DNA of 57,627 nucleotides from Candidatus Micrarchaeota archaeon. Lineage in GTDB: Archaea; Micrarchaeota; Micrarchaeia; Micrarchaeales; CABMGC01. The notes below the pieces were generated by a model. That model made no database searches and was not told the origin of the DNA. It was given only the letters and a program-made list of their open reading frames with translations. A program made the translations under genes and the position numbers. Location of the stretch: contig JAKAWC010000004.1 in assembly GCA_021817125.1 (NCBI GenBank), positions 1-57,627 of the forward strand, written 5' to 3'. Below are positions 1 through 57,627 of this stretch, piece by piece (position 1 is the first letter of the stretch; each line of letters starts with the position of its first letter).

Positions 1-139
1 AAAGTAAGATTGCTGCACCGCAGCCGATAGGAGATTGTCAATAGACCATGGAATGTATGAGTCCAATAGATTAGCGATGATACGTATGTAGTGCAATACA
101 CAGGAATCGACATAGGAGGTATTCCATGGCGCTCTGGAG

Positions 140-226
140 TTTAGGATGAAACCCTTTCCCAAAGGGTTTCTCCATCGCCGACTGTGCTTTCTGATGGAAC
201 TCTTTTTCAAAGAGTTTCGCCGACTG
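140..226. repeat. Tandem pair of imperfect palindromic (REP/MITE-like) units
   Basis: GATGAAACCCTTTCCCAAAGGGTTTC...CGCCGACTG is followed by GATGGAACTCTTTTTCAAAGAGTTTCGCCGACTG. Each unit is an inverted repeat, and CTGGAG occurs on both sides (134-139, 224-229). Confidence 0.6.
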
Positions 227-311
227 GAGCCGGGCTCCATGCCGGGTTCTCAATAGGGGCATGATATCATTACTCCCTCCTCAGAAAAAGGTTAAATGCA
301 TTTGGTTGCGC

Positions 312-833
312 CTACTTCACGCCGAGCTGCCCGAGTAGGGCGTTGACGAGTTGCGATATCGTCTCGGTGTCGCCGGCCGTGAGCAGGTTGCCGTCTATCT
401 CTACCGCATTCTCTGAGGGCATGCCCTTGTAGAGCTGCACCATCCGCTTCGTCTCCTCATCGTCAGGCGTTGAGATGTTCTTGTTGGCGACTATATTTGC
501 CCTCGCGAGTATCTTGATGCCGTTGCTTATGGCGACTATCAGCTTTTTCTCATCGTCGAAGTGCTTGACCATGTCCAACAGTGGCCTGAAATCATATAGT
601 TTGTACTTCTCTATTCCCACGCCGTCAGCCAGGATGAGCGCATCGAAGTCCTTCGTGAATACTTTTGCAGCGTTCAGGTCCGGCACGCATGTGGCGCCGT
701 GGTAGCCTATGCACTCTGCAGAGGTGTAGCTTGACACTGCCACATCCACGTCCCATTTCTTGAGCAGGAGCCGCAGCGTGGCTAGAGTCTCGTCCTTGAA
801 GTCCCTCGGGGCTATTATTATCGCTACTTTCAC
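312..833 (-). CDS. DJ-1/PfpI (ThiJ) family protein, catalytic residues degenerate
   Basis: MKVAIIIAPRDFKDET start, DFDALILADGVG, LIVAISNG elbow, VEIDGNLLTA C-terminal motif. Confidence 0.85.
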   Translation of the reverse strand: MKVAIIIAPRDFKDETLATLRLLLKKWDVDVAVSSYTSAECIGYHGATCVPDLNAAKVFTKDFDALILADGVGIEKYKLYDFRPLLDMVKHFDDEKKLIVAISNGIKILARANIVANKNISTPDDEETKRMVQLYKGMPSENAVEIDGNLLTAGDTETISQLVNALLGQLGVK

Positions 834-914
834 GGCTACACGCCCATATTAGTGCTATTTATACTAGAATAAGTGCTAAAACCCTATCCCTCAGAGGCAG
901 ACGGGATGTCCTGA

Positions 915-1724
915 CTATCTGCCGAAGAATACTTTGCCCAGCTTCTCGAAGAAGCTCGGCTTCGTCGTCCTCTCGAACTCGGATTGTATACTGCCACTCC
1001 TGCGCTTCAGCGCATATGCACCAGCTACCTCGTCCATCGCCAGCGAGAAGTCGGATGTCCTGTCAATCAGGTACGCGGGCCTCCTCTTCGAGACACTCTC
1101 CTCAACTATCTTGTCCTCAGGTACGATCTGGAAAGCAAGGTCACCGTACATCTTCTCCACCTCGGCGCGCTCGAGGTCAAACTTGCTACTGCCGAACCGG
1201 TTGATTATGAGCCTGTGCTCAAGCTTATGCCTCTCGCAGTGTTCGGACATCTTCGAGCTGCCCTGCGCAGATATCCTGTCGGGGGTGGTGACTATCGCAA
1301 CGTCGTCGAAGTACCTTGCGACCTCGTCGGCGAAGAAGCCAGGCATGTTGTCGACTATGACGAAGTCGTAGTCGAGCCTTGCAAGCTTTGAGTGAAATCT
1401 TATGAAATCGTCGAGCTTCGGCTTGAATTTTTCAGTACTGGAGTTCGCCGGAATTATGTAGAGGTCTATCGGCTGGTAGACGAACATTGCCTGCTTCAAG
1501 TCGGTCTTGCCTGATATGACATCCTGGTATCCGCTGCCCTCTGCCTTTATGCCGAGTTGCTCGCTTATGCTCGCGGAGTCGGTGTCCTCATCCACGAGAA
1601 GGACGCGGAAATTCTGGTTGATGCGCAGTGCGACGGCAAGGTTAAGCGCAAGCGTAGTCTTACCGACACCGCCCTTCTGCGATGCCATCAGTATCATGAA
1701 CGGCTTCCTAGTATCCATCGGCAT
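915..1724 (-). CDS. minD: MinD/ParA family ATPase
   Basis: Deviant Walker A SQKGGVGKTT, VLLVDED, YDFVIVDNMPG, IINR, VPED; C-terminal amphipathic helix FFEKLGKVFF. Confidence 0.85.
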   Translation of the reverse strand: MPMDTRKPFMILMASQKGGVGKTTLALNLAVALRINQNFRVLLVDEDTDSASISEQLGIKAEGSGYQDVISGKTDLKQAMFVYQPIDLYIIPANSSTEKFKPKLDDFIRFHSKLARLDYDFVIVDNMPGFFADEVARYFDDVAIVTTPDRISAQGSSKMSEHCERHKLEHRLIINRFGSSKFDLERAEVEKMYGDLAFQIVPEDKIVEESVSKRRPAYLIDRTSDFSLAMDEVAGAYALKRRSGSIQSEFERTTKPSFFEKLGKVFFGR

Positions 1725-1793
1725 GTTGCCCCCTGTTCTTATCTGCTAACTAGAAGCATGTGCAGGAATAAAAATGTTCCTGGGGCGCCGGAG

Positions 1794-3542
1794 TTATCTC
1801 CTGACCCTGCCGGACGGCTGCATTTCACGCTTCCTGCCCAATAGGTACGCAGCACCCCCCAAGGCGACGATGATAGCTGTGCCACCTATGTCATAAAGTG
1901 ATGCGAACGTGGCTGCCTGCGCCACGCCAGCATTTGCGGTGACAGTCTGCTGCATCCCTAAGTACTGCAACTGGGCTTTGGCATAGCCGTAGGGAACATC
2001 GTTTATCACTATCGTGCCGGTGCTGCCTGTCGATATCCTGGAGACGGTCCCATTCGCGAACGCGATTGTGCCACTGGCATTCACGGGTATCCCAAACGGG
2101 TCAGTGGACTTTATGGTCACCGGATAAACCGGTAGCTGCACATACGCTATTTGCGGGCCAGTTACATTTAGCGCCTGGGATACATTCATCAGGACGCCAG
2201 AGTAGGTCGCAGATGTCACCTCGTACCTGCCACCAAAGAGCAGAGGTGTCGAGTTTGTCCGTACCCCGTTTATCGCGTATGCGGTTGCTTGCAGTGGATT
2301 GCCTTTTGAGTCCTTTCCGATGATTGTGACAGAGTACCTGAAGAGCGCGGAGATGTTGATGGGCGAATTGACCTTTGTCTTGAAGGTGGCATTCGCGTTC
2401 CCGTTCGACCAGGAGTAGAATGCTGCTCCGATGCCTTGCGGGGGAGACAGACTCAATGTGGCTATGGAGCTGCTGTTGTACCATCCGCTCCCCTGTGTGA
2501 TCCCATACTTGGAGGTCACGTTGACGAGATATTGGATCTGCCAGTTGGCGGTCTCCGAGATGTTGTTAAACAGCAAGGTCGTGACGTTGTCGAGCGGACC
2601 GGTATAAGAGTTCCTCCCAGCCCCAGTCCATCCGGTGAATATTGCACGCTCGTTTGCAGAGATTGGGTAGATCGGAGGGGCATAGAGTCGGGCACCTGTG
2701 TATGCAAGGTACTCTGTCGTGCCGTTTATCTCGCCGTATTGGGAGTTTACCCTGACATAATAGCCTAGAGCCCAGAGCTGCGTGCCGTTCTGCAGCTGCG
2801 GGAGGCCGGAGCCTATCTGGAAGTAATCGGTTCGGTTGCCGACCTCCCTGACTCCGTAGGGATCTGGCAGCGTCTTTGGGCTGGTCGCACCGTAACCGAT
2901 ATATGCAGTGCCTATAGACACCGGCAGGTAGCTGCCTGACTTGTATACTGAGAGATTTGCCAATGTGACCGGGCGTAGAGAAGTGTTTGCGTCGGAGGTG
3001 TTTGCCAGCTCACCGAAAGCCACTGGCACTTCGGGACCGGCTGATGCAACGCCAAGGTTTACGCTACCGACCTGCCGCCCGTCGATTACGAAGTACCAGA
3101 CATTGCCATTTGAGTAGAAGCTGTATGTGTGGAAGGTGCCATTGACGCCAGCCGAGCCGTCGGGGCCTATCGCTCCTAGAAATGAGTCGCTGTTGTTCGC
3201 CGGGAAATATTCGTAAAACCATTCGGCATCGCCTGCCTTGATGTATTCGTAGCCGGTGCATCCCGCTATGCTGCACGGGGTCGAGTAGCTCCCTGTCTCG
3301 TTCTCTACCACATAACCTACCTGGAGGAATGCCCCGTTCGGGAGGTCTTCGCCGACCCAGTAGCCGAGGGATCCAGTCTTGAGCATCTGGGGGGTGATGG
3401 TCTGGATCTGGATGCTTGCTCCGTTGTTGAAGTTCGCGCCGCTTCCCGCCTTTGCGCCGAACTGGAACCAGTATTGCGCGCCGACCTGCGATGCAAGGAT
3501 GGAAAACGCCAGAATCGCGAGTGCAAGCCTAAACCCTCTCAT
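1794..3542 (-). CDS. Secreted, C-terminally membrane-anchored glycoprotein with an N-terminal glutamic peptidase (G1/thermopsin-like) domain
   Basis: Signal peptide; YWVGEDL...FLQVGY...WFYEYFP...AFGE; many N-x-S/T sequons; repeated beta-rich GSGWY modules; C-terminal TM helix plus basic tail. Confidence 0.6.
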   Translation of the reverse strand: MRGFRLALAILAFSILASQVGAQYWFQFGAKAGSGANFNNGASIQIQTITPQMLKTGSLGYWVGEDLPNGAFLQVGYVVENETGSYSTPCSIAGCTGYEYIKAGDAEWFYEYFPANNSDSFLGAIGPDGSAGVNGTFHTYSFYSNGNVWYFVIDGRQVGSVNLGVASAGPEVPVAFGELANTSDANTSLRPVTLANLSVYKSGSYLPVSIGTAYIGYGATSPKTLPDPYGVREVGNRTDYFQIGSGLPQLQNGTQLWALGYYVRVNSQYGEINGTTEYLAYTGARLYAPPIYPISANERAIFTGWTGAGRNSYTGPLDNVTTLLFNNISETANWQIQYLVNVTSKYGITQGSGWYNSSSIATLSLSPPQGIGAAFYSWSNGNANATFKTKVNSPINISALFRYSVTIIGKDSKGNPLQATAYAINGVRTNSTPLLFGGRYEVTSATYSGVLMNVSQALNVTGPQIAYVQLPVYPVTIKSTDPFGIPVNASGTIAFANGTVSRISTGSTGTIVINDVPYGYAKAQLQYLGMQQTVTANAGVAQAATFASLYDIGGTAIIVALGGAAYLLGRKREMQPSGRVRR

Positions 3543-4368
3543 AGTCTAAACCTAAAGCATTCAATCTTTTAATTATAGATACCCTGACTGGCGAGCCCAT
3601 GCTCTTCCAGTCTATTACTGCTGCCTCCACCTTTTCTTGGGACCTCGATATCGCCTGATCGAGCATGTCGAGATTGTCCCCGTTAGCATTCGACACGCTG
3701 TGCTTCGGCATCATGTGACCGAATGCGTATCCTTTCTCAAGGGCAAGAGCAGTGAACTTCTGAGGGTAGTGGGTTCCGCCTATGCCTACGACCACCTTTG
3801 AGTGCTCGACCTTCTTGTCCAGGTAGTCGACCATCGAATCGTAGAATGCGTCGGCCGCGAGCATGGCACCTTTCTTGTCCTGTCTTGTCTTCTCATCACC
3901 GCCGAACTCGATGAAGAGGGAAGGTTTGTCAATGGTCGGGCCGTGGTGGGTGGCTTCATATACTCTGTCAGTGTTCGGGGCGTCAACCTTTGATATGTGC
4001 CGCAGTGCGCACAGCATCGCGAGCGGCGCGGCGGTTGATAACGTCTTTGGCTTTCCGCCCAGCATCGGGTTCGCTGTCCAGTTGCCTGTCGGGTGGGTCG
4101 TCATTGCAGGCTTCCCTGCCGCGCTGAAATGGCTGCATACGAAGTAGATGACGTCCTCCTTGAGCTCCTCGGCAAAGTCTGCGCGGACCAGCTCTGTCCC
4201 TGTTTCGTACATCCGCATCTTTCCTAGCTCGAAGACGCGCATCCCGTTGTGCTCCCCTTTTTCCTTGAAGCCCCGCTCCACTATCATGCGCTCCGCCATG
4301 TTCCGCGAGGGGGTGTTGTTTAGGTCATATATCAGGGCTATCGTAAGAGCACCTAATTCATTTGTCAA
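3529..4368 (-). CDS. dtdA: D-aminoacyl-tRNA deacylase (archaeal DTD2/GEK1 type)
   Basis: SHFSAAGKPAMTTHPTGN, YEATHHGPT, FIEFG, GIGGTHY, FGHMMPKH motifs. Confidence 0.92.
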   Translation of the reverse strand: MTNELGALTIALIYDLNNTPSRNMAERMIVERGFKEKGEHNGMRVFELGKMRMYETGTELVRADFAEELKEDVIYFVCSHFSAAGKPAMTTHPTGNWTANPMLGGKPKTLSTAAPLAMLCALRHISKVDAPNTDRVYEATHHGPTIDKPSLFIEFGGDEKTRQDKKGAMLAADAFYDSMVDYLDKKVEHSKVVVGIGGTHYPQKFTALALEKGYAFGHMMPKHSVSNANGDNLDMLDQAISRSQEKVEAAVIDWKSMGSPVRVSIIKRLNALGLDYERV

Positions 4369-4499
4369 GCCCCTAATATAAGTTTTTGGTGTCAGGATGA
4401 GCTGCCATACGGGCTAAGATTGAGGTCGTAACTTGACGACATTATGCTTTAAATAGTATCGGTTCCATAATAGGTTACTATTACTAAGCGGGGATCAAC

Positions 4500-5243
4500 A
4501 TGCTAGAGATACGAATCGATAATGCAAAGTATTGGAGGGACTGCGTAGACTCAATAGTCAGCCTTGTGGATGAAGGCGCGTTCAACATAACCACAGAAGG
4601 GATAACGCTCAAGGCGATGGATCCCTCCGGGATAAGCATGGTCTCTTTCTTCATACCGAACAAAGCATTCTCGAAGTTCACTGTCGACAAGGGAGTGAGC
4701 GTAGGGCTCAACCTGGAGAATCTCAGCAAGATACTCTCAAGAACGAGGGATAACGAGGCTCTGGTGATGAAGGATGCCGAGAACAAGCTCTCGATGGAGT
4801 TCGTTGGGCAGGGGAGCAGGAGGAAATACAAGCTTCAGATGATAGACGTGAAGAAGTCTATCGACAAAGAACCAAACGTCGATTTCGACGCGAAGATAGA
4901 GATGATAGGAGACCCGCTCAAGGAGATAATCAAGGATGCCAGCCTCATCTCGTCATACATATCATTCAAGGCGCAGAAGGGCATGTTCGCCGTGGCGGCA
5001 CACGGCGACTCCGGAGAGCTTGAGGAGACGCATGACGCTGAGGGCGGAGTACTCAAAAAGCTTGATGCGGGCAAGAATGCAGAGGCAGTCTTCAATCTTG
5101 AGTTCCTAGAGAATATGGTCAAGTCGTGCCCGACAGGCAACCAGATAAACATCGGGCTCAAGTCGAACGAACCGCTCAAGCTGAATTATAAGATAGGGGA
5201 CGCATCGATCACCTACTTCCTTGCACCATACATGGAGGAGTGA
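4500..5243 (+). CDS. pcn: DNA polymerase sliding clamp PCNA
   Basis: LKAMDPSGISMV, VGLNL, C-terminal YFLAP; 247 aa. Confidence 0.97.
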   Translation: MLEIRIDNAKYWRDCVDSIVSLVDEGAFNITTEGITLKAMDPSGISMVSFFIPNKAFSKFTVDKGVSVGLNLENLSKILSRTRDNEALVMKDAENKLSMEFVGQGSRRKYKLQMIDVKKSIDKEPNVDFDAKIEMIGDPLKEIIKDASLISSYISFKAQKGMFAVAAHGDSGELEETHDAEGGVLKKLDAGKNAEAVFNLEFLENMVKSCPTGNQINIGLKSNEPLKLNYKIGDASITYFLAPYMEE

Positions 5244-5253
5244 CCTCATCTTT

Positions 5254-6186
5254 ATGGCAGTCGACACGGCGAAGCTGGACTTCGCTTACAAGTATCCCTT
5301 TACGAAGGAGGCGAAGGACGTCATCGAGCAGGAGGGCTCGGCGAAGCTTGACGAACGTTTTCTCAGAGCTGGTAGACTCAGGGTGCAGAGTGCGATAGAC
5401 GGCACCGGCGGCGCTTTCACGAGGACCAACGACATGGCGCTTAGGCACACCTACCTGATGAGCTATGTCTATGCCAGGATGTTGGTAAGTGCTACTTCCA
5501 ACCGCGGCGCGATAGAGAGTTTTGCTATGGCAGAGGCGAAACGGTCTGGTTTCGCGCTGACAGAGGACGATGACACAACGCTGTTCCTTGTGGCCAAGGA
5601 GATGGGAATAGACATAGGCGGCGATGGCGACGAATACAAGATAAGGTTTGACCGGTTCCTCGCGTTCTCCCCGAGGGCTGGCATATCGCTTGCCAAGCAG
5701 GGGCTTGAGAAGGGGGTTGTGTACGCTGACAGGAAGACGGTAATACGGCTGGTGGAGGAGGCGATGAGGCTTGAGGCGAGAAAGAATCTTCCAATACCCC
5801 GGTCAGCGCTCCCTAAGGAGGTGATCGCAGCCGCCAAAGAGATAAAGGTCCCCGAAGTCAAGATGACGGGAATCGTAGCCAATGATGGCAGGTATTCATG
5901 GATAGAGACCCTGCTTGCTACGCCCATAGCGGACGTGAGGCACAGGACGGTCAACCTCATACTTGCGCCATACCTGACTAATGTAAGAAAACTTGACGAG
6001 GACAAGGCGGCAGAAGTGATAATGGCATATATGGAGAAGTGCAAAACGCTTAACCCTGACACAAAAATCAACCAGACATACATAAAATACCAGTGCAAGT
6101 ATGCCAAGAGCAAGGGGATGAGACCCCTTTCGCGCGACAGGGCGAAGGAGCTGCTCGGGGGGATACTCGAGTTTGGGGGCAGGTGA
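5254..6186 (+). CDS. priL: DNA primase large subunit N-terminal domain fused to a PriX-like C-terminal domain
   Basis: FAYKYPFTKEAK and SYVYARMLVS...FAMAEAKR match the PriL N-domain. C-terminus YSWIETLL...DVRHR...LAPYLTNVRKL...GMRPLS resembles PriX. No PPC/4-Cys Fe-S motif. Directly downstream of pcn; ATG at 5254. Confidence 0.8.
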   Translation: MAVDTAKLDFAYKYPFTKEAKDVIEQEGSAKLDERFLRAGRLRVQSAIDGTGGAFTRTNDMALRHTYLMSYVYARMLVSATSNRGAIESFAMAEAKRSGFALTEDDDTTLFLVAKEMGIDIGGDGDEYKIRFDRFLAFSPRAGISLAKQGLEKGVVYADRKTVIRLVEEAMRLEARKNLPIPRSALPKEVIAAAKEIKVPEVKMTGIVANDGRYSWIETLLATPIADVRHRTVNLILAPYLTNVRKLDEDKAAEVIMAYMEKCKTLNPDTKINQTYIKYQCKYAKSKGMRPLSRDRAKELLGGILEFGGR

Positions 6187-6190
6187 TATT

Positions 6191-6346
6191 ATGCCTGACG
6201 TAACCACATTGTGCAACGTGTGCGGCATGCCTGCGTCATCCAGGTGTAGGCTGTGCGGGAAGATGGTCTGCGAGATGCACTACGATGCCAGGAGCGGACT
6301 CTGCACCTCGTGCAAGGGCAGGGGCAGAAGCGTCTCGGCCAAGTAG
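6191..6346 (+). CDS. 51-aa zinc-finger microprotein (not in ORF track)
   Basis: MPDVTTLCNVCGMPASSRCRLCGKMVCEMHYDARSGLCTSCKGRGRSVSAK; AGGTGAT-ATT-ATG RBS overlapping the priL stop. Confidence 0.85.
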   Translation: MPDVTTLCNVCGMPASSRCRLCGKMVCEMHYDARSGLCTSCKGRGRSVSAK

Positions 6347-6382
6347 CAATGCATAAAAACGTGACTTTCCATTTTAATAGGT

Positions 6383-6577
6383 GTGAACATGACAGGACCT
6401 AACATCTTCAAACCGGGAGGGCAGACGCATCCGCACTGCAACCTCTGTGGCAGGGAAGCGAAGCACAAGTGTGCTATCTGCGGGAGGGATGTCTGCGATG
6501 CGCACTATGATAACATAAAGCGCATGTGCCCGACATGCGCCGGCAAGCCAAGGCAGGGAACGAGGGGCCAGTTCTAG
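6383..6577 (+). CDS. Zinc-finger microprotein, paralog of 6191-6346
   Basis: CNLC-x6-CAIC-x4-CDAHYD-x5-CPTC, the same ligand spacing as the upstream gene. Confidence 0.8.
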   Translation: MNMTGPNIFKPGGQTHPHCNLCGREAKHKCAICGRDVCDAHYDNIKRMCPTCAGKPRQGTRGQF

Positions 6578-6843
6578 AGCGAGGAGAAATCTGCGGCCGA
6601 GGTCCCCTTAGGGAATGCCCTGCCATTTTGCGCCTCTACGGGAAGTCCCAACTCGTTCGCCAGTCTTGAGAGTTCGCTAACATCTATCAACCGCTCGGTG
6701 AACAGCTCGGTGTAAGTGAGGTTCCCCAGCGATGTCCTTCTTACTTTGAACGTGAGCTGCTGGTGCATCCCACTTCTAACCACATTCAATTTTATGACGC
6801 CTGCCCGCAGTGCATCTTTTGCTTTCACGCTTAGTTCTATCAT
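6574..6843 (-). CDS. Hypothetical protein, 89 aa
   Basis: ATG start with upstream TATA-like box; globular composition; fills the intergenic space. Confidence 0.65.
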   Translation of the reverse strand: MIELSVKAKDALRAGVIKLNVVRSGMHQQLTFKVRRTSLGNLTYTELFTERLIDVSELSRLANELGLPVEAQNGRAFPKGTSAADFSSL

Positions 6844-6944
6844 GCTAAATCGTCTCAGTAAGATATGGCTGCGCCAATGCTTATATTAGTGCGGGTCACC
6901 GGTCGCAGTCCTCCGTTTTGGGATAGTATATGCCACTGTTGTCT

Positions 6945-7358
6945 TTAACTTTTCTTCTTTTGATGAGTAAACCCATAAAGCAAGAGCGACAACCCTATGA
7001 TTATAAGTGCTATGAGTATCACAACGTCGTCTGTTTGGCTGCCCCATACTCCCGGTTTTAAGCCCAACGGGGAATAAGTCCAAGGCCCGTAATGGGCCAG
7101 AGCAAGGATGCCAAGCGTTGCCAAGGCTAGCACAGTCACAACTGCGTCTAATGCACTATTCGGCTGTCTCTTGAATGCAACTCGGCTTGAAATAAGTTCG
7201 ATTATGCCTGCCACTACTAAAAAGCTGCCTGCGTCGAGGGCCAGTTGGGGGTAATTGAAAGCGTTATTGAAAATCGCAAGAGCCAGGCCGATAACCAAAG
7301 AGAATGCGCCGATCATTGCTAATTTTATAGAATATGGCGCATGCGTGATGAATACCAT
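6945..7358 (-). CDS. Hypothetical membrane protein (about 4 TM)
   Basis: Four hydrophobic segments, basic C-terminus, lower GC than flanks. Confidence 0.65.
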   Translation of the reverse strand: MVFITHAPYSIKLAMIGAFSLVIGLALAIFNNAFNYPQLALDAGSFLVVAGIIELISSRVAFKRQPNSALDAVVTVLALATLGILALAHYGPWTYSPLGLKPGVWGSQTDDVVILIALIIIGLSLLLYGFTHQKKKS

Positions 7359-7393
7359 TTTGTTCCCTGCTCAAGCGTTATTTACATCGACCT

Positions 7394-7831
7394 TCAGCCC
7401 ACCGCTCTTTTCACAAGTGCTGTAATCTTCGCTTCCTCAGCGGGGGTAAACTTCATCAGCGCAAACGTGACGGGCCATATGTTGCCCTCATCGAGGTTCG
7501 CTTCGTCACTGAATCCCAAAGTCATGTACCTGACCTTGAACTTACTAGCCGGTTGGAAGAAGCATACCACCTTGTCGCCCTTGGAATATGCTGGCATCCC
7601 ATACCAGGTCCGGGGAACAAGATTCGGCGCGGCTGCCTTAATCAAAGCGTGTAGCCGCTTTGACATGCTACGATCTGGTTCGGGCATCTTGGCAATAGCC
7701 TCGAGTACGGCACTTTCGCCGTTGATCTTTGAGTTCTTCTCTTTGAGGTATTCTTTCATCGCGGCTATTTCCTCTTTGGACAATCCTTTCGCTGTCTTGG
7801 TTGCCTTTCCCTTCTCCAATTCGGTTGCCAT
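7394..7831 (-). CDS. DUF1801/YdhG-like protein
   Basis: [23 protein letters not shown]...[28 protein letters not shown]. Confidence 0.85.
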
Positions 7832-7870
7832 ACTATCACAAAATGTCCTAATTTAAAGTATAAAAAGAGA

Positions 7871-7943
7871 CGCCTTGACCGGGATTCGAACCCGGGTCGG
7901 AAACGTGACAGGCTTCCATCCTGGACCACTAGACGATCAAGGC
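7871..7943 (-). tRNA. tRNA-Asp (GTC)
   Basis: Cloverleaf GCCTTGA...anticodon loop CTGTCAC...GGTTCGAATCC...TCAAGGC-G. Confidence 0.97.
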
Positions 7944-8011
7944 ATCAAACGTGAGAATCAGTGTCACGCAATATGCTATTGCTGTTGCTGGTTTAAATAA
8001 TTAATGTTTTG

Positions 8012-8602
8012 CTATCGCTTCTCTGCCAGCTTCTTTGCCATCGCCTTAAGGTCCTTGTCCTTCGCCCTTGGCCCCTGGAGGGTGTTGACATATCCCTCGT
8101 ACTTCGCAGAGAACTTCGTCTCGGGCGCAAGCATCTGGTCGTACTTTGACTTGAGCCCGTGCGCAGGGTAGAGCTTCCCGTGGAGGTGGTTTATGCCAGT
8201 CCCCTCCAAGACGAAGTGGACGCACTTTGCGCCCAACTTTCTCTCAAGCAGTCTTGCGACCTTCTTCGACGCGACCATGAGCTTCCTCAGGTCCCTGTTC
8301 CTAAGGTCGAAGGCGTAGCTCTCGTGATGGTGCTTTGGTATGACGAGCGTGACGCCTGGCGTGTTCGGGAAGATATCCAATATGGCTATGTATTCGTGAT
8401 CCTCCCATATCTTGTAAGCAGGCGCCCTGCCGGCGACTATGTCGCAGAAGATATCCGTCTTCTTCGGGGCGTTGCCGTAGAGGTCCTTCTTTGCCCCCTT
8501 CGACGCAGCTTTGACTGCCTTCCCCACTGGTTTCTGTGCCTTTGCGGTCTTCTTTTGGGCTTTCTTGGCTTTCTTTGCCATCACATCACTCTTTCTCATC
8601 AC
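8012..8602 (-). CDS. HIT family nucleotide hydrolase with Lys/Ala-rich N-terminal extension (start may be 8581)
   Basis: DIFCDIV, ILDIFPNTPGVTLVIPKHH, variant triad HLHGK. Confidence 0.88.
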   Translation of the reverse strand: MMRKSDVMAKKAKKAQKKTAKAQKPVGKAVKAASKGAKKDLYGNAPKKTDIFCDIVAGRAPAYKIWEDHEYIAILDIFPNTPGVTLVIPKHHHESYAFDLRNRDLRKLMVASKKVARLLERKLGAKCVHFVLEGTGINHLHGKLYPAHGLKSKYDQMLAPETKFSAKYEGYVNTLQGPRAKDKDLKAMAKKLAEKR

Positions 8603-8783
8603 GCCTGATAAACGCCAATCCCCTGCTGCGCGCGGCGAGTTCTTTCTGTGTTCCGGCGATTATCAGAGCTTCGGGCGTTGTTACCATGCCTGGGTCCTTC
8701 CTTTTAAGTTCCAATATGCCATCATAGAGAACCTTTGGTATCTTGACATGGACTATGTTCCCTGTTCTTTGGCCTTTCACCAT
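8586..8783 (-). CDS. Small putative ribbon-helix-helix DNA-binding protein
   Basis: MVKGQRTGNIVHVKIPKVLYDGILELKRKDPG... shows alternating beta strand then helix; ATG about 15 nt after the tRNA-Tyr 3' end. Confidence 0.5.
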   Translation of the reverse strand: MVKGQRTGNIVHVKIPKVLYDGILELKRKDPGMVTTPEALIIAGTQKELAARSRGLAFIRRDEKE

Positions 8784-8798
8784 CCGATCACGAATATT

Positions 8799-8898
8799 TC
8801 CCGTTGGAGCGAGTCGAACGCCCAACCTGCCGGTTTCTAACATAAAATGTTAGGATTTCAGACTACAGCCGGCCGCTCTGCCATTGAGCTACAACGGG
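8799..8898 (-). tRNA. tRNA-Tyr (GTA) with 28-nt intron at canonical 37/38 position (intron about 8835-8862)
   Basis: CCCGTTG acceptor (C1-G72), GCCGG-CTGTAG|intron|A-CCGGC, TTCGACT T-loop; intron contains a CTAACAT/ATGTTAG hairpin. Confidence 0.93.
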
Positions 8899-8960
8899 GC
8901 TAAATCTACGAATATATAGGCATAAGCTATATTAATATACTTTGTTGGGGGAATAAATTC

Positions 8961-11864
8961 ATGCCTGAAAATGCGCCAGCTAGCGCCACTAGTGAGCCCA
9001 AAAAGGCTAAGGCGGCGAAGGCCCCTTCTCCTTCTGTTGCTGCGACCACAACCGACGCTGCGGCACAGGCAACCCCAGACAAGACAACGCCTGATGCGCG
9101 TGGCAAGACCGCCAAGGAAGCGAAGAACACGCTCGGGGCCACGGCCAGAATGAAGAAACAGGCAAAGTCCACGGGGAAGAGCAGGGCCACGCCGATGACC
9201 TATTACTGGCTCAAGGACTACATACGCGGTTTCGTCAGCCACAAGAACTTCCCCGATTCACTTGCGATAGTGTTCGCCCTGGCTAGCGTATCCCTCGCTT
9301 TCCCGTTCCTGCCGCCTACGGTCATCGTGCCGCTCCTGATAATCACATTTGCAATCTCGATGCTCCACCCTATGGCAGGACTTCTGGCGATGTTCGCCGA
9401 GACGCTGCCGATGCTCATCTACCAGACGCCACTGCTCGCCTGGATGTTCACGCTCTTCATGAGCGTGTCGCTGTTCATAGGCTACAAATACTACAGGACG
9501 ATAACCTTTGCATACATGCTGATAATGCTCCCGATGTCATCGCTTGGGGCCTTCCTTGAGATACCCGCTTTCCTGCTGTCCATCCTGGTCCTCGGATTCA
9601 AGAGAGGGGCAATAGTCGCCATGGTCGCGGTGCTGCTGGTAATAGTCTTCTCCGGGCTTACTGGCATCCAGAATACGGGGCCGATAGTCTTCAACGCCAC
9701 TGCTGCCCACTCTCTCATCGCTGCGCAACCCGCGACACAGTTCCTCGTGCCGTCAAAGCCTCCGGCTTACCTGACCGATTTTGGGACGGCGTGGGGCACT
9801 GCATGGTCTACGTTTGCAAGTTTTACTGTCGGCAGTGACCTATGGTATGGCTTCAGCTCGGCAGCGTATGTCTTCGGCTACGATGCGCCGATAAACATCA
9901 TGCAGATGGTCCTCTGGGTGGTCGTGGTCTTCGCAGTCAGCAGTTACGCCATCAAGAGCAGGTCCGGATTCAGGGGCGCAGAATCGTCAATGTTCGGCGC
10001 AATAATACCTGCGGCATATGTGGCGCTGTCGTTCCTGACGAATAGCCCTATTGGCATAATCCCGATCGCAAGCTTCGTCTCTACTCCGCTCGTGCTCCTC
10101 TACCTTGAATTCAACAATATAAGTGTCGTGAAGGCGCTGGAGGTGATGAAGCAGGATTTTCTTGGCAAGTTCGGCGAGGCGTTTGAAGACCTCTCCACTG
10201 GAGCGAAGGAGACTCTTGACGACGTGGCGAACTATGATGAGACCAAAAAGGAGCTCAGGGAAGCGCTCATTGCGCCGATAGAGCATAGGGAGATAGCTGG
10301 TGCGTACGGGGTGAAGCCTGCACGGGGCATACTCCTGTTCGGGCCGCCGGGAACCGGGAAGACTTTGATGATGCGAGCTCTTGCCAACGACCTTCGCGCA
10401 GGTTTCTTCTACGTCAAAACATCTTCTATACTGTCACCTTACGCTGGGGAGGCTGCCCAGGCGGTCTCTAGGGTCTTCGCGACAGCAAAGAAGCATCCGC
10501 CAGCAATACTCTTCTTTGATGAGATAGACAGCATAACCGGCAGCAGGGATCTCGGCGGCGAGAGCGAACAGGGAAGGCAGCTCCTCTCTACGCTGCTTGG
10601 GGAGATGGACGGCTTCCAGAAGACAGAGGGTGTGGTGATAGTCGGAACTACGAACGTCCCGCACATACTTGACCCGAGCATCCTGAGGCCAGGCAGGTTC
10701 GACAAGGTCATATACATGCCCCTACCAGACGCGAGCGGCAGGGCGAAGATATTCCAGTACTACCTCAAGAAGCTCCCTATAAGCCAGGACCTTGATTACG
10801 CCAAGCTCGGTGAGATATCAAACCGATTCTCAGGGGCAGACATAAAGAACGTCTCTGATGAAGTGGCGAGGCAGATAGCGGATGTTGCTGTCACGCGTGC
10901 GAGGGTCCTTGAGATAAACATGCAGGACATCGTCAGGGTGATAAAGCAGACGAAACCATCAACCTCTCTCGCACAGATAGACGAATACAACATGTTCAAG
11001 ATGGATTATGAACGCAGGGCTCATCCTGAGAAACTCGACCTCAAGGAGACGACGACCACGCTGGACGATGTGGTCGGGCTGAAGGAGGCGAAGAAGGCGC
11101 TCTACGAAGCGGTAGAGGTGCCCATACTGCACCCCGAGCTGATAAAGAAGTTCGATATCTCCAGCACGAAGGGAATACTCCTGTTCGGGCCGCCGGGGAC
11201 CGGGAAGACTATGCTGATGCGTGCGGTGGCGAACGAGCTTGGAGATGTCCACATTGTGACCGTCTCCGGTGCAGACATCGCGAAGGGAGGGCTAGAGCGC
11301 GCTGTGCTTACGATAAAGCAGGTCTTTGACAGGGCCAAGGAGAACGCGCCTGCGATATTATTCATAGACGAAATAGATGCCATAGTCGCGAGCAGGGAGA
11401 ACGCGACCCAGTTCAATGTACAGGTGACAGGAGAGTTCCTAGAGGAGCTTGACGGCATGAAGGATGCAACTGGGGTGGTGCTTGTCGGCACGAGCAACAG
11501 ACCCGACGCTCTCGACCCTGCGATACTCAGGGCGGGCAGGTTTGACAAGCTGATATTCATTCCGCCTCCGGAGAAGGAGGACAGACAGAGGATATTCGAG
11601 CAGAACCTCAAGAAGGCGCCTACATCGGATGACATAGACTACGCGAAGCTCGCGGATATGACTGTTGGATACACTGGTGCAGATATCGCCACGGTCTGCA
11701 AGCAGGCGAAACTTGGGGCACTGGAGAAGACGCTGGCTGCAGGACAGGAAGCGAAGATTGCACAGGCTGACATTGAGAAGGTCCTGCAGAAGGTCAGGCC
11801 GTCGGCTCCGAGCATAGTGATAGGCAGATACATGACATTCCTCTCAAGGTTCGGAAGTAGGTAG
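8961..11864 (+). CDS. Membrane-bound double-ring AAA+ ATPase (CDC48-related, MBA-like)
   Basis: Polytopic hydrophobic N-terminal region, then two AAA modules (GPPGTGKT/FFDEID/RPGRFD and GPPGTGKT/FIDEID/RAGRFD); no protease domain. Confidence 0.9.
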   Translation: MPENAPASATSEPKKAKAAKAPSPSVAATTTDAAAQATPDKTTPDARGKTAKEAKNTLGATARMKKQAKSTGKSRATPMTYYWLKDYIRGFVSHKNFPDSLAIVFALASVSLAFPFLPPTVIVPLLIITFAISMLHPMAGLLAMFAETLPMLIYQTPLLAWMFTLFMSVSLFIGYKYYRTITFAYMLIMLPMSSLGAFLEIPAFLLSILVLGFKRGAIVAMVAVLLVIVFSGLTGIQNTGPIVFNATAAHSLIAAQPATQFLVPSKPPAYLTDFGTAWGTAWSTFASFTVGSDLWYGFSSAAYVFGYDAPINIMQMVLWVVVVFAVSSYAIKSRSGFRGAESSMFGAIIPAAYVALSFLTNSPIGIIPIASFVSTPLVLLYLEFNNISVVKALEVMKQDFLGKFGEAFEDLSTGAKETLDDVANYDETKKELREALIAPIEHREIAGAYGVKPARGILLFGPPGTGKTLMMRALANDLRAGFFYVKTSSILSPYAGEAAQAVSRVFATAKKHPPAILFFDEIDSITGSRDLGGESEQGRQLLSTLLGEMDGFQKTEGVVIVGTTNVPHILDPSILRPGRFDKVIYMPLPDASGRAKIFQYYLKKLPISQDLDYAKLGEISNRFSGADIKNVSDEVARQIADVAVTRARVLEINMQDIVRVIKQTKPSTSLAQIDEYNMFKMDYERRAHPEKLDLKETTTTLDDVVGLKEAKKALYEAVEVPILHPELIKKFDISSTKGILLFGPPGTGKTMLMRAVANELGDVHIVTVSGADIAKGGLERAVLTIKQVFDRAKENAPAILFIDEIDAIVASRENATQFNVQVTGEFLEELDGMKDATGVVLVGTSNRPDALDPAILRAGRFDKLIFIPPPEKEDRQRIFEQNLKKAPTSDDIDYAKLADMTVGYTGADIATVCKQAKLGALEKTLAAGQEAKIAQADIEKVLQKVRPSAPSIVIGRYMTFLSRFGSR

Positions 11865-11868
11865 TCGC

Positions 11869-13284
11869 ATGCTCCCTATTCTGCCTCTGATAGTCCTCGT
11901 ACCTTATCTGTTCCTTGCCCCGACGCTGCTGCTGCGGAAGGAGGCATCGTGGAACATCGCGATACTGGCGTCGCTCTTAATGGCAGGTCTTGTCGGGGCA
12001 GCGGTGTACTATGCATCTGCACAGGGCCTGGGTTCCGTCTCGTTCGACATCGCTTACATCCCTGCATTCTCCATCAACCTTAACATGCAGCTGACCAACA
12101 TGAACCTGATTCTGGTGGTCATGACTGCGATAGTGTTCCTCGCGACTTCGATTGTAGGCAAGTATTTCATTGGCAAGGCGGAGCGGATATACAATGTCAT
12201 CTTCCTTCTGGCGGAGGGGTCGGCACTGGGCGTGTTTCTATCCGCAAACCTCTTCCTGTTCTACATCTTCTTTGAGATATGCGAGGTCGCGCTCTTCTTC
12301 ATAATCTTCATCTACGGCGGGTATGACAGGCGGTACGCGGCGGTAAAGTTCATCATCTATTCGATAGTGGCGACCCTGCTCCTGCTCATAGGTATAATCT
12401 TGCTCTACGCTTACACGACGCCGCACAGCTTCGACATTGCGTCGATAGCTCAGAATGCGGGAGATATACCTGCAAACATCCAGCTCCTGGTATTCGTACT
12501 GCTGCTGGTGGCGTTCATGATAAAGATGCCGGCGTTCCCGTTCCATTCGTGGCTCCCTGACGCACATACGGAAGCACCTGCCACGGGCAGCATGATACTT
12601 GCAGGCGTACTTCTGAAGTTCGGTGGATACGGCCTGCTGCTGCTGTTCTTCATGCTCCCGATATCAGCACACTATGCTGCATACCTGTCCATGATATTCG
12701 GCTTCTCTGCCATATACGGGGCTGTGGTCGCACTCAAGCAGCTTCACCTTAAGAGGATGATTGCCTACACTAGTGTCGCCGACATGGGCATAGTGGCTTT
12801 CGGACTCTCGTCATTCAGCGTCTACGGCACCGCAGGGAGCCTTTACCTGATGCTCAGCCATGGTCTGGCGATATCGATGCTCTTCATGCTTGCCGGCAGC
12901 ATAGATGAGGGTTTTGGCACTCTGATTATAAGCAGGATAAATGGCCTTGCGAGGAGCGTGCCGTCGGTGACCTACCTTTTCCTGATGGGCATATTCGTGA
13001 CCGTCGGCCTGCCGCTTACCGCAGGGTTCATAGGTGATCTGCTCATATTTATAGGGGCATACGGCACCTTCGGAACCGCCGGACTAGTCCCGCTCGGGGC
13101 GGTGTTCATAGTGGCGGCCTACCTATTCTGGGTGGTCGAGAAGGCGTTCTTCGGCTCGGCCAAACGGCCTGAGCCGCTCAATTCGATAAGCCCGAGCGTA
13201 ACCTACGCCGGGTTGCTGCTTGCGGCGTCAGCGATCATATTGGGAGTCGTCCCGGCACTGCTCCTCGGAGTATCTGGCTTCTGA
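11869..13284 (+). CDS. nuoM: Complex I antiporter-like subunit M
   Basis: FYIFFE, IKMPAFPFHSWLPDAHTEAP, LAGVLLKFGGYG, KRMIAYTS, SHGL. Confidence 0.95.
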   Translation: MLPILPLIVLVPYLFLAPTLLLRKEASWNIAILASLLMAGLVGAAVYYASAQGLGSVSFDIAYIPAFSINLNMQLTNMNLILVVMTAIVFLATSIVGKYFIGKAERIYNVIFLLAEGSALGVFLSANLFLFYIFFEICEVALFFIIFIYGGYDRRYAAVKFIIYSIVATLLLLIGIILLYAYTTPHSFDIASIAQNAGDIPANIQLLVFVLLLVAFMIKMPAFPFHSWLPDAHTEAPATGSMILAGVLLKFGGYGLLLLFFMLPISAHYAAYLSMIFGFSAIYGAVVALKQLHLKRMIAYTSVADMGIVAFGLSSFSVYGTAGSLYLMLSHGLAISMLFMLAGSIDEGFGTLIISRINGLARSVPSVTYLFLMGIFVTVGLPLTAGFIGDLLIFIGAYGTFGTAGLVPLGAVFIVAAYLFWVVEKAFFGSAKRPEPLNSISPSVTYAGLLLAASAIILGVVPALLLGVSGF

Positions 13285-13286
13285 GC

Positions 13287-14924
13287 TTACCCACTTTCTG
13301 GAAGGACGTGTATAGTTACAGTTACTTTTAGGATGGTAGTTGTCGATGCGCTTGTCGGCACGCTGCTTACGCTGCTCGTAGTGCTGGCGGTGGTCAGCGT
13401 GCTTACGGCAGGGACCGTTGAGGAGGAATTTGTCCGTGGGATTATGGTTACGTTCTGTGTTGCCACTATTGTGATAGTGCTGATTCTGGAGGTGTTATTA
13501 TAGGCTGTAGAATTGTTCTGGGCTACGACATTTCCTGAGGCCACATTCGCGTAAGGATGGCTCGTGAGGAATGCTCCTGCGTTGTCCGTGGCCTGAATCA
13601 TGAACTGTGGCACCACGCCGAGCATGATTGTCCCTATGAGGCATAGCAAGACCACAGCTGAGACAGACTTTTGCATCTTTATCTCCTTTGCCCCGACCTT
13701 TGTGGCATACATCGCCAGTATCACCTTGATGTAATAGTATATCGAGATGACGGTGTTGACGATCCCGACTATCGCGAGCCACGTGAGATTCGCAGATATG
13801 GCGCTTGTGAAAAGGAGGAACTTGCCAACGAAACCGGTGGTGAACGGGAGCCCTATGAATGAGAGCATGAATAGGCTGAGCGAGAAGGCTGCGAGCCTGT
13901 TCTCGTTATTGAGTCCGACGAAGTCATCTATGCTCTTCCTGTTGTGCCCTTCCATCCACGAAATTATGGCAAGAGCTCCTATGAACAGGAGCATGTGGGC
14001 AAATATCTGGAACATACTGGCGGAGACGCCAAGGGCCGAGGCAGTGGCTAAGCCTATCAGTATGTACCCGGCTTGGGATATGGAAGAGTATGCAAGCATC
14101 CTTTTTACGTTATATTGGGCTAGGGCAGCTATGTTGCCAAAGAACATCGTCAGCACTGCGAAAGCCGCTATCACCGTGAACAGGAAACTGTATGTTATGA
14201 ATAGTAGGATGACTACCTGGAGCAGAGCCGCGAATCCCACCTTCTTGCTTATTCCACCGAGCAGCGCCGTCACATGCCCTGGTGCACCCTGGTAGATATC
14301 CGGCACCAGTATATTAAACGGGAATATCGACGCCTCAAAGCCCAATGATGCCACGAATAGGACAGCGATGAATGCGAGTAAACTCGTCTGCGGATATCCC
14401 GACAATGCAAGGCTGTCTGAAGAGCCGTAGAATAGGACGATTGCAAAGGAGAGGATGGCGATCGCTATCGAGACCATTATGAAGAGTTTTGTCGAGGCTT
14501 CGAGCGCCCTTTTCTGCAGGAGGACTATGAAAACGACAGGGATTGCAGCGAGCTCCAGCCCGAGGAATATGGTTATGAGAGATTGTGCGAATGAGACCGA
14601 GTACATGCCCATCAGCGCAAAGCTGGAGAGCAGTGCAAAGTTGCCGTAATTCTCGAGGTTCTGGAACGCGAGGATGTCGACAAGGAGAACGCCTACCGTG
14701 AATATAAGCATGAAAAAGAGCGAGAACGGATTGATCGAGATGAGGTTGAGGCTTGACGATATGGTGTTGGTGTAGAGCAGGTAACCGTCCGCTCCCGCGA
14801 GAGTCAGGAGCATCAAAACATTAAATGCCAGGAATGCCTTTTTGTAGCTTGATGTGGACAGCGCCAGGTTGCCGAAGATTAGAATACCGAAGAGGGCGAC
14901 TAATATCTCGATTATGCTTATCAT
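13287..14924 (-). CDS. nuoN: Complex I subunit N with Ser/Thr-rich C-terminal extension
   Basis: IFLGLEL, PFNILVPDIYQGAP, KRMLAYSSISQAGY, GLPFTTGFVGKF, YYYIKVI. Confidence 0.93.
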   Translation of the reverse strand: MISIIEILVALFGILIFGNLALSTSSYKKAFLAFNVLMLLTLAGADGYLLYTNTISSSLNLISINPFSLFFMLIFTVGVLLVDILAFQNLENYGNFALLSSFALMGMYSVSFAQSLITIFLGLELAAIPVVFIVLLQKRALEASTKLFIMVSIAIAILSFAIVLFYGSSDSLALSGYPQTSLLAFIAVLFVASLGFEASIFPFNILVPDIYQGAPGHVTALLGGISKKVGFAALLQVVILLFITYSFLFTVIAAFAVLTMFFGNIAALAQYNVKRMLAYSSISQAGYILIGLATASALGVSASMFQIFAHMLLFIGALAIISWMEGHNRKSIDDFVGLNNENRLAAFSLSLFMLSFIGLPFTTGFVGKFLLFTSAISANLTWLAIVGIVNTVISIYYYIKVILAMYATKVGAKEIKMQKSVSAVVLLCLIGTIMLGVVPQFMIQATDNAGAFLTSHPYANVASGNVVAQNNSTAYNNTSRISTITIVATQNVTIIPRTNSSSTVPAVSTLTTASTTSSVSSVPTSASTTTILKVTVTIHVLPESG

Positions 14925-14931
14925 TGTTTGC

Positions 14932-16707
14932 TCACATCACTACGGCGTACACGTATACGAATACTATGACAAGTGTCATTGCAACAACCAGGGCGTACTG
15001 GTTTATCCTACCGATTGCCATCTTCTTTACAACACTGCTCGAGAGCACAGTGCCTTTACCTAGGGAGTCGAACGCTCCGCTTAGGTAACTGTCAAACGTG
15101 GATACCCCATCGGCGAGGATATATGCGAAGGCTGCAACATGGTCGTATAGCCATCTGAATATCACGCTGCTGTATAGGAGGGTGTTCAGTGCTCCCGACT
15201 TTATGGCGGTCTTGCCTTTGGTGTATATCCAGTAGCCCGCACATGCACCGAGCGCTGTTAGGACTGTTTCTATGGCTAAGTCGACGAACGATATCCTGCT
15301 AGGGAAGACGTATGGGATTAGGTTGTAGCTGTTGTTGAAGAGCGTGGGTATATACAGAAACATAAACGATGCGACTAGGGTGAACGGGGCCAGTATCATG
15401 GCGCTATACAGCATCGGTCTTGGTGGCGCATTGAGGTTTACTGTAGTCAGGCTGTTTGTTGGCCTCTTTGAGAGGTATGTGGTCCACCTGAAGATGTAGA
15501 AGCTTGTGCCCATCCCTAACAGGGATATGACAGCGTACATTGCCAGGTTGTTTGCAAAGCCACCTGCGAGCGATGCGTTGGCGAAGAATCCGTCAAAAGG
15601 TATAAACCCAGCCAGTGCAAGCACCCCGAAGAGCGTCGTAAAGTATAGTTTCTTGTTGGACGCCAGCCCGGACATCTCACGTATGTCTTCACGCCCGGTG
15701 GCTTTCATCAGTGTGCCGGAGTTGAAGAACAGCAATGCCTTGTAGAATGACTGCGCAAAGAAGAAGTATATTGCCGCAGATATCGCACCGCCTCCCACAG
15801 CCACGAGCATCAACGATAGCTCCTGTATGGTCGAGTATGCCATCACTCTCTTTATCTGAAACTCACGGGTTGCATTGAACATGGCGATTATCGAGGTGAC
15901 CAAGCCTACCACAAAGAGTACCCAGACCGTTCCGGTGGCTATGAATATCGGGGAGAGCGCAATCGCCGCGAAGACGCCTGCCTTGACCATCGTGGTCGAG
16001 TGGAGGAATGCGGATACGGGCGTCGGGCCTTCCATGGCGTCTGCCAGCCATTCTTGGAACGGAAACTGTGCGGACTTTGTCATTATCGCGAGGACCAGTA
16101 GTGCGATCGCCAGGTTCGGGATGACTACTGCGTGGGCTGGTGCCCCTACTATCAAAGTTGTCAGGTCCAGCGTTCCGAGAGAGGTCAATATCACCACGAT
16201 TGCGCCTATCAGCGCCAGGTCGCCAAGCATGATTATGGTTATAGCCTCTCTGGCTGCTTTCGCCGGTTTCTCGTTGTACCAGAATCCTATGAGCAGATAG
16301 CTGGTCATGCTCAGGAATTCCCAGGCTATGAAGAACACGATGAGGTTCCCTGCCATTGCGAACGTGAGCATTGCTGCTTCGAAACCAAGAAGCTCGATGT
16401 AGTATCTCTTCTGCTCGCTTGGCTTGTCCATGTACCCTGAGGAATAATAAAATATCAGTGGTCCGATGCCCAAGACTATTGCGAGCAGCAATAGGTTGAT
16501 GGGCGTTACAATGGTGGTAATGGAAAATGCATACTTGCCTATCGAGAACCAGGGGATAGTATTGAGCCCATAAGAGACGAACGGGAGCAGAGCGAGGCTT
16601 ATCAGAGTGCCGCCAAGGGCGATGTATCTTATCCTCATGTGGTTTCTGACGGGTATTATGGCCAGTATCGCTGCGATTAGCGGGACCAGTAATATTAAAG
16701 GTAGCAT
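14932..16707 (-). CDS. nuoL: Complex I subunit L
   Basis: FIAWE, SYLLIGFW, KSAQFPFQEWLADAMEGPTPVSAFLHSTTMVKAG. Confidence 0.95.
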   Translation of the reverse strand: MLPLILLVPLIAAILAIIPVRNHMRIRYIALGGTLISLALLPFVSYGLNTIPWFSIGKYAFSITTIVTPINLLLLAIVLGIGPLIFYYSSGYMDKPSEQKRYYIELLGFEAAMLTFAMAGNLIVFFIAWEFLSMTSYLLIGFWYNEKPAKAAREAITIIMLGDLALIGAIVVILTSLGTLDLTTLIVGAPAHAVVIPNLAIALLVLAIMTKSAQFPFQEWLADAMEGPTPVSAFLHSTTMVKAGVFAAIALSPIFIATGTVWVLFVVGLVTSIIAMFNATREFQIKRVMAYSTIQELSLMLVAVGGGAISAAIYFFFAQSFYKALLFFNSGTLMKATGREDIREMSGLASNKKLYFTTLFGVLALAGFIPFDGFFANASLAGGFANNLAMYAVISLLGMGTSFYIFRWTTYLSKRPTNSLTTVNLNAPPRPMLYSAMILAPFTLVASFMFLYIPTLFNNSYNLIPYVFPSRISFVDLAIETVLTALGACAGYWIYTKGKTAIKSGALNTLLYSSVIFRWLYDHVAAFAYILADGVSTFDSYLSGAFDSLGKGTVLSSSVVKKMAIGRINQYALVVAMTLVIVFVYVYAVVM

Positions 16708-16752
16708 GCGCCTCTATACACATTCTACTCTTCGTATTTTAACCTTTGCTGG

Positions 16753-18306
16753 TCAGTTGCGCCTGTATACAGTGACGTTCTGCGCCGATGCTATGGCGGT
16801 GTAGTTGTTTCGCATATAGGCATAGATACTGAAGTTTGAGTTATTTAGATATGCCCCGTAATCAACGAATGGTTTTGCAACGACTATGTACTGCGGAACG
16901 GCCCAGTAGAGCGACCCACCGTTTATCCAGTCTGCGGGGACGGGCAGAGGTATCATCGTACCGGGCGGTTCCTCGAGATTACTAACGTAATACAAGTGCG
17001 GCGTGATGGATGGCTGGACCATGACGACCGCATTTCCGGGTATGGTACTTAGCGTAGAGCTTATCTGCGAGAAGTTTAGCTGTGCTGCATTGGAGAACGT
17101 AAATACATTGAGGCTGCCGGAGAAACCGAGAAGCAGGAGGATTAGGGATAGCACCATTGAGAATGAGATTATGTTCAGGCTGAGGGACGTTGTCGACATA
17201 TTCTTGAACAACCATCGGATAGCCGGATGCGGCTTGCCCCCTTTCTGCTGCAGGATGAGCATGCCAATGGCGGCTGCGGCCACAGCACCGCCTAGTGCGT
17301 ATGAATAATATTGCAGGGTTAGCAACGCGAAGTTGTGGTTCTCGAGCACAGCGACTTCGAAGAGCCAGGGAGAGATGAAGGCTAAGGTTATCGGAAGGTT
17401 TGCTATTCCAGAGAGACCGAAGCCCAAGATAAGTATGGACAGCCCTATTATCAGGAAGAATACGGATGTCGCAAGGGTCGGACTGTGGACGTATATGTAT
17501 GGGCTCTTTCCGGATAAGATTGAAACTGACAGGAAGGGGATGACCCTCATGGATGGCGGTGTTGCAGCATAGGCGCCAGAGTACTGACCGGTGATGTACG
17601 CTGCCGTTAGAATGTAGACTGCTAGAAATGCAAACGTGAGCATGGCTCCAATAGCGATGGAGTTTATCCTCTTCCCCCTACGTAAGGCCTGGACGCCTCT
17701 CTCCTGCGTGCGGTACGTATACTCGTATATCAGAAGACCTGCCAGGAGTGCGACCCCCAACAGCGGCGCGGTGTCGATGACGCACAGAAGGAGCACAAGG
17801 CTGCAGAGGAATGCGGTTCGGTTCTCGCGCATGTAAAAATAGAACGCTAGCAGGAAGAAGAACGGCAGGAACGCCTCGTGGTGGTAGTCGTAGTACGCAA
17901 TGCCTCTTGTCCCTGCACTTACCAGAAATGCGAGCGCGAGGGCTGAGCCTGCAAACCTGTTATTTACGACATCCCTTCCTATGAAATAGGCGACCAGAGC
18001 AGCGCCAGCCAGGAATATGTATTGGAGTACGAAGATGGTGAGCGGATTGTTGAATATCGAGAGCACTGCGGTCACGAATAGAGCGAATATCGACAGGTGG
18101 TTGGCGAACACCAAGTACTGCAGGCCTGGCATCTCACCTGGATATAATATGTGCAGGTAGAACGAGTTCAGATTCACTCCGGCATCGTAATATGAGTACT
18201 GAAAAGTAGTGAAACGGAAGTTAGCCAGAGCCGACCAGTATATGACAAACACGAACGACATTATGAGTACTGCTAAAAGGTAGGGATCCTTTGCTCCATT
18301 GGCCAT
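16753..18306 (-). CDS. DUF2079-family polytopic membrane protein (GT-C-like) inserted in the nuo operon
   Basis: YYDAG in first loop, ANHLS, YDYHHEAF, QYYSY, C-terminal soluble domain IPGNAVV...PHL; ATG 8 nt after the nuoK stop. Confidence 0.75.
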   Translation of the reverse strand: MANGAKDPYLLAVLIMSFVFVIYWSALANFRFTTFQYSYYDAGVNLNSFYLHILYPGEMPGLQYLVFANHLSIFALFVTAVLSIFNNPLTIFVLQYIFLAGAALVAYFIGRDVVNNRFAGSALALAFLVSAGTRGIAYYDYHHEAFLPFFFLLAFYFYMRENRTAFLCSLVLLLCVIDTAPLLGVALLAGLLIYEYTYRTQERGVQALRRGKRINSIAIGAMLTFAFLAVYILTAAYITGQYSGAYAATPPSMRVIPFLSVSILSGKSPYIYVHSPTLATSVFFLIIGLSILILGFGLSGIANLPITLAFISPWLFEVAVLENHNFALLTLQYYSYALGGAVAAAAIGMLILQQKGGKPHPAIRWLFKNMSTTSLSLNIISFSMVLSLILLLLGFSGSLNVFTFSNAAQLNFSQISSTLSTIPGNAVVMVQPSITPHLYYVSNLEEPPGTMIPLPVPADWINGGSLYWAVPQYIVVAKPFVDYGAYLNNSNFSIYAYMRNNYTAIASAQNVTVYRRN

Positions 18307-18314
18307 TCGCGCAC

Positions 18315-18623
18315 CTACCACTTGAGCTTGGATAGTCTTGTCACGTCGAAGTCGTAGCCTATGTGCTTCATGTAGACGTAGAAAGCCACCAACGTTATTA
18401 TCTCGACCGCAGCGACGGACCATATGCTTATCAGCAGCACGATTCCTGTCCCTCCGGGGCTGACCAGATATGAGAAGTAGCTTACGGCTGCAATCATGCT
18501 GGCTACGAGTATGAGCTCTATGCTTAGCATTATGATGATGAAGTGCTTGTTCGTGGCTACCCCGGCTATGCCTATGGCGAATAGCGCCAGGCTTATTCCC
18601 ATTAGGACTAAGAAATCCAGCAT
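18315..18623 (-). CDS. nuoK: Complex I subunit K
   Basis: LFAIGIAG, MLSIELIL, VAAVE; 3 TM. Confidence 0.93.
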   Translation of the reverse strand: MLDFLVLMGISLALFAIGIAGVATNKHFIIIMLSIELILVASMIAAVSYFSYLVSPGGTGIVLLISIWSVAAVEIITLVAFYVYMKHIGYDFDVTRLSKLKW

Positions 18624-19099
18624 TACGTCACCAATTTGACGACCCTCCTCGCCACTAAGGTGCTGCCTATCGCCCCTGCAAACAGGAGCAGCACTGCGAG
18701 GTAGAGGAAGGCGTAATCTGCCTGGAATACTGATGCTGCTACGCTCACGATGTCGTTGGACTGGGGGGGTATCGTGGCTGGCAGGTAGGTTAACAGGGTC
18801 GACGCACCTACAAAGAAGATTACCGAGAGCGCTATGAAGACTGGGGCGTTCTCCATCTTGTTTATGTGCTCCTCTGCGGCTATCGCCACTATTAGATACG
18901 TCGAGAGTCCCCCGACGAAGACCAGCAGCTGCAGAAGCGCAAGAAGTATCTGATTTAGGTAAAGGAATATCAACGCACTCTCCGTGAAGACCAGTGCGAG
19001 GGCGGCTACTGCGTGGAGGACACGCCTTGACGCCACCACGAACGCTGCGGAGGCCACTATGGAAGCGGCGAGTGCGATAGGTATGTAGGGTAGTGCCAT
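18623..19099 (-). CDS. nuoJ: Complex I subunit J
   Basis: LHAVAALAL, ALLQLLVFVGGL; lies between nuoI and nuoK; ATG at 19099. Confidence 0.88.
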   Translation of the reverse strand: MALPYIPIALAASIVASAAFVVASRRVLHAVAALALVFTESALIFLYLNQILLALLQLLVFVGGLSTYLIVAIAAEEHINKMENAPVFIALSVIFFVGASTLLTYLPATIPPQSNDIVSVAASVFQADYAFLYLAVLLLFAGAIGSTLVARRVVKLVT

Positions 19100-19107
19100 G
19101 GTCACGC

Positions 19108-19476
19108 CTATTCCAGTTCCTCTGGCCTTTTCATCAGGAGCCTCTTGTCTATGACCTCGAAATCCTCGTAGTTCTTTGTCAGCGTGAGGCACTTCGGGGG
19201 GCAGACCTCCTCGCACAGTGCACAAAACAGGCACCGCTCATGGCCGACCATCGGCATGTCTTTCGACCCCCTATAGGTCAGGACCTCCACCATAGTTATT
19301 GTCTTGTTCGGGCATATCCTTTCGCACGCCGCGCAGCTTATGCACGTTGACATGTCGAGCCTGAGCATACCCCTGAAAGTGTCCGGGAGGGATTCCCTGC
19401 TCTCAGGATATTCGACAGTGGTCTGCTTGCTGGTCATGTTCTTTACTGCATCTACCAACGGTTCTAAGACGCTCAT
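19108..19476 (-). CDS. nuoI: Complex I subunit I (2x[4Fe-4S])
   Basis: TVEYPE, FRG, CISCAACERICP and CLFCALCEEVCP. Confidence 0.95.
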   Translation of the reverse strand: MSVLEPLVDAVKNMTSKQTTVEYPESRESLPDTFRGMLRLDMSTCISCAACERICPNKTITMVEVLTYRGSKDMPMVGHERCLFCALCEEVCPPKCLTLTKNYEDFEVIDKRLLMKRPEELE

Positions 19477-20489
19477 TATGGCCCCTTGATGAAGACTATG
19501 TAAGTAATAACTAAATTGATTAGCGAGAGCGGAAGTAGGTATATCCACCCAAACCTGAGGAGGTTGTTGAGCCTCATCCTGACCGTAGTGACCCTCACTA
19601 TCACTATGAAGAACGCCACAACCACTGCTTTGATCAGTAGCCATGCGACTGGGGGTAGTATCGCGGGTCCAAGCCATCCGCCAAGGAATATGACGGATAT
19701 CAGGAGGCTGCCAAGCAGCATCCTTGTATAATCAAGAAAGAGCCCTAATGCGTAGTATGGGGAGCTGTAGTCAGTGAACCAGCCGGCAATTAGCTCAGAG
19801 TCTGCCTCACGGATGTCGAACGGGGGCCTCTCCATCTCTGCAAGCATCGTTATGAAGAATATCACGAAGCCCAGCGGCATTAGGATGATAAAGTACCAAG
19901 GAGACTGTGCGTTGACTATGTTGCTGAGGTTGAACCCGTTAGCCATCACCGCCACGGCCACGAGCACGAGTATGAGAGGGAGCTCATAGCTTATGAGCAT
20001 TATGACAGACCTCTGCGCGCTTATGTCGGCGAACTTGTTGCCTGTGGAGTGCCCAGCGAGGAATATCATGCTTGGGGCGAACGAGAGAAGGGTGAATATC
20101 ACCAGCACCCCGAGTCCGAGGTTGGTGGCCTGCAGGGTAGGTGAGAAAGGTATCAGAAACACTATGAATATCGACAGGGCCAACAGGGACGGCATCATGG
20201 TCATGAAGAATATCCGGTCTGCGTTCGCCGGGATCACGTTCTCCTTTGCCAAGAGCTTGATGAGGTCCGCCAGATTCTGCAGTATCCCATACTTTCCTAC
20301 ATAGGTGGGTCCGTGCCTGAGCTGCACCCTTGCGATGACCTTCCTCTCGAACCAGCCAAATAGGTAGTCAAAGACGCCGATTATTATCGCTATGAGTATC
20401 GCATATGCTATGACGGCTATGACACTGGTAGTGAGGTTGCCAGATTGCAGTGCCTGGCCGAGCATATCGAGCGGATTACCTGTCAACAT
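19476..20489 (-). CDS. nuoH: Complex I subunit H
   Basis: ERKVIARVQLRHGP, ADLIKLLAKE, ISYE, AEMERPPFD, ADSELIAG. Confidence 0.96.
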   Translation of the reverse strand: MLTGNPLDMLGQALQSGNLTTSVIAVIAYAILIAIIIGVFDYLFGWFERKVIARVQLRHGPTYVGKYGILQNLADLIKLLAKENVIPANADRIFFMTMMPSLLALSIFIVFLIPFSPTLQATNLGLGVLVIFTLLSFAPSMIFLAGHSTGNKFADISAQRSVIMLISYELPLILVLVAVAVMANGFNLSNIVNAQSPWYFIILMPLGFVIFFITMLAEMERPPFDIREADSELIAGWFTDYSSPYYALGLFLDYTRMLLGSLLISVIFLGGWLGPAILPPVAWLLIKAVVVAFFIVIVRVTTVRMRLNNLLRFGWIYLLPLSLINLVITYIVFIKGP

Positions 20490-21567
20490 CTGCCATCACC
20501 GGATCAAGGCTCGCCAGAATCGCGAATAGATCTGCGAACCTGTGCCCTTTTGCAATATGATTGAGTACCGACAGGTTGATGAAGGACGGTGACCTTATGG
20601 ACAACCTGTACGGCCGCTGTGGGTCGGCGACCATATACATCATACCTTCGCCTCTTGGAGTCTCCCTGCTCACGGTCACGACCCTGTTCTTCGGGACCGG
20701 ATTTATCAGACGGATCTGCATCCCCAACGCGTCGCCTTCAGGCATTGACTTGAGCGCATTCCTGACTAGCTTTATGCTTTCCTTCATCTCAAGCATCCTG
20801 ACCTTGTATCTGGCGAATGCGTCGCCCTCTCCGCGGGTCTGTGGGCTGAAGTTCAGTTTCTTGTAAACGTAGTAGGGCTGGTTGCTTCGTGTGTCGTAGT
20901 CTACGCCAGATCCTCTGAGCGTCGGGCCGGTGACGCCGAAGCGGATGGCATCCTCCCTGTTCAGGACCCCTACCCCCTTCATCCTTTCCGTGAAGATGGG
21001 ATTCTTCTCTAGCACTTCCTGGAACTGGGCTATCCTCTGGTCCAAGTAATCGAGCAGCGGCGCGGCATGTTCTGCGAAGTCGGGAGGCTGGTCGCGGATA
21101 AGCCCGCCCATCCTTTGGTTGACGTAGAACATCCTTGTCCCTGCCGACTCCTCGAGGAGCCTGAGCACCTTGTCCCTATCGCTGAACGCCCACATGAATA
21201 TGGTGAAGAGCTGACCGACGTCGTTCGCCAGGGTGCCGAGCCATAGCAGGTGGCTCGCTATCCTCTGGAGCTCGAGCTGTATTAAGCGGATGTACTGGGC
21301 TCTTTCCTTTACCGGAATCCCCATCGCCGCTTCTACGGCGGACACGTAGAGCTCGTCGAACGCAAGGGGGGCGATGTAATCAAGCTTCTCCATGTAGACA
21401 GGGTTTTGCAGGTACATCCTGTTCTCTACGAGCTTCTCGACTCCTCTGTGAAGGAATCCGATGTGCGGCTCGACCTTCTTTATGGTGTCTCCATCAACAT
21501 CAACCAGTAACCGCAGAACCCCATGGGTGCCGGGGTGTATCGGGCCTACATTGATCCGGGTTATCAT
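20476..21567 (-). CDS. nuoD: Complex I subunit D
   Basis: GPIHPGTHGVLRL, GFLHRGVEK, ETPRGE, LDPVMADVDR; no NiFe CxxC motifs. Confidence 0.96.
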   Translation of the reverse strand: MITRINVGPIHPGTHGVLRLLVDVDGDTIKKVEPHIGFLHRGVEKLVENRMYLQNPVYMEKLDYIAPLAFDELYVSAVEAAMGIPVKERAQYIRLIQLELQRIASHLLWLGTLANDVGQLFTIFMWAFSDRDKVLRLLEESAGTRMFYVNQRMGGLIRDQPPDFAEHAAPLLDYLDQRIAQFQEVLEKNPIFTERMKGVGVLNREDAIRFGVTGPTLRGSGVDYDTRSNQPYYVYKKLNFSPQTRGEGDAFARYKVRMLEMKESIKLVRNALKSMPEGDALGMQIRLINPVPKNRVVTVSRETPRGEGMMYMVADPQRPYRLSIRSPSFINLSVLNHIAKGHRFADLFAILASLDPVMADVDR

Positions 21568-21570
21568 GGT

Positions 21571-21954
21571 TTATTCCTCACTCTTGTATGTGGGCGACCC
21601 CCACCCAAAGCTTTTCCTTAACGGCGCCTCGACTCCATCCCATTTCTCTAGGAGTAGCCTCCGCACATGTCTCCCGCGTATGTCGACCCCGAACATCTCT
21701 GCCATCTCCCGCTCATACCAGTCGGCGGCGGCGTAGTACTTTGTGACGGTCGGGACCCAGGCGTCGGAGTACGGAATATCAACTTCGAGGAGCTCATCCT
21801 TGTTCTGCGCTATATTGCGCACAAAGTACAGCACCTGCAACGAGGCGATGTTGTCGACAGCGGTTATCTTGACCAGGTAGTCGAACCCCTGGGCCATCCC
21901 CTCTTCTATGGCGCTTGCCAGATTCGCACGGTCAATCTTCAACTTTACCACCAA
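21571..21954 (-). CDS. nuoC: Complex I subunit C
   Basis: ITAVD, ADWYEREMAEMFGV, PLRKSF. Confidence 0.93.
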   Translation of the reverse strand: MVVKLKIDRANLASAIEEGMAQGFDYLVKITAVDNIASLQVLYFVRNIAQNKDELLEVDIPYSDAWVPTVTKYYAAADWYEREMAEMFGVDIRGRHVRRLLLEKWDGVEAPLRKSFGWGSPTYKSEE

Positions 21955-22501
21955 TCTTCTCCTGCAGTTTCATCAGCGCACCGAACAGGTTCTCTGGCCG
22001 AGGAGGGCATCCCGCCACGAATATGTCAACGGGAAGCACCTGGTCTATGCCCTTGATGATGTTATAGCTCTCGAACCAAGGCCCTCCGCATGTCGCACAC
22101 TCACCGTAGGCAATCACATACTTCGGGCTCGGCATCTGCTCGTACATCCTCTTTATCTCCGGGATTACCGCCTTGGTGACCCATCCGGCTACAATCATGA
22201 CGTCGCACTGCCTCGGCGTGCCCCGAAACAGCAGGTAACCCTTTCGCTCCGCATCGACGCGAGATGTGCCAAAGTCCATGAGTTCCATAGCACAGCAGGC
22301 GAGGCCGAACTGGAGGGGCCACAGCGAGTTCATCCGGGACCAGTTTATCAGCCCTTCCGACATCGCCTTTGTGACATCGGATAATTTTGTGAAAAAGACG
22401 TTCTGCTTCTGCTCCCGTGACTTCAGAGACTCCTCTACGAGCTTGTCCATCTCCTTCTTGGCATTGAGGAACCTCTCGCTAGAGTAATACTCTTCATCCA
22501 T
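21932..22501 (-). CDS. nuoB: Complex I subunit B
   Basis: FGLACCAMEL, PRQCD, GECATCGG, GCPPRPE. Confidence 0.96.
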   Translation of the reverse strand: MDEEYYSSERFLNAKKEMDKLVEESLKSREQKQNVFFTKLSDVTKAMSEGLINWSRMNSLWPLQFGLACCAMELMDFGTSRVDAERKGYLLFRGTPRQCDVMIVAGWVTKAVIPEIKRMYEQMPSPKYVIAYGECATCGGPWFESYNIIKGIDQVLPVDIFVAGCPPRPENLFGALMKLQEKIGGKVED

Positions 22502-22856
22502 TCTTCTCCCCTCCTTTGGCTATCATCATGACCATTATCTCAAGGAAGAACCCGAATACAGCGAGCGCAAGCACCACCATGCTGTCCACGAACGACAGTT
22601 GCTTGGCCACAACCGCCCAGATTAACAGGATCGCGGCTATTATCTCGAACGCCAGAAACATGGGGAAGTAGTAGATGTACTCCTTCATTATCGCCATCCG
22701 AGTTCCGATCGGCTCCTCTGCGCTCTCGTAGTTCATCCCCTTGGTGCGGGACATCACCGTAGTCCTTCTGAGGAATCTCGACCCCACGAGCATCGAAGCG
22801 GGGACGAACGCCGCAAACAGCAGGAATATGATCAGAGGCACGTAGGCAGAGACCAT
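22494..22856 (-). CDS. nuoA: Complex I subunit A
   Basis: 3 TM, YESAEEP loop, FLAFEI; first gene of the operon. Confidence 0.9.
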   Translation of the reverse strand: MVSAYVPLIIFLLFAAFVPASMLVGSRFLRRTTVMSRTKGMNYESAEEPIGTRMAIMKEYIYYFPMFLAFEIIAAILLIWAVVAKQLSFVDSMVVLALAVFGFFLEIMVMMIAKGGEKNG

Positions 22857-23045
22857 GCCTTTACATTCTCATATAAGTTTAATAGTCCTTGTTATGCAGA
22901 CGACTGCCCGTTTTTATGGCAAGCTGGTTTAAATGGCGCGGATTCTGGCTCGTGTAGTGGCGTAAATGCAGGTCATTTATGCGCAGTAACTTTGTTACTG
23001 GGTCTATTTTTAAAGGTGCGACTACCATGATATAACGGTAAGGAG

Positions 23046-23504
23046 ATGTACAGCAACAATAGGAATATCGTTGTCAGGGAGATAATGAGTTCCCCAGTTG
23101 TAACAGGATCTCTGAAAGAGGGCGTAAAGGACATAGCCAAGAAGATGAAGCAGCATGATGTCGACTCGATCGTCATCGTCAACCAGGCCAACGAGCCAGT
23201 TGGGATAATAACCGAGGGCGACATGGTGAGAAGGCTTCTGGCCAGGACGCGAAACCTCCTCTTCTTCAAGGCGAAGGACATCATAAGCAAGCCGGTCCTT
23301 TCGGTGAGAGGAGATATGTCTATGGACGACGCGGCGCAGACCATGATGTCGAAGCGGGTGAAGAAACTGTGCGTGGTCGACGAGCAAGGCAAGCTCATCG
23401 GCTTGGTAACGCAGTTCGACATCATCAAGAACTCCACGGCTTTGATAGGCGTGTTGCGCGAGATGGTACAGGCCGGCTACGCAGAGGAAACGGAAACGGC
23501 CTGA
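23046..23504 (+). CDS. Tandem CBS-domain protein
   Basis: VREIMSSPVVT, GIITEGD, KDIISKPV, GLVTQFDI. Confidence 0.9.
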   Translation: MYSNNRNIVVREIMSSPVVTGSLKEGVKDIAKKMKQHDVDSIVIVNQANEPVGIITEGDMVRRLLARTRNLLFFKAKDIISKPVLSVRGDMSMDDAAQTMMSKRVKKLCVVDEQGKLIGLVTQFDIIKNSTALIGVLREMVQAGYAEETETA

Positions 23505-23519
23505 TGGCAGATGGTGTCT

Positions 23520-23825
23520 CTAAGACATCTCTATGCTCTCTTCGGAGTAGCCGAGCTGCAGGAGAGCCTTCCTTACTGCATCCTTGTGGTCACCCTGAAG
23601 CTCGATCGTGCCGTTCTTGTGGGTCCCACCGCACGCTAGGATATGCTTAAGCTCCTTTGCAGTCTTGTCGAGTTCCTCGCCAGTAAAGCCCTCGATCACA
23701 GTCATATATTTCCGGAACTTCTTTTTCTCGGTATAGACTTTGATGCGCCTATTGGTCTCTTTATCTAGTACGTCGCATACGCAGATTTCCTTGGGTAATC
23801 CGCACTTTACGCACATTTCAGCCAT
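23520..23825 (-). CDS. aif1: Translation initiation factor aIF1 (SUI1)
   Basis: CVKCGLPKEICVC, KELKHILACGGT, IELQGDH. Confidence 0.96.
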   Translation of the reverse strand: MAEMCVKCGLPKEICVCDVLDKETNRRIKVYTEKKKFRKYMTVIEGFTGEELDKTAKELKHILACGGTHKNGTIELQGDHKDAVRKALLQLGYSEESIEMS

Positions 23826-24022
23826 TAGTTTTGCGCACCTCGCTCTTTGAGCAAAGTTAGAATTTGTGCGATGGTCCTCCTGATCTCCCGCGACTTTACC
23901 TTCTTGCTGGCGACCCCGGTAGAGGCGATCTTCCTCTTCTCTATGTTGAGGTCGAGCCTAAGTTCACCTAGCTTCGCGCCAAGCGCGTCGGTGGACAGTG
24001 CTCTTAAGTCGTTTACTCTTAT
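23825..24022 (-). CDS. rpl29: 50S ribosomal protein uL29, apparent non-canonical ATA start (not in ORF track)
   Basis: (I/M)RVNDLRALSTDALGAKLGELRLDLNIEKRKIASTGVASKKVKSREIRRTIAQILTLLKERGAQN; syntenic between uS3 and aIF1. Confidence 0.92.
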   Translation of the reverse strand: MRVNDLRALSTDALGAKLGELRLDLNIEKRKIASTGVASKKVKSREIRRTIAQILTLLKERGAQN

Positions 24023-24055
24023 GGAATCACCTATTGTATATGATATTTCTCCTAT

Positions 24056-24781
24056 TTAAGCTTTATTTACACTCGGTGTCGGTGCTGGTGCTGGTGTCGG
24101 TGCTGGTGTCGGTGCTGGTGCTGCCTCACGTGGTGCATCCCTGTCCCTCGGTGGGAACGGCTTTGCCTCCATCGCCTTCGGAAGAGCTATCTTTTTCATC
24201 TCCATGTCGGGGAACTTGGTTCCTGGCTGGACTATCCGTACGAGTATCCCGATCGCGCCATACTTTGGGTAAGCTGTGACGTGAGCCTCGTCCACTAACC
24301 TTGTGACCGCGCCAGCCTTCGGTATGTAGCCGAACCTGACCTTTATCGACTTGGCCCGTGCGCCTTTCGCGGCGAGCTTGCCTGCGGCGATTATTTCAGC
24401 GCCGAGGGCGCCGTTCTGCATTATGTCTCTGAGCGTCATGTGGAGGAGCGACCTTGCGTTCGACCCTCTCTCAAGCGAGTTGGCTATGTATCTACCGACA
24501 AGCCTTGGCTCAAGCTTCGGATTCCTTACCTCGGCCACGCTTATCTGTGGGTTGTCGATCTTGTATGTCTTCTTTATCGTGTCGGTGAGCGTGTCGATGG
24601 TGGAGCCTCCCCTTCCGATGACTCTTCCCGGGTTGGTCACGTAGACGGTGATCCTGGTGATCATTGGGGTCTTCTGGATGTCGACCCTTGAGAAGCCAGC
24701 CTTTGAGAGCTGCTTCTCGAGGTACTTGGTTATGCCAGCCTTTATGAGCGCATCGTCTATAAATTTTCTCTCAACTACCAT
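24056..24781 (-). CDS. rps3: 30S ribosomal protein uS3
   Basis: KH domain PGRVIGRGG, GAEIIAAGKL, GAIGILVRI; PAPT-repeat tail. Confidence 0.97.
   Translation of the reverse strand: MVVERKFIDDALIKAGITKYLEKQLSKAGFSRVDIQKTPMITRITVYVTNPGRVIGRGGSTIDTLTDTIKKTYKIDNPQISVAEVRNPKLEPRLVGRYIANSLERGSNARSLLHMTLRDIMQNGALGAEIIAAGKLAAKGARAKSIKVRFGYIPKAGAVTRLVDEAHVTAYPKYGAIGILVRIVQPGTKFPDMEMKKIALPKAMEAKPFPPRDRDAPREAAPAPTPAPTPAPAPTPSVNKA
24073..24123. repeat. Coding tandem repeat (6/12-nt units GGTGCT/GGTGTC) encoding PAPTPAPTPAPAPTP in the uS3 tail
   Basis: cggtgtcggtgctggtgctggtgtcggtgctggtgtcggtgctggtgct seen directly. Confidence 0.85.
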
Positions 24782-24785
24782 CGAT

Positions 24786-25511
24786 TCACGCCTTCTTTAC
24801 CTGCTCTGCAGGTTTCTCCTCCTTCTGCGCCGCCGGCTTCTGGGCGGCGGGCTTGACTTCGGGCTTTGGCGCGACGATCTGCTTGGGTGCATCTGCCTTC
24901 TTCGCCGCAGGTTTCTTATCTGGCGCCTGCTTTGGAACGAGTCCTTTTGCCATCGCCATTATCTTCTCCTTCTTTACGGCCCTTTCCTTTGCCTTGATGA
25001 AATATCGCATATTCTTCGAGAGCCCTTTCTCGTCGCCCTGACCGAGTCCGATCTCGATCTTTGCATATTCGAGATCCATATGCCTCATTGGCGTCGCCCC
25101 CATGTAACTGCCGTGGACTCCTGTTATCGAGCCTTTCGGGGGGTATCGCCTCTCGATGCGGGTCTTGTTCGCACAGGCATGGACCACATATAGGTCGTTG
25201 CCATCGAGACCGAAGTTCTTTGCATTGCCTATCGCATTTAGAAGCGTGAGTCTAATGTGCTTGGCTGCCCTGACTGGGTATGCGCCCTTCCTTCCGCCCA
25301 GTTCATGCCTTGCACCCATGTGCTTGTTGTGCGTCCTGAACGGTATCGGCTGCTCCATAGCAATCAGGCTGTCAATCAGATTGAGCGCCCTGTCGACCCG
25401 CATATACCTTATCGCATCGCAGACCGCCCCGAGGTGCTTGTAACTGGCGTTGATGTCGTACTTCTGGGCCATCACCACGCCCTGCCTTTCCCTGTTGAAC
25501 GAGTATTTCAT
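24786..25511 (-). CDS. rpl22: 50S ribosomal protein uL22 with Lys/Ala/Pro-rich C-terminal extension
   Basis: ASYKHLGAVCDAIR, GAYPVRAA, LLNAIGNA; ATG overlaps the rps19 stop (TAATG). Confidence 0.95.
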   Translation of the reverse strand: MKYSFNRERQGVVMAQKYDINASYKHLGAVCDAIRYMRVDRALNLIDSLIAMEQPIPFRTHNKHMGARHELGGRKGAYPVRAAKHIRLTLLNAIGNAKNFGLDGNDLYVVHACANKTRIERRYPPKGSITGVHGSYMGATPMRHMDLEYAKIEIGLGQGDEKGLSKNMRYFIKAKERAVKKEKIMAMAKGLVPKQAPDKKPAAKKADAPKQIVAPKPEVKPAAQKPAAQKEEKPAEQVKKA

Positions 25512-25903
25512 TACTTCACCGCTAGGAACTTGCTGCCCCTTGTCGCCCTGATGCCAGGCGCAGAATGCATGACTCTCTTTGTGCTGAATACAAAATCGCC
25601 GAGCCTGTGCCCGAGCATCTCCGGCCCGATTGCGAGCTGCTTGTACTCCTTTCCGTTGTGGACAGCGATGTTCAGTCCGAGCCATGATGGCAGAATCACC
25701 GCCTCCCTTGTCCGGGTCTTAATCAGCTTTTTCGGGTCCTTCTTCTTGACCGCATCTATCTTCGCCTCGAGCTCCTTGACCTGGATCGAGTTGCGCTTGA
25801 GCGCTCTCCTCTGCCTCGATTCGAGAAGCTTTGCGAAGTCATCGACCTTCATCGCCTGAAGCTCTTCTACAGTCTTTCCCCTAAATAAGAATATCCTTGG
25901 CAT
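25511..25903 (-). CDS. rps19: 30S ribosomal protein uS19
   Basis: FRGKTVEEL, VHNGKEY, MLGHRLGDF, HSAPGIRATR. Confidence 0.97.
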   Translation of the reverse strand: MPRIFLFRGKTVEELQAMKVDDFAKLLESRQRRALKRNSIQVKELEAKIDAVKKKDPKKLIKTRTREAVILPSWLGLNIAVHNGKEYKQLAIGPEMLGHRLGDFVFSTKRVMHSAPGIRATRGSKFLAVK

Positions 25904-25907
25904 CCAA

Positions 25908-26627
25908 CTAACCTCTCTTCCTTCTTCCTACCCTGCTGGCCGCAATGTGCCCGACCTTTGCGCCTGGAGGTGCGTTCCTCGAAGTCATTGAGGATGCTCC
26001 CTTGTGGTGCTGCTTTCCGCCGAATGGGTGGTCGACTGGGTTGGACTTGACTCCGCGGTTGAGCGGCCATCTTGTGTTTGTAGCGTGCTTTATGTAGAAG
26101 TTCTTTCCCGCCTTCATGAGCGGCATTGTCTCCTGCCCCCCACCTGCGACGGCTCCGATCTCTGCCCTGCAGTTTGCATTTATGTCGACAGTGCGCTTCG
26201 ATGGGAGGAGAATGCTTGCTGTCGTCTCGGTGTGCGCCACGACCGTTGCATAGCTGCCAGATGCCCTTGCCATCTTGCCGCCATCTCCGGGCGTGACCTC
26301 TATGTTGTAAATGACGGTCCCGTCGGGCACGCTTGCCAGAGGCAGTATGCTGCCTAGGGTCAGCTCTGCGTTGTTACCCTCCTGTATCTTGTCGCCTATC
26401 TTGATGCCCTCGGGGGCTAGAAGTATGTTCTCGGACTTGTCTTCGAACTGGATCCGCATGAGAGGCGCGGTGTGCATCGGGTCGTCGATGAACTCGACTA
26501 CCTCTCCATTAAGCCTTGTCTCGATCTGCTTTGAGCCGAACTTGACGTCAGCCTTCGCATGGTTCGGCAGCTTCATGTAAGCGTTGGTGCCGTTTCCGCG
26601 TCTTTGGTTGTGTAGTCGTTTCCCCAT
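25908..26627 (-). CDS. rpl2: 50S ribosomal protein uL2
   Basis: MGKRLHNQRRG, PGDGGKMARASG, RGVKSNPVDHPFGG, PPGAKVGHIAASR. Confidence 0.97.
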   Translation of the reverse strand: MGKRLHNQRRGNGTNAYMKLPNHAKADVKFGSKQIETRLNGEVVEFIDDPMHTAPLMRIQFEDKSENILLAPEGIKIGDKIQEGNNAELTLGSILPLASVPDGTVIYNIEVTPGDGGKMARASGSYATVVAHTETTASILLPSKRTVDINANCRAEIGAVAGGGQETMPLMKAGKNFYIKHATNTRWPLNRGVKSNPVDHPFGGKQHHKGASSMTSRNAPPGAKVGHIAASRVGRRKRG

Positions 26628-26636
26628 GTCCTCGCC

Positions 26637-26897
26637 TTATACCAGCTTTAGCTTGAGCGCTATGTCGCTGGCCTTGTATGCCTTGTTGAGTCTGATGTAA
26701 GCCTTCTTCTGGTTCTTCGCCGTCCTCATCATGTTGATCTTGCTAATCTTAACTTTAAATATTCCTTCGAACTCCTTCTTGACATCTGCCTTTGTCGACC
26801 TGAAGTCGACGACATACACTATGGTATTGTCGCGGTCGATCATGCCGACAGCCTTTTCCGTTGCGATTGGATAGAGTAAGCTTGTCATGGATATCAC
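26637..26897 (-). CDS. rpl23: 50S ribosomal protein uL23
   Basis: YPIATEKA, KKAYIRL, ASDIALKL. Confidence 0.95.
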   Translation of the reverse strand: MISMTSLLYPIATEKAVGMIDRDNTIVYVVDFRSTKADVKKEFEGIFKVKISKINMMRTAKNQKKAYIRLNKAYKASDIALKLKLV

Positions 26898-27691
26898 ATT
26901 GCCTTTGCTACTGCGACAGCCTTGTCGAGAGCTTTGAGCGCGCCTTCAGTCCATATTGCAAGCCTTGGCTTTGCCCCCGGTGCGAGCTCAGCTACACGGA
27001 GCTGGTTGACGCTGACCGCCTGGACGCCTGGGATGTTTCTTGCGGCCCTGCCCACCTTGTCGACGTTGGCTGCGATTATAAGGACCGAGTTCCTGAAATG
27101 CCTCCTCTGTGAAAGCCTTCTGAGCCCTTTCCTGACCTTGGGGTCGTGGGACCTCTCAAGGTCTGCACCTAGCCTTAGCGCCTCCAGGACCTTGACCAAT
27201 TCCTGTGACTTTGTTATTGATTCGATCTTGTCCTCGATGACCAGTGGCGCATGACCGTCGAACGTGTGCCTTGCCTTGATGAGTTCGGAGTTGGCGGTCC
27301 CCGCAATCGCTGACCCGAGCGCACTCCTGTACTCCTTTACGTTTATCTCCTCGACAAGTGACTTCTCTATCTTGTGCGGGTGGGCCCTCCTGCCCTTTAC
27401 CGCTGATGGTATCCTTCTGACGTCTCCCTTCGAGCCGCCCCCGAGCTTTTGCTTGGGCCTGATTGCCTGCCCCATGTGCCTTCCTGACCTCCACGTGTTC
27501 ATCCTTCCGACGTAGATTGCAGTAGTATTGAGTCCTGCGAGCAGGTAGTGCCCCTGCGGCTGGTATCGAGTAGACTGTTCGTGGAGGAGCGCCCTTCGCA
27601 CGAGGTCCTCTCTATACGGCGTGCTGAATACCGCGGGCAGAGCTACCTTTCTTGCAGACTTGCCATCAATTTGGTAAACTTCAGCTTCCAT
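26894..27691 (-). CDS. rpl4: 50S ribosomal protein uL4
   Basis: LPAVFSTPYREDLV, AVKGRRAHP, ARNIPGV, LAPGAKPRLAIWT. Confidence 0.97.
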   Translation of the reverse strand: MEAEVYQIDGKSARKVALPAVFSTPYREDLVRRALLHEQSTRYQPQGHYLLAGLNTTAIYVGRMNTWRSGRHMGQAIRPKQKLGGGSKGDVRRIPSAVKGRRAHPHKIEKSLVEEINVKEYRSALGSAIAGTANSELIKARHTFDGHAPLVIEDKIESITKSQELVKVLEALRLGADLERSHDPKVRKGLRRLSQRRHFRNSVLIIAANVDKVGRAARNIPGVQAVSVNQLRVAELAPGAKPRLAIWTEGALKALDKAVAVAKAM

Positions 27692-27693
27692 TA

Positions 27694-28668
27694 TTATGCA
27701 CCCTGCTTGGATGAGGTCGAAACGAAGGTTACGTTGGGCACCTTTACAGCCCTGCCGTTCCTTATCGCCTTCCTTATCCTTACGAGCCTTCTTGCTGGCC
27801 CAGGTATTGAGCCATCGAGTATGATAAAGTCATTCTTCACGATGCCGTAGTTGACAAATCCGCCCTTTGCGTTGACTGTGCTGGCGTCGTTCGGCCCACC
27901 CATCTTCAGTACGCGCTTGTTGATCTCGGTTCGGTAGTTGTATCCCATATGACCTGCGTGGGGGACCGAGTAGAGCACTCTTGCAGGGTGCCATGCGCCG
28001 AGGACTCCTACATGTCTGACCTTTCCAGTTGCCTTTCTCGGCAGCCTCGACACGCCGAACCTCTTGATGACACCGGTCCATCCCTTTCCGGTAGATATTG
28101 TGGTTACATCGACGTATTCGCCCGGTGCAAGCACGTTGTTGAGCTTGAGTTCCTTTCCGAGCATCTGCTCGATAGTTGATACCTTTTCTGTGAGGTCTTT
28201 GCCACCTACTGGCATCTCGAACCTCATGACGCGCTTGTTGCCGAATCCGAGATTTGATTCGTCGCAGAATGCGAGAGCTGTGACATCATTGTACTTTGCA
28301 AGGTTCTGCTTTATCGTGGCGAGGTCGCCCTTTGAGTTCTTTATCCCAACCTTAGCCGCTAGCACCTTGTCGTGGGCCTCTGCCTGTGCGCCCTTGTAAA
28401 TCTTTGTGCCGTAGAAGCGTATTCCGTAGATGAAGACCTTTGGGATCTCTATTATCGTGGCGGGGCGGACTATCTCGCTGCCTTTGGAGGGAGCTTCTGA
28501 ATCGTCAATCATTGCTATTGAGGTCATGCCTGCCTTTACGCCGACAAGGCCGGCGAACTTGGGCTCAGCTAGTTGTGGCCAGTTCCTGACCCTCGGCATC
28601 TGCTTCTTGGCTCTCCTGTGAGGCCAGAATTCTAGTGACCCCTTATGAGGTCGTCTGGGCTTTCCCAT
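27694..28668 (-). CDS. rpl3: 50S ribosomal protein uL3
   Basis: PHKGSLEFWP, GVKAGMT, GKGWTGVIKRFG, GHMGYNYRTE, GSIPGP. Confidence 0.97.
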   Translation of the reverse strand: MGKPRRPHKGSLEFWPHRRAKKQMPRVRNWPQLAEPKFAGLVGVKAGMTSIAMIDDSEAPSKGSEIVRPATIIEIPKVFIYGIRFYGTKIYKGAQAEAHDKVLAAKVGIKNSKGDLATIKQNLAKYNDVTALAFCDESNLGFGNKRVMRFEMPVGGKDLTEKVSTIEQMLGKELKLNNVLAPGEYVDVTTISTGKGWTGVIKRFGVSRLPRKATGKVRHVGVLGAWHPARVLYSVPHAGHMGYNYRTEINKRVLKMGGPNDASTVNAKGGFVNYGIVKNDFIILDGSIPGPARRLVRIRKAIRNGRAVKVPNVTFVSTSSKQGA

Positions 28669-28687
28669 TTTGATTCACTTTCACGTC

Positions 28688-28719
28688 TGTAAAACGAGGC
28701 ACGAGCCTGATGTTTTACA
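28688..28719 (-). promoter_or_regulatory. Hairpin in the 5' region of rpl3 (candidate ribosomal-protein leader)
   Basis: TGTAAAAC-ATC-AGGC-TCGT-GCCT-C-GTTTTACA stem-loop about 20 nt upstream of the rpl3 ATG. Confidence 0.4.
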
Positions 28720-28735
28720 CATTTTTTCTGAATGT

Positions 28736-28993
28736 TTATATGCCTTTCTGCGCTGGTTTCCGGACCTTTTTCAGGGCGCTTTTCACGCCGCTGATGACCC
28801 GCATCTGCTTGAGCATCGAGTTCATCGATGCCACAAGGGCAGTCGCGTCATCCGCTTTAATCTTTATCAGTATCTTTCCGTTCGATGTCGATGTGGACAC
28901 GGAGCTTCTTTTGTACTCGATATCTTTGTCCATTATGCGAAGGTAGCGCGGGCCTTCCTTTCCGATGTCAATCTCTATCCGGGCCTCTGGCAC
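28736..28993 (-). CDS. pcc1: KEOPS complex subunit Pcc1
   Basis: 85 aa, RSSV...LIKIKADDATALVASMNSMLK signature. Confidence 0.8.
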   Translation of the reverse strand: MPEARIEIDIGKEGPRYLRIMDKDIEYKRSSVSTSTSNGKILIKIKADDATALVASMNSMLKQMRVISGVKSALKKVRKPAQKGI

Positions 28994-29000
28994 GACATCA

Positions 29001-29576
29001 CTATATCTTGATCTGCCTCTGTGCTGCCCTGACGCTAGGTCTTGCTATGTTGCTTCCGAAGCCCTTGGCCATTATGCCGCGGTGCCTTCTTCCGCCCACC
29101 GTCAGTCCGCGGTATACCCTTCCGCGCTGGGCGACTATCTTGCCGTAGTATGGATCGTTCTTTATCGACGGGTTTTCGCGGTCTGCGAGGATTGTCTCGA
29201 AGAACTTGTACTCGCCGTCTTCACCAATGTAATATGAGTTCACGACTTCGCAGTTGGAGAACCTTCTCTGCGCCCTCTCCTCTGCAATCGCCTGCATCGA
29301 CTTCCTGTAGGCAAAGAATCGCCCGTACTTCGATGGCTTTCTCCCTCTCGATGGCTTCTCTCTCTTGCTGAGCCCCCTTCGGACGCGTACGCGAACGATG
29401 ACGATGCCAGGCTTTGCCTTGTAGCCCAGGGACCTTGCACGTGGGAGATTTGTTGGATGGTCGACAGACACGACAGCATCGCTCTTCCTCCACTGGATAA
29501 TCTTTCCTCTGAGGACAGCATCACGAGTGTGGTACTCGTTCTGAATCGTCTCTCTTATGTACTTGTAAGCACCCAT
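29001..29576 (-). CDS. rpl15e: 50S ribosomal protein eL15
   Basis: MGAYKYI, ARSLGYKAKPG, AEERAQRR, NSYYIGEDGEYKFFE. Confidence 0.97.
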   Translation of the reverse strand: MGAYKYIRETIQNEYHTRDAVLRGKIIQWRKSDAVVSVDHPTNLPRARSLGYKAKPGIVIVRVRVRRGLSKREKPSRGRKPSKYGRFFAYRKSMQAIAEERAQRRFSNCEVVNSYYIGEDGEYKFFETILADRENPSIKNDPYYGKIVAQRGRVYRGLTVGGRRHRGIMAKGFGSNIARPSVRAAQRQIKI

Positions 29577-29703
29577 ATGTCACACCGCGCATGTATACTA
29601 TGCGAGATAAAAATAGAACCTAAAAAGGAGTCTATTTCGCTACCTATTAGTGAGGTAAGACTTTTAAATATAAGCATTTGTGCCAGAATAGTGGAACTTT
29701 GGC

Positions 29704-30435
29704 TCAGGAATGCCTTTTCTTCTTGATTACCACTATCTTGCCATTATCGTGGTTCTTTGAAGAGGCCATCGACACGGCCAGGCGGGCGATGTCCTCGGGG
29801 ACCAGGCAGCTCCCCTCCTTTGCATACTCCGGGAAGAACTTCTTGTAGCTCTCCGTCAGCGTGTCCGATGGGGAGATGCAGTTCACCTGGATCTGCCTCT
29901 CTTTCAGCTCATCGGCGAGGCCGATGGTCATGTCCTCAAGCGCCTTCTTTGATATGTAGTATGGTAGCCAGCCCTTTGCGCCGTTCTCGAATGTGCCTGA
30001 GATGTTGATTATCTTGTCTCCTCTCTGCATCACGGGCAGGAGCTCGTGGCAGAGGACTGCCGGCGCGGTTATGCCGACTTCGAAAGTCTCCATCACCTCT
30101 TCCAGAGTGTAGTCCGGATAGGCTATGTTGTAGTAAGCCTTATCTTCGCTGTGGTATATCCCTGCGACATTCACCAGCACATTGACCTTGCCGAACTTGT
30201 GCTTGACCTCTATTGCCATCTTGGATATCGCCTTTGTGTCTCTTAGGTCGAGCGGGAAGGCAATCGCCTTGCCTCCGGTGTATCTTATCAGCGAAAGGGT
30301 CTGGTCAAGCCGATCTTTGTTCCGCGAAATTATGACTACGGTGGCGCCAGCTTTGGCGAACTCGACGGCGATGGCCCTGCCTATGCCCGTGCTTGCACCT
30401 GTCACGACGACTACCTTGTTCTTGAATTCCATCAT
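29704..30435 (-). CDS. Short-chain dehydrogenase/reductase
   Basis: VTGASTGIG, LVNVAG, YYISK, VNCISP. Confidence 0.92.
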   Translation of the reverse strand: MMEFKNKVVVVTGASTGIGRAIAVEFAKAGATVVIISRNKDRLDQTLSLIRYTGGKAIAFPLDLRDTKAISKMAIEVKHKFGKVNVLVNVAGIYHSEDKAYYNIAYPDYTLEEVMETFEVGITAPAVLCHELLPVMQRGDKIINISGTFENGAKGWLPYYISKKALEDMTIGLADELKERQIQVNCISPSDTLTESYKKFFPEYAKEGSCLVPEDIARLAVSMASSKNHDNGKIVVIKKKRHS

Positions 30436-30527
30436 ACCACCTGGATTATGCCGTTGCTCATTTCGGATATAGCTAGATTTCTACGTAGAGCGATACTTTG
30501 ATACTGCTAGTCATCTGTGCCTCTTTT

Positions 30528-30965
30528 CTACGCTTTTTTCTGTGTCGTTCTCTGGGCGAACATCTCGCTCCCCTTCTTCGTCTCCATCAGGGCCGCTATG
30601 CGCTCGTCGAACGCACCGCCCATGTAGTCGCCGAGTATCCAGGTTATATTGCCGACCAGCAGTACTATGACGCCTCCCAATTCGTATGCTACGATATTGT
30701 ATAGATCTCCATAGAGCCAGATATCTGTGCCGATAAGCAGTAGCGCTATGCCCAGGATTATAAGAACTATCGAGATGTGTCTTATCTCAATCATCAGGTA
30801 TGCGGACACCAGCAGGATTATGGCGAAGATCCCTCCTATCGCCAGGAGTGGAGGGACGTTTGATGCTCCAACAGCGAGATGACCGGCGTACGTGAAGACA
30901 GATAATAAAAGGAGCATCGCGACGCTGATTATGAGCAGCGTGGCGGTGGTCGCCGAGGAAGTCAT
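30528..30965 (-). CDS. Hypothetical membrane protein (about 4 TM)
   Basis: Four hydrophobic helices; ATG MTSSATT. Confidence 0.65.
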   Translation of the reverse strand: MTSSATTATLLIISVAMLLLLSVFTYAGHLAVGASNVPPLLAIGGIFAIILLVSAYLMIEIRHISIVLIILGIALLLIGTDIWLYGDLYNIVAYELGGVIVLLVGNITWILGDYMGGAFDERIAALMETKKGSEMFAQRTTQKKA

Positions 30966-31013
30966 AGCTAGTAGATAATAACTGAGCAATTAAATGTGTT
31001 GTGGTATGGCTGA

Positions 31014-32165
31014 CTAAACGACCTCCGTTATGTGAGCCGCGCCTTTTAGGTAGAGATACACTCCGACGTAAAGCGGCACCGTTGCCTCTGCGTTCCTGTA
31101 AGGTCCGAATGTCTCACCACCCATGATGACGGACTGCTTCGTGTCTGCCTTTATCTTCACTTCCTTGCCCTTGAAGGCTATGGCATCTTTCATCGGATCG
31201 AACTTATTCAAATAGTCGACCTTTGCAAGCTTCCTTACAACAAGCCCGCTGTTGCCGTTGATGGAGTTTGGAAGCCTTATGAGGTGCCCTGGGTCGTTCG
31301 TGACGTTCTTGTCTATCCTGTCGCTCTGCACCACTGTCTGGTTCGCGATTATGTACTTCCAGAACTCGGCCTTGTGCTTTATGTCAATCATGTCCCAGTT
31401 GCCGCGCTTTATGCCCTCTATCATGAAAGCCTTATTCTTGACTATACGGTTTGCGTTCACCTTGTCCATCCCGATCGCGAGGAGAGAGTCTGTGCCTCCC
31501 TCTATCGCCTTGATGAAGTTCTTGGCTATCTTGCCCTTCCAGCCCCTGTCGTCGGGATTTGGACCCATCAGAATGTGACCGCGCTGCCCGAGCGTGGGAA
31601 ACAACTCCTCTGGAGTTATGCCTGCGCCGGTTATGTAGTTAGATACTTCCCTCCTCGCTTCGGGACTGAGCGACAGCGCTGCATCCCCGCTTACATGGAT
31701 ATGGTAACCGCGGTTGCCGCTGAAATTCACAGCTATCTCGCTCTTGGAAAACCCGAAATCTGGGATGAGGAAATCTTCTATCAGCTTGAAAGCCTCTCGC
31801 TTAACCGCGTCAAAGCAGGTCGGACAGACCCATGATTTGCCGTGTGTCATCTGGCAGGCAAGCGCAAGATCAGACGAGTCGATATCGAATATGAGCTCCG
31901 CCCCCATGCTGCCCTTCATCTCCATGGGGCGGCCTGCGGGAAACCGGTAATAGGCCGGTGAGTAGGATATGAATGGCGGGCCGTTGAGCGCCAGATACTC
32001 TTTGAGTTCTGCGGGTGCCTTAAAGGCGACGTGCCTGAAGGCTATCTTTGTCTCCCAGTTCCCGATGCCAAACTCCCGCTGCTCTATCTTGTCCGGAGCA
32101 GGAGCTGCGGCTTTCCGGTAGTAATCTTTGATCAGGTTGTTGACCAGGAATCTCTCGTCGAACAT
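31014..32165 (-). CDS. priS: DNA primase small (catalytic) subunit
   Basis: QREFG, ELIFDID, Zn motif C-x3-H...CPTC, FSGNRGYHIHV, IDKNVT...LIRLPNS. Confidence 0.96.
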   Translation of the reverse strand: MFDERFLVNNLIKDYYRKAAAPAPDKIEQREFGIGNWETKIAFRHVAFKAPAELKEYLALNGPPFISYSPAYYRFPAGRPMEMKGSMGAELIFDIDSSDLALACQMTHGKSWVCPTCFDAVKREAFKLIEDFLIPDFGFSKSEIAVNFSGNRGYHIHVSGDAALSLSPEARREVSNYITGAGITPEELFPTLGQRGHILMGPNPDDRGWKGKIAKNFIKAIEGGTDSLLAIGMDKVNANRIVKNKAFMIEGIKRGNWDMIDIKHKAEFWKYIIANQTVVQSDRIDKNVTNDPGHLIRLPNSINGNSGLVVRKLAKVDYLNKFDPMKDAIAFKGKEVKIKADTKQSVIMGGETFGPYRNAEATVPLYVGVYLYLKGAAHITEVV

Positions 32166-32229
32166 CAGCCCTACCTATCACTAAGACTTGCGCAATAAGG
32201 CATATAAGACTTGATTTGCAAGTAATCTC

Positions 32230-32586
32230 ATGCCAGGAGTGAAGCAAGTAATAATCGTAAGGAAGGACCTTGACATGGGCACGGGCAAGCTGTCTGCGCA
32301 GGTCGCACATGGCTCGGTCTCGAGCTATCTTGAAGCGGTTGTCAAGGACAAAGACATTGCAAAAGAGTGGCTTGACGAGGGGCAGAAGAAGATCGTGCTC
32401 AAGGTCGAGGATGAGGATGCGCTCAACAAGCTCTACAAGGCGTTCAAGTTCAAGCACATCCCGTGCGCCCTTATCAACGACGCGGGACTTACGCAGCTGC
32501 CGCCGGGAACGACCACAGTTCTGGGAGTGGGCCCATGGAAGAGCGACGAGATAGACATGTTCAGCAAAGGGCTGAAACTGCTCTGA
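32230..32586 (+). CDS. pth2: Peptidyl-tRNA hydrolase Pth2
   Basis: KQVIIVRKDL, GKLSAQVAH, GQKKIVLK, DAGLTQL, GVGP. Confidence 0.96.
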   Translation: MPGVKQVIIVRKDLDMGTGKLSAQVAHGSVSSYLEAVVKDKDIAKEWLDEGQKKIVLKVEDEDALNKLYKAFKFKHIPCALINDAGLTQLPPGTTTVLGVGPWKSDEIDMFSKGLKLL

Positions 32587-33453
32587 GTGACGACCATGAA
32601 GGTCTTGATATTAGGGGGCTCGCGCTTCGTTGGCCCGTACATCGTGGACGCACTCCTGAAGGGGGGACACGAGCTGACGCTGTTCAACAGGGGCAAAGTG
32701 CAGACCAAGTACGGCGAGGGCGTCAAGTTCGTGAAGGGAGACAGAGACAAGGGATTCGACGTCAAGGGTCACTTTGACGCTGTGATAGACAACTGTGCAT
32801 ACACCGGCGCCCAGACCAAAAGCGCGTTGACGGATCTGGACTTCGGTTTCTTCCTCCATTTCGGCACAGCCGCAGCGTACAAGAGGTCAGGTATGTTCCC
32901 TCTTACCGAAGAGTCTCCGCTCGGAGACTGGCCGGCGTGGGGTGATTACAACAAAGGCAAGGCGGAGTGCGAGGCGGTACTTAAAGAGAGCGGAGTGAAA
33001 TATGCCTCGATAAGGCCGGTCTATATCCTAGGCCCTAAGAATTACATTGATAGGGAGAATTTCATCTACTCCAGAATCGCCAAAGGCACACCGCTGAGGA
33101 TTCCAGGTAATGGAGAAGCGGTGATTCAGTTCGTCTTCGCAAAGGACGTTGCCGCAGCAATAACACTACTCACCACAAAGAGGATTGCCGGTGCATTCAA
33201 CTGCGCGGCAGACGGTGGGATAACGCTGAACGGGCTCGTTGATGAGATGGGTAAGTTGGTTGGGAAGCGACCCGTTGTCGAACATGCCCCTGACAGGGAC
33301 GGCGCGCTCTGGAACGACGAGGAGTTCCCTTTCGGAAACGAGAACTTCTTCTGCAAAAACGATAAGCTGAAAGGGCTTGGGGTGGAGTTTACGCCTCTCC
33401 TTGAAGGGCTAAGGGAGGACTACAAAGGTTATTACAAGAAACTGATCGCCTGA
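32587..33453 (+). CDS. NAD-dependent epimerase/dehydratase (extended SDR)
   Basis: VLILGGSRFVG, FNRG, YNKGK, IRPVYILGP, VFAKDVA. Confidence 0.9.
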   Translation: MTTMKVLILGGSRFVGPYIVDALLKGGHELTLFNRGKVQTKYGEGVKFVKGDRDKGFDVKGHFDAVIDNCAYTGAQTKSALTDLDFGFFLHFGTAAAYKRSGMFPLTEESPLGDWPAWGDYNKGKAECEAVLKESGVKYASIRPVYILGPKNYIDRENFIYSRIAKGTPLRIPGNGEAVIQFVFAKDVAAAITLLTTKRIAGAFNCAADGGITLNGLVDEMGKLVGKRPVVEHAPDRDGALWNDEEFPFGNENFFCKNDKLKGLGVEFTPLLEGLREDYKGYYKKLIA

Positions 33454-33454
33454 G

Positions 33455-34366
33455 TCAGACGTAGGTCAGCCACTTTTCGTACTCCTTCTTCTGGCCGCGC
33501 AACGCCTGCGAGTAAGTGTCCGAAAGCCTCTTCGTGATCGGACCTATCTTGCCGTCTCCAGTCTTTCTCTTGTCTATTGAGACTATAGGCTCAAGTTCTA
33601 CCGCGGTGCCGGTGAAGAACGCCTCATCGCAGGTGTAAAGTTCCTCGCGGTGTATATTTCTCTCCTCGACTGCGAAGCCGAGATCCTTTGCAATTCGGAT
33701 GATGCTGTCCCTGGTTATGCCCATGAGTATGTTTGCGGAGCTTGGCGGGGTCACAACCGTGCCTTCGCTTACCATGAATATGTTCTCCGCTGGCCCCTCG
33801 GTGACGTGCCCGCTTTCAGAGAGCAGAATCGCTTCGTCATAGCCCGCGTCCTTCGCTTCCAGCGATGCGAGCAGAGAGCCCATATAGTTGGCGCTGAGCT
33901 TTGCGCGCGGAGAGAGCATGGATGAACTGACCTTCCTATAAGAGGATATCTTGCAGCGCAGGCCTCCCTTCTTCTCCAGATACCTTGCAAAATAGAATGC
34001 GGCTATGGCGACGCTTACTTTCGGGTACTTGACCGGATTCGTGAGCCCTACTCCCTTTACCCCATAATAGCCGAACGGCCGTATGTAGCTGTCACCGAGC
34101 TTGTTCTTCCGCACCACTTCTATGGTGGCTGTGTTGATCTGTTGCTCGGTGAACGGAAGGGTCATGTGCGCTATTTTCGCTGTGTTGAAGAACCTGTGCG
34201 TGTGCTCCTTTAGTCTGAATATCGCTGTGCCTTTCTTTGCTGTGAAAGAACGCGTGCCCTCGAATATCCCGCTCGCGTACTGCAGGGAATGTGTCAGGAC
34301 GTGCACGTTGGCATCCTGCTCCTTGACCATCTTTCCATCCATCCAGATGTATTGTTGATCTGACAT
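33455..34366 (-). CDS. ilvE: Branched-chain amino acid aminotransferase (PLP class IV)
   Basis: HSLQYASGIFEG, YIRP, AKLSANY, EGPAENIF, LMGITR, DEAFFTGTA. Confidence 0.95.
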   Translation of the reverse strand: MSDQQYIWMDGKMVKEQDANVHVLTHSLQYASGIFEGTRSFTAKKGTAIFRLKEHTHRFFNTAKIAHMTLPFTEQQINTATIEVVRKNKLGDSYIRPFGYYGVKGVGLTNPVKYPKVSVAIAAFYFARYLEKKGGLRCKISSYRKVSSSMLSPRAKLSANYMGSLLASLEAKDAGYDEAILLSESGHVTEGPAENIFMVSEGTVVTPPSSANILMGITRDSIIRIAKDLGFAVEERNIHREELYTCDEAFFTGTAVELEPIVSIDKRKTGDGKIGPITKRLSDTYSQALRGQKKEYEKWLTYV

Positions 34367-34404
34367 GCAGGATTATTGCATGTGGTAATTTATAACGCTT
34401 TTGT

Positions 34405-34567
34405 GGGGTCAGGATGCCTGCTGCTCCGCCAGACAATCTCTTTCGGCAACAGGGGCACCGTTTCCTTGGGATACCGCACTTTGTCAGGGCGCAGCCGGTG
34501 GCGTTTCACTTTGCGACACTGTTCGGGGCGGTTGGGCGGCAGCTCGCTGGAACCGCCACCCTCCCGT
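34405..34567 (-). ncRNA. Candidate GC-rich structured RNA downstream of the wHTH gene (family unassigned)
   Basis: Non-coding and GC-rich, with several stems (GGGTGGCGGT/GCTGCCGCCC, GCTGCGC/GTGCGGT, CTGTTGC/GCAGCAG) and A-rich linkers. Confidence 0.35.
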
Positions 34568-34912
34568 CTACCAGGTTGCCGTTGGCCGCGATAGCATTGG
34601 CGACACTAGCCCATGGCTGTGGGTCCTGGTTCGGTTGATGGTTGACCTGAGACTGTCCAACCCCTCCTTCGTAAGGCAGAGGGGCCTCTGTTCCTCCCCC
34701 TTCTCGGTAAACTCGAGCAGCCCCTTCTTCTTGAGTTTCTTCAGGTTATACCACACACCAGACTTCGAGAACCCGTACTTCTCGTGTATGTAGTCTACGA
34801 ACGGCGTGGCTGAGAACATCTCGTCCAGCCCTATCTCAGATAGGATGATGCCCTCCTTGCTGAGAGCCGAGGAACTGGAAACTTCTCCACTATATAGTTG
34901 TAGCATGCGCAT
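34568..34912 (-). CDS. Winged-helix DNA-binding protein
   Basis: YGFSKSGVWYNLKKLKKKGLLEF recognition helix and wing...LCLTKEG. Confidence 0.75.
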   Translation of the reverse strand: MRMLQLYSGEVSSSSALSKEGIILSEIGLDEMFSATPFVDYIHEKYGFSKSGVWYNLKKLKKKGLLEFTEKGEEQRPLCLTKEGLDSLRSTINRTRTHSHGLVSPMLSRPTATW

Positions 34913-34921
34913 AAGAAACAC

Positions 34922-35052
34922 CTAGAAACTTTTACGTTTCCTTACGCGATGCCCTTCCACATGAGTGGCAGGTCATTTGCATTGACAGGCGAGCAATGGG
35001 TTTGCACTACCGTAGAGAAAGCGCTGTACTTCGTGTGCAATTCCGCTCGCAT
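34922..35052 (-). promoter_or_regulatory. Long structured 5' leader of the wHTH gene (also contains a 36-codon uORF, 35052-34942)
   Basis: Nested stems GCGAGC/GCTCGC and TTGCAC/GTGCAA, CCAC-TCAT-GTGG, and GAAAC/GTTTC adjacent to the GGTG RBS. Confidence 0.35.
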
Positions 35053-35124
35053 TTCAAACACTGTGATTAGAAGAATCCTTAGCAGGTATTTAAATCTTTT
35101 CTACGAAACCAGAATGTTGATCTG

Positions 35125-35994
35125 ATGGTGACGACCACTGTAGAGATTAGGCTGATAACACTATTGCTGATAACCTTAGTATACGCCATCTATGATGTGT
35201 TCAACAAGAGAAACGTCCCGAACTGGTTCGCCTACATCGCTCTTGTCATCGGAGTGGTGGTGCTCATTGTGACAAACAACGCCAGGGATATCGTGTACGG
35301 AGGGCTTATTGCGCTGCTGATAGGCTCGCTCAGCTATCTACTTTATAGGTCGGGATTCCTTGGAGGGGGCGACTTTTTCGAGTTCGTCACAATCGCATTG
35401 ATCCTTCCGGTGCAGGCTACGCCTCTCCTTGGAGGGATAATGCAATTCAATCTTCCTTTCATACTATCTGTGTTCATAGCCACAGGTTACGTCACCGTCT
35501 GGGCGATACCACTCTACTATCTGGTGTTCGCAAAGAAGACTGAGCCGAAGAAGGTGGGGGTCGACAGGGGCTCTCTAGCAGCGGGTCTGGCGCTCCTGAT
35601 AGCGTATGTGGTGCTTTATCTTATCATAGATTACTACCTGGGCTTCAACGCGACGGGATTCTTTCTGATGCTGATAATTGCTGTTCCGAGCGCGCTCATA
35701 CTGGCGTACGAGAGGCTCATCAACTTTAGGATGGTGAGCTACATCTATCCGAAGGACCTTGAGGAAGGAGATATCATCGCAATCAACCTGATGACGAAGA
35801 GGGAGACCCAGGTCTTCTCCAAGAGGGCGAAGCACTTCGAGAGGCTTGCAACCGAGATTGTGATGAAAGAGATGTCGCACATAAAGAGGAAGCTTCCGGT
35901 CTATAGGAACTCCGCCCCACTTGCGGCGTTCACTTTTGTGGGTGTGGTCATCTCGCTCCTGGTCGGCAATCTACTGCTCTACATCGTCTTCTGA
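35125..35994 (+). CDS. flaK: Prepilin/prearchaellin peptidase (A24, FlaK/PibD-like)
   Basis: Catalytic IYD..KRNVP and GFLGGGDF motifs; C-terminal PLAAF TM. Confidence 0.85.
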   Translation: MVTTTVEIRLITLLLITLVYAIYDVFNKRNVPNWFAYIALVIGVVVLIVTNNARDIVYGGLIALLIGSLSYLLYRSGFLGGGDFFEFVTIALILPVQATPLLGGIMQFNLPFILSVFIATGYVTVWAIPLYYLVFAKKTEPKKVGVDRGSLAAGLALLIAYVVLYLIIDYYLGFNATGFFLMLIIAVPSALILAYERLINFRMVSYIYPKDLEEGDIIAINLMTKRETQVFSKRAKHFERLATEIVMKEMSHIKRKLPVYRNSAPLAAFTFVGVVISLLVGNLLLYIVF

Positions 35995-36045
35995 GAAGCA
36001 ATATAAACGTTCGCAGACCTAATTGCTTACTAATCCTGTGATTGC

Positions 36046-36939
36046 ATGGCAGTAACACGAATGGAACTTAAGAACCCGATAGCACGCGCCGCAGCTATAG
36101 AGAAACTTGCTGGCAATATACTCGAGGGGCTCGCGGAGAGACGCGTGGTGCAGACCAAAGATGGGCCGAAGACCATGAGCATGATATCCACATGGCTCAG
36201 GGACAAGCCTGAAGGCTGGATTCTGGCAGACGGAAAGACCTGGGCGCCGGTGTACGTAAATCTTAGACCACTCGCCAGCGCTGCGCCGTATCTCTATAGG
36301 GGACCGACTACTGATGCCCTGATACTGCTTCTCAGGGACATGGATTTCATTGATATTGAGGGAAGACCAAGGCCGCATCACAAGATAGTAGGCCTAGCAA
36401 TGGCTGGCATACCGCTTGGAGCCGCATTGACAGTTGAAACGGGAATTCCTTCGCTCTATACCCGGAAAGTGAATGACGAAGTCAAGACCGATAAGGCGTT
36501 CGAGGAAGCGGTGAAGGCGTGGGGAGGGCATTCTCTGGTCGAGGGAGTCATGGAAGATGGGGACGTACTCGCAATTGTTGACGACCTGACTACGAAGTTC
36601 TTTAGCAAAAGGATTGGCCTGCGACAGATCTCGCTGCAGGCAGAGAGGAGTGGTGTCAGGGTCGAGGTGCCGTTTGTTTTGACTGTGCTGGACAGGGAGC
36701 AGGGCGCCGCGGCGGAGGCAGCTGAGGACGGCATAGAGATACGCTCAGCCATCAAGTTCGTGTCAAAGGGGTTGAAGCAGCTGGAGGAGTTGGATGTGTG
36801 GAGCGCCCAAGAAACCGCTACGATAAGAGATTACTTCGCAGACCCGTCTAAGTTCCAGGCTCCAGAAGTTCGCGAAGAGCTGAAGAACCTGGCACTGAAT
36901 GCGCGTAGGGTGGATGCGGCAATATCCGCCGCCGTGTGA
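36046..36939 (+). CDS. pyrE: Orotate phosphoribosyltransferase-like type I PRTase
   Basis: LADGKTWAPVYVNLR, GIPL, YTRK, GGHSLVEG, AIVDDLTT, VLDREQG. Confidence 0.75.
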   Translation: MAVTRMELKNPIARAAAIEKLAGNILEGLAERRVVQTKDGPKTMSMISTWLRDKPEGWILADGKTWAPVYVNLRPLASAAPYLYRGPTTDALILLLRDMDFIDIEGRPRPHHKIVGLAMAGIPLGAALTVETGIPSLYTRKVNDEVKTDKAFEEAVKAWGGHSLVEGVMEDGDVLAIVDDLTTKFFSKRIGLRQISLQAERSGVRVEVPFVLTVLDREQGAAAEAAEDGIEIRSAIKFVSKGLKQLEELDVWSAQETATIRDYFADPSKFQAPEVREELKNLALNARRVDAAISAAV

Positions 36940-36943
36940 GCTA

Positions 36944-37819
36944 TTAGTAGGTCAACTCTTCCAGAAGCTCGTGCTCTGAGCTTATCCTCTTCAGGTCTTT
37001 CTTGTTTAGCACCGGCACCCCGTGCAGCCTGCCCTTCTTGTTCTTGCTCAGGAAGAAGGGATAGTTGTCCTCGAACGACTCCCTTACTGTCTTGAAGAAC
37101 TCTGCCCTCTTGACCATGGTGCGGATATTGGCGTCGCCGCTTATCTCATAGTAGTTTGATGACTTTGCGATTATGTCAAACGGTGCATTGGAGAGCTTTA
37201 TCGCCTTTATGCCGGTGTTTGCTAACTTTGTGGCGCCGACCTTGGCCGTTGACCTGACGTTCTGCTCGCTTGCCGTTATGGTCCCGTTCAGGACGCGCTC
37301 TATCTGCTCAATCGTCCTTATTGCAGCGTATCCTCCTTGTGACTCGTGCATATAGATGGTATCTTTCGATATCTTTGCTGACCTGGACAGCTTCGATCTT
37401 GTCATGTTATTGAGCTTTCGAAGATACCTGAGCTTTGCCCCGTCGACCAGCGCAGTCACGCCTATGGATTTTGAAGCGGTGAGGGACGGGAGGTTTGATG
37501 CTATCCTGTCCATCGAGTTGATTGAGACGCACCTAACCGAGAAACGGTTGTAGTCAACGCCTTCCGCAAGCTTGTTCCTCTTCGATACACTGCCCACTAT
37601 TAGCGGCTCGGCATCCATGAAAGAAGCTACCTTGTTGAGCGTGTCTGCCTCCTCCCTGCTGGCCGAGTCGACATTGTAGACCACCTTTATAACGAACTTG
37701 CGGTCCAGCCTCTTGGCAAGTATATCCATGCACGTGTGCATGTTCCGGATTATGACCAGAGAGTATCCGCTGTCTTCCAGAAGTTCGGCTACCTGCTTCA
37801 TGGCCCGGTCTTTCTTCAT
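36944..37819 (-). CDS. Conserved archaeal HTH transcriptional regulator (COG1395-like: PD-(D/E)XK-like N-domain plus XRE HTH)
   Basis: CMDILAKR...VIKVVYNVDS, DGAKLRYLR..MTRSKLS..ISKDTIYMHE, APFDIIAK. Confidence 0.8.
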   Translation of the reverse strand: MKKDRAMKQVAELLEDSGYSLVIIRNMHTCMDILAKRLDRKFVIKVVYNVDSASREEADTLNKVASFMDAEPLIVGSVSKRNKLAEGVDYNRFSVRCVSINSMDRIASNLPSLTASKSIGVTALVDGAKLRYLRKLNNMTRSKLSRSAKISKDTIYMHESQGGYAAIRTIEQIERVLNGTITASEQNVRSTAKVGATKLANTGIKAIKLSNAPFDIIAKSSNYYEISGDANIRTMVKRAEFFKTVRESFEDNYPFFLSKNKKGRLHGVPVLNKKDLKRISSEHELLEELTY

Positions 37820-37857
37820 GAGCTACTATCGGCTTTGGAGTTATAAAAAGGTTGGTT

Positions 37858-38655
37858 TTAGGACACGGTGCTGCCGCCTCTTCGGGCCGACTTGAGCTGC
37901 TGCTCCCGGAGTTCTGCTCTTACACGGATGGACTCGAAGTCCGCTCTAACACCAAGTAACCACTGTTTCGCGGCTTCGGGATCATTATCCTCGATGAGCA
38001 TGTCTAATGCGCGCCTTACCCAGCTGCCTCTCTCCTTATAGAGCGCATCCGGTTTTGACGTGAGGTAGTCTAGCTCCATCTTGGTGCTTTCTATAGCACC
38101 CGCGCTTAAGTTGCATAAAACAATATTTATTGTGGCTATCTCTTTCCTGTAGAACTCTGCGGTCTCTTCTTGCAGAGCCACTTTTAATGTGGCTGGGCGT
38201 CGAAGTTCCTTTGCATTGTGGCGTTCTGCGGATGCCGGGAGATTCAGCTGGGCTTTCATGTCTGCTTCTATACCTTCCAGTATGTCACATGCATCCTTTA
38301 GGTCTTTGCTCTGCAGTGCCAATTGTAGCTTGTATAGCGGGTCTTCGCGCAGGTATGGGAGCGAGTCCTTTAGGAGTATCTTTTCGTGAGCTTTTAGGTA
38401 TGACTTTACTGCGGCATCTGCCTTCTCGAAGTCTACAGGCTTCTCCTGCTCCGCCTCTGTGCCGGCCTGCCCTAGATACGCATTTACGAGCCTTACGAGC
38501 TCCAGCCTCACTCCAGGGTGGCCGAGGTATAAGTTTGCTGGCTTGCCCTCCTGCACTTCTATCAGTGGTCTCGGAGGTTCTGGGGGCCTGATTGGGGGTT
38601 TGGGGCCATCGAACGGGCCTGTCGGGAATCCACTAGGGGACTTTATTGCACCCAT
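37858..38655 (-). CDS. Hypothetical protein (Pro-rich N-terminus, helical)
   Basis: 265-aa ORF with GTGAAATCATG RBS and upstream TATA. Confidence 0.65.
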   Translation of the reverse strand: MGAIKSPSGFPTGPFDGPKPPIRPPEPPRPLIEVQEGKPANLYLGHPGVRLELVRLVNAYLGQAGTEAEQEKPVDFEKADAAVKSYLKAHEKILLKDSLPYLREDPLYKLQLALQSKDLKDACDILEGIEADMKAQLNLPASAERHNAKELRRPATLKVALQEETAEFYRKEIATINIVLCNLSAGAIESTKMELDYLTSKPDALYKERGSWVRRALDMLIEDNDPEAAKQWLLGVRADFESIRVRAELREQQLKSARRGGSTVS

Positions 38656-38772
38656 GATTTCACACTTAGATTAGCTCATTTTAGGGACTAATATATGCAG
38701 TTTGGTGAATTGAAGATCGGAAAAACGGAACGATCAAAATTGAGCTTTTTCTTGGTCTTTGTTTAATGCCAG

Positions 38773-39015
38773 CTAATACTCGCCATTGCGCACAGGGGCG
38801 GATTCCGTTTGTTCGGGCTTGGCCGTCGCCGGTCTGAGGTCTTGCCATCCTGGCATCAGATCCGTCCCATCGCTTTCCCCATACTGCGGGGCACTGGCAG
38901 CTTTCCTGACAGGTTTTGGGGGTAGGTTCGTATCCATGCCCTGCCTTTCCACAGGCCTCGCGGCTAACTTTAATGCTGCATCCTTCGCTTGCGCGGGAGC
39001 TATTATTTGTCCCAT
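38773..39015 (-). CDS. Hypothetical disordered protein
   Basis: GGAG RBS before MGQII; upstream TTTAAA box. Confidence 0.5.
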   Translation of the reverse strand: MGQIIAPAQAKDAALKLAARPVERQGMDTNLPPKPVRKAASAPQYGESDGTDLMPGWQDLRPATAKPEQTESAPVRNGEY

Positions 39016-39083
39016 GAAATCTCCTCGATTATTATATAATCCCTCGTTTAAATACATTCTTTTGAGAACGTTTAATGCCGTTG

Positions 39084-39410
39084 TCACTGGGAGCCGACGT
39101 TGTTCAGCATGTCCAGCTCAGCCTGCCTTATCCACGCCACGTCTGCAACTATGATTATTGCCTTTGGTATGTCTTTGCTGCATATTGCATTTATGGCGTC
39201 AGAGAACCATCCTGCCTTCTTTGCTATCCGGTCAGCTTCGGATAGCCTCCTCTCCTTCAGCGACTTTAGTGCCAACTCGTGCATGCCTGCATCAAGGTCC
39301 ATCTTGACGAGCTTTGCCAGCCGTAGGTCCTTGACTATCGTGGCAAGCTGTGAGCTGCCTACGCTTATCCTCTGCGGAATATTTTTCCCGGCGTTCTTGC
39401 TGGCACCCAT
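39084..39410 (-). CDS. Hypothetical protein
   Basis: GGTG RBS; upstream TATA; helical composition. Confidence 0.55.
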   Translation of the reverse strand: MGASKNAGKNIPQRISVGSSQLATIVKDLRLAKLVKMDLDAGMHELALKSLKERRLSEADRIAKKAGWFSDAINAICSKDIPKAIIIVADVAWIRQAELDMLNNVGSQ

Positions 39411-39571
39411 ATCTGCACCATATAAATTAGGTACTTTGCGGGATTAATATATTCAGAACAGCACGTCGGGGATTGCCGGAACGGAGAGGAGCTTTTCCAT
39501 GTACTTTTGCACCTCCGTTTAGAGGTATGGATTATATACGTTGACACGCCAATCGGATAGAGGGTGCTAGA

Positions 39572-40936
39572 GTGGAGGTCGAGGTTAGAACGGAGTGGCT
39601 TTCTGAACTTAAGAAGACTGATCCGGAGATGTTTGATGCTATAAAGAAGGAGCTAGACAGACAGAGAACGGGACTGGAGATGATTCCGTCAGAGAACTTC
39701 ACAAGCGTGGCGGTGATGCAGGCCTCAGGTTCGGTCCTTACCAATAAATACTCCGAAGGTTACCCTGGAAAACGATACTACGGAGGCAACCAGTTCATAG
39801 ACCTGGTCGAGAAGGCGGCGATTGAAAGGGCGAAGAGGCTCTTCGGCGTGGTGCACGCGAACGTGCAGCCTTATTCGGGCTCCCCGGCAAACATGGCGGT
39901 GTTGCTTGCGTTGTGCAAACCCGGAGACGTGATTAGCGGGCTCAACCTTACTGACGGCGGACACCTGACTCACGGCTGGAAGACGAGCGAGACCGGGCAG
40001 CTGTTCGAGAGCGTACCTTACCATGTAAAGCCAGACGGGTATATAGATATCGATGAGGTCAGGAGGATAGCGATGGAGAGGAAGCCGAGAGTCATATGGG
40101 TCGGGGCTACCGCTTACACTAGGGAGTTCCCGTTCGAGGAGCTTGGGAAAATCGCTGATGAATCAGGTGCATACCTTGTCGCAGATATAGCGCACATTGC
40201 AGGCCTCATTGCGGGAGGGGCGCACAAGAGCCCGTCGCCTTACGTTCACGTCATAACCACGACTACGCACAAGACCCTCAGGGGCCCAAGAGGTGCCATG
40301 ATAATGGTCACTGAGAAGGGCATGAAGAAAGACCCTGAACTTGCGGAAAAGATTGACAAGACCATCTTCCCTGGCCTGCAGGGCGGACCTCACGACCACA
40401 CTACCGCAGGCATAGCGATAGCGCTTCTTGAGGCGTCAAAGCCAGAGTTCAGGCAGTACGCTCAGCAGATAGTGAAGAACGCTAGGGCCCTGGCCGATGA
40501 GCTGATGAAGAACGGCATAAAGCTGGTTACTGACGGCACCGATAACCACATGCTCTTGGTGGACCTGACGCAATTTGGCAAAGGCAAAGGGGTATTCGTG
40601 CAGGACGCGCTTGACGTCGCTGGAATAACTGTGAACAAGAACACCATCCCGAACGACCCTGCTTCCCCGTTCTATCCTAGCGGCATAAGGATGGGCACCC
40701 CTGCGATAACGACAAGAGGGATGAAGGAGGCTGAGATGCGAACCATAGGCAAGCTTATTGCAGAAGTCATAAATGAAGTCAAGGGCTATGAGCTTCCTGG
40801 TGATAAAGAGGCACGGCAGGAATATCTGAAAAAGTTCAAGGCGGAGGTCGCTGAGAACAAGAAACTCATTGAGATACGCCAGAAAGTGAGCGAGCTTTGC
40901 TCTCATTTCCAGCTCTACCCCGATATAAACCCTTAA
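39572..40936 (+). CDS. glyA: Serine hydroxymethyltransferase (bacterial-type)
   Basis: MIPSENF, YSEGYPGKRYYGG, GGHLTHG, TTTHKTLRGPRG, GTDNH, SGIRMGTPA. Confidence 0.97.
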   Translation: MEVEVRTEWLSELKKTDPEMFDAIKKELDRQRTGLEMIPSENFTSVAVMQASGSVLTNKYSEGYPGKRYYGGNQFIDLVEKAAIERAKRLFGVVHANVQPYSGSPANMAVLLALCKPGDVISGLNLTDGGHLTHGWKTSETGQLFESVPYHVKPDGYIDIDEVRRIAMERKPRVIWVGATAYTREFPFEELGKIADESGAYLVADIAHIAGLIAGGAHKSPSPYVHVITTTTHKTLRGPRGAMIMVTEKGMKKDPELAEKIDKTIFPGLQGGPHDHTTAGIAIALLEASKPEFRQYAQQIVKNARALADELMKNGIKLVTDGTDNHMLLVDLTQFGKGKGVFVQDALDVAGITVNKNTIPNDPASPFYPSGIRMGTPAITTRGMKEAEMRTIGKLIAEVINEVKGYELPGDKEARQEYLKKFKAEVAENKKLIEIRQKVSELCSHFQLYPDINP

Positions 40937-40987
40937 GCCCAGCCCCCTGCGTTTTAAGCCTGCCTTTGAATACGTCGGTCTATGGCG

Positions 40988-41518
40988 TCAGGATTTCTTC
41001 AGGTCGATGTACATCTTATCCTCTGCGAAGTATCTGCCGTTGCGTTTTAATGCGTTTTTGAGCGATGCGTACCGCTTGAAGCCAAGTTTCTCATATACGT
41101 GGATCGCCCCTAGGTTGTTGGCAAAGACCGACAGCACGACTATCTCGAACCTCTTCTTGCATCTTTTCAGAATTTCCTTGATCAACGCCTGACCTATGCC
41201 GAGCGACCTGTAATCCTTCTGTATGGCTATGCCCAAGGCGCCTATGTGGCCTTGCTGGCTGCCGCCTCGTACCACCTCACATGCGCCGACGACCTTCCCG
41301 TCTGCGACGGCGACGAGCATGATTCGGTCCTTGTCGAGCACCGATTTGTACGTGTTTGCGAACCAGAGCGCCTCCTCCTGCCAGGTCGGCTTCTTCTCCA
41401 TCAGGGTCAGACCGAAGTCGGGGTCCGCGTCCACCTCTTCGTAGTAGCTGAAGAAGTTCGTGGCTATGTCGTGGAAGTCTTCCCATTTGAGATCTCTGAT
41501 TATGAATCCTTTAGGCAT
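40988..41518 (-). CDS. GNAT N-acetyltransferase
   Basis: YRSLGIGQAL motif A, NLGAIHVYEKLGF motif B. Confidence 0.9.
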   Translation of the reverse strand: MPKGFIIRDLKWEDFHDIATNFFSYYEEVDADPDFGLTLMEKKPTWQEEALWFANTYKSVLDKDRIMLVAVADGKVVGACEVVRGGSQQGHIGALGIAIQKDYRSLGIGQALIKEILKRCKKRFEIVVLSVFANNLGAIHVYEKLGFKRYASLKNALKRNGRYFAEDKMYIDLKKS

Positions 41519-41619
41519 GGTCTCACATTAGACCATCTCTCAAGGGGGCTATAAAAGCGTTTTCTGCAAGGCATATAGATTTTATCCTACAGATATACTT
41601 GGGGGCAAGTAGTGATTCT

Positions 41620-42183
41620 ATGATACTCTCAGACAAGGATATCAAGACCCAGTTGACAGCTGGAAGGATAAAGGTGTCACCATGCAACCTGGACAAGCAG
41701 CTCGGCGCTGTTGGCATAGATCTTAGGCTCAGCAATGCGTTTCGGATATTCAAGACTACCCATAAGCCATTCATCGACCTTACCGAGGAGATGTTCGACG
41801 TGGATACCGAGCTCCTTGAACTCCCGGAGGGGGAGAAGTTCATCGTGCACCCTGGGGAGTTCGTCCTAGGCATGACCATGGAGACTGTGGAGCTTCCGGA
41901 TAACATCGGGGGCAGGCTTGACGGCAGGTCCAGCCTTGGAAGGGTCGGGATAATCGTCCACTCGACAGCAGGGAGGGTAGAACCCGGGTGGAAAGGCAGG
42001 CTCACGCTTGAGATAAGCAACATAGGGAAGCTGCCGATCGCACTCATCCCTGGAATGAGGTTCTGCTGCCTAATGTTCGAGCAGATATCGACTCCGGTTG
42101 AGAAGGTTTACAAGGGGAAGTATCAGGGGACGATAATGCCTACCGCCTCAAAGATAAGCGAGGACTTCGCCGGAAAGAAGTAG
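41620..42183 (+). CDS. dcd: dCTP deaminase
   Basis: MILSDKDI, IDLRL, FVLGMTME, GRSSLGRVG, AGRVEPGWKGRLTLE, GKYQG. Confidence 0.93.
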   Translation: MILSDKDIKTQLTAGRIKVSPCNLDKQLGAVGIDLRLSNAFRIFKTTHKPFIDLTEEMFDVDTELLELPEGEKFIVHPGEFVLGMTMETVELPDNIGGRLDGRSSLGRVGIIVHSTAGRVEPGWKGRLTLEISNIGKLPIALIPGMRFCCLMFEQISTPVEKVYKGKYQGTIMPTASKISEDFAGKK

Positions 42184-42185
42184 TC

Positions 42186-42755
42186 CTATACCTGTTTTTC
42201 TTTTCCCCCAGTGGCAACTCGGCCTCCCTTCCACTGGCCCTCGTATGCCCTGAAGATGTCACCTAGCACCTGCACGAAGACTATGTTCGCTATCCTGGCG
42301 CCCAGTTCAAGCCTGAAAGACTTTGGGCCAAGGTTCGCAAGCGCGAATGTGAGCTCGCCGAAGTATCCGGGATCGGTCTTCGTAGCCATCAGGTATACCC
42401 CGCATCTCTGGAGAGTTGAGCGTGGATGCACGTCGAGCATTAGGTACGTAGGCTCTCCACCGTCTATCGATATCTTCTCGCCTGGCAGATTAACCTTTTC
42501 CATAGTCTTTACCAAGATGTATTCCTGTGGTTTGAGCACTATCTCTTTGTCGCCATTCTTTATGTCTGCGATCTTCTCTATGTCAGAGCTCTTCCTGTCG
42601 ACTGCACCGAGGAATCCTTCACCGGTGATCCGGTATACCTCGCCTACTCTGATGTCAATCCCGACGCCCTCCGGATTTGCTTCTCTGGCGTCGAGGTTCT
42701 CTAGCAGCTTGTACTTCTCATTTAGCTCAAGAATCTTCTTTGTCGAAATTATCAT
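42186..42755 (-). CDS. dut: Trimeric dUTPase / dCTP-deaminase superfamily protein
   Basis: GIDIRVG, PRSTLQRCG, DPGYFG, GARIA, YEGQWKG. Confidence 0.75.
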   Translation of the reverse strand: MIISTKKILELNEKYKLLENLDAREANPEGVGIDIRVGEVYRITGEGFLGAVDRKSSDIEKIADIKNGDKEIVLKPQEYILVKTMEKVNLPGEKISIDGGEPTYLMLDVHPRSTLQRCGVYLMATKTDPGYFGELTFALANLGPKSFRLELGARIANIVFVQVLGDIFRAYEGQWKGGRVATGGKEKQV

Positions 42756-42781
42756 GCCATTGCCTCAGTTCTAAGTGGTAC

Positions 42782-44422
42782 TCATTTCTTATCCTGCTCC
42801 TGCTGCATCTTGGCGTTCAGCTTCGCCATCTTCTCGTCGATCCTCTTCTCGCTCTCTATCCTTGCGAGGGCGTAGTCGTTCATGTCGACCTGCATGTACT
42901 CGGTGAGAGTCGGGTGCTGTTCTGCCACGAGGCGCTTCATGTTCTGTGCGAGTTTCCTGTAGTCAGGATGACCCTGCCGCTGCGACCTCAGCTCGGTAAG
43001 GTGGTGAATCTCCCTCAGGTTCATCTTTATGTACCATCGCAGATGGAATGACCGTGGCACAACGTACTGCGCCTCTACCGGCATCTCGGCGGCGATGGCT
43101 TTGTAAGCCCGTTTGCAGTCCTCCATGAGGGTCTTGTACTCCTTATCGAGCCCTATGTCTGCCAGTTCCACAGGTAGGTCGTAGCCGAGGTTGGCCGTGA
43201 GCGCCTGCCTTTCTGTGCTCAGGACCCTGTGCCGGTGGATGTCCCTGAAAATCCCGTAGTTCGCACACATCTCAAACGTGTAGAACAGGTTCTCCAGCGC
43301 CCTGCCAGCCTTGTCCCTCCTGTTTCTGCGCTTGGAGAGGTATGCCTTTGCGAGCTCTCTTCTCTTTTCTTGGGGCATGGCTCTTATCTCAGCCCTGAGC
43401 TGGGCGAGTGGCTTGGAGGAGTAGGGGTAGAGCATCGCAGCGAGAACCTTCTCTTCTCCGTCAGGCTCGAAGTCCATGAGTTTCAGATACGGTTGCTCCT
43501 CCTGCTGCGCTGGAGAGGCTCCGATCGTGCCTGCGAATGCCTGCATCTCGGCGCGGGTGCCGGTTATGTACTCTGAAAGCTGTGCCCTCTTCACGAATGA
43601 TGGAAGCGCTTTCCTCAACTCTGCGTGGAGTTCGCTGGCGATATTCTGCGCCTCTGTGAGATTCGATGAATATAACTTAGTAAGCAGGTACTCGAATGAC
43701 CTTCCGTTCCCGAAGAGCCCTATGTTGGTCAGCCTTCCTGCGGTCAGCATGTTCTTTAGTATGTCGCACGCTTGTGCCCTGCATGCCGTCTCATACGCCC
43801 TGTCGGTCGCGGTCGGATCCTTTGGCGTGACCGCCTTGACGTGTGCATTCACCCTTGGCATCCACTCGACATATTGGTCGAATATCCTATCCATGAGTTC
43901 GGTGTACATCGGCTCGAACTTGGACTCCATTATCTTAGGCTCCCTGTACCAGAGGTACTTACCATTGACCTTCTTGTCGAACAGTACATACCTCGCCGAC
44001 TTTTCCAGAGGGGATATCCCAATCCTCGAGTCGGTGAGCTGGTCCGCTGCCAGGCTGGAGACGCTCTCGCATGCAACGTGCACTCCGGCAAGCTCTGCTA
44101 CCGAATCGTCGCCATAACCAACAAGCACACGCTCGTAGAACTGCTCTGCCTTTTCCTGGTTAAGTATGAAGGACGCGGCTCCTGCAGTTGTGCCACCTTC
44201 CTTCTGCTCGAATATGTCCTTGTTCGCCATGAACTCGTCAAGCAGTATCTTCCTGACGCTCTTGTCGGTCCTGCTGTATCTGGAGAATAGAGTGCCCTTT
44301 ATGACCTCAGGGAGGTTGGTCAGGACGAAGATGGACTTGTCCATGTTGGAGAAGAACGGGCCGAGCATGCGCTGTTCTGCATCGGAGAAAGTCTCTGATG
44401 AGGAATAGTTGCCCCCCGTCAT
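42782..44422 (-). CDS. thyX: Flavin-dependent thymidylate synthase, tandem two-domain form
   Basis: LFSRYSR, YGDDSVAEL, EKSARY, RDIHRHR, MNLRE..HLTELRS..QGHPDYR. Confidence 0.93.
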   Translation of the reverse strand: MTGGNYSSSETFSDAEQRMLGPFFSNMDKSIFVLTNLPEVIKGTLFSRYSRTDKSVRKILLDEFMANKDIFEQKEGGTTAGAASFILNQEKAEQFYERVLVGYGDDSVAELAGVHVACESVSSLAADQLTDSRIGISPLEKSARYVLFDKKVNGKYLWYREPKIMESKFEPMYTELMDRIFDQYVEWMPRVNAHVKAVTPKDPTATDRAYETACRAQACDILKNMLTAGRLTNIGLFGNGRSFEYLLTKLYSSNLTEAQNIASELHAELRKALPSFVKRAQLSEYITGTRAEMQAFAGTIGASPAQQEEQPYLKLMDFEPDGEEKVLAAMLYPYSSKPLAQLRAEIRAMPQEKRRELAKAYLSKRRNRRDKAGRALENLFYTFEMCANYGIFRDIHRHRVLSTERQALTANLGYDLPVELADIGLDKEYKTLMEDCKRAYKAIAAEMPVEAQYVVPRSFHLRWYIKMNLREIHHLTELRSQRQGHPDYRKLAQNMKRLVAEQHPTLTEYMQVDMNDYALARIESEKRIDEKMAKLNAKMQQEQDKK

Positions 44423-44602
44423 AGAATCACAGGATTAATAGTCTCGCCCAAGGTATAAAAACCTGCTATCGGCTGACGTGTATCTGGGAGAGAATGTCAG
44501 ATTTGCGGTGCTGTAGAGGTTGTAGTCGTATCCTGGCGTGAAGTTGGCGATCTGTGAGATATTTGCACTGAGTATTCCGGCCGACCCCAGCGCGGCCTGC
44601 TT

Positions 44603-44854
44603 CTACGCATTGCTGATTATATTTGAGTTGGTGCGCGTCTGCGGCACCCCTGGCTTGTTGAAGTTTGGGTTTCCGGGAGAGTACATCTGCTCTATTCTTG
44701 TCTGGACAGTGTCGCCAGTGCATGCACAGGTGCAGTCTATCCTCTTGCCCACTATGCCTAGGAAACCGGTCCTCTTCGTTGCGCATTTTTCACACATCTT
44801 ATTCCCTTGATTGTGTTTTACCAGCTTGGAATGCTCCCTTCGTTCTATAGGCAT
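44603..44854 (-). CDS. Small Cys-containing hypothetical ORF or gene remnant
   Basis: ATG after GGTAAATC; CEKC...CTCAC; frame stays open about 55 codons beyond the TAG. Confidence 0.3.
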   Translation of the reverse strand: MPIERREHSKLVKHNQGNKMCEKCATKRTGFLGIVGKRIDCTCACTGDTVQTRIEQMYSPGNPNFNKPGVPQTRTNSNIISNA

Positions 44855-44928
44855 GATTTACCTGTGCCTGAATGATATCGATTGATATGTTTTATTGTAT
44901 GCGGTTACCATTCTCGGAATCTGAACAC

Positions 44929-45414
44929 TCAAATGTCCTTGACCATCTCAAAATCAACGTCTCTATATCCGAACTTTTTATAGAAATTATGAGCACCCTC
45001 ATTCGGCGTAAATACCTCTATGAATATTTTCTTGCACCCACTCTGTTTCAGGTACCCCTCGCCTGCTTTCATCAGTAATGCCCCAACGCCCTGCCCTCTA
45101 TGGTCCTTACCCAGATAGAGTTCTGATATCCTTCCCCTTAGACCAGATTTGGCACCAGGATCGCTGCTCTTTGGTAGTACAATGGCTACTATAAGCCCGA
45201 TCATATCTGCGCCCCTAAGAGCAACAAACATCTTGCCTTTATTTTTTGATATGTTTTTCAGCGTCAATTCGGTGTATTTCTTACCAAAACCATCTGGCCT
45301 CTTTAGGATATCGAAAGAGTCCATAGCTACAAGATAATCTTGGAAATCGTCGAAAAGCTTCGCTACCGCTTTATTGTCAGAGATACTGTACTCTCTTATT
45401 TCCATTTTTACCAT
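44929..45414 (-). CDS. GNAT N-acetyltransferase (low GC, directly after tRNA-Glu)
   Basis: HRGQGVGALL, NEGAHNFYKKFGY. Confidence 0.88.
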   Translation of the reverse strand: MVKMEIREYSISDNKAVAKLFDDFQDYLVAMDSFDILKRPDGFGKKYTELTLKNISKNKGKMFVALRGADMIGLIVAIVLPKSSDPGAKSGLRGRISELYLGKDHRGQGVGALLMKAGEGYLKQSGCKKIFIEVFTPNEGAHNFYKKFGYRDVDFEMVKDI

Positions 45415-45419
45415 CAAAG

Positions 45420-45494
45420 TGCTCCCATCGGGATTTGAACCCGAGTTGCGGGGTTGAAAGCCCCGCGTCCTTGGCCGGACTAGACGATAGGAGC
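45420..45494 (-). tRNA. tRNA-Glu (TTC)
   Basis: GCTCCTA...CGGGG-CTTTCAA-CCCCG...GGTTCAAATCC...TGGGAGC-A. Confidence 0.97.
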
Positions 45495-45532
45495 GTGGTA
45501 TAAATCGGTTACTCGTGCTTATATATTTTCCC

Positions 45533-45860
45533 TTAGCTCCAAACATTGTTGAGCAGTATCAGCGCGTAGGCGGAGGAGTTCATGATGTCGAGCAGCGTGT
45601 CTTCGGTCTTCTCGGCAAGCGCCTTTGGTACGACCTTCTTCACCTCGAGGATATGAAGGTTTTCCCCCTTTACCGCTTGTCGTTTATACACGCCCTAATT
45701 CCGATGACGTCGTATTATAGGATGTTAATTGTGCCAGTCTTAATTGTGCCAGTCTGGTTCTTCCGCACGCCGAGGTCTTATGCCCCCTTGAGCATCTCCT
45801 GGTCGTCTTTGCCGAGCAGGTGCAGAGCGAGGGACCAGGTCTGTCTGAAGATCCTCCCGC
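45533..45860 (-). pseudogene. Decayed DUF1599-like (nucleotide-modification-associated) gene
   Basis: ...RKNQTGTI(KTGTI)NIL*YDVIGIRACINDKR*..ENL...EKTEDTLLDIMNSSAYALILLNNVWS*; three in-frame stops, one frameshift and a 15-bp tandem duplication (45726-45755). Confidence 0.6.
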
Positions 45861-45912
45861 CTCTGCGGTGCCATGTGTGTGAATTATTATTTTCTCGAAC
45901 GACGTGGGGAGT

Positions 45913-46146
45913 TTATCCGGTATTAGCTTGACGTGCTTTACCCTGTCGCCGTTCCTGAAGCCGACGTCCTCTCCCTCTTAGGTGCTTATAACCCGAATAT
46001 GCCAAGTAGGCTAGACCAGACAACAGGAGGGTCACAACCAAACTCACTATTGCAGAACCGAGTAGGGACACCCCAGAACCCGTCCCTGCTCTCGTTAGAA
46101 TCCCCCATAAACCAAACATCCCCCACATCCAATTCCAATTTACCAT
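45913..46146 (-). CDS. Small hypothetical membrane protein
   Basis: Hydrophobic helix followed by an Arg-rich tail; GGTG RBS. Confidence 0.4.
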   Translation of the reverse strand: MVNWNWMWGMFGLWGILTRAGTGSGVSLLGSAIVSLVVTLLLSGLAYLAYSGYKHLRGRGRRLQERRQGKARQANTG

Positions 46147-46279
46147 ACTTTACACCTCAGTACCTAGCGCAATGGGCTTCTAATATACCACCCTATTTCG
46201 CTTCAGGTATAAATACCTTGGACAAACACCGTATCCTCAGTCGAATCACAGAAAAAGAACCTAAAAAAGAAAAATGAAC

Positions 46280-46567
46280 TTATCTTGAAAGGTCGTTGAC
46301 CTCCTCCTTCGTCGCTGGCTCGCCAGGAATCGATGTCGGGGTCGGGGCGGATATCAGGACCACATCTCCGACGTTCTTCACATTCTTGTACAGAATGGAT
46401 TTCGCCTTGAGCGCTCCTTTTACGTCTCCCCTTACGTTCTTCCACTTGGTGAGTAGAAGTCTGCTCACTTCGCCCTTCTCGAGGTCAAGTATAAGATCCT
46501 GCACCTCTCCAAGGCGTGAGCCCGCGTCGCTGTATATATCCATGTTGTAGATGTCTGTAAGCTTCAT
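46280..46567 (-). CDS. PRC-barrel protein (CdpB-like archaeal division-associated family)
   Basis: LTDIYNMDIYSDAGSRLGEVQDLILD...VKNVGDVVLI. Confidence 0.85.
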   Translation of the reverse strand: MKLTDIYNMDIYSDAGSRLGEVQDLILDLEKGEVSRLLLTKWKNVRGDVKGALKAKSILYKNVKNVGDVVLISAPTPTSIPGEPATKEEVNDLSR

Positions 46568-46653
46568 TCCATCGCCTCTGCTATCATATACTCTGGAAGG
46601 TTTAAAAATCTTCGAGGTGTCGCCGTATAGTGGAATCTATGGGAGATACGGAG

Positions 46654-47115
46654 TCAGTGACTGGTTCTGCCCTTTGCTGCATCAAATTCCGCGCGGAGTT
46701 CCCGTGCCCTTTTTGGCAGCTCTTCGATGCTGTAATGTATGGGCCTTGCGCCAGGGTTCGCCATAAGAATACCGAACTTTTCATCGTTGCGGTCAGCGCT
46801 TGTGACGCCGATGACGTGCATATGATAATGTGCTATTGTAGAGCCAGACTCAGCCCCGACCATAGATATTAGCCGGTACGATGCAATGCCCCTGCGCTCT
46901 GCCACATGCCGGATTAGGCTTAGAGCTTCATTGAAGTCAGCTGTCTCCTGGCCAGTAAACTCATCTATGTGATCTCTGTGCTCCATGGGTATGACCATGA
47001 AATGAGTAGACGTCACGCCATCCTTAGCGAGCACGATGCGCATCGTGCCCACGGTAGTGATGGTAGAACTCCCGATTATCCCCTCATTACAGAATATATC
47101 TGATTGCTCTGCCAT
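46654..47115 (-). CDS. HIT family protein
   Basis: DIFC, HFMVIPMEH, GAESGSTIAHYHMHVI. Confidence 0.88.
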   Translation of the reverse strand: MAEQSDIFCNEGIIGSSTITTVGTMRIVLAKDGVTSTHFMVIPMEHRDHIDEFTGQETADFNEALSLIRHVAERRGIASYRLISMVGAESGSTIAHYHMHVIGVTSADRNDEKFGILMANPGARPIHYSIEELPKRARELRAEFDAAKGRTSH

Positions 47116-47145
47116 GATTGTAATCCGCTTGACACGTATAAGAAG

Positions 47146-48303
47146 CTATGGCTGCATCCAGTCTATCTCATAGTACTCGTGCTTGCTCCGCGGCAGGGCT
47201 ATCTGTCTGACTTTGTAGTATGTAACTGCGGTCTCCCGGTCGACGATTGCGAGTATCAGATCGAGTCTCTTTGACTTCGCCGACTTTATCGCTCCCGATA
47301 ACTCCTTCCCGCCTATGTATTCTTCCTCACCGAGAGAGAGCATGGCATATCTTGGCGGGCTCGATATGGGATTGTCGGCTTCACCGCCCTTTCGGTGATA
47401 CAGGATGTAGTCGGGGAGTGTCTTCTGCCCTCCGGTCTTGCCGGGCACCGCAAGTATGAATGTCTTTTTCACCGAGTGCGCAACCCTTATCGCCCTCGCC
47501 CACTCCGAGATAAGCAGCCTTGACTCCTTTGGGAATACGTGCACCACGTGCTTTGAGTGCACCCAGCCGTCCGAGTTCGCCTGTATCGGCTTCGCCCCAG
47601 GGAAGTAGAGCCTAAAGTGGGCGCCGAACTTGAATCCGGTCTTTATCACGTACCCCCTCTCGCGCCAGTCCTTATACACCTCATAGAGACCTGCTATGTC
47701 TGGCCTTCTTGACGCTGCGAGCGAGAGGATGTCTTTCTTGGACACATTGCCAGGTTTGAGCATTCCCTTCTCAATCAGAAAGAGGGTCTCGTATATGTCG
47801 AACTTGTTAAGCCTGCCCCTGTCAGCTGCCTTATATGTGCCAAACTGCCCGAGCCAATAGTTGTCGTACAGCTCCTTGCCCTTCTCTGCATCTTCTATCA
47901 CTGTGGTCAGGTCTGTCCTAAAGAAGACGCCGTCGAGTCTGCACCGCGGCAGCCTCAGCCTTACAGATGGGTACCTCTTGACCGGCGTTTTGTCGGGGGC
48001 TGCGTGCGCGAACCCGGGATCCTTGATGACAAGACCGCGGTCCCTCCAATCCTTGTACGTGAAATAACGCGCTATGAACTTCCCATCAGCCGAATGCGGT
48101 CTTGATAGCTCATTGAACGACAATTTCTTTCCCTTGGCGTCGACGCAGGTTGCGTTACGCGAGTCCATTAGGTACAGCGCTTCCACTACCGTTAGCACTA
48201 GTTCGCCATCGACCACTTTTCCGAAGTATCCTTTCTTGAGGATGTCTTTTGTAGATTGGTCTGCGGCGACTAGCTTGCCCCTGGCGTATTTTATCTCGAG
48301 CAT
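47146..48303 (-). CDS. endA: tRNA splicing endonuclease, epsilon2 (ARMAN)-type three-unit architecture
   Basis: 385 aa with repeated YKDWRxRG units, GFKFGAHFRLY catalytic unit, HSK.., RVAHSVKK, and a third unit ending VDRETAVTYY. Confidence 0.9.
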   Translation of the reverse strand: MLEIKYARGKLVAADQSTKDILKKGYFGKVVDGELVLTVVEALYLMDSRNATCVDAKGKKLSFNELSRPHSADGKFIARYFTYKDWRDRGLVIKDPGFAHAAPDKTPVKRYPSVRLRLPRCRLDGVFFRTDLTTVIEDAEKGKELYDNYWLGQFGTYKAADRGRLNKFDIYETLFLIEKGMLKPGNVSKKDILSLAASRRPDIAGLYEVYKDWRERGYVIKTGFKFGAHFRLYFPGAKPIQANSDGWVHSKHVVHVFPKESRLLISEWARAIRVAHSVKKTFILAVPGKTGGQKTLPDYILYHRKGGEADNPISSPPRYAMLSLGEEEYIGGKELSGAIKSAKSKRLDLILAIVDRETAVTYYKVRQIALPRSKHEYYEIDWMQP

Positions 48304-48374
48304 AGGACAAGCCCTATCAGGAAGATAAGGCTTAAGAAGATAAATATCTATGTCTCAGCGTACGGGGCGACGCA

Positions 48375-49418
48375 TTGGCAAGGACGAATGATGGTACAAG
48401 CTACCTGAAGGAGGTCGGCAAGATAAAGAAGGAGGTCGACTTCAGGAAACGGGTTGACAAGCTTAAGCTGGTGCTCATATCTTTCCTGGCATTCAGCTTC
48501 GTGGTCTTCCTGGTAATAGCGGGGCTTGCGGTGCTGAACGAGGGGGTAGGCACTTTCGTTTCGACTCTCGAGTCGATCAATCTCTTCTATTTCTTCCTGG
48601 CGCTTGTCGTGATACTACTTGCAGACCTGATGATGTTCCCGAAGTGGCAGTTCTTCACGAGAAGGCTCGGGGTCAGGATCTCGTGGAAGAAGAACCTCCT
48701 AGTCTACCTGTCAATGTTTGCTATGGAGCTCACTCCCGGCAGGTGGGGGAGGGCTGTCGTTTCGTTTACATTGAATAGGATAACGGGCAAGGACTTCGGA
48801 GCGACATTCCCTGCGGTGGTCGCTGACGTTTTCACGGACTTCCTCGGCTTCGCGCTGCTGTCGCTCATAGCGATATTCTTCGTAGGTAGCAAGTACATCA
48901 TATCGTCGCTCGTGATAATGATCTTACTGCTGATACCGTTTGCATTCATGTTCCACAAGACACCGTTCAGGCTCTTCAAGAGGGCCCTCAGCAGAGTCTC
49001 GTTTATGAAGACATTCTTCGAAGTCGGGGAGATGTACTTCGAGAACAACACAAAGCTAGGGGGAGGGATATATGCGTATTCGCTGCTTTACACCCTACCG
49101 GCGATGTTCATGAACAGCGTGGCATTCTACCTTATCGTCTACAGTTTCGGCATACCGCTGAACATACTTTACCTGCCCGTGATAGTATTCATCTACACGT
49201 CATCCGCACTGTTCGGGATGATAACGGGAGTTCCGGGCAGCATCGGTGCTACAGAGACTGCGCTTATAGCGTATCTTGTCGCTTTCCTTGGGGGGCTCGG
49301 GGTGACATTCGGAATAGCAGCAGCGATAACCATCTTCACCAGGATAGCGAACCTCTGGTTCGTGGAGGCATTCGGGTTCGCAGCGATGGCTTACACGTTC
49401 AGGTACTGGAAGAAGTAG
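48375..49418 (+). CDS. Lysylphosphatidylglycerol-synthase TM / flippase-like protein (UPF0104)
   Basis: KW, LTPGRWG, PGSIGATE, IFTR motifs; polytopic. Confidence 0.82.
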   Translation: MARTNDGTSYLKEVGKIKKEVDFRKRVDKLKLVLISFLAFSFVVFLVIAGLAVLNEGVGTFVSTLESINLFYFFLALVVILLADLMMFPKWQFFTRRLGVRISWKKNLLVYLSMFAMELTPGRWGRAVVSFTLNRITGKDFGATFPAVVADVFTDFLGFALLSLIAIFFVGSKYIISSLVIMILLLIPFAFMFHKTPFRLFKRALSRVSFMKTFFEVGEMYFENNTKLGGGIYAYSLLYTLPAMFMNSVAFYLIVYSFGIPLNILYLPVIVFIYTSSALFGMITGVPGSIGATETALIAYLVAFLGGLGVTFGIAAAITIFTRIANLWFVEAFGFAAMAYTFRYWKK

Positions 49419-49852
49419 TCGGACGCCTTTAGCGTCTGCACCATGTCTGATGTTGGTACCCGAAGCTCTCTTGAGGTCGGATTCTTGCCACGTGACCTCG
49501 GGTTAGAGGTCACTGTCAGCTCTACCTCCTGACCATCCCCGCTTGCACGCGAAAGGACGATGTCAATGCTACGCACGTTTGGGAAACGTGACCTAGGCAG
49601 CAGGAGCACCCACCCAATGTGGTCATCTCGGAAGGAGAACCGTACGTGCATCTCAGCCGCAAGCTCCTGGAGCGATGATATGACACGGTTCGTCAGTTTG
49701 GCGAGAACGTTGGCCCTCCCATCTTTTCCATCATCCAGTTCGTGCCACGCTATGAGTTCTCGCCTCTGCATGGCCTTTAGCGCCTGTGCCGCAGCGTTGG
49801 CTGGAGGGGCTGCAACGCTCACTGTCGGCGCTATTGCTATGGTCTCGTTCAT
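49391..49852 (-). CDS. Hypothetical protein
   Basis: 153-aa ORF with ATG and upstream TATA-like box; convergent overlap with neighbour. Confidence 0.5.
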   Translation of the reverse strand: MNETIAIAPTVSVAAPPANAAAQALKAMQRRELIAWHELDDGKDGRANVLAKLTNRVISSLQELAAEMHVRFSFRDDHIGWVLLLPRSRFPNVRSIDIVLSRASGDGQEVELTVTSNPRSRGKNPTSRELRVPTSDMVQTLKASDYFFQYLNV

Positions 49853-49891
49853 ACTTCCACTCAGGACTAGGATTAATATTAGGGCAAGCTA

Positions 49892-50650
49892 TTATTTAAG
49901 GCTATTTGCCCGGAGGGATTCCTCTTCTGCAAAGTTGAGCCTTGCGGGGATTATCAACGCCGTTGCCTTCGCCCTATCCGATGTCGCCTTGCCGATGGTG
50001 GTATAGTCTATCGCCTGGATGTTCCTGCCGATGTCGCATAGGACTATGACTCTGGTGTCTGGGGTCAGGACCCCGTAGCCCTTCTCCTCCTCGGCTTTCA
50101 GGAGCAGTGCTACGGCTTCGGAGGCGTTCATGTGCCTGCCCTCGGCCGCATCTATATCCAGCAGGACAAGCGTGTGCTGCCCATTGGACTGATTCTTCAT
50201 TATGACATCCAAGAACGAAGTTGGCTTGTACTTCGCACTCCAGAAGGGCACTGTTGTGGTGGGCCCGAACCGGTAGATATCGAGCCCGCTTACACCTATC
50301 GCTGCGGAAAAGATGGATGACGAGTGGAACACCTCGACGCTTGCACCGACCTTTTTGGCGGCGTCGGCGACAATATGGTGTGTTGTTGCGACCAGTGGGT
50401 CCCCGGGGATCAGCAGCGCGATGTTCTTTGTCTTGGAGTCCTTGATGGTCGCATCCACATTCTCTTCCAGGTCGGATCTCTTGATGAACTGGATCCTCTT
50501 TCCAGTCTCCTTCTCCAGGAAGTCGATATACCCCCCTGGCAGTATGGTAGTATATTGCTCCGCGAGGACGCGATCGGCGCTCTTAAGCGCTTCGAGCGCC
50601 CTTACAGAGAGGTCCTTGGTCTCCAGGCCAAGGCCGATGAGCATTAGCAT
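49892..50650 (-). CDS. dph5: Diphthine synthase
   Basis: LIGLGL, EQYT, GDPLVATTH, GLDIYRFG, HTLVLLDI. Confidence 0.95.
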   Translation of the reverse strand: MLMLIGLGLETKDLSVRALEALKSADRVLAEQYTTILPGGYIDFLEKETGKRIQFIKRSDLEENVDATIKDSKTKNIALLIPGDPLVATTHHIVADAAKKVGASVEVFHSSSIFSAAIGVSGLDIYRFGPTTTVPFWSAKYKPTSFLDVIMKNQSNGQHTLVLLDIDAAEGRHMNASEAVALLLKAEEEKGYGVLTPDTRVIVLCDIGRNIQAIDYTTIGKATSDRAKATALIIPARLNFAEEESLRANSLK

Positions 50651-50654
50651 ACGT

Positions 50655-51617
50655 TCAATCCTTTATTCCATCGAGGGAGATCTTGATGACCGCTTCTCCT
50701 TCAGGCTGGCTTGGCGAGTCCACGAGCCGGACTATCCGCTTCTCCTCCTTTGATTTCCGCATGTAGAGCCGTGTGGTGGCTGCGTGCGCGACTATGTTGC
50801 CACCGACAGGCGTCGTCGGGTCCCCGAACATTATGCCCGGGTTGTCCATGACCTGGTTCGTTATGTAGACGGCTAGGCCGTGTGCGTCGGCCAGCTGCTG
50901 CAGTTTGTGGATGTGCGTATTGAGCTTCTGCTGCCTCTCTCCGAGAGCCCCCCTCCCGAGGTACTCAGACCTGAAGAGAGACATGAGCGAATCGACCACT
51001 ATGAGCCTGATGTTGTTCTCCCGGATGAGCTTGTCTGCGCGGTCGAGAGTGAGCATCTGCTGCTCTGTGTTCTCGGCGCGGACTACGAATATGCCATTTA
51101 GGGCCTCTTTCGGATCCATTCCCTTTGCCTTCGCTATCGACTCGATCCGCTCGGGCCTGAAAGTGCCCTCCGTGTCGAGGAAGAGAACCTTCCCGCCTAG
51201 CCCTCCCTTGTCCGTCGGGAGTTGAACGTCGACGCATAGCTGGAACCCAAGCTGGGTCTTTCCAGAGGCGAACCTGCCATACGTCTCGGTTATCCCCTGT
51301 GCCTCTACGCCCCCTCCGAGAAGCTCGTCGAGCTCCTTCGAATTTGTCGATATCCGCCCGAGAGATTTCCTCTTCTCGTAGACGTCAGATGCTGAAGAAT
51401 AATTGAGCGTTGTTGCCTGCTTTGCCGCCTCTACCGCCTTCTTCGCGGCGTCGACACTTATGTCTGCGATATCAGATAGATCGTGCGGCGATGAGGTCGC
51501 CACCTTCTCTAGGGTGGATATGTCTGCTGCCCTGAGCTTCTCTGCCGATGCGGGCCCTATGCCCGGCAGATCCTCTAGCTCTTTTACAACTACAGTCTTC
51601 TCTTTTTCCTTTGGCAC
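50655..51617 (-). CDS. radA: DNA repair and recombination protein RadA
   Basis: HhH LPGIGP, GRFASGKTQ, DTEGTFRPERI, FRSEYLGRGALGERQQ, TNQV; no intein. Confidence 0.97.
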   Translation of the reverse strand: MPKEKEKTVVVKELEDLPGIGPASAEKLRAADISTLEKVATSSPHDLSDIADISVDAAKKAVEAAKQATTLNYSSASDVYEKRKSLGRISTNSKELDELLGGGVEAQGITETYGRFASGKTQLGFQLCVDVQLPTDKGGLGGKVLFLDTEGTFRPERIESIAKAKGMDPKEALNGIFVVRAENTEQQMLTLDRADKLIRENNIRLIVVDSLMSLFRSEYLGRGALGERQQKLNTHIHKLQQLADAHGLAVYITNQVMDNPGIMFGDPTTPVGGNIVAHAATTRLYMRKSKEEKRIVRLVDSPSQPEGEAVIKISLDGIKD

Positions 51618-51695
51618 CCTCCCACCATTTATATCGACAAAAAGTATACAGAATAGATTAACCTTTCAAAGATATATACCTTTGCCTGGAGCTGC

Positions 51696-52061
51696 TTACT
51701 GCCTGTGTGCGTCGGCTAGGGGCTTCTTCGTGGAGGCGACGTTCACCTGAGTGGGGGAGACGTTCTGCGGGCTCCTGTTGCCTGCACCCTGCTCGGATGG
51801 GCTGGCCGTAGCTTGGAGCGTGTCGACCAGCACCCACGTCTTGAACGGTTCTCCGACTGCGGGCTTGGAGGTGCTGGTGTAGTGTCTGACCCCGTTGAAC
51901 TCGGTGTAGGTGAATCCGGGATATCGGGGGTCTATACTGGGCTGCGGCTCTTCCGCCTCCTCTTTTTCCCATTGGGGCATGGTCATCGGAGAAGACCCGT
52001 CGTCGGTATTGGGCACAAGGCTGAGGGCATCGCGTTGCGCGACTGGCTGAGCTGTTTTCAT
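51696..52061 (-). CDS. Hypothetical, largely disordered protein
   Basis: ATG with upstream TTTATAT box; Pro/Gln-rich. Confidence 0.45.
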   Translation of the reverse strand: MKTAQPVAQRDALSLVPNTDDGSSPMTMPQWEKEEAEEPQPSIDPRYPGFTYTEFNGVRHYTSTSKPAVGEPFKTWVLVDTLQATASPSEQGAGNRSPQNVSPTQVNVASTKKPLADAHRQ

Positions 52062-52170
52062 GTTGAAACCTTAGGTAAATTTATTTGAGGGACATATAAA
52101 CTTTTGCTTTGTTTTGTCCACAACAAAGGTTTTAAACGTTGGTAGCGTATTAGTGTATAAACATATTTCA

Positions 52171-52278
52171 GGGCTCCGCCAGGAGGGGTAGCTGTCGTCG
52201 GAAAATAAAAAGGAAGAGGCCAGCACGTTCGCACGCGCTGGCAAGGCGACCAGTTTCTCTTCCTACAGTAGAGAACCC
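52171..52278 (+). ncRNA. Candidate small structured RNA (unassigned)
   Basis: GC-rich island between TATA boxes; stems GCCAGC/GCTGGC, AGGAAGAG/CTCTTCCT followed by ACA, and CTGTCGTC/GGCGACCAG. Confidence 0.4.
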
Positions 52279-52351
52279 GTGATTATAATAAGGAAAAGCA
52301 GTTTTAAAAAGCTTGCGAAATAGTGGAATATATCATAAAGATGGAATCAAA

Positions 52352-53026
52352 ATGCGGACTTTTCTGACGTTAGACGCCAAGGGAGTATTGCTGGCCCTCT
52401 TGCTGGGACTGGGGGTGCTCTACCTGGGCGGCAATGAGGGGGTCTTCTTCCTACTTGTGCTCTTCGGCTTCCTGATTTTGTCGGCGATAGTGACCCGGAT
52501 AGGGGAACGCGGCAAGAAGGCGATAAAGGTATACGAGCGCGCCAGGGGCTGGAAGAACGTCCTGGCGAACGGCTTGATGCCGCTTGTCGTCGCTGGGTTG
52601 TACTACTTTAATCAGTACGGCAACCAGTTCGTGCGCCCCGAGGTGCTAGTCCTTTCTTACGTGGCGACAGTGGCTGCCATAACTGCAGACAAGTTCTCTA
52701 GTGAAATAGGGGTCCTGAATGGAGACCCGCTCATACTTGCGACGTTAAAGATGGGTGTGAAGGGCAAGTCTGGGGGCGTATCCGCCCTGGGGCTCGTGGC
52801 AGGTCTGTTCGGCTCCTTCGTCATAAGCTTGTCGATATTCGCGATTTCCCTGCCGTGGACCTTCATGATTCCATTGATATTCGTTGGTTTCTTCGGCAAC
52901 ATAATCGACTCGCTGCTGGGTTACTTTGAGGATCAGGGGTATGGGAACAAGTTCTCAACGAATTTTATGTGCAGCCTCTCGGCATGGGTGCTCATAATGA
53001 CGATACTAGTGTTCGCAAAAGTATAA
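52352..53026 (+). CDS. DUF92/TMEM19 family membrane protein
   Basis: RGWKNVLANG, AAITADKFSSEIG, SGGVSALG, IDSLLG. Confidence 0.9.
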   Translation: MRTFLTLDAKGVLLALLLGLGVLYLGGNEGVFFLLVLFGFLILSAIVTRIGERGKKAIKVYERARGWKNVLANGLMPLVVAGLYYFNQYGNQFVRPEVLVLSYVATVAAITADKFSSEIGVLNGDPLILATLKMGVKGKSGGVSALGLVAGLFGSFVISLSIFAISLPWTFMIPLIFVGFFGNIIDSLLGYFEDQGYGNKFSTNFMCSLSAWVLIMTILVFAKV

Positions 53027-53126
53027 TTTGGCCGATTTGGTGGGCGTAACCCTTCGGGGTTGGAACGTGAAGTAAACATAGGTATTTAAATAAAAAAACC
53101 CATAATTGTATGCTGATGTTGATAAA

Positions 53127-53849
53127 ATGACCAAGACCCCCCACAAGAACGGCGTTAGGAAGGCAGCCCCCTATGCTCAGGCTAAGAAGAAGGCCAACAA
53201 GAAGGTGCTGAAGCTCACGGCGAGACGGGCCAAGCACGATAGGATGCCTAGGAAGGCGGTTGGATCGACCGGGAAGAACGCTGTTCATGTTTCTAAGACG
53301 CGGAAGCCGAAGGCAATGGCATTCGTTGCGCCTGAAATGGTCGTTTCGCCCCACCAAGTACGCTCCGAGGAGGTCATGAGGGACCCGAAGTTCGCAGAGT
53401 ACCTCGGAAGGAAGGTCGGAAAGAGGGCTGTAGAAGTGGTTACCATACTCGCAACGCCGCAGACGGATGAGAAGGTTGCCGAGGTCATGGCGGTCAAGGT
53501 CAACGAGGTCAGGAGGATGCTTAACGTACTCAACAGTTACAGCCTTGTGAGGTATGATGTTAATAAGGACAACAAGGGCTGGCTTACGTTCAAGTGGTAT
53601 CTGGATAGGGAGAAGATCGCTGAGTTCGGTGACAACGTCATAGCTAAGGAGGGTAGGACGGAGTATTCGCTGCCACAGGGCTGCAATGACTTCTTTGTGT
53701 GTGACACCTGCTACAAGGACCAGAAGCTTGTGCTTCCATTCGACAACGCATTTGAGTCAGCGTTCAAGTGTGAGTGTGGGAGCAAACTGCGTATGATTTC
53801 CAGGCAGGAGACAGAGGCACTCTTCGCCCAAGACGGAAAGGTATTATAA
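53127..53849 (+). CDS. tfe: Transcription factor E (TFE-alpha) with basic N-terminal extension
   Basis: TDEKVAE..VNEVRRML..GWLTFKW winged helix; Zn ribbon CDTC...FKCECG. Confidence 0.88.
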   Translation: MTKTPHKNGVRKAAPYAQAKKKANKKVLKLTARRAKHDRMPRKAVGSTGKNAVHVSKTRKPKAMAFVAPEMVVSPHQVRSEEVMRDPKFAEYLGRKVGKRAVEVVTILATPQTDEKVAEVMAVKVNEVRRMLNVLNSYSLVRYDVNKDNKGWLTFKWYLDREKIAEFGDNVIAKEGRTEYSLPQGCNDFFVCDTCYKDQKLVLPFDNAFESAFKCECGSKLRMISRQETEALFAQDGKVL

Positions 53850-53878
53850 CTCTTTCAGGTTAATCTTTTGTGTTCTGT

Positions 53879-53953
53879 AGCGGGGTAGAGTAGCCTGGAG
53901 TGCTCGTCGGGCTCATAACCCGAAGATCGTTGGTTCAAATCCAGCCCCCGCTA
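53879..53953 (+). tRNA. Initiator tRNA-Met (CAT)
   Basis: A1-U72 pair, GGG/CCC in the anticodon stem, loop CTCATAA. Confidence 0.96.
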
Positions 53954-54092
53954 TCCCGTTTATGACTGCCACCACCCCACAATTCCACAAATCGGTCATC
54001 TTTATATTATATTAGCAATTAATAGATCATCAAAACAAAGTAATGATGGGGTCTTTGTTTGTATTTTTTAATGGAAGTGTGGGGTTAGGGAA

Positions 54093-54569
54093 ATGGTAAA
54101 CGAGACATCTGCTGAAGACATTTTCAAGAAACTGCAAGAAGAGAAGAAGACCGGCGAGCTGCTCCCACTCAACAAAGATTTCTACCATCTGATAGGGTCA
54201 CACAAAGCGGTCAGCAGCCAAGACATGCAAATGATTCAAGAACAGGAAAACATAGTGCGGCTCGTCAAGAACCTGAAGGAGAAGCGCATCCAGAAGATAC
54301 TCATTTACCTTGCTTACAGCAAACCACTCCCATCGCAGATCCCGCCAGAAGAAGAAGATTTATATAGAGAAATGCAGAAGATACTAAACAGAACATCAAC
54401 CCCCAGCAATAGGAACCAAAAGATAAGGATCCTCGCAGACATCCCGGAAGTGATCACGACAAAGGGAAACAAGATCGGGCCATTCAAGCAAGGACAGGTC
54501 ATCGAGACAGACAACCGAAATGATATTGAGTTTATTGTCAACAACAAACTCGGAGAAATAACAAACTGA
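54093..54569 (+). CDS. GINS subunit (GINS15/Gins51-like)
   Basis: EKKTGELLPLNKDFY, KRIQKI, EEEDLY; B-domain IRILADIPE...IGPFKQG; canonical position before rpl44e. Confidence 0.78.
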   Translation: MVNETSAEDIFKKLQEEKKTGELLPLNKDFYHLIGSHKAVSSQDMQMIQEQENIVRLVKNLKEKRIQKILIYLAYSKPLPSQIPPEEEDLYREMQKILNRTSTPSNRNQKIRILADIPEVITTKGNKIGPFKQGQVIETDNRNDIEFIVNNKLGEITN

Positions 54570-54577
54570 GTGATTTT

Positions 54578-54859
54578 ATGAAAGTACAGAAGGAGATGAA
54601 TGTTTATTGCCCATACTGCAACAAACACACGAAGCACAGCGCAAAGCTCTACAGTAGCAAGCCTGAGAGATGGATGAACGTCGGAAGGAGAAGGCACGAG
54701 AGGGCGATCCGTGGTTACGTAGGCAAGGTAGAGCCCGTGGCTCACTCAAAGAAGCCAGGCAAGAGGCAGAAGCTCATGCTCGAATGTTCGGTCTGCAAAA
54801 AGTATGTGGAGAGAGTCATCCACGGCAGGACAAAAAAGAAGCTCGAGATAGCTCGCTGA
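54578..54859 (+). CDS. rpl44e: 50S ribosomal protein eL42 (L44e)
   Basis: YCPYCNKHTKH, LECSVCKK. Confidence 0.95.
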   Translation: MKVQKEMNVYCPYCNKHTKHSAKLYSSKPERWMNVGRRRHERAIRGYVGKVEPVAHSKKPGKRQKLMLECSVCKKYVERVIHGRTKKKLEIAR

Positions 54860-54863
54860 GTAG

Positions 54864-55619
54864 ATGATAATACCAAAGAAGCTCCCAGACAAGGGAGACA
54901 TTGTCCTGATAAAAATCAACAAGGTCATGCGCTACGGTGCATACTGCGAGCTTGTCGAATACAAGATGGATGCATACCTCCCGATAGGCGAAGTGGCGTC
55001 AGGATGGATCAAGAACATCCACGAATTCATAAGGGAGGGGCAGAAGGACGCGGCAAAAGTCTCGTTCATCGATCCGGTGAAGAACACTGTAGACATATCT
55101 TTGAAAAAGGTCACTACGAAAGAGAAGAAAGACAAAATAAACGACCACAACCTCGAGAAGAGGGCCGAGAAAATATTTAACAACGCGATAGTCGCTTCAA
55201 AACTCGAGGCGAAGAAGCAGGAGATGCTCGCGGCAATCGCGCAGAAAGTGCCGACATACACCGAACTGATAACTCTGATCCACGAGAACAAAGAGGTCCT
55301 GCCGAAAGGCACCGATCCAAAGTTCAAGAAAATCCTCGAGGAGCTTGTCGAGAAGTCAATCCGACCAAGGATCTATCAGGTGTCCTACACAGTCGACCTC
55401 CAATCGTTTGACATGAAGAGGGGGATATCTCTGATAAAGAGTGTGTTGGCTGAAGTGGAAAAGGCAGGAGTCGCAGTGCTGTACATCGGCGCGCCGCACT
55501 ACCAGTTCACATCAGAAGGAAGCGATTATCCTACAGCGGAAAGCAAAATAAAGGCGGCAGAGAAGATCCTCGAAGCGCATAGAGAACTGAGCTTCAGCAT
55601 GAAATCAAACAAGGTTTGA
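54864..55619 (+). CDS. aif2a: Translation initiation factor 2 alpha subunit
   Basis: S1 domain YGAYCELVEY, EVASGWIKNI, VDISLKKV; YIGAPHY. Confidence 0.95.
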   Translation: MIIPKKLPDKGDIVLIKINKVMRYGAYCELVEYKMDAYLPIGEVASGWIKNIHEFIREGQKDAAKVSFIDPVKNTVDISLKKVTTKEKKDKINDHNLEKRAEKIFNNAIVASKLEAKKQEMLAAIAQKVPTYTELITLIHENKEVLPKGTDPKFKKILEELVEKSIRPRIYQVSYTVDLQSFDMKRGISLIKSVLAEVEKAGVAVLYIGAPHYQFTSEGSDYPTAESKIKAAEKILEAHRELSFSMKSNKV

Positions 55620-55621
55620 AG

Positions 55622-56425
55622 ATGGACAAGACCAAGATCTACTACAACAAGAAGGTGAAGCTCACCGATGCGGTGATGATAGTCGGACTTCCGGGGATAG
55701 GAAACGTCGGCAGCCTTGTCGGGAGGTATCTGAAGACAGAGTTCAACGCGGAGAAATTCGGTACGCTATACTCACCACACTTCCCCCACCAGGTAATCAT
55801 GACGAAGAAAGGAGGCATGAGGCTGGTCAGCAACAGGTTCTACCGCTTTAAGAACAAGGCACACGGCAAGGGGGGCAAAGGAGGCAAGAACCACAACGGC
55901 GACATAGTGCTGCTGGTAGGTGATACTCAGGCTGCGTCCCCAGAAGGGCAGTATGAAGTCAACGAGAAGATAATCCAGTTCTTTAAGCACATCGGCGGCA
56001 AGACTGTCTACACCATCGGCGGCTACAACATCAACAACCAGTATGTGCACACTCCACGCGTGTTCGGCGTGGCATCGAACAAAACGCTCAGGGCAACGCT
56101 TTCAAAGAGCGGCATCATATTCGGAAAGGCATCCGGCATGATCTGGGGGTCGGCGGGTCTCCTGCCAGCGTTTGCCAAGAAGCACAACCTCAATTCTGCC
56201 TGCATCATGGGTGAGACCGGTCTCCTGGAGATGGATGCAAACTCCGCGAAGAGCGTGCTCGAAGTCCTATCAAAGGTGCTCGGGATGAAGATCAACCTTG
56301 AAAACATCGACAAAATAAAGCAGGAGACCGAGAAGATGCTCAAGAACCTCGAGGACCTTGCTAAGCATGGGGAAGGGGGAACGGACAACAAGCCCAGCAG
56401 CGAAGGCATGACTTATATAAGATAA
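55622..56425 (+). CDS. PAC2-family proteasome assembly chaperone
   Basis: VGLPGIGNVG, SPHFPHQV, GDTQ, TIGGY, CIMGET, C-terminal YIR (HbYX-like). Confidence 0.9.
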   Translation: MDKTKIYYNKKVKLTDAVMIVGLPGIGNVGSLVGRYLKTEFNAEKFGTLYSPHFPHQVIMTKKGGMRLVSNRFYRFKNKAHGKGGKGGKNHNGDIVLLVGDTQAASPEGQYEVNEKIIQFFKHIGGKTVYTIGGYNINNQYVHTPRVFGVASNKTLRATLSKSGIIFGKASGMIWGSAGLLPAFAKKHNLNSACIMGETGLLEMDANSAKSVLEVLSKVLGMKINLENIDKIKQETEKMLKNLEDLAKHGEGGTDNKPSSEGMTYIR

Positions 56426-56442
56426 CGGATTATCCTAACCGT

Positions 56443-56515
56443 GCGATCTTAGTCTAGCCTGGTAGGACTTTGGCTTCCCAAGCCAACAACCCGGGTTCAA
56501 ATCCCGGAGGTCGCA
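56443..56515 (+). tRNA. tRNA-Gly (CCC)
   Basis: GCGATCT...TTGGC-TTCCCAA-GCCAA...GGTTCAAATCC...AGGTCGC-A. Confidence 0.96.
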
Positions 56516-56761
56516 CCTTGTATTTTGTCACCAATTGATTCTAATTGCCAATGAGTTTTGCCAGCTGGGGCCCAGATCCCTTCCTACGAAGTTCAAATCC
56601 CACCCCTTCCACCTGGAAGTCTTACACCGGACGGAAGATCGAAAATGGTTTTGGTGCCAAAGAACCGAATCACAGTGTCTGCGCCGTTCGAAGTGAAGGA
56701 TAGGCGCCAAAAGAACGAAATCAGAAAGAAGCTATAAATACAGCAGAACAACAATAATCTA

Positions 56762-57403
56762 GTGATTATGATGACAGTAGCATTACAACCCAGAAGATCA
56801 AGTCAGGAGACCAAGACTCCCTGCCCAAGGGTGCCAGACGGGCAGGCTCTCACACCGGTCAGGGATGCGTTCCAGACTGCGAAGTCGCTGGGCGGACCCC
56901 TTTGGACTGCAACCGAAGCGATTGGAGATGTAGGCGAACTGGCAAAGGCGAAGGAAGGTGGGTACATACTGGCTGTAGATCCGAAAGATCTGCCAAGAAC
57001 TGAGGGCTGGTATATCATCACGCGCAAGGACGGAAAAGTGACTTATGAATTTATAAAACCCAAGAGGGGCGAGGACATCCCCGAGAAAATAGGGATGCTC
57101 TTATCAAAGGGACGCTACAACGAAGTATTATATATAACTGAAAGAGCAATAAAAGCCGCTGAGAAAGGGGGTGCCGTGGCGCTAAGCATCGACTACTACT
57201 GCTACGGCAGGATTAGGAGGCGCCTCTACATCAATGACAGGCCGAACGTCGGTGCTCGGGTGGGGCTGTCAGGCAAAGCCCGCGAAGCTGGTGCGCTGCT
57301 TGGCGAAATCACAGCCGATATGGAATCCCTGAAAACAGGTCTGTCCGCCTTGCAGGAAAAGGTTACGGCGCTGCAAAACGCCCTTAGGGATACAAAGCAA
57401 TAA
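56762..57403 (+). CDS. Hypothetical protein with C-terminal coiled coil
   Basis: 213-aa ORF, upstream TATAAATA box, heptad-like C-terminus. Confidence 0.6.
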   Translation: MIMMTVALQPRRSSQETKTPCPRVPDGQALTPVRDAFQTAKSLGGPLWTATEAIGDVGELAKAKEGGYILAVDPKDLPRTEGWYIITRKDGKVTYEFIKPKRGEDIPEKIGMLLSKGRYNEVLYITERAIKAAEKGGAVALSIDYYCYGRIRRRLYINDRPNVGARVGLSGKAREAGALLGEITADMESLKTGLSALQEKVTALQNALRDTKQ

Positions 57404-57627
57404 ATAATCCCGTTTCATATTCCCTTTGCTTAGGTTTGCACGAGCGAAGTTTTTAGATAGTTTCAAGATATATTAAGCACTCTCATTTGCGCATCGCCGT
57501 TTATAGCTTCCCTTGAAAGTTTTACAACACTTTCGGTGCAGAAAGTAGCGTCTCTATAGGTATCAACGGTGCGATTCTCCTTATCGTTTCGGACGCCATA
57601 GACTTTACGAACCGGTCGATTGCAAAC

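Follow-up and report, generated by a model that had tools for sequence, protein, structure and literature searches.

The gene for ribosomal protein uL29 (rpl29) analysed here probably begins at an AUA codon, position 24022, which is set by a Shine-Dalgarno (SD) sequence and was recently derived in a lineage tolerant of near-cognate starts; we put at roughly 65% the probability of this reading, which includes no conserved, selected circuit through the initiation factor aIF1 encoded immediately downstream. All positions refer to the window, by which we mean the whole stretch of 57,627 nucleotides that was analysed (contig JAKAWC010000004.1 of the Candidatus Micrarchaeota assembly GCA_021817125.1). 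The window belongs to an 85%-complete metagenome bin (G000) in which no 16S rRNA copy was found; the host is an ultra-small acid-mine archaeon. Comparisons were made with a sister species of the same genus (G001) and with loci from family f1 (n = 38), its sister family f3 (n = 45, including the unpublished genome G038), and other families (n = 46); f1 and f3 constitute the order (83 genomes), and the class comprises 129 loci.

The locus is read from the minus strand. The rps3 gene (uS3, 24056..24781, taken from the ORF listing, with Pfam matches of 58.8 bits to Ribosomal_S3_C and 56.3 bits to KH_2) ends in a TAA (24058-24056) that shares its reading frame with uL29, and the uL29 frame (24055..23828) reads IGEISYTIGDSIRVNDLRAL...AQN. 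As an earlier note on this DNA had stated, the frame runs from this TAA without any ATG, GTG or TTG before the conserved domain, and the sequence and the Pfam span agree on this; the first such codon is a TTG (23854-23852) nine codons ahead of the stop. The product belongs to the Pfam family Ribosomal_L29 (PF00831), scoring 35.2 bits where the cut-off is 24.5, and since the match spans the whole profile (positions 1-57 of 57) at residues 4-61, counting from ATA 24022, the start lies at or 5' of about 24013. The proposed start codon (ATA, 24020..24022) is aligned with an ATG in G001 and in the majority of f1 relatives, and is preceded by the SD sequence AGGTGAT (24026..24032), the GGTG core of which (24031-24028) stands 5 nt 5' of the ATA, and by the spacer TCC (24025-23); the resulting CDS (23825..24022) has 65 codons and a TAA. 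A TATA-box-like octamer, CTTAAATA (24053..24060), so called after the archaeal TATA consensus, overlaps the rps3 stop 31-38 nt 5' of the ATA and may serve rpl29-aIF1 as an internal promoter; an ad hoc regular expression found a similar A/T octamer 26-48 nt 5' of the uL29 start in 16/38 f1 loci. An Rfam search of 22500-25500 matched nothing, and the fold around the uL29 start was no better than that of shuffled sequences (z = 0.59).

The distance between the SD core and the ATA is the one that this genome prefers. The motif GTGATNNNATG occurs in 8 copies in the window against 1.93 expected, a number reached in 0/100 shuffles, and the five ATG genes (6191, 7831, 41620, 44422, 54578) that had been named as sharing the spacing of AGGTGAT-TCC-ATA are indeed among these 8. 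Among the 885 analysed genes of G000, 70 have their first canonical start (50 ATG, 11 GTG, 9 TTG) 5 nt from a GGTG, which is the modal spacing, the second commonest being 7 nt (n = 16). ATA 24022 combines this preferred spacing with the lack of an upstream canonical codon and with aligned starts in the orthologues, as would an SD-directed near-cognate start, and at this optimal spacing it appears to be the only credible start of uL29. In the sole tRNA-CAU found (53878-53956), the pair A1:U72 and an anticodon stem with three G-C pairs are features that we take to mark an initiator, and AUA 24022 is presumably decoded by such an ordinary CAU initiator tRNA with a mismatch at the third position. 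It would be odd for a stoichiometric ribosomal protein to have a weak start unless the stringency of initiation is truly relaxed.

By alignment of start codons, the AUA start is specific to this species. ATA 24022 is aligned with an ATG in G001, where uL29 is 91% identical in protein sequence and a TAA stands immediately 5' of the ATG, and the SD spacer measures 8 nt in G001 and 5 nt in G000; the change from ATG to AUA is likely to be recent, within the genus, and accompanied by this shortening of the spacer. Starts of uL29 with near-cognate options only were found in 2/38 f1 loci (ATA in G000 and ACG in G060), 6/45 f3 loci (ATA or ATC), and 0/46 loci of other families, the total for the order being 8/83, which corresponds to about 7 events and includes G038. 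In 7/8 of these loci a GGTG stands at 5 nt, and in the other, G039, at 7 nt. Canonical starts were found in 36/38 f1, 39/45 f3, and 45/46 other-family loci, the last locus (G070) being misaligned. We rejected a candidate reading of f3 as having AUH starts of uL29 in 15/15 cases, since in most of these a GTG lies in frame three codons earlier. In 39/45 f3 loci the supposed SD contributes such a GTG (GTG-xxx-xxx-ATA), which agrees with the M-A-I-I N-terminus of families f4-f21, and only six f3 loci, one of them from G038, are without any canonical option. In the f3 genome G032, few starts have a 6-nt spacing (5 versus 39 at 5 nt).

The AUA of uL29 is plausibly one case of a wider tolerance in G000 and its order, extending to AUA/AUU/AUC, ACG, and CUG behind GGTG-N5. 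About ten other genes of G000 carry ATC, ACG or CTG at this position (e.g., RNase HII, Top6A, LplA, and aIF2-beta) and have an aligned ATG or TTG in relatives; overall, about 11 near-cognate sites occur among roughly 80 genes with GGTG at 5 nt. When codons at this spacing and at least 8 codons 5' of the first canonical start were counted in G000, 13/31 were near-cognate, against 11/89 at control spacings of 2, 8, and 11 in the same frame (Fisher p = 0.0011). This signal is visible only with the spacing fixed at 5 nt and the first canonical start 8 or more codons away; a crude test on all pre-start codons gave no excess of AUH (9/610 versus 104/8979), and by crude scans the share of genes with near-cognate starts is only about 1% in each genome. 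In RNase HII, an ATP-grasp protein, LplA, and aIF2-beta (which has CTG in G000), the Pfam domain starts 5' of the first canonical codon. The start of LplA is ACG in G000 and G001 and ATG in G005, the ACG of the ATP-grasp gene is aligned with, or one codon downstream of, an ATG in 5/5 relatives, and for Top6A, G000 and G001 share ATC while the remaining 28 loci have a canonical start. The AUH of RNase HII persists in two families, with 17/29 loci lacking a canonical option and 3 of these having a stop codon immediately 5' of the AUH. A scan of G032 covering 400 kb (about 42% of the genome) found ATA in 3/4 of such codons, alongside 39 canonical starts at the same spacing. The CTG starts of GT2 and Lip_prot_lig_C are ambiguous, as each has canonical codons available within 9 residues, and a Pfam search of an Rpp30-like ORF on C2 (ATA after GGTGATTGC) and of two other ORFs gave no match.

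At the 3' end of uL29, the overlap TAATG (23823..23827) noted earlier was confirmed, the final A of the stop codon (TAA, 23827-23825) being the first base of the aIF1 ATG (23825-23823). The aIF1 gene (23520..23825, 101 codons) encodes a member of the SUI1 family (PF01253; 64.2 bits against a cut-off of 25.5) that matches Methanocaldococcus jannaschii aIF1 (4mo0) over its full length (residues 1-100, E 4.9e-30), N-terminal Cys knuckle included. It is the final gene of the cluster, and a CBS-domain gene follows on the opposite strand (23046-23504). SUI1 lies downstream of uL29 on the same strand in 127/129 loci across the class, and on comparative sequence grounds this gene order is ancestral; M. 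jannaschii presumably has the same order of uS3, uL29, and aIF1. The succession of these three genes on one strand is that of the archaeal rpl29-SUI1 neighbourhood, whereas in this order of archaea, compared with other rpl29-SUI1 clusters, the join between uL29 and aIF1 has closed up to a 1-nt overlap and aIF1 is the terminal gene. The 1-nt overlap is present in 35/38 f1 and 19/45 f3 loci, and the remaining f1 and f3 junctions range from -14 to +5 nt, except for one misplaced match; uS3 is upstream of the pair in 0/45 f3 loci, the pair being detached from rps3. Within the Gly-Ala codons of uL29, a GGTG (23836..23839) stands 10 nt 5' of the aIF1 ATG as a conserved SD-like element at a synonymous site. 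The glycine is encoded by GGT, with G as the next base, in 36/37 f1 and 44/44 f3 loci (80/81, counting f1 and f3 loci with the R/K-G motif), and no Gly codon is rarer in G000 than GGT (2420/19492); among 81 loci with an SD-like match of at least 5 nt, the distance to aIF1 is 10-12 nt in 53. With its own conserved GGTG, aIF1 need not be produced strictly in step with initiation on uL29.

Several other explanations of the locus were weighed. An error of assembly or sequencing at the ATA, or decay of uL29 into a pseudogene, is very improbable, even though a single G-to-A change separates ATG from ATA and the source is an incomplete metagenome bin. The letters at 24020-24022, checked on Logan contigs (not raw reads) from four runs of one study, read ATA and not ATG; the two full-length contigs, X1 (depth 57) and X2 (depth 16), whose runs are possibly the source of the window, have 0 differences over 23500-24300, X3 has 0 over 23824-24218, and X4 has 1 over 23914-24088, its place within that span not being given. 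The spacer lengths of 8 nt in G001 and 5 nt in G000 imply that more than one letter changed, uL29 is the sole copy in G000 by Pfam search and is under purifying selection relative to G001 (dN/dS 0.06, dS 1.1), and the same phenomenon recurs in other genes and genomes. It is also quite improbable that uL29 starts at an upstream in-frame ATA (24034, 24046, or 24055) or by reinitiation or readthrough past the rps3 TAA. The frame is open from the in-frame rps3 stop and four ATA codons are on offer, but a GGTG at the preferred spacing serves only ATA 24022, the relatives begin at the aligned codon (directly after a TAA in G001), and nothing points to stop codons having been reassigned; moreover, the gap of 33 nt past the rps3 stop is longer than the approximately 20 nt at which coupling in Haloferax volcanii is almost abolished, according to the available part of the report (PMC10666635).

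The earlier note had proposed that the AUA is a selected sensor, such that low aIF1 permits more initiation on uL29 and reinitiation then restores aIF1, an infC- or eIF1-like loop placed one cistron upstream. We consider this unlikely, even with several of its elements at hand. In H. volcanii, termination and reinitiation are tightly coupled where stop and start overlap by 1 nt, and such coupling is also described for E. coli (PMC10666635, in the text available), while the aIF1 of S. solfataricus is reported in the accessible parts of the sources to discriminate against AUU, blocking AUU but not AUG complexes (PMC4705826, PMC6237735). Near-cognate-only starts of uL29 arose repeatedly (G000, G060, and six f3 genomes), and about 7 events against about 1% of genes could mean that uL29 is favoured for such starts, as a feedback model predicts; another initiation factor, aIF2-beta, is likewise near-cognate in G000. 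On the other hand, G001 has ATG and most loci are canonical with the same aIF1 downstream, many unrelated genes share near-cognate starts, and aIF1 begins with ATG and keeps its own GGTG, by which independent entry is possible. Of the claimed translational coupling and autoregulation, then, the 1-nt overlap and the SD-placed AUA hold up, but dependence of aIF1 on the uL29 cistron may or may not be strict, given both the overlap and the conserved GGTG, and the weak start is neither on the cistron of the factor itself nor conserved among relatives, as it would be in control of the infC or eIF1 type. A literature search of titles and abstracts found no such aIF1 feedback loop in archaea. Rather doubtful, too, is the idea that the order runs at relaxed stringency with near-cognate starts (AUA/AUU/AUC, ACG, and CUG, 5 nt from a GGTG) of essential genes, and that in this species aIF1 (via uL29) and aIF2-beta (via its CUG) are wired as a homeostat, which would keep stringency so low that the remaining near-cognate genes can be expressed.

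In the preferred reading of a recently derived, SD-set start, translation of uL29 would begin at AUA 24022, which a predicted 7-nt SD pairing at the optimal 5-nt spacing would put in the P site. The ancestral 1-nt overlap probably permits terminating ribosomes to reinitiate on aIF1, with likely help from the GGTG conserved 10 nt before its ATG. Given that aIF1 selects against near-cognate codons, uL29 and the coupled aIF1 may automatically come under a degree of negative feedback, though not as a conserved selected circuit; any feedback via aIF1 would be incidental.

The closest parallels are found among known non-canonical starts. The infC genes of E. coli (IF3, AUU) and S. aureus (AUA) likewise tie an AUH start to a factor that polices starts, and as at the uL29 locus a strong SD offsets the weak codon, so far as the consulted portions of the sources go (PMC4705826, PMC13009471). 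However, the weak codon of infC is conserved and on its own cistron, and mutation of AUU to AUG abolishes control, whereas that of the uL29 locus is species-specific and on an upstream ribosomal-protein cistron; moreover, aIF1 and IF3 are unrelated proteins. The eukaryotic orthologue of aIF1, eIF1, disfavours suboptimal starts at high factor level, as the available text describes (PMC6237735, PMC4705826). Control of eIF1 acts through its own AUG context during scanning, unlike here, where aIF1 has a normal ATG, and start placement in archaea relies on an SD or on a leaderless 5' end. Conserved AUA or AUU codons behind an extended SD at the right distance, as here, are reported for S. aureus cvfC1, ccpN, and citZ, where AUH reporters give about 10-30% of AUG output and gene finders miss such starts (PMC13009471, available sections). 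Those are bacterial, with four sites per genome, whereas G000 is archaeal with a eukaryote-type initiation machinery and uses ACG and CUG too.

In the available text of the reviews, the archaeal start codons named are AUG, GUG, and UUG only (PMC7531240, PMC4705826). Gene finders restricted to ATG, GTG, and TTG will miss or truncate uL29, RNase HII, Top6A, LplA, aIF2-beta, and others in these genomes. As uL29 serves as a completeness marker, bins may score as less complete than they are. Feedback from uL29 to aIF1 is a cheap, testable hypothesis, and the comparative data speak against a conserved design. Near-cognate starts in about one in eight strong-SD genes, together with the AUH of RNase HII in two families, suggest that SD anchoring can override discrimination by aIF1, or that the stringency of initiation is relaxed in these reduced symbionts.

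The minus strand of the window carries rpl2, rps19, rpl22 and then rps3 (24781..24056), followed by a 76-codon open frame that scores as Ribosomal_L29 and by a 101-codon aIF1 ORF (23825..23520). The middle frame, opened by the rps3 TAA (24058-24056), matches Ribosomal_L29 with 35.2 bits (cut-off 24.5; residues 4-61 on profile positions 1-57 of 57), and uL29 is single-copy in this genome (G000; 893 kb, 85%-complete). The aIF1 ORF scores 64.2 bits against SUI1/aIF1 and aligns with M. jannaschii aIF1 (4mo0) along its entire length (E 4.9e-30). As the earlier note had claimed, uL29 lacks an ATG, GTG or TTG ahead of its conserved body, the first in the frame being TTG 23854-23852, nine codons from the end, and its stop (TAA 23827-23825) shares a single base, 23825, with the aIF1 ATG. 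The uS3 tail (window 24060-24130, minus strand) is a low-complexity Pro/Ala/Thr segment (PAPTPAPTPAPAPTP) encoded by a short repeat which draws many unrelated run contigs as matches. In other archaea, rnp1-rps17-rpl14 come after aIF1 in the ribosomal cluster; here a CBS-domain gene (23046-23504, plus strand) converges on aIF1, so that the cluster terminates at aIF1 without them.

Immediately 5' of ATA 24022-24020 stands AGGTGAT-TCC. From the 895 G000 genes called by a codon-usage model, 885 with starts away from contig edges were kept. In 70 of these, GGTG precedes the first canonical start by exactly 5 nt (50 ATG, 11 GTG, 9 TTG); spacings of 7 and 6 nt occur in 16 and 6 genes, respectively. 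Since 5 nt is the commonest spacing, the ATA sits at the optimum of the genome. The likeness drawn earlier to five ATG genes of the window holds, all five GTGAT-NNN-ATG sites being present; the window has 8 such sites vs 1.93 expected, a number attained in 0 of 100 shuffles. Around the uL29 start, an Rfam search gave no family match and folding was no better than in shuffles (z = 0.59).

An assembly error is an unlikely origin of the ATA. The stretch is present in four runs (X1-X4) of one mine-drainage study, and the letters at 24020-24022, which the earlier note proposed to check, stand at contig level: Logan contigs from X1 (depth 57) and X2 (depth 16) show 0 differences over 23500-24300, and one from X3 shows 0 over 23824-24218. 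The X4 contig (23914-24088) has one difference somewhere along its length. We say only "unlikely" because these are contigs rather than reads, and X1 and X2 are possibly the source of the window itself. The uL29 protein is 91% identical to that of the same-genus sister genome G001, and dN/dS of 0.06 (dS 1.1) shows purifying selection on the gene. At the aligned start, G001 has ATG with GGTG 8 nt upstream and G000 has ATA with GGTG 5 nt upstream.

The 129 uL29 loci of the class comprise 38 from f1 (the family of G000), 1 from f2, 45 from the sister family f3 and 45 from f4-f21. A near-cognate-only start was found in 2/38 f1 loci, both with GGTG at 5 nt: the ATA of G000 and an ACG in G060, which directly follows TAA and is ATG in the congener G002. 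Six of the 45 f3 loci (3 ATC, 3 ATA; one from the unpublished G038) share the trait, with GGTG at 5 nt in five and 7 nt in one. None of the 46 loci of f2 and f4-f21 does; in these, an ATG precedes the aligned position by 2-3 codons (M-A-I-I...), apart from the misaligned, uninterpretable G070 locus counted among them. The other 39 f3 loci have AUH at the aligned codon plus an in-frame GTG three codons upstream. We considered this GTG as a Shine-Dalgarno element for an AUH start and rejected it, as the implied 6-nt spacing is rare (39 at 5 nt vs 5 at 6 nt over 400 kb of G032, an f3 genome) and the N-terminus GTG-L-I-I-K parallels M-A-I-I-K of sister families; the GTG is thus more likely the start. 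In the comparison of rpl29 starts suggested earlier, the ATA of G000 is one of eight near-cognate-only starts, all in f1 and f3; G001 and most others are canonical.

Near-cognate codons at this spacing extend to other genes. Scanning G000 for codons that stand 5 nt past GGTG and precede a called gene's first canonical start by 8 codons or more, we found near-cognates at 13/31 positions vs 11/89 at same-frame control spacings of 2, 8 and 11 (Fisher p = 0.0011). The 13 comprise 1 ATA, 2 ATC, 5 ACG, 3 CTG, 1 AAG and 1 AGG; the AGG is false, lying inside uL29, and the AAG is doubtful as a start. Five genes on other contigs of G000 are without a canonical start and begin instead at a near-cognate codon, exactly 5 nt past GGTG, that aligns with ATG or TTG in relatives: RNase HII (ATC; C11:25915-26616, minus; Pfam domain from residue 4), Top6A (ATC after AAGGTGATCAG; C1:462-1562, minus; common to G001, canonical in the other 28 loci), LplA (ACG; C8:6827-7570, minus; domain beginning 5 residues ahead of the first Met; ACG after GGTGAT-GGG in G001, ATG at the same codon in G005), an ATP-grasp protein (ACG; C2:16806-17417, minus; domain from residue 2; ATG at or adjoining the codon in 5/5 relatives) and aIF2-beta (CTG; C8:134197-134604, plus; domain extending 14 residues upstream of the first canonical codon), its CTG confined to genus g1 with mostly TTG or ATG elsewhere. 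Among RNase HII relatives, 17/29 loci are without a canonical option, with a stop immediately before AUH in 3, and 12/29 have an in-frame GTG, TTG or ATG. The ATA/ATT/ATC start of RNase HII spans two families (L042-L071) and is the deepest-conserved near-cognate start observed. In G032, 3/4 such GGTG+5 codons are ATA.

A SUI1 gene lies downstream of uL29 on the same strand in 127/129 loci (none detected in G099, a short locus; hit misplaced in G147). In f1, 35/38 loci have aIF1 starting at the TAATG offset; in f3, its start falls between -1 and +5 nt, counted from the first base of the stop codon of uL29, in 42/45 loci. Upstream of the rpl29-aIF1 pair, uS3 is present in 35/38 f1 loci and rps3 in 0/45 f3 loci (L018-L039, L143, L160-L188); in several f3 genomes the pair lies a few kb from top6A. 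A GGTG (23839-23836, minus strand) stands 10 nt ahead of the aIF1 ATG, across uL29 Gly-Ala codons. In 36/37 f1 and 44/44 f3 loci with the R/K-G motif (80/81 together), this Gly is encoded by GGT with a G after it, GGT being the rarest Gly codon of G000 (2420/19492); conservation at this synonymous site suggests that the element acts at the RNA level. The 10-nt spacing is atypical for G000, where, of 86 overlapping gene pairs, 13 carry GGTG at 5 nt and a single one at 10 nt. The element could be a Shine-Dalgarno-like reinitiation tether or an independent entry site with suboptimal spacing, and in either role aIF1 output need not track uL29 initiation.

The earlier note proposed an autoregulatory loop, in which low aIF1 would raise AUA initiation on uL29 and reinitiation would deliver more aIF1. 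Such a loop is mechanistically possible. Met-tRNAi presumably decodes the AUA, ribosomes terminating on uL29 probably reinitiate on aIF1, and more aIF1 would lower AUA initiation. The window has a tRNA-CAU (53878-53956, plus strand) which carries A1:U72 and, in its anticodon stem, three G-C pairs, taken here as initiator marks. Among 36 tRNAs of G000, ARAGORN gave only this one, initiator-like tRNA-CAU and a tRNA-Ile with anticodon UAU (C12:2040-2115, minus); elongator tRNA-Met and CAU-type tRNA-Ile2 were not found by it in the 85%-complete bin. In published work, -1 overlaps give termination-reinitiation coupling that ~20-nt gaps abolish (PMC10666635), 30S complexes with S. solfataricus aIF1 bind AUG, not AUU mRNA (PMC4705826; PMC6237735), and AUA/AUU behind extended SD motifs in S. 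aureus yield ~10-30% of AUG output (PMC13009471). A literature search at abstract level found no archaeal description of a uL29-to-aIF1 loop.

Near-cognate-only starts of uL29 arose independently about 7 times in 83 order genomes, which looks higher than the ~1% per-gene rate given by crude scans, and the near-cognate start of aIF2-beta in the same genome also speaks for a loop. The weak codon is species-specific and lies on uL29, not on aIF1, which has its own conserved upstream GGTG, and the trait is common to many unrelated genes; the comparative data thus argue against a selected uL29-aIF1 circuit. With synteny in 127/129 loci vs few near-cognate-only starts, the junction is old and near-universal, and the weak uL29 start rare and recent. 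Given the near-cognate starts in unrelated genes, the uL29 AUA is, on sequence comparison, one instance of a lineage-wide near-cognate tolerance and not a singular feature beside aIF1.
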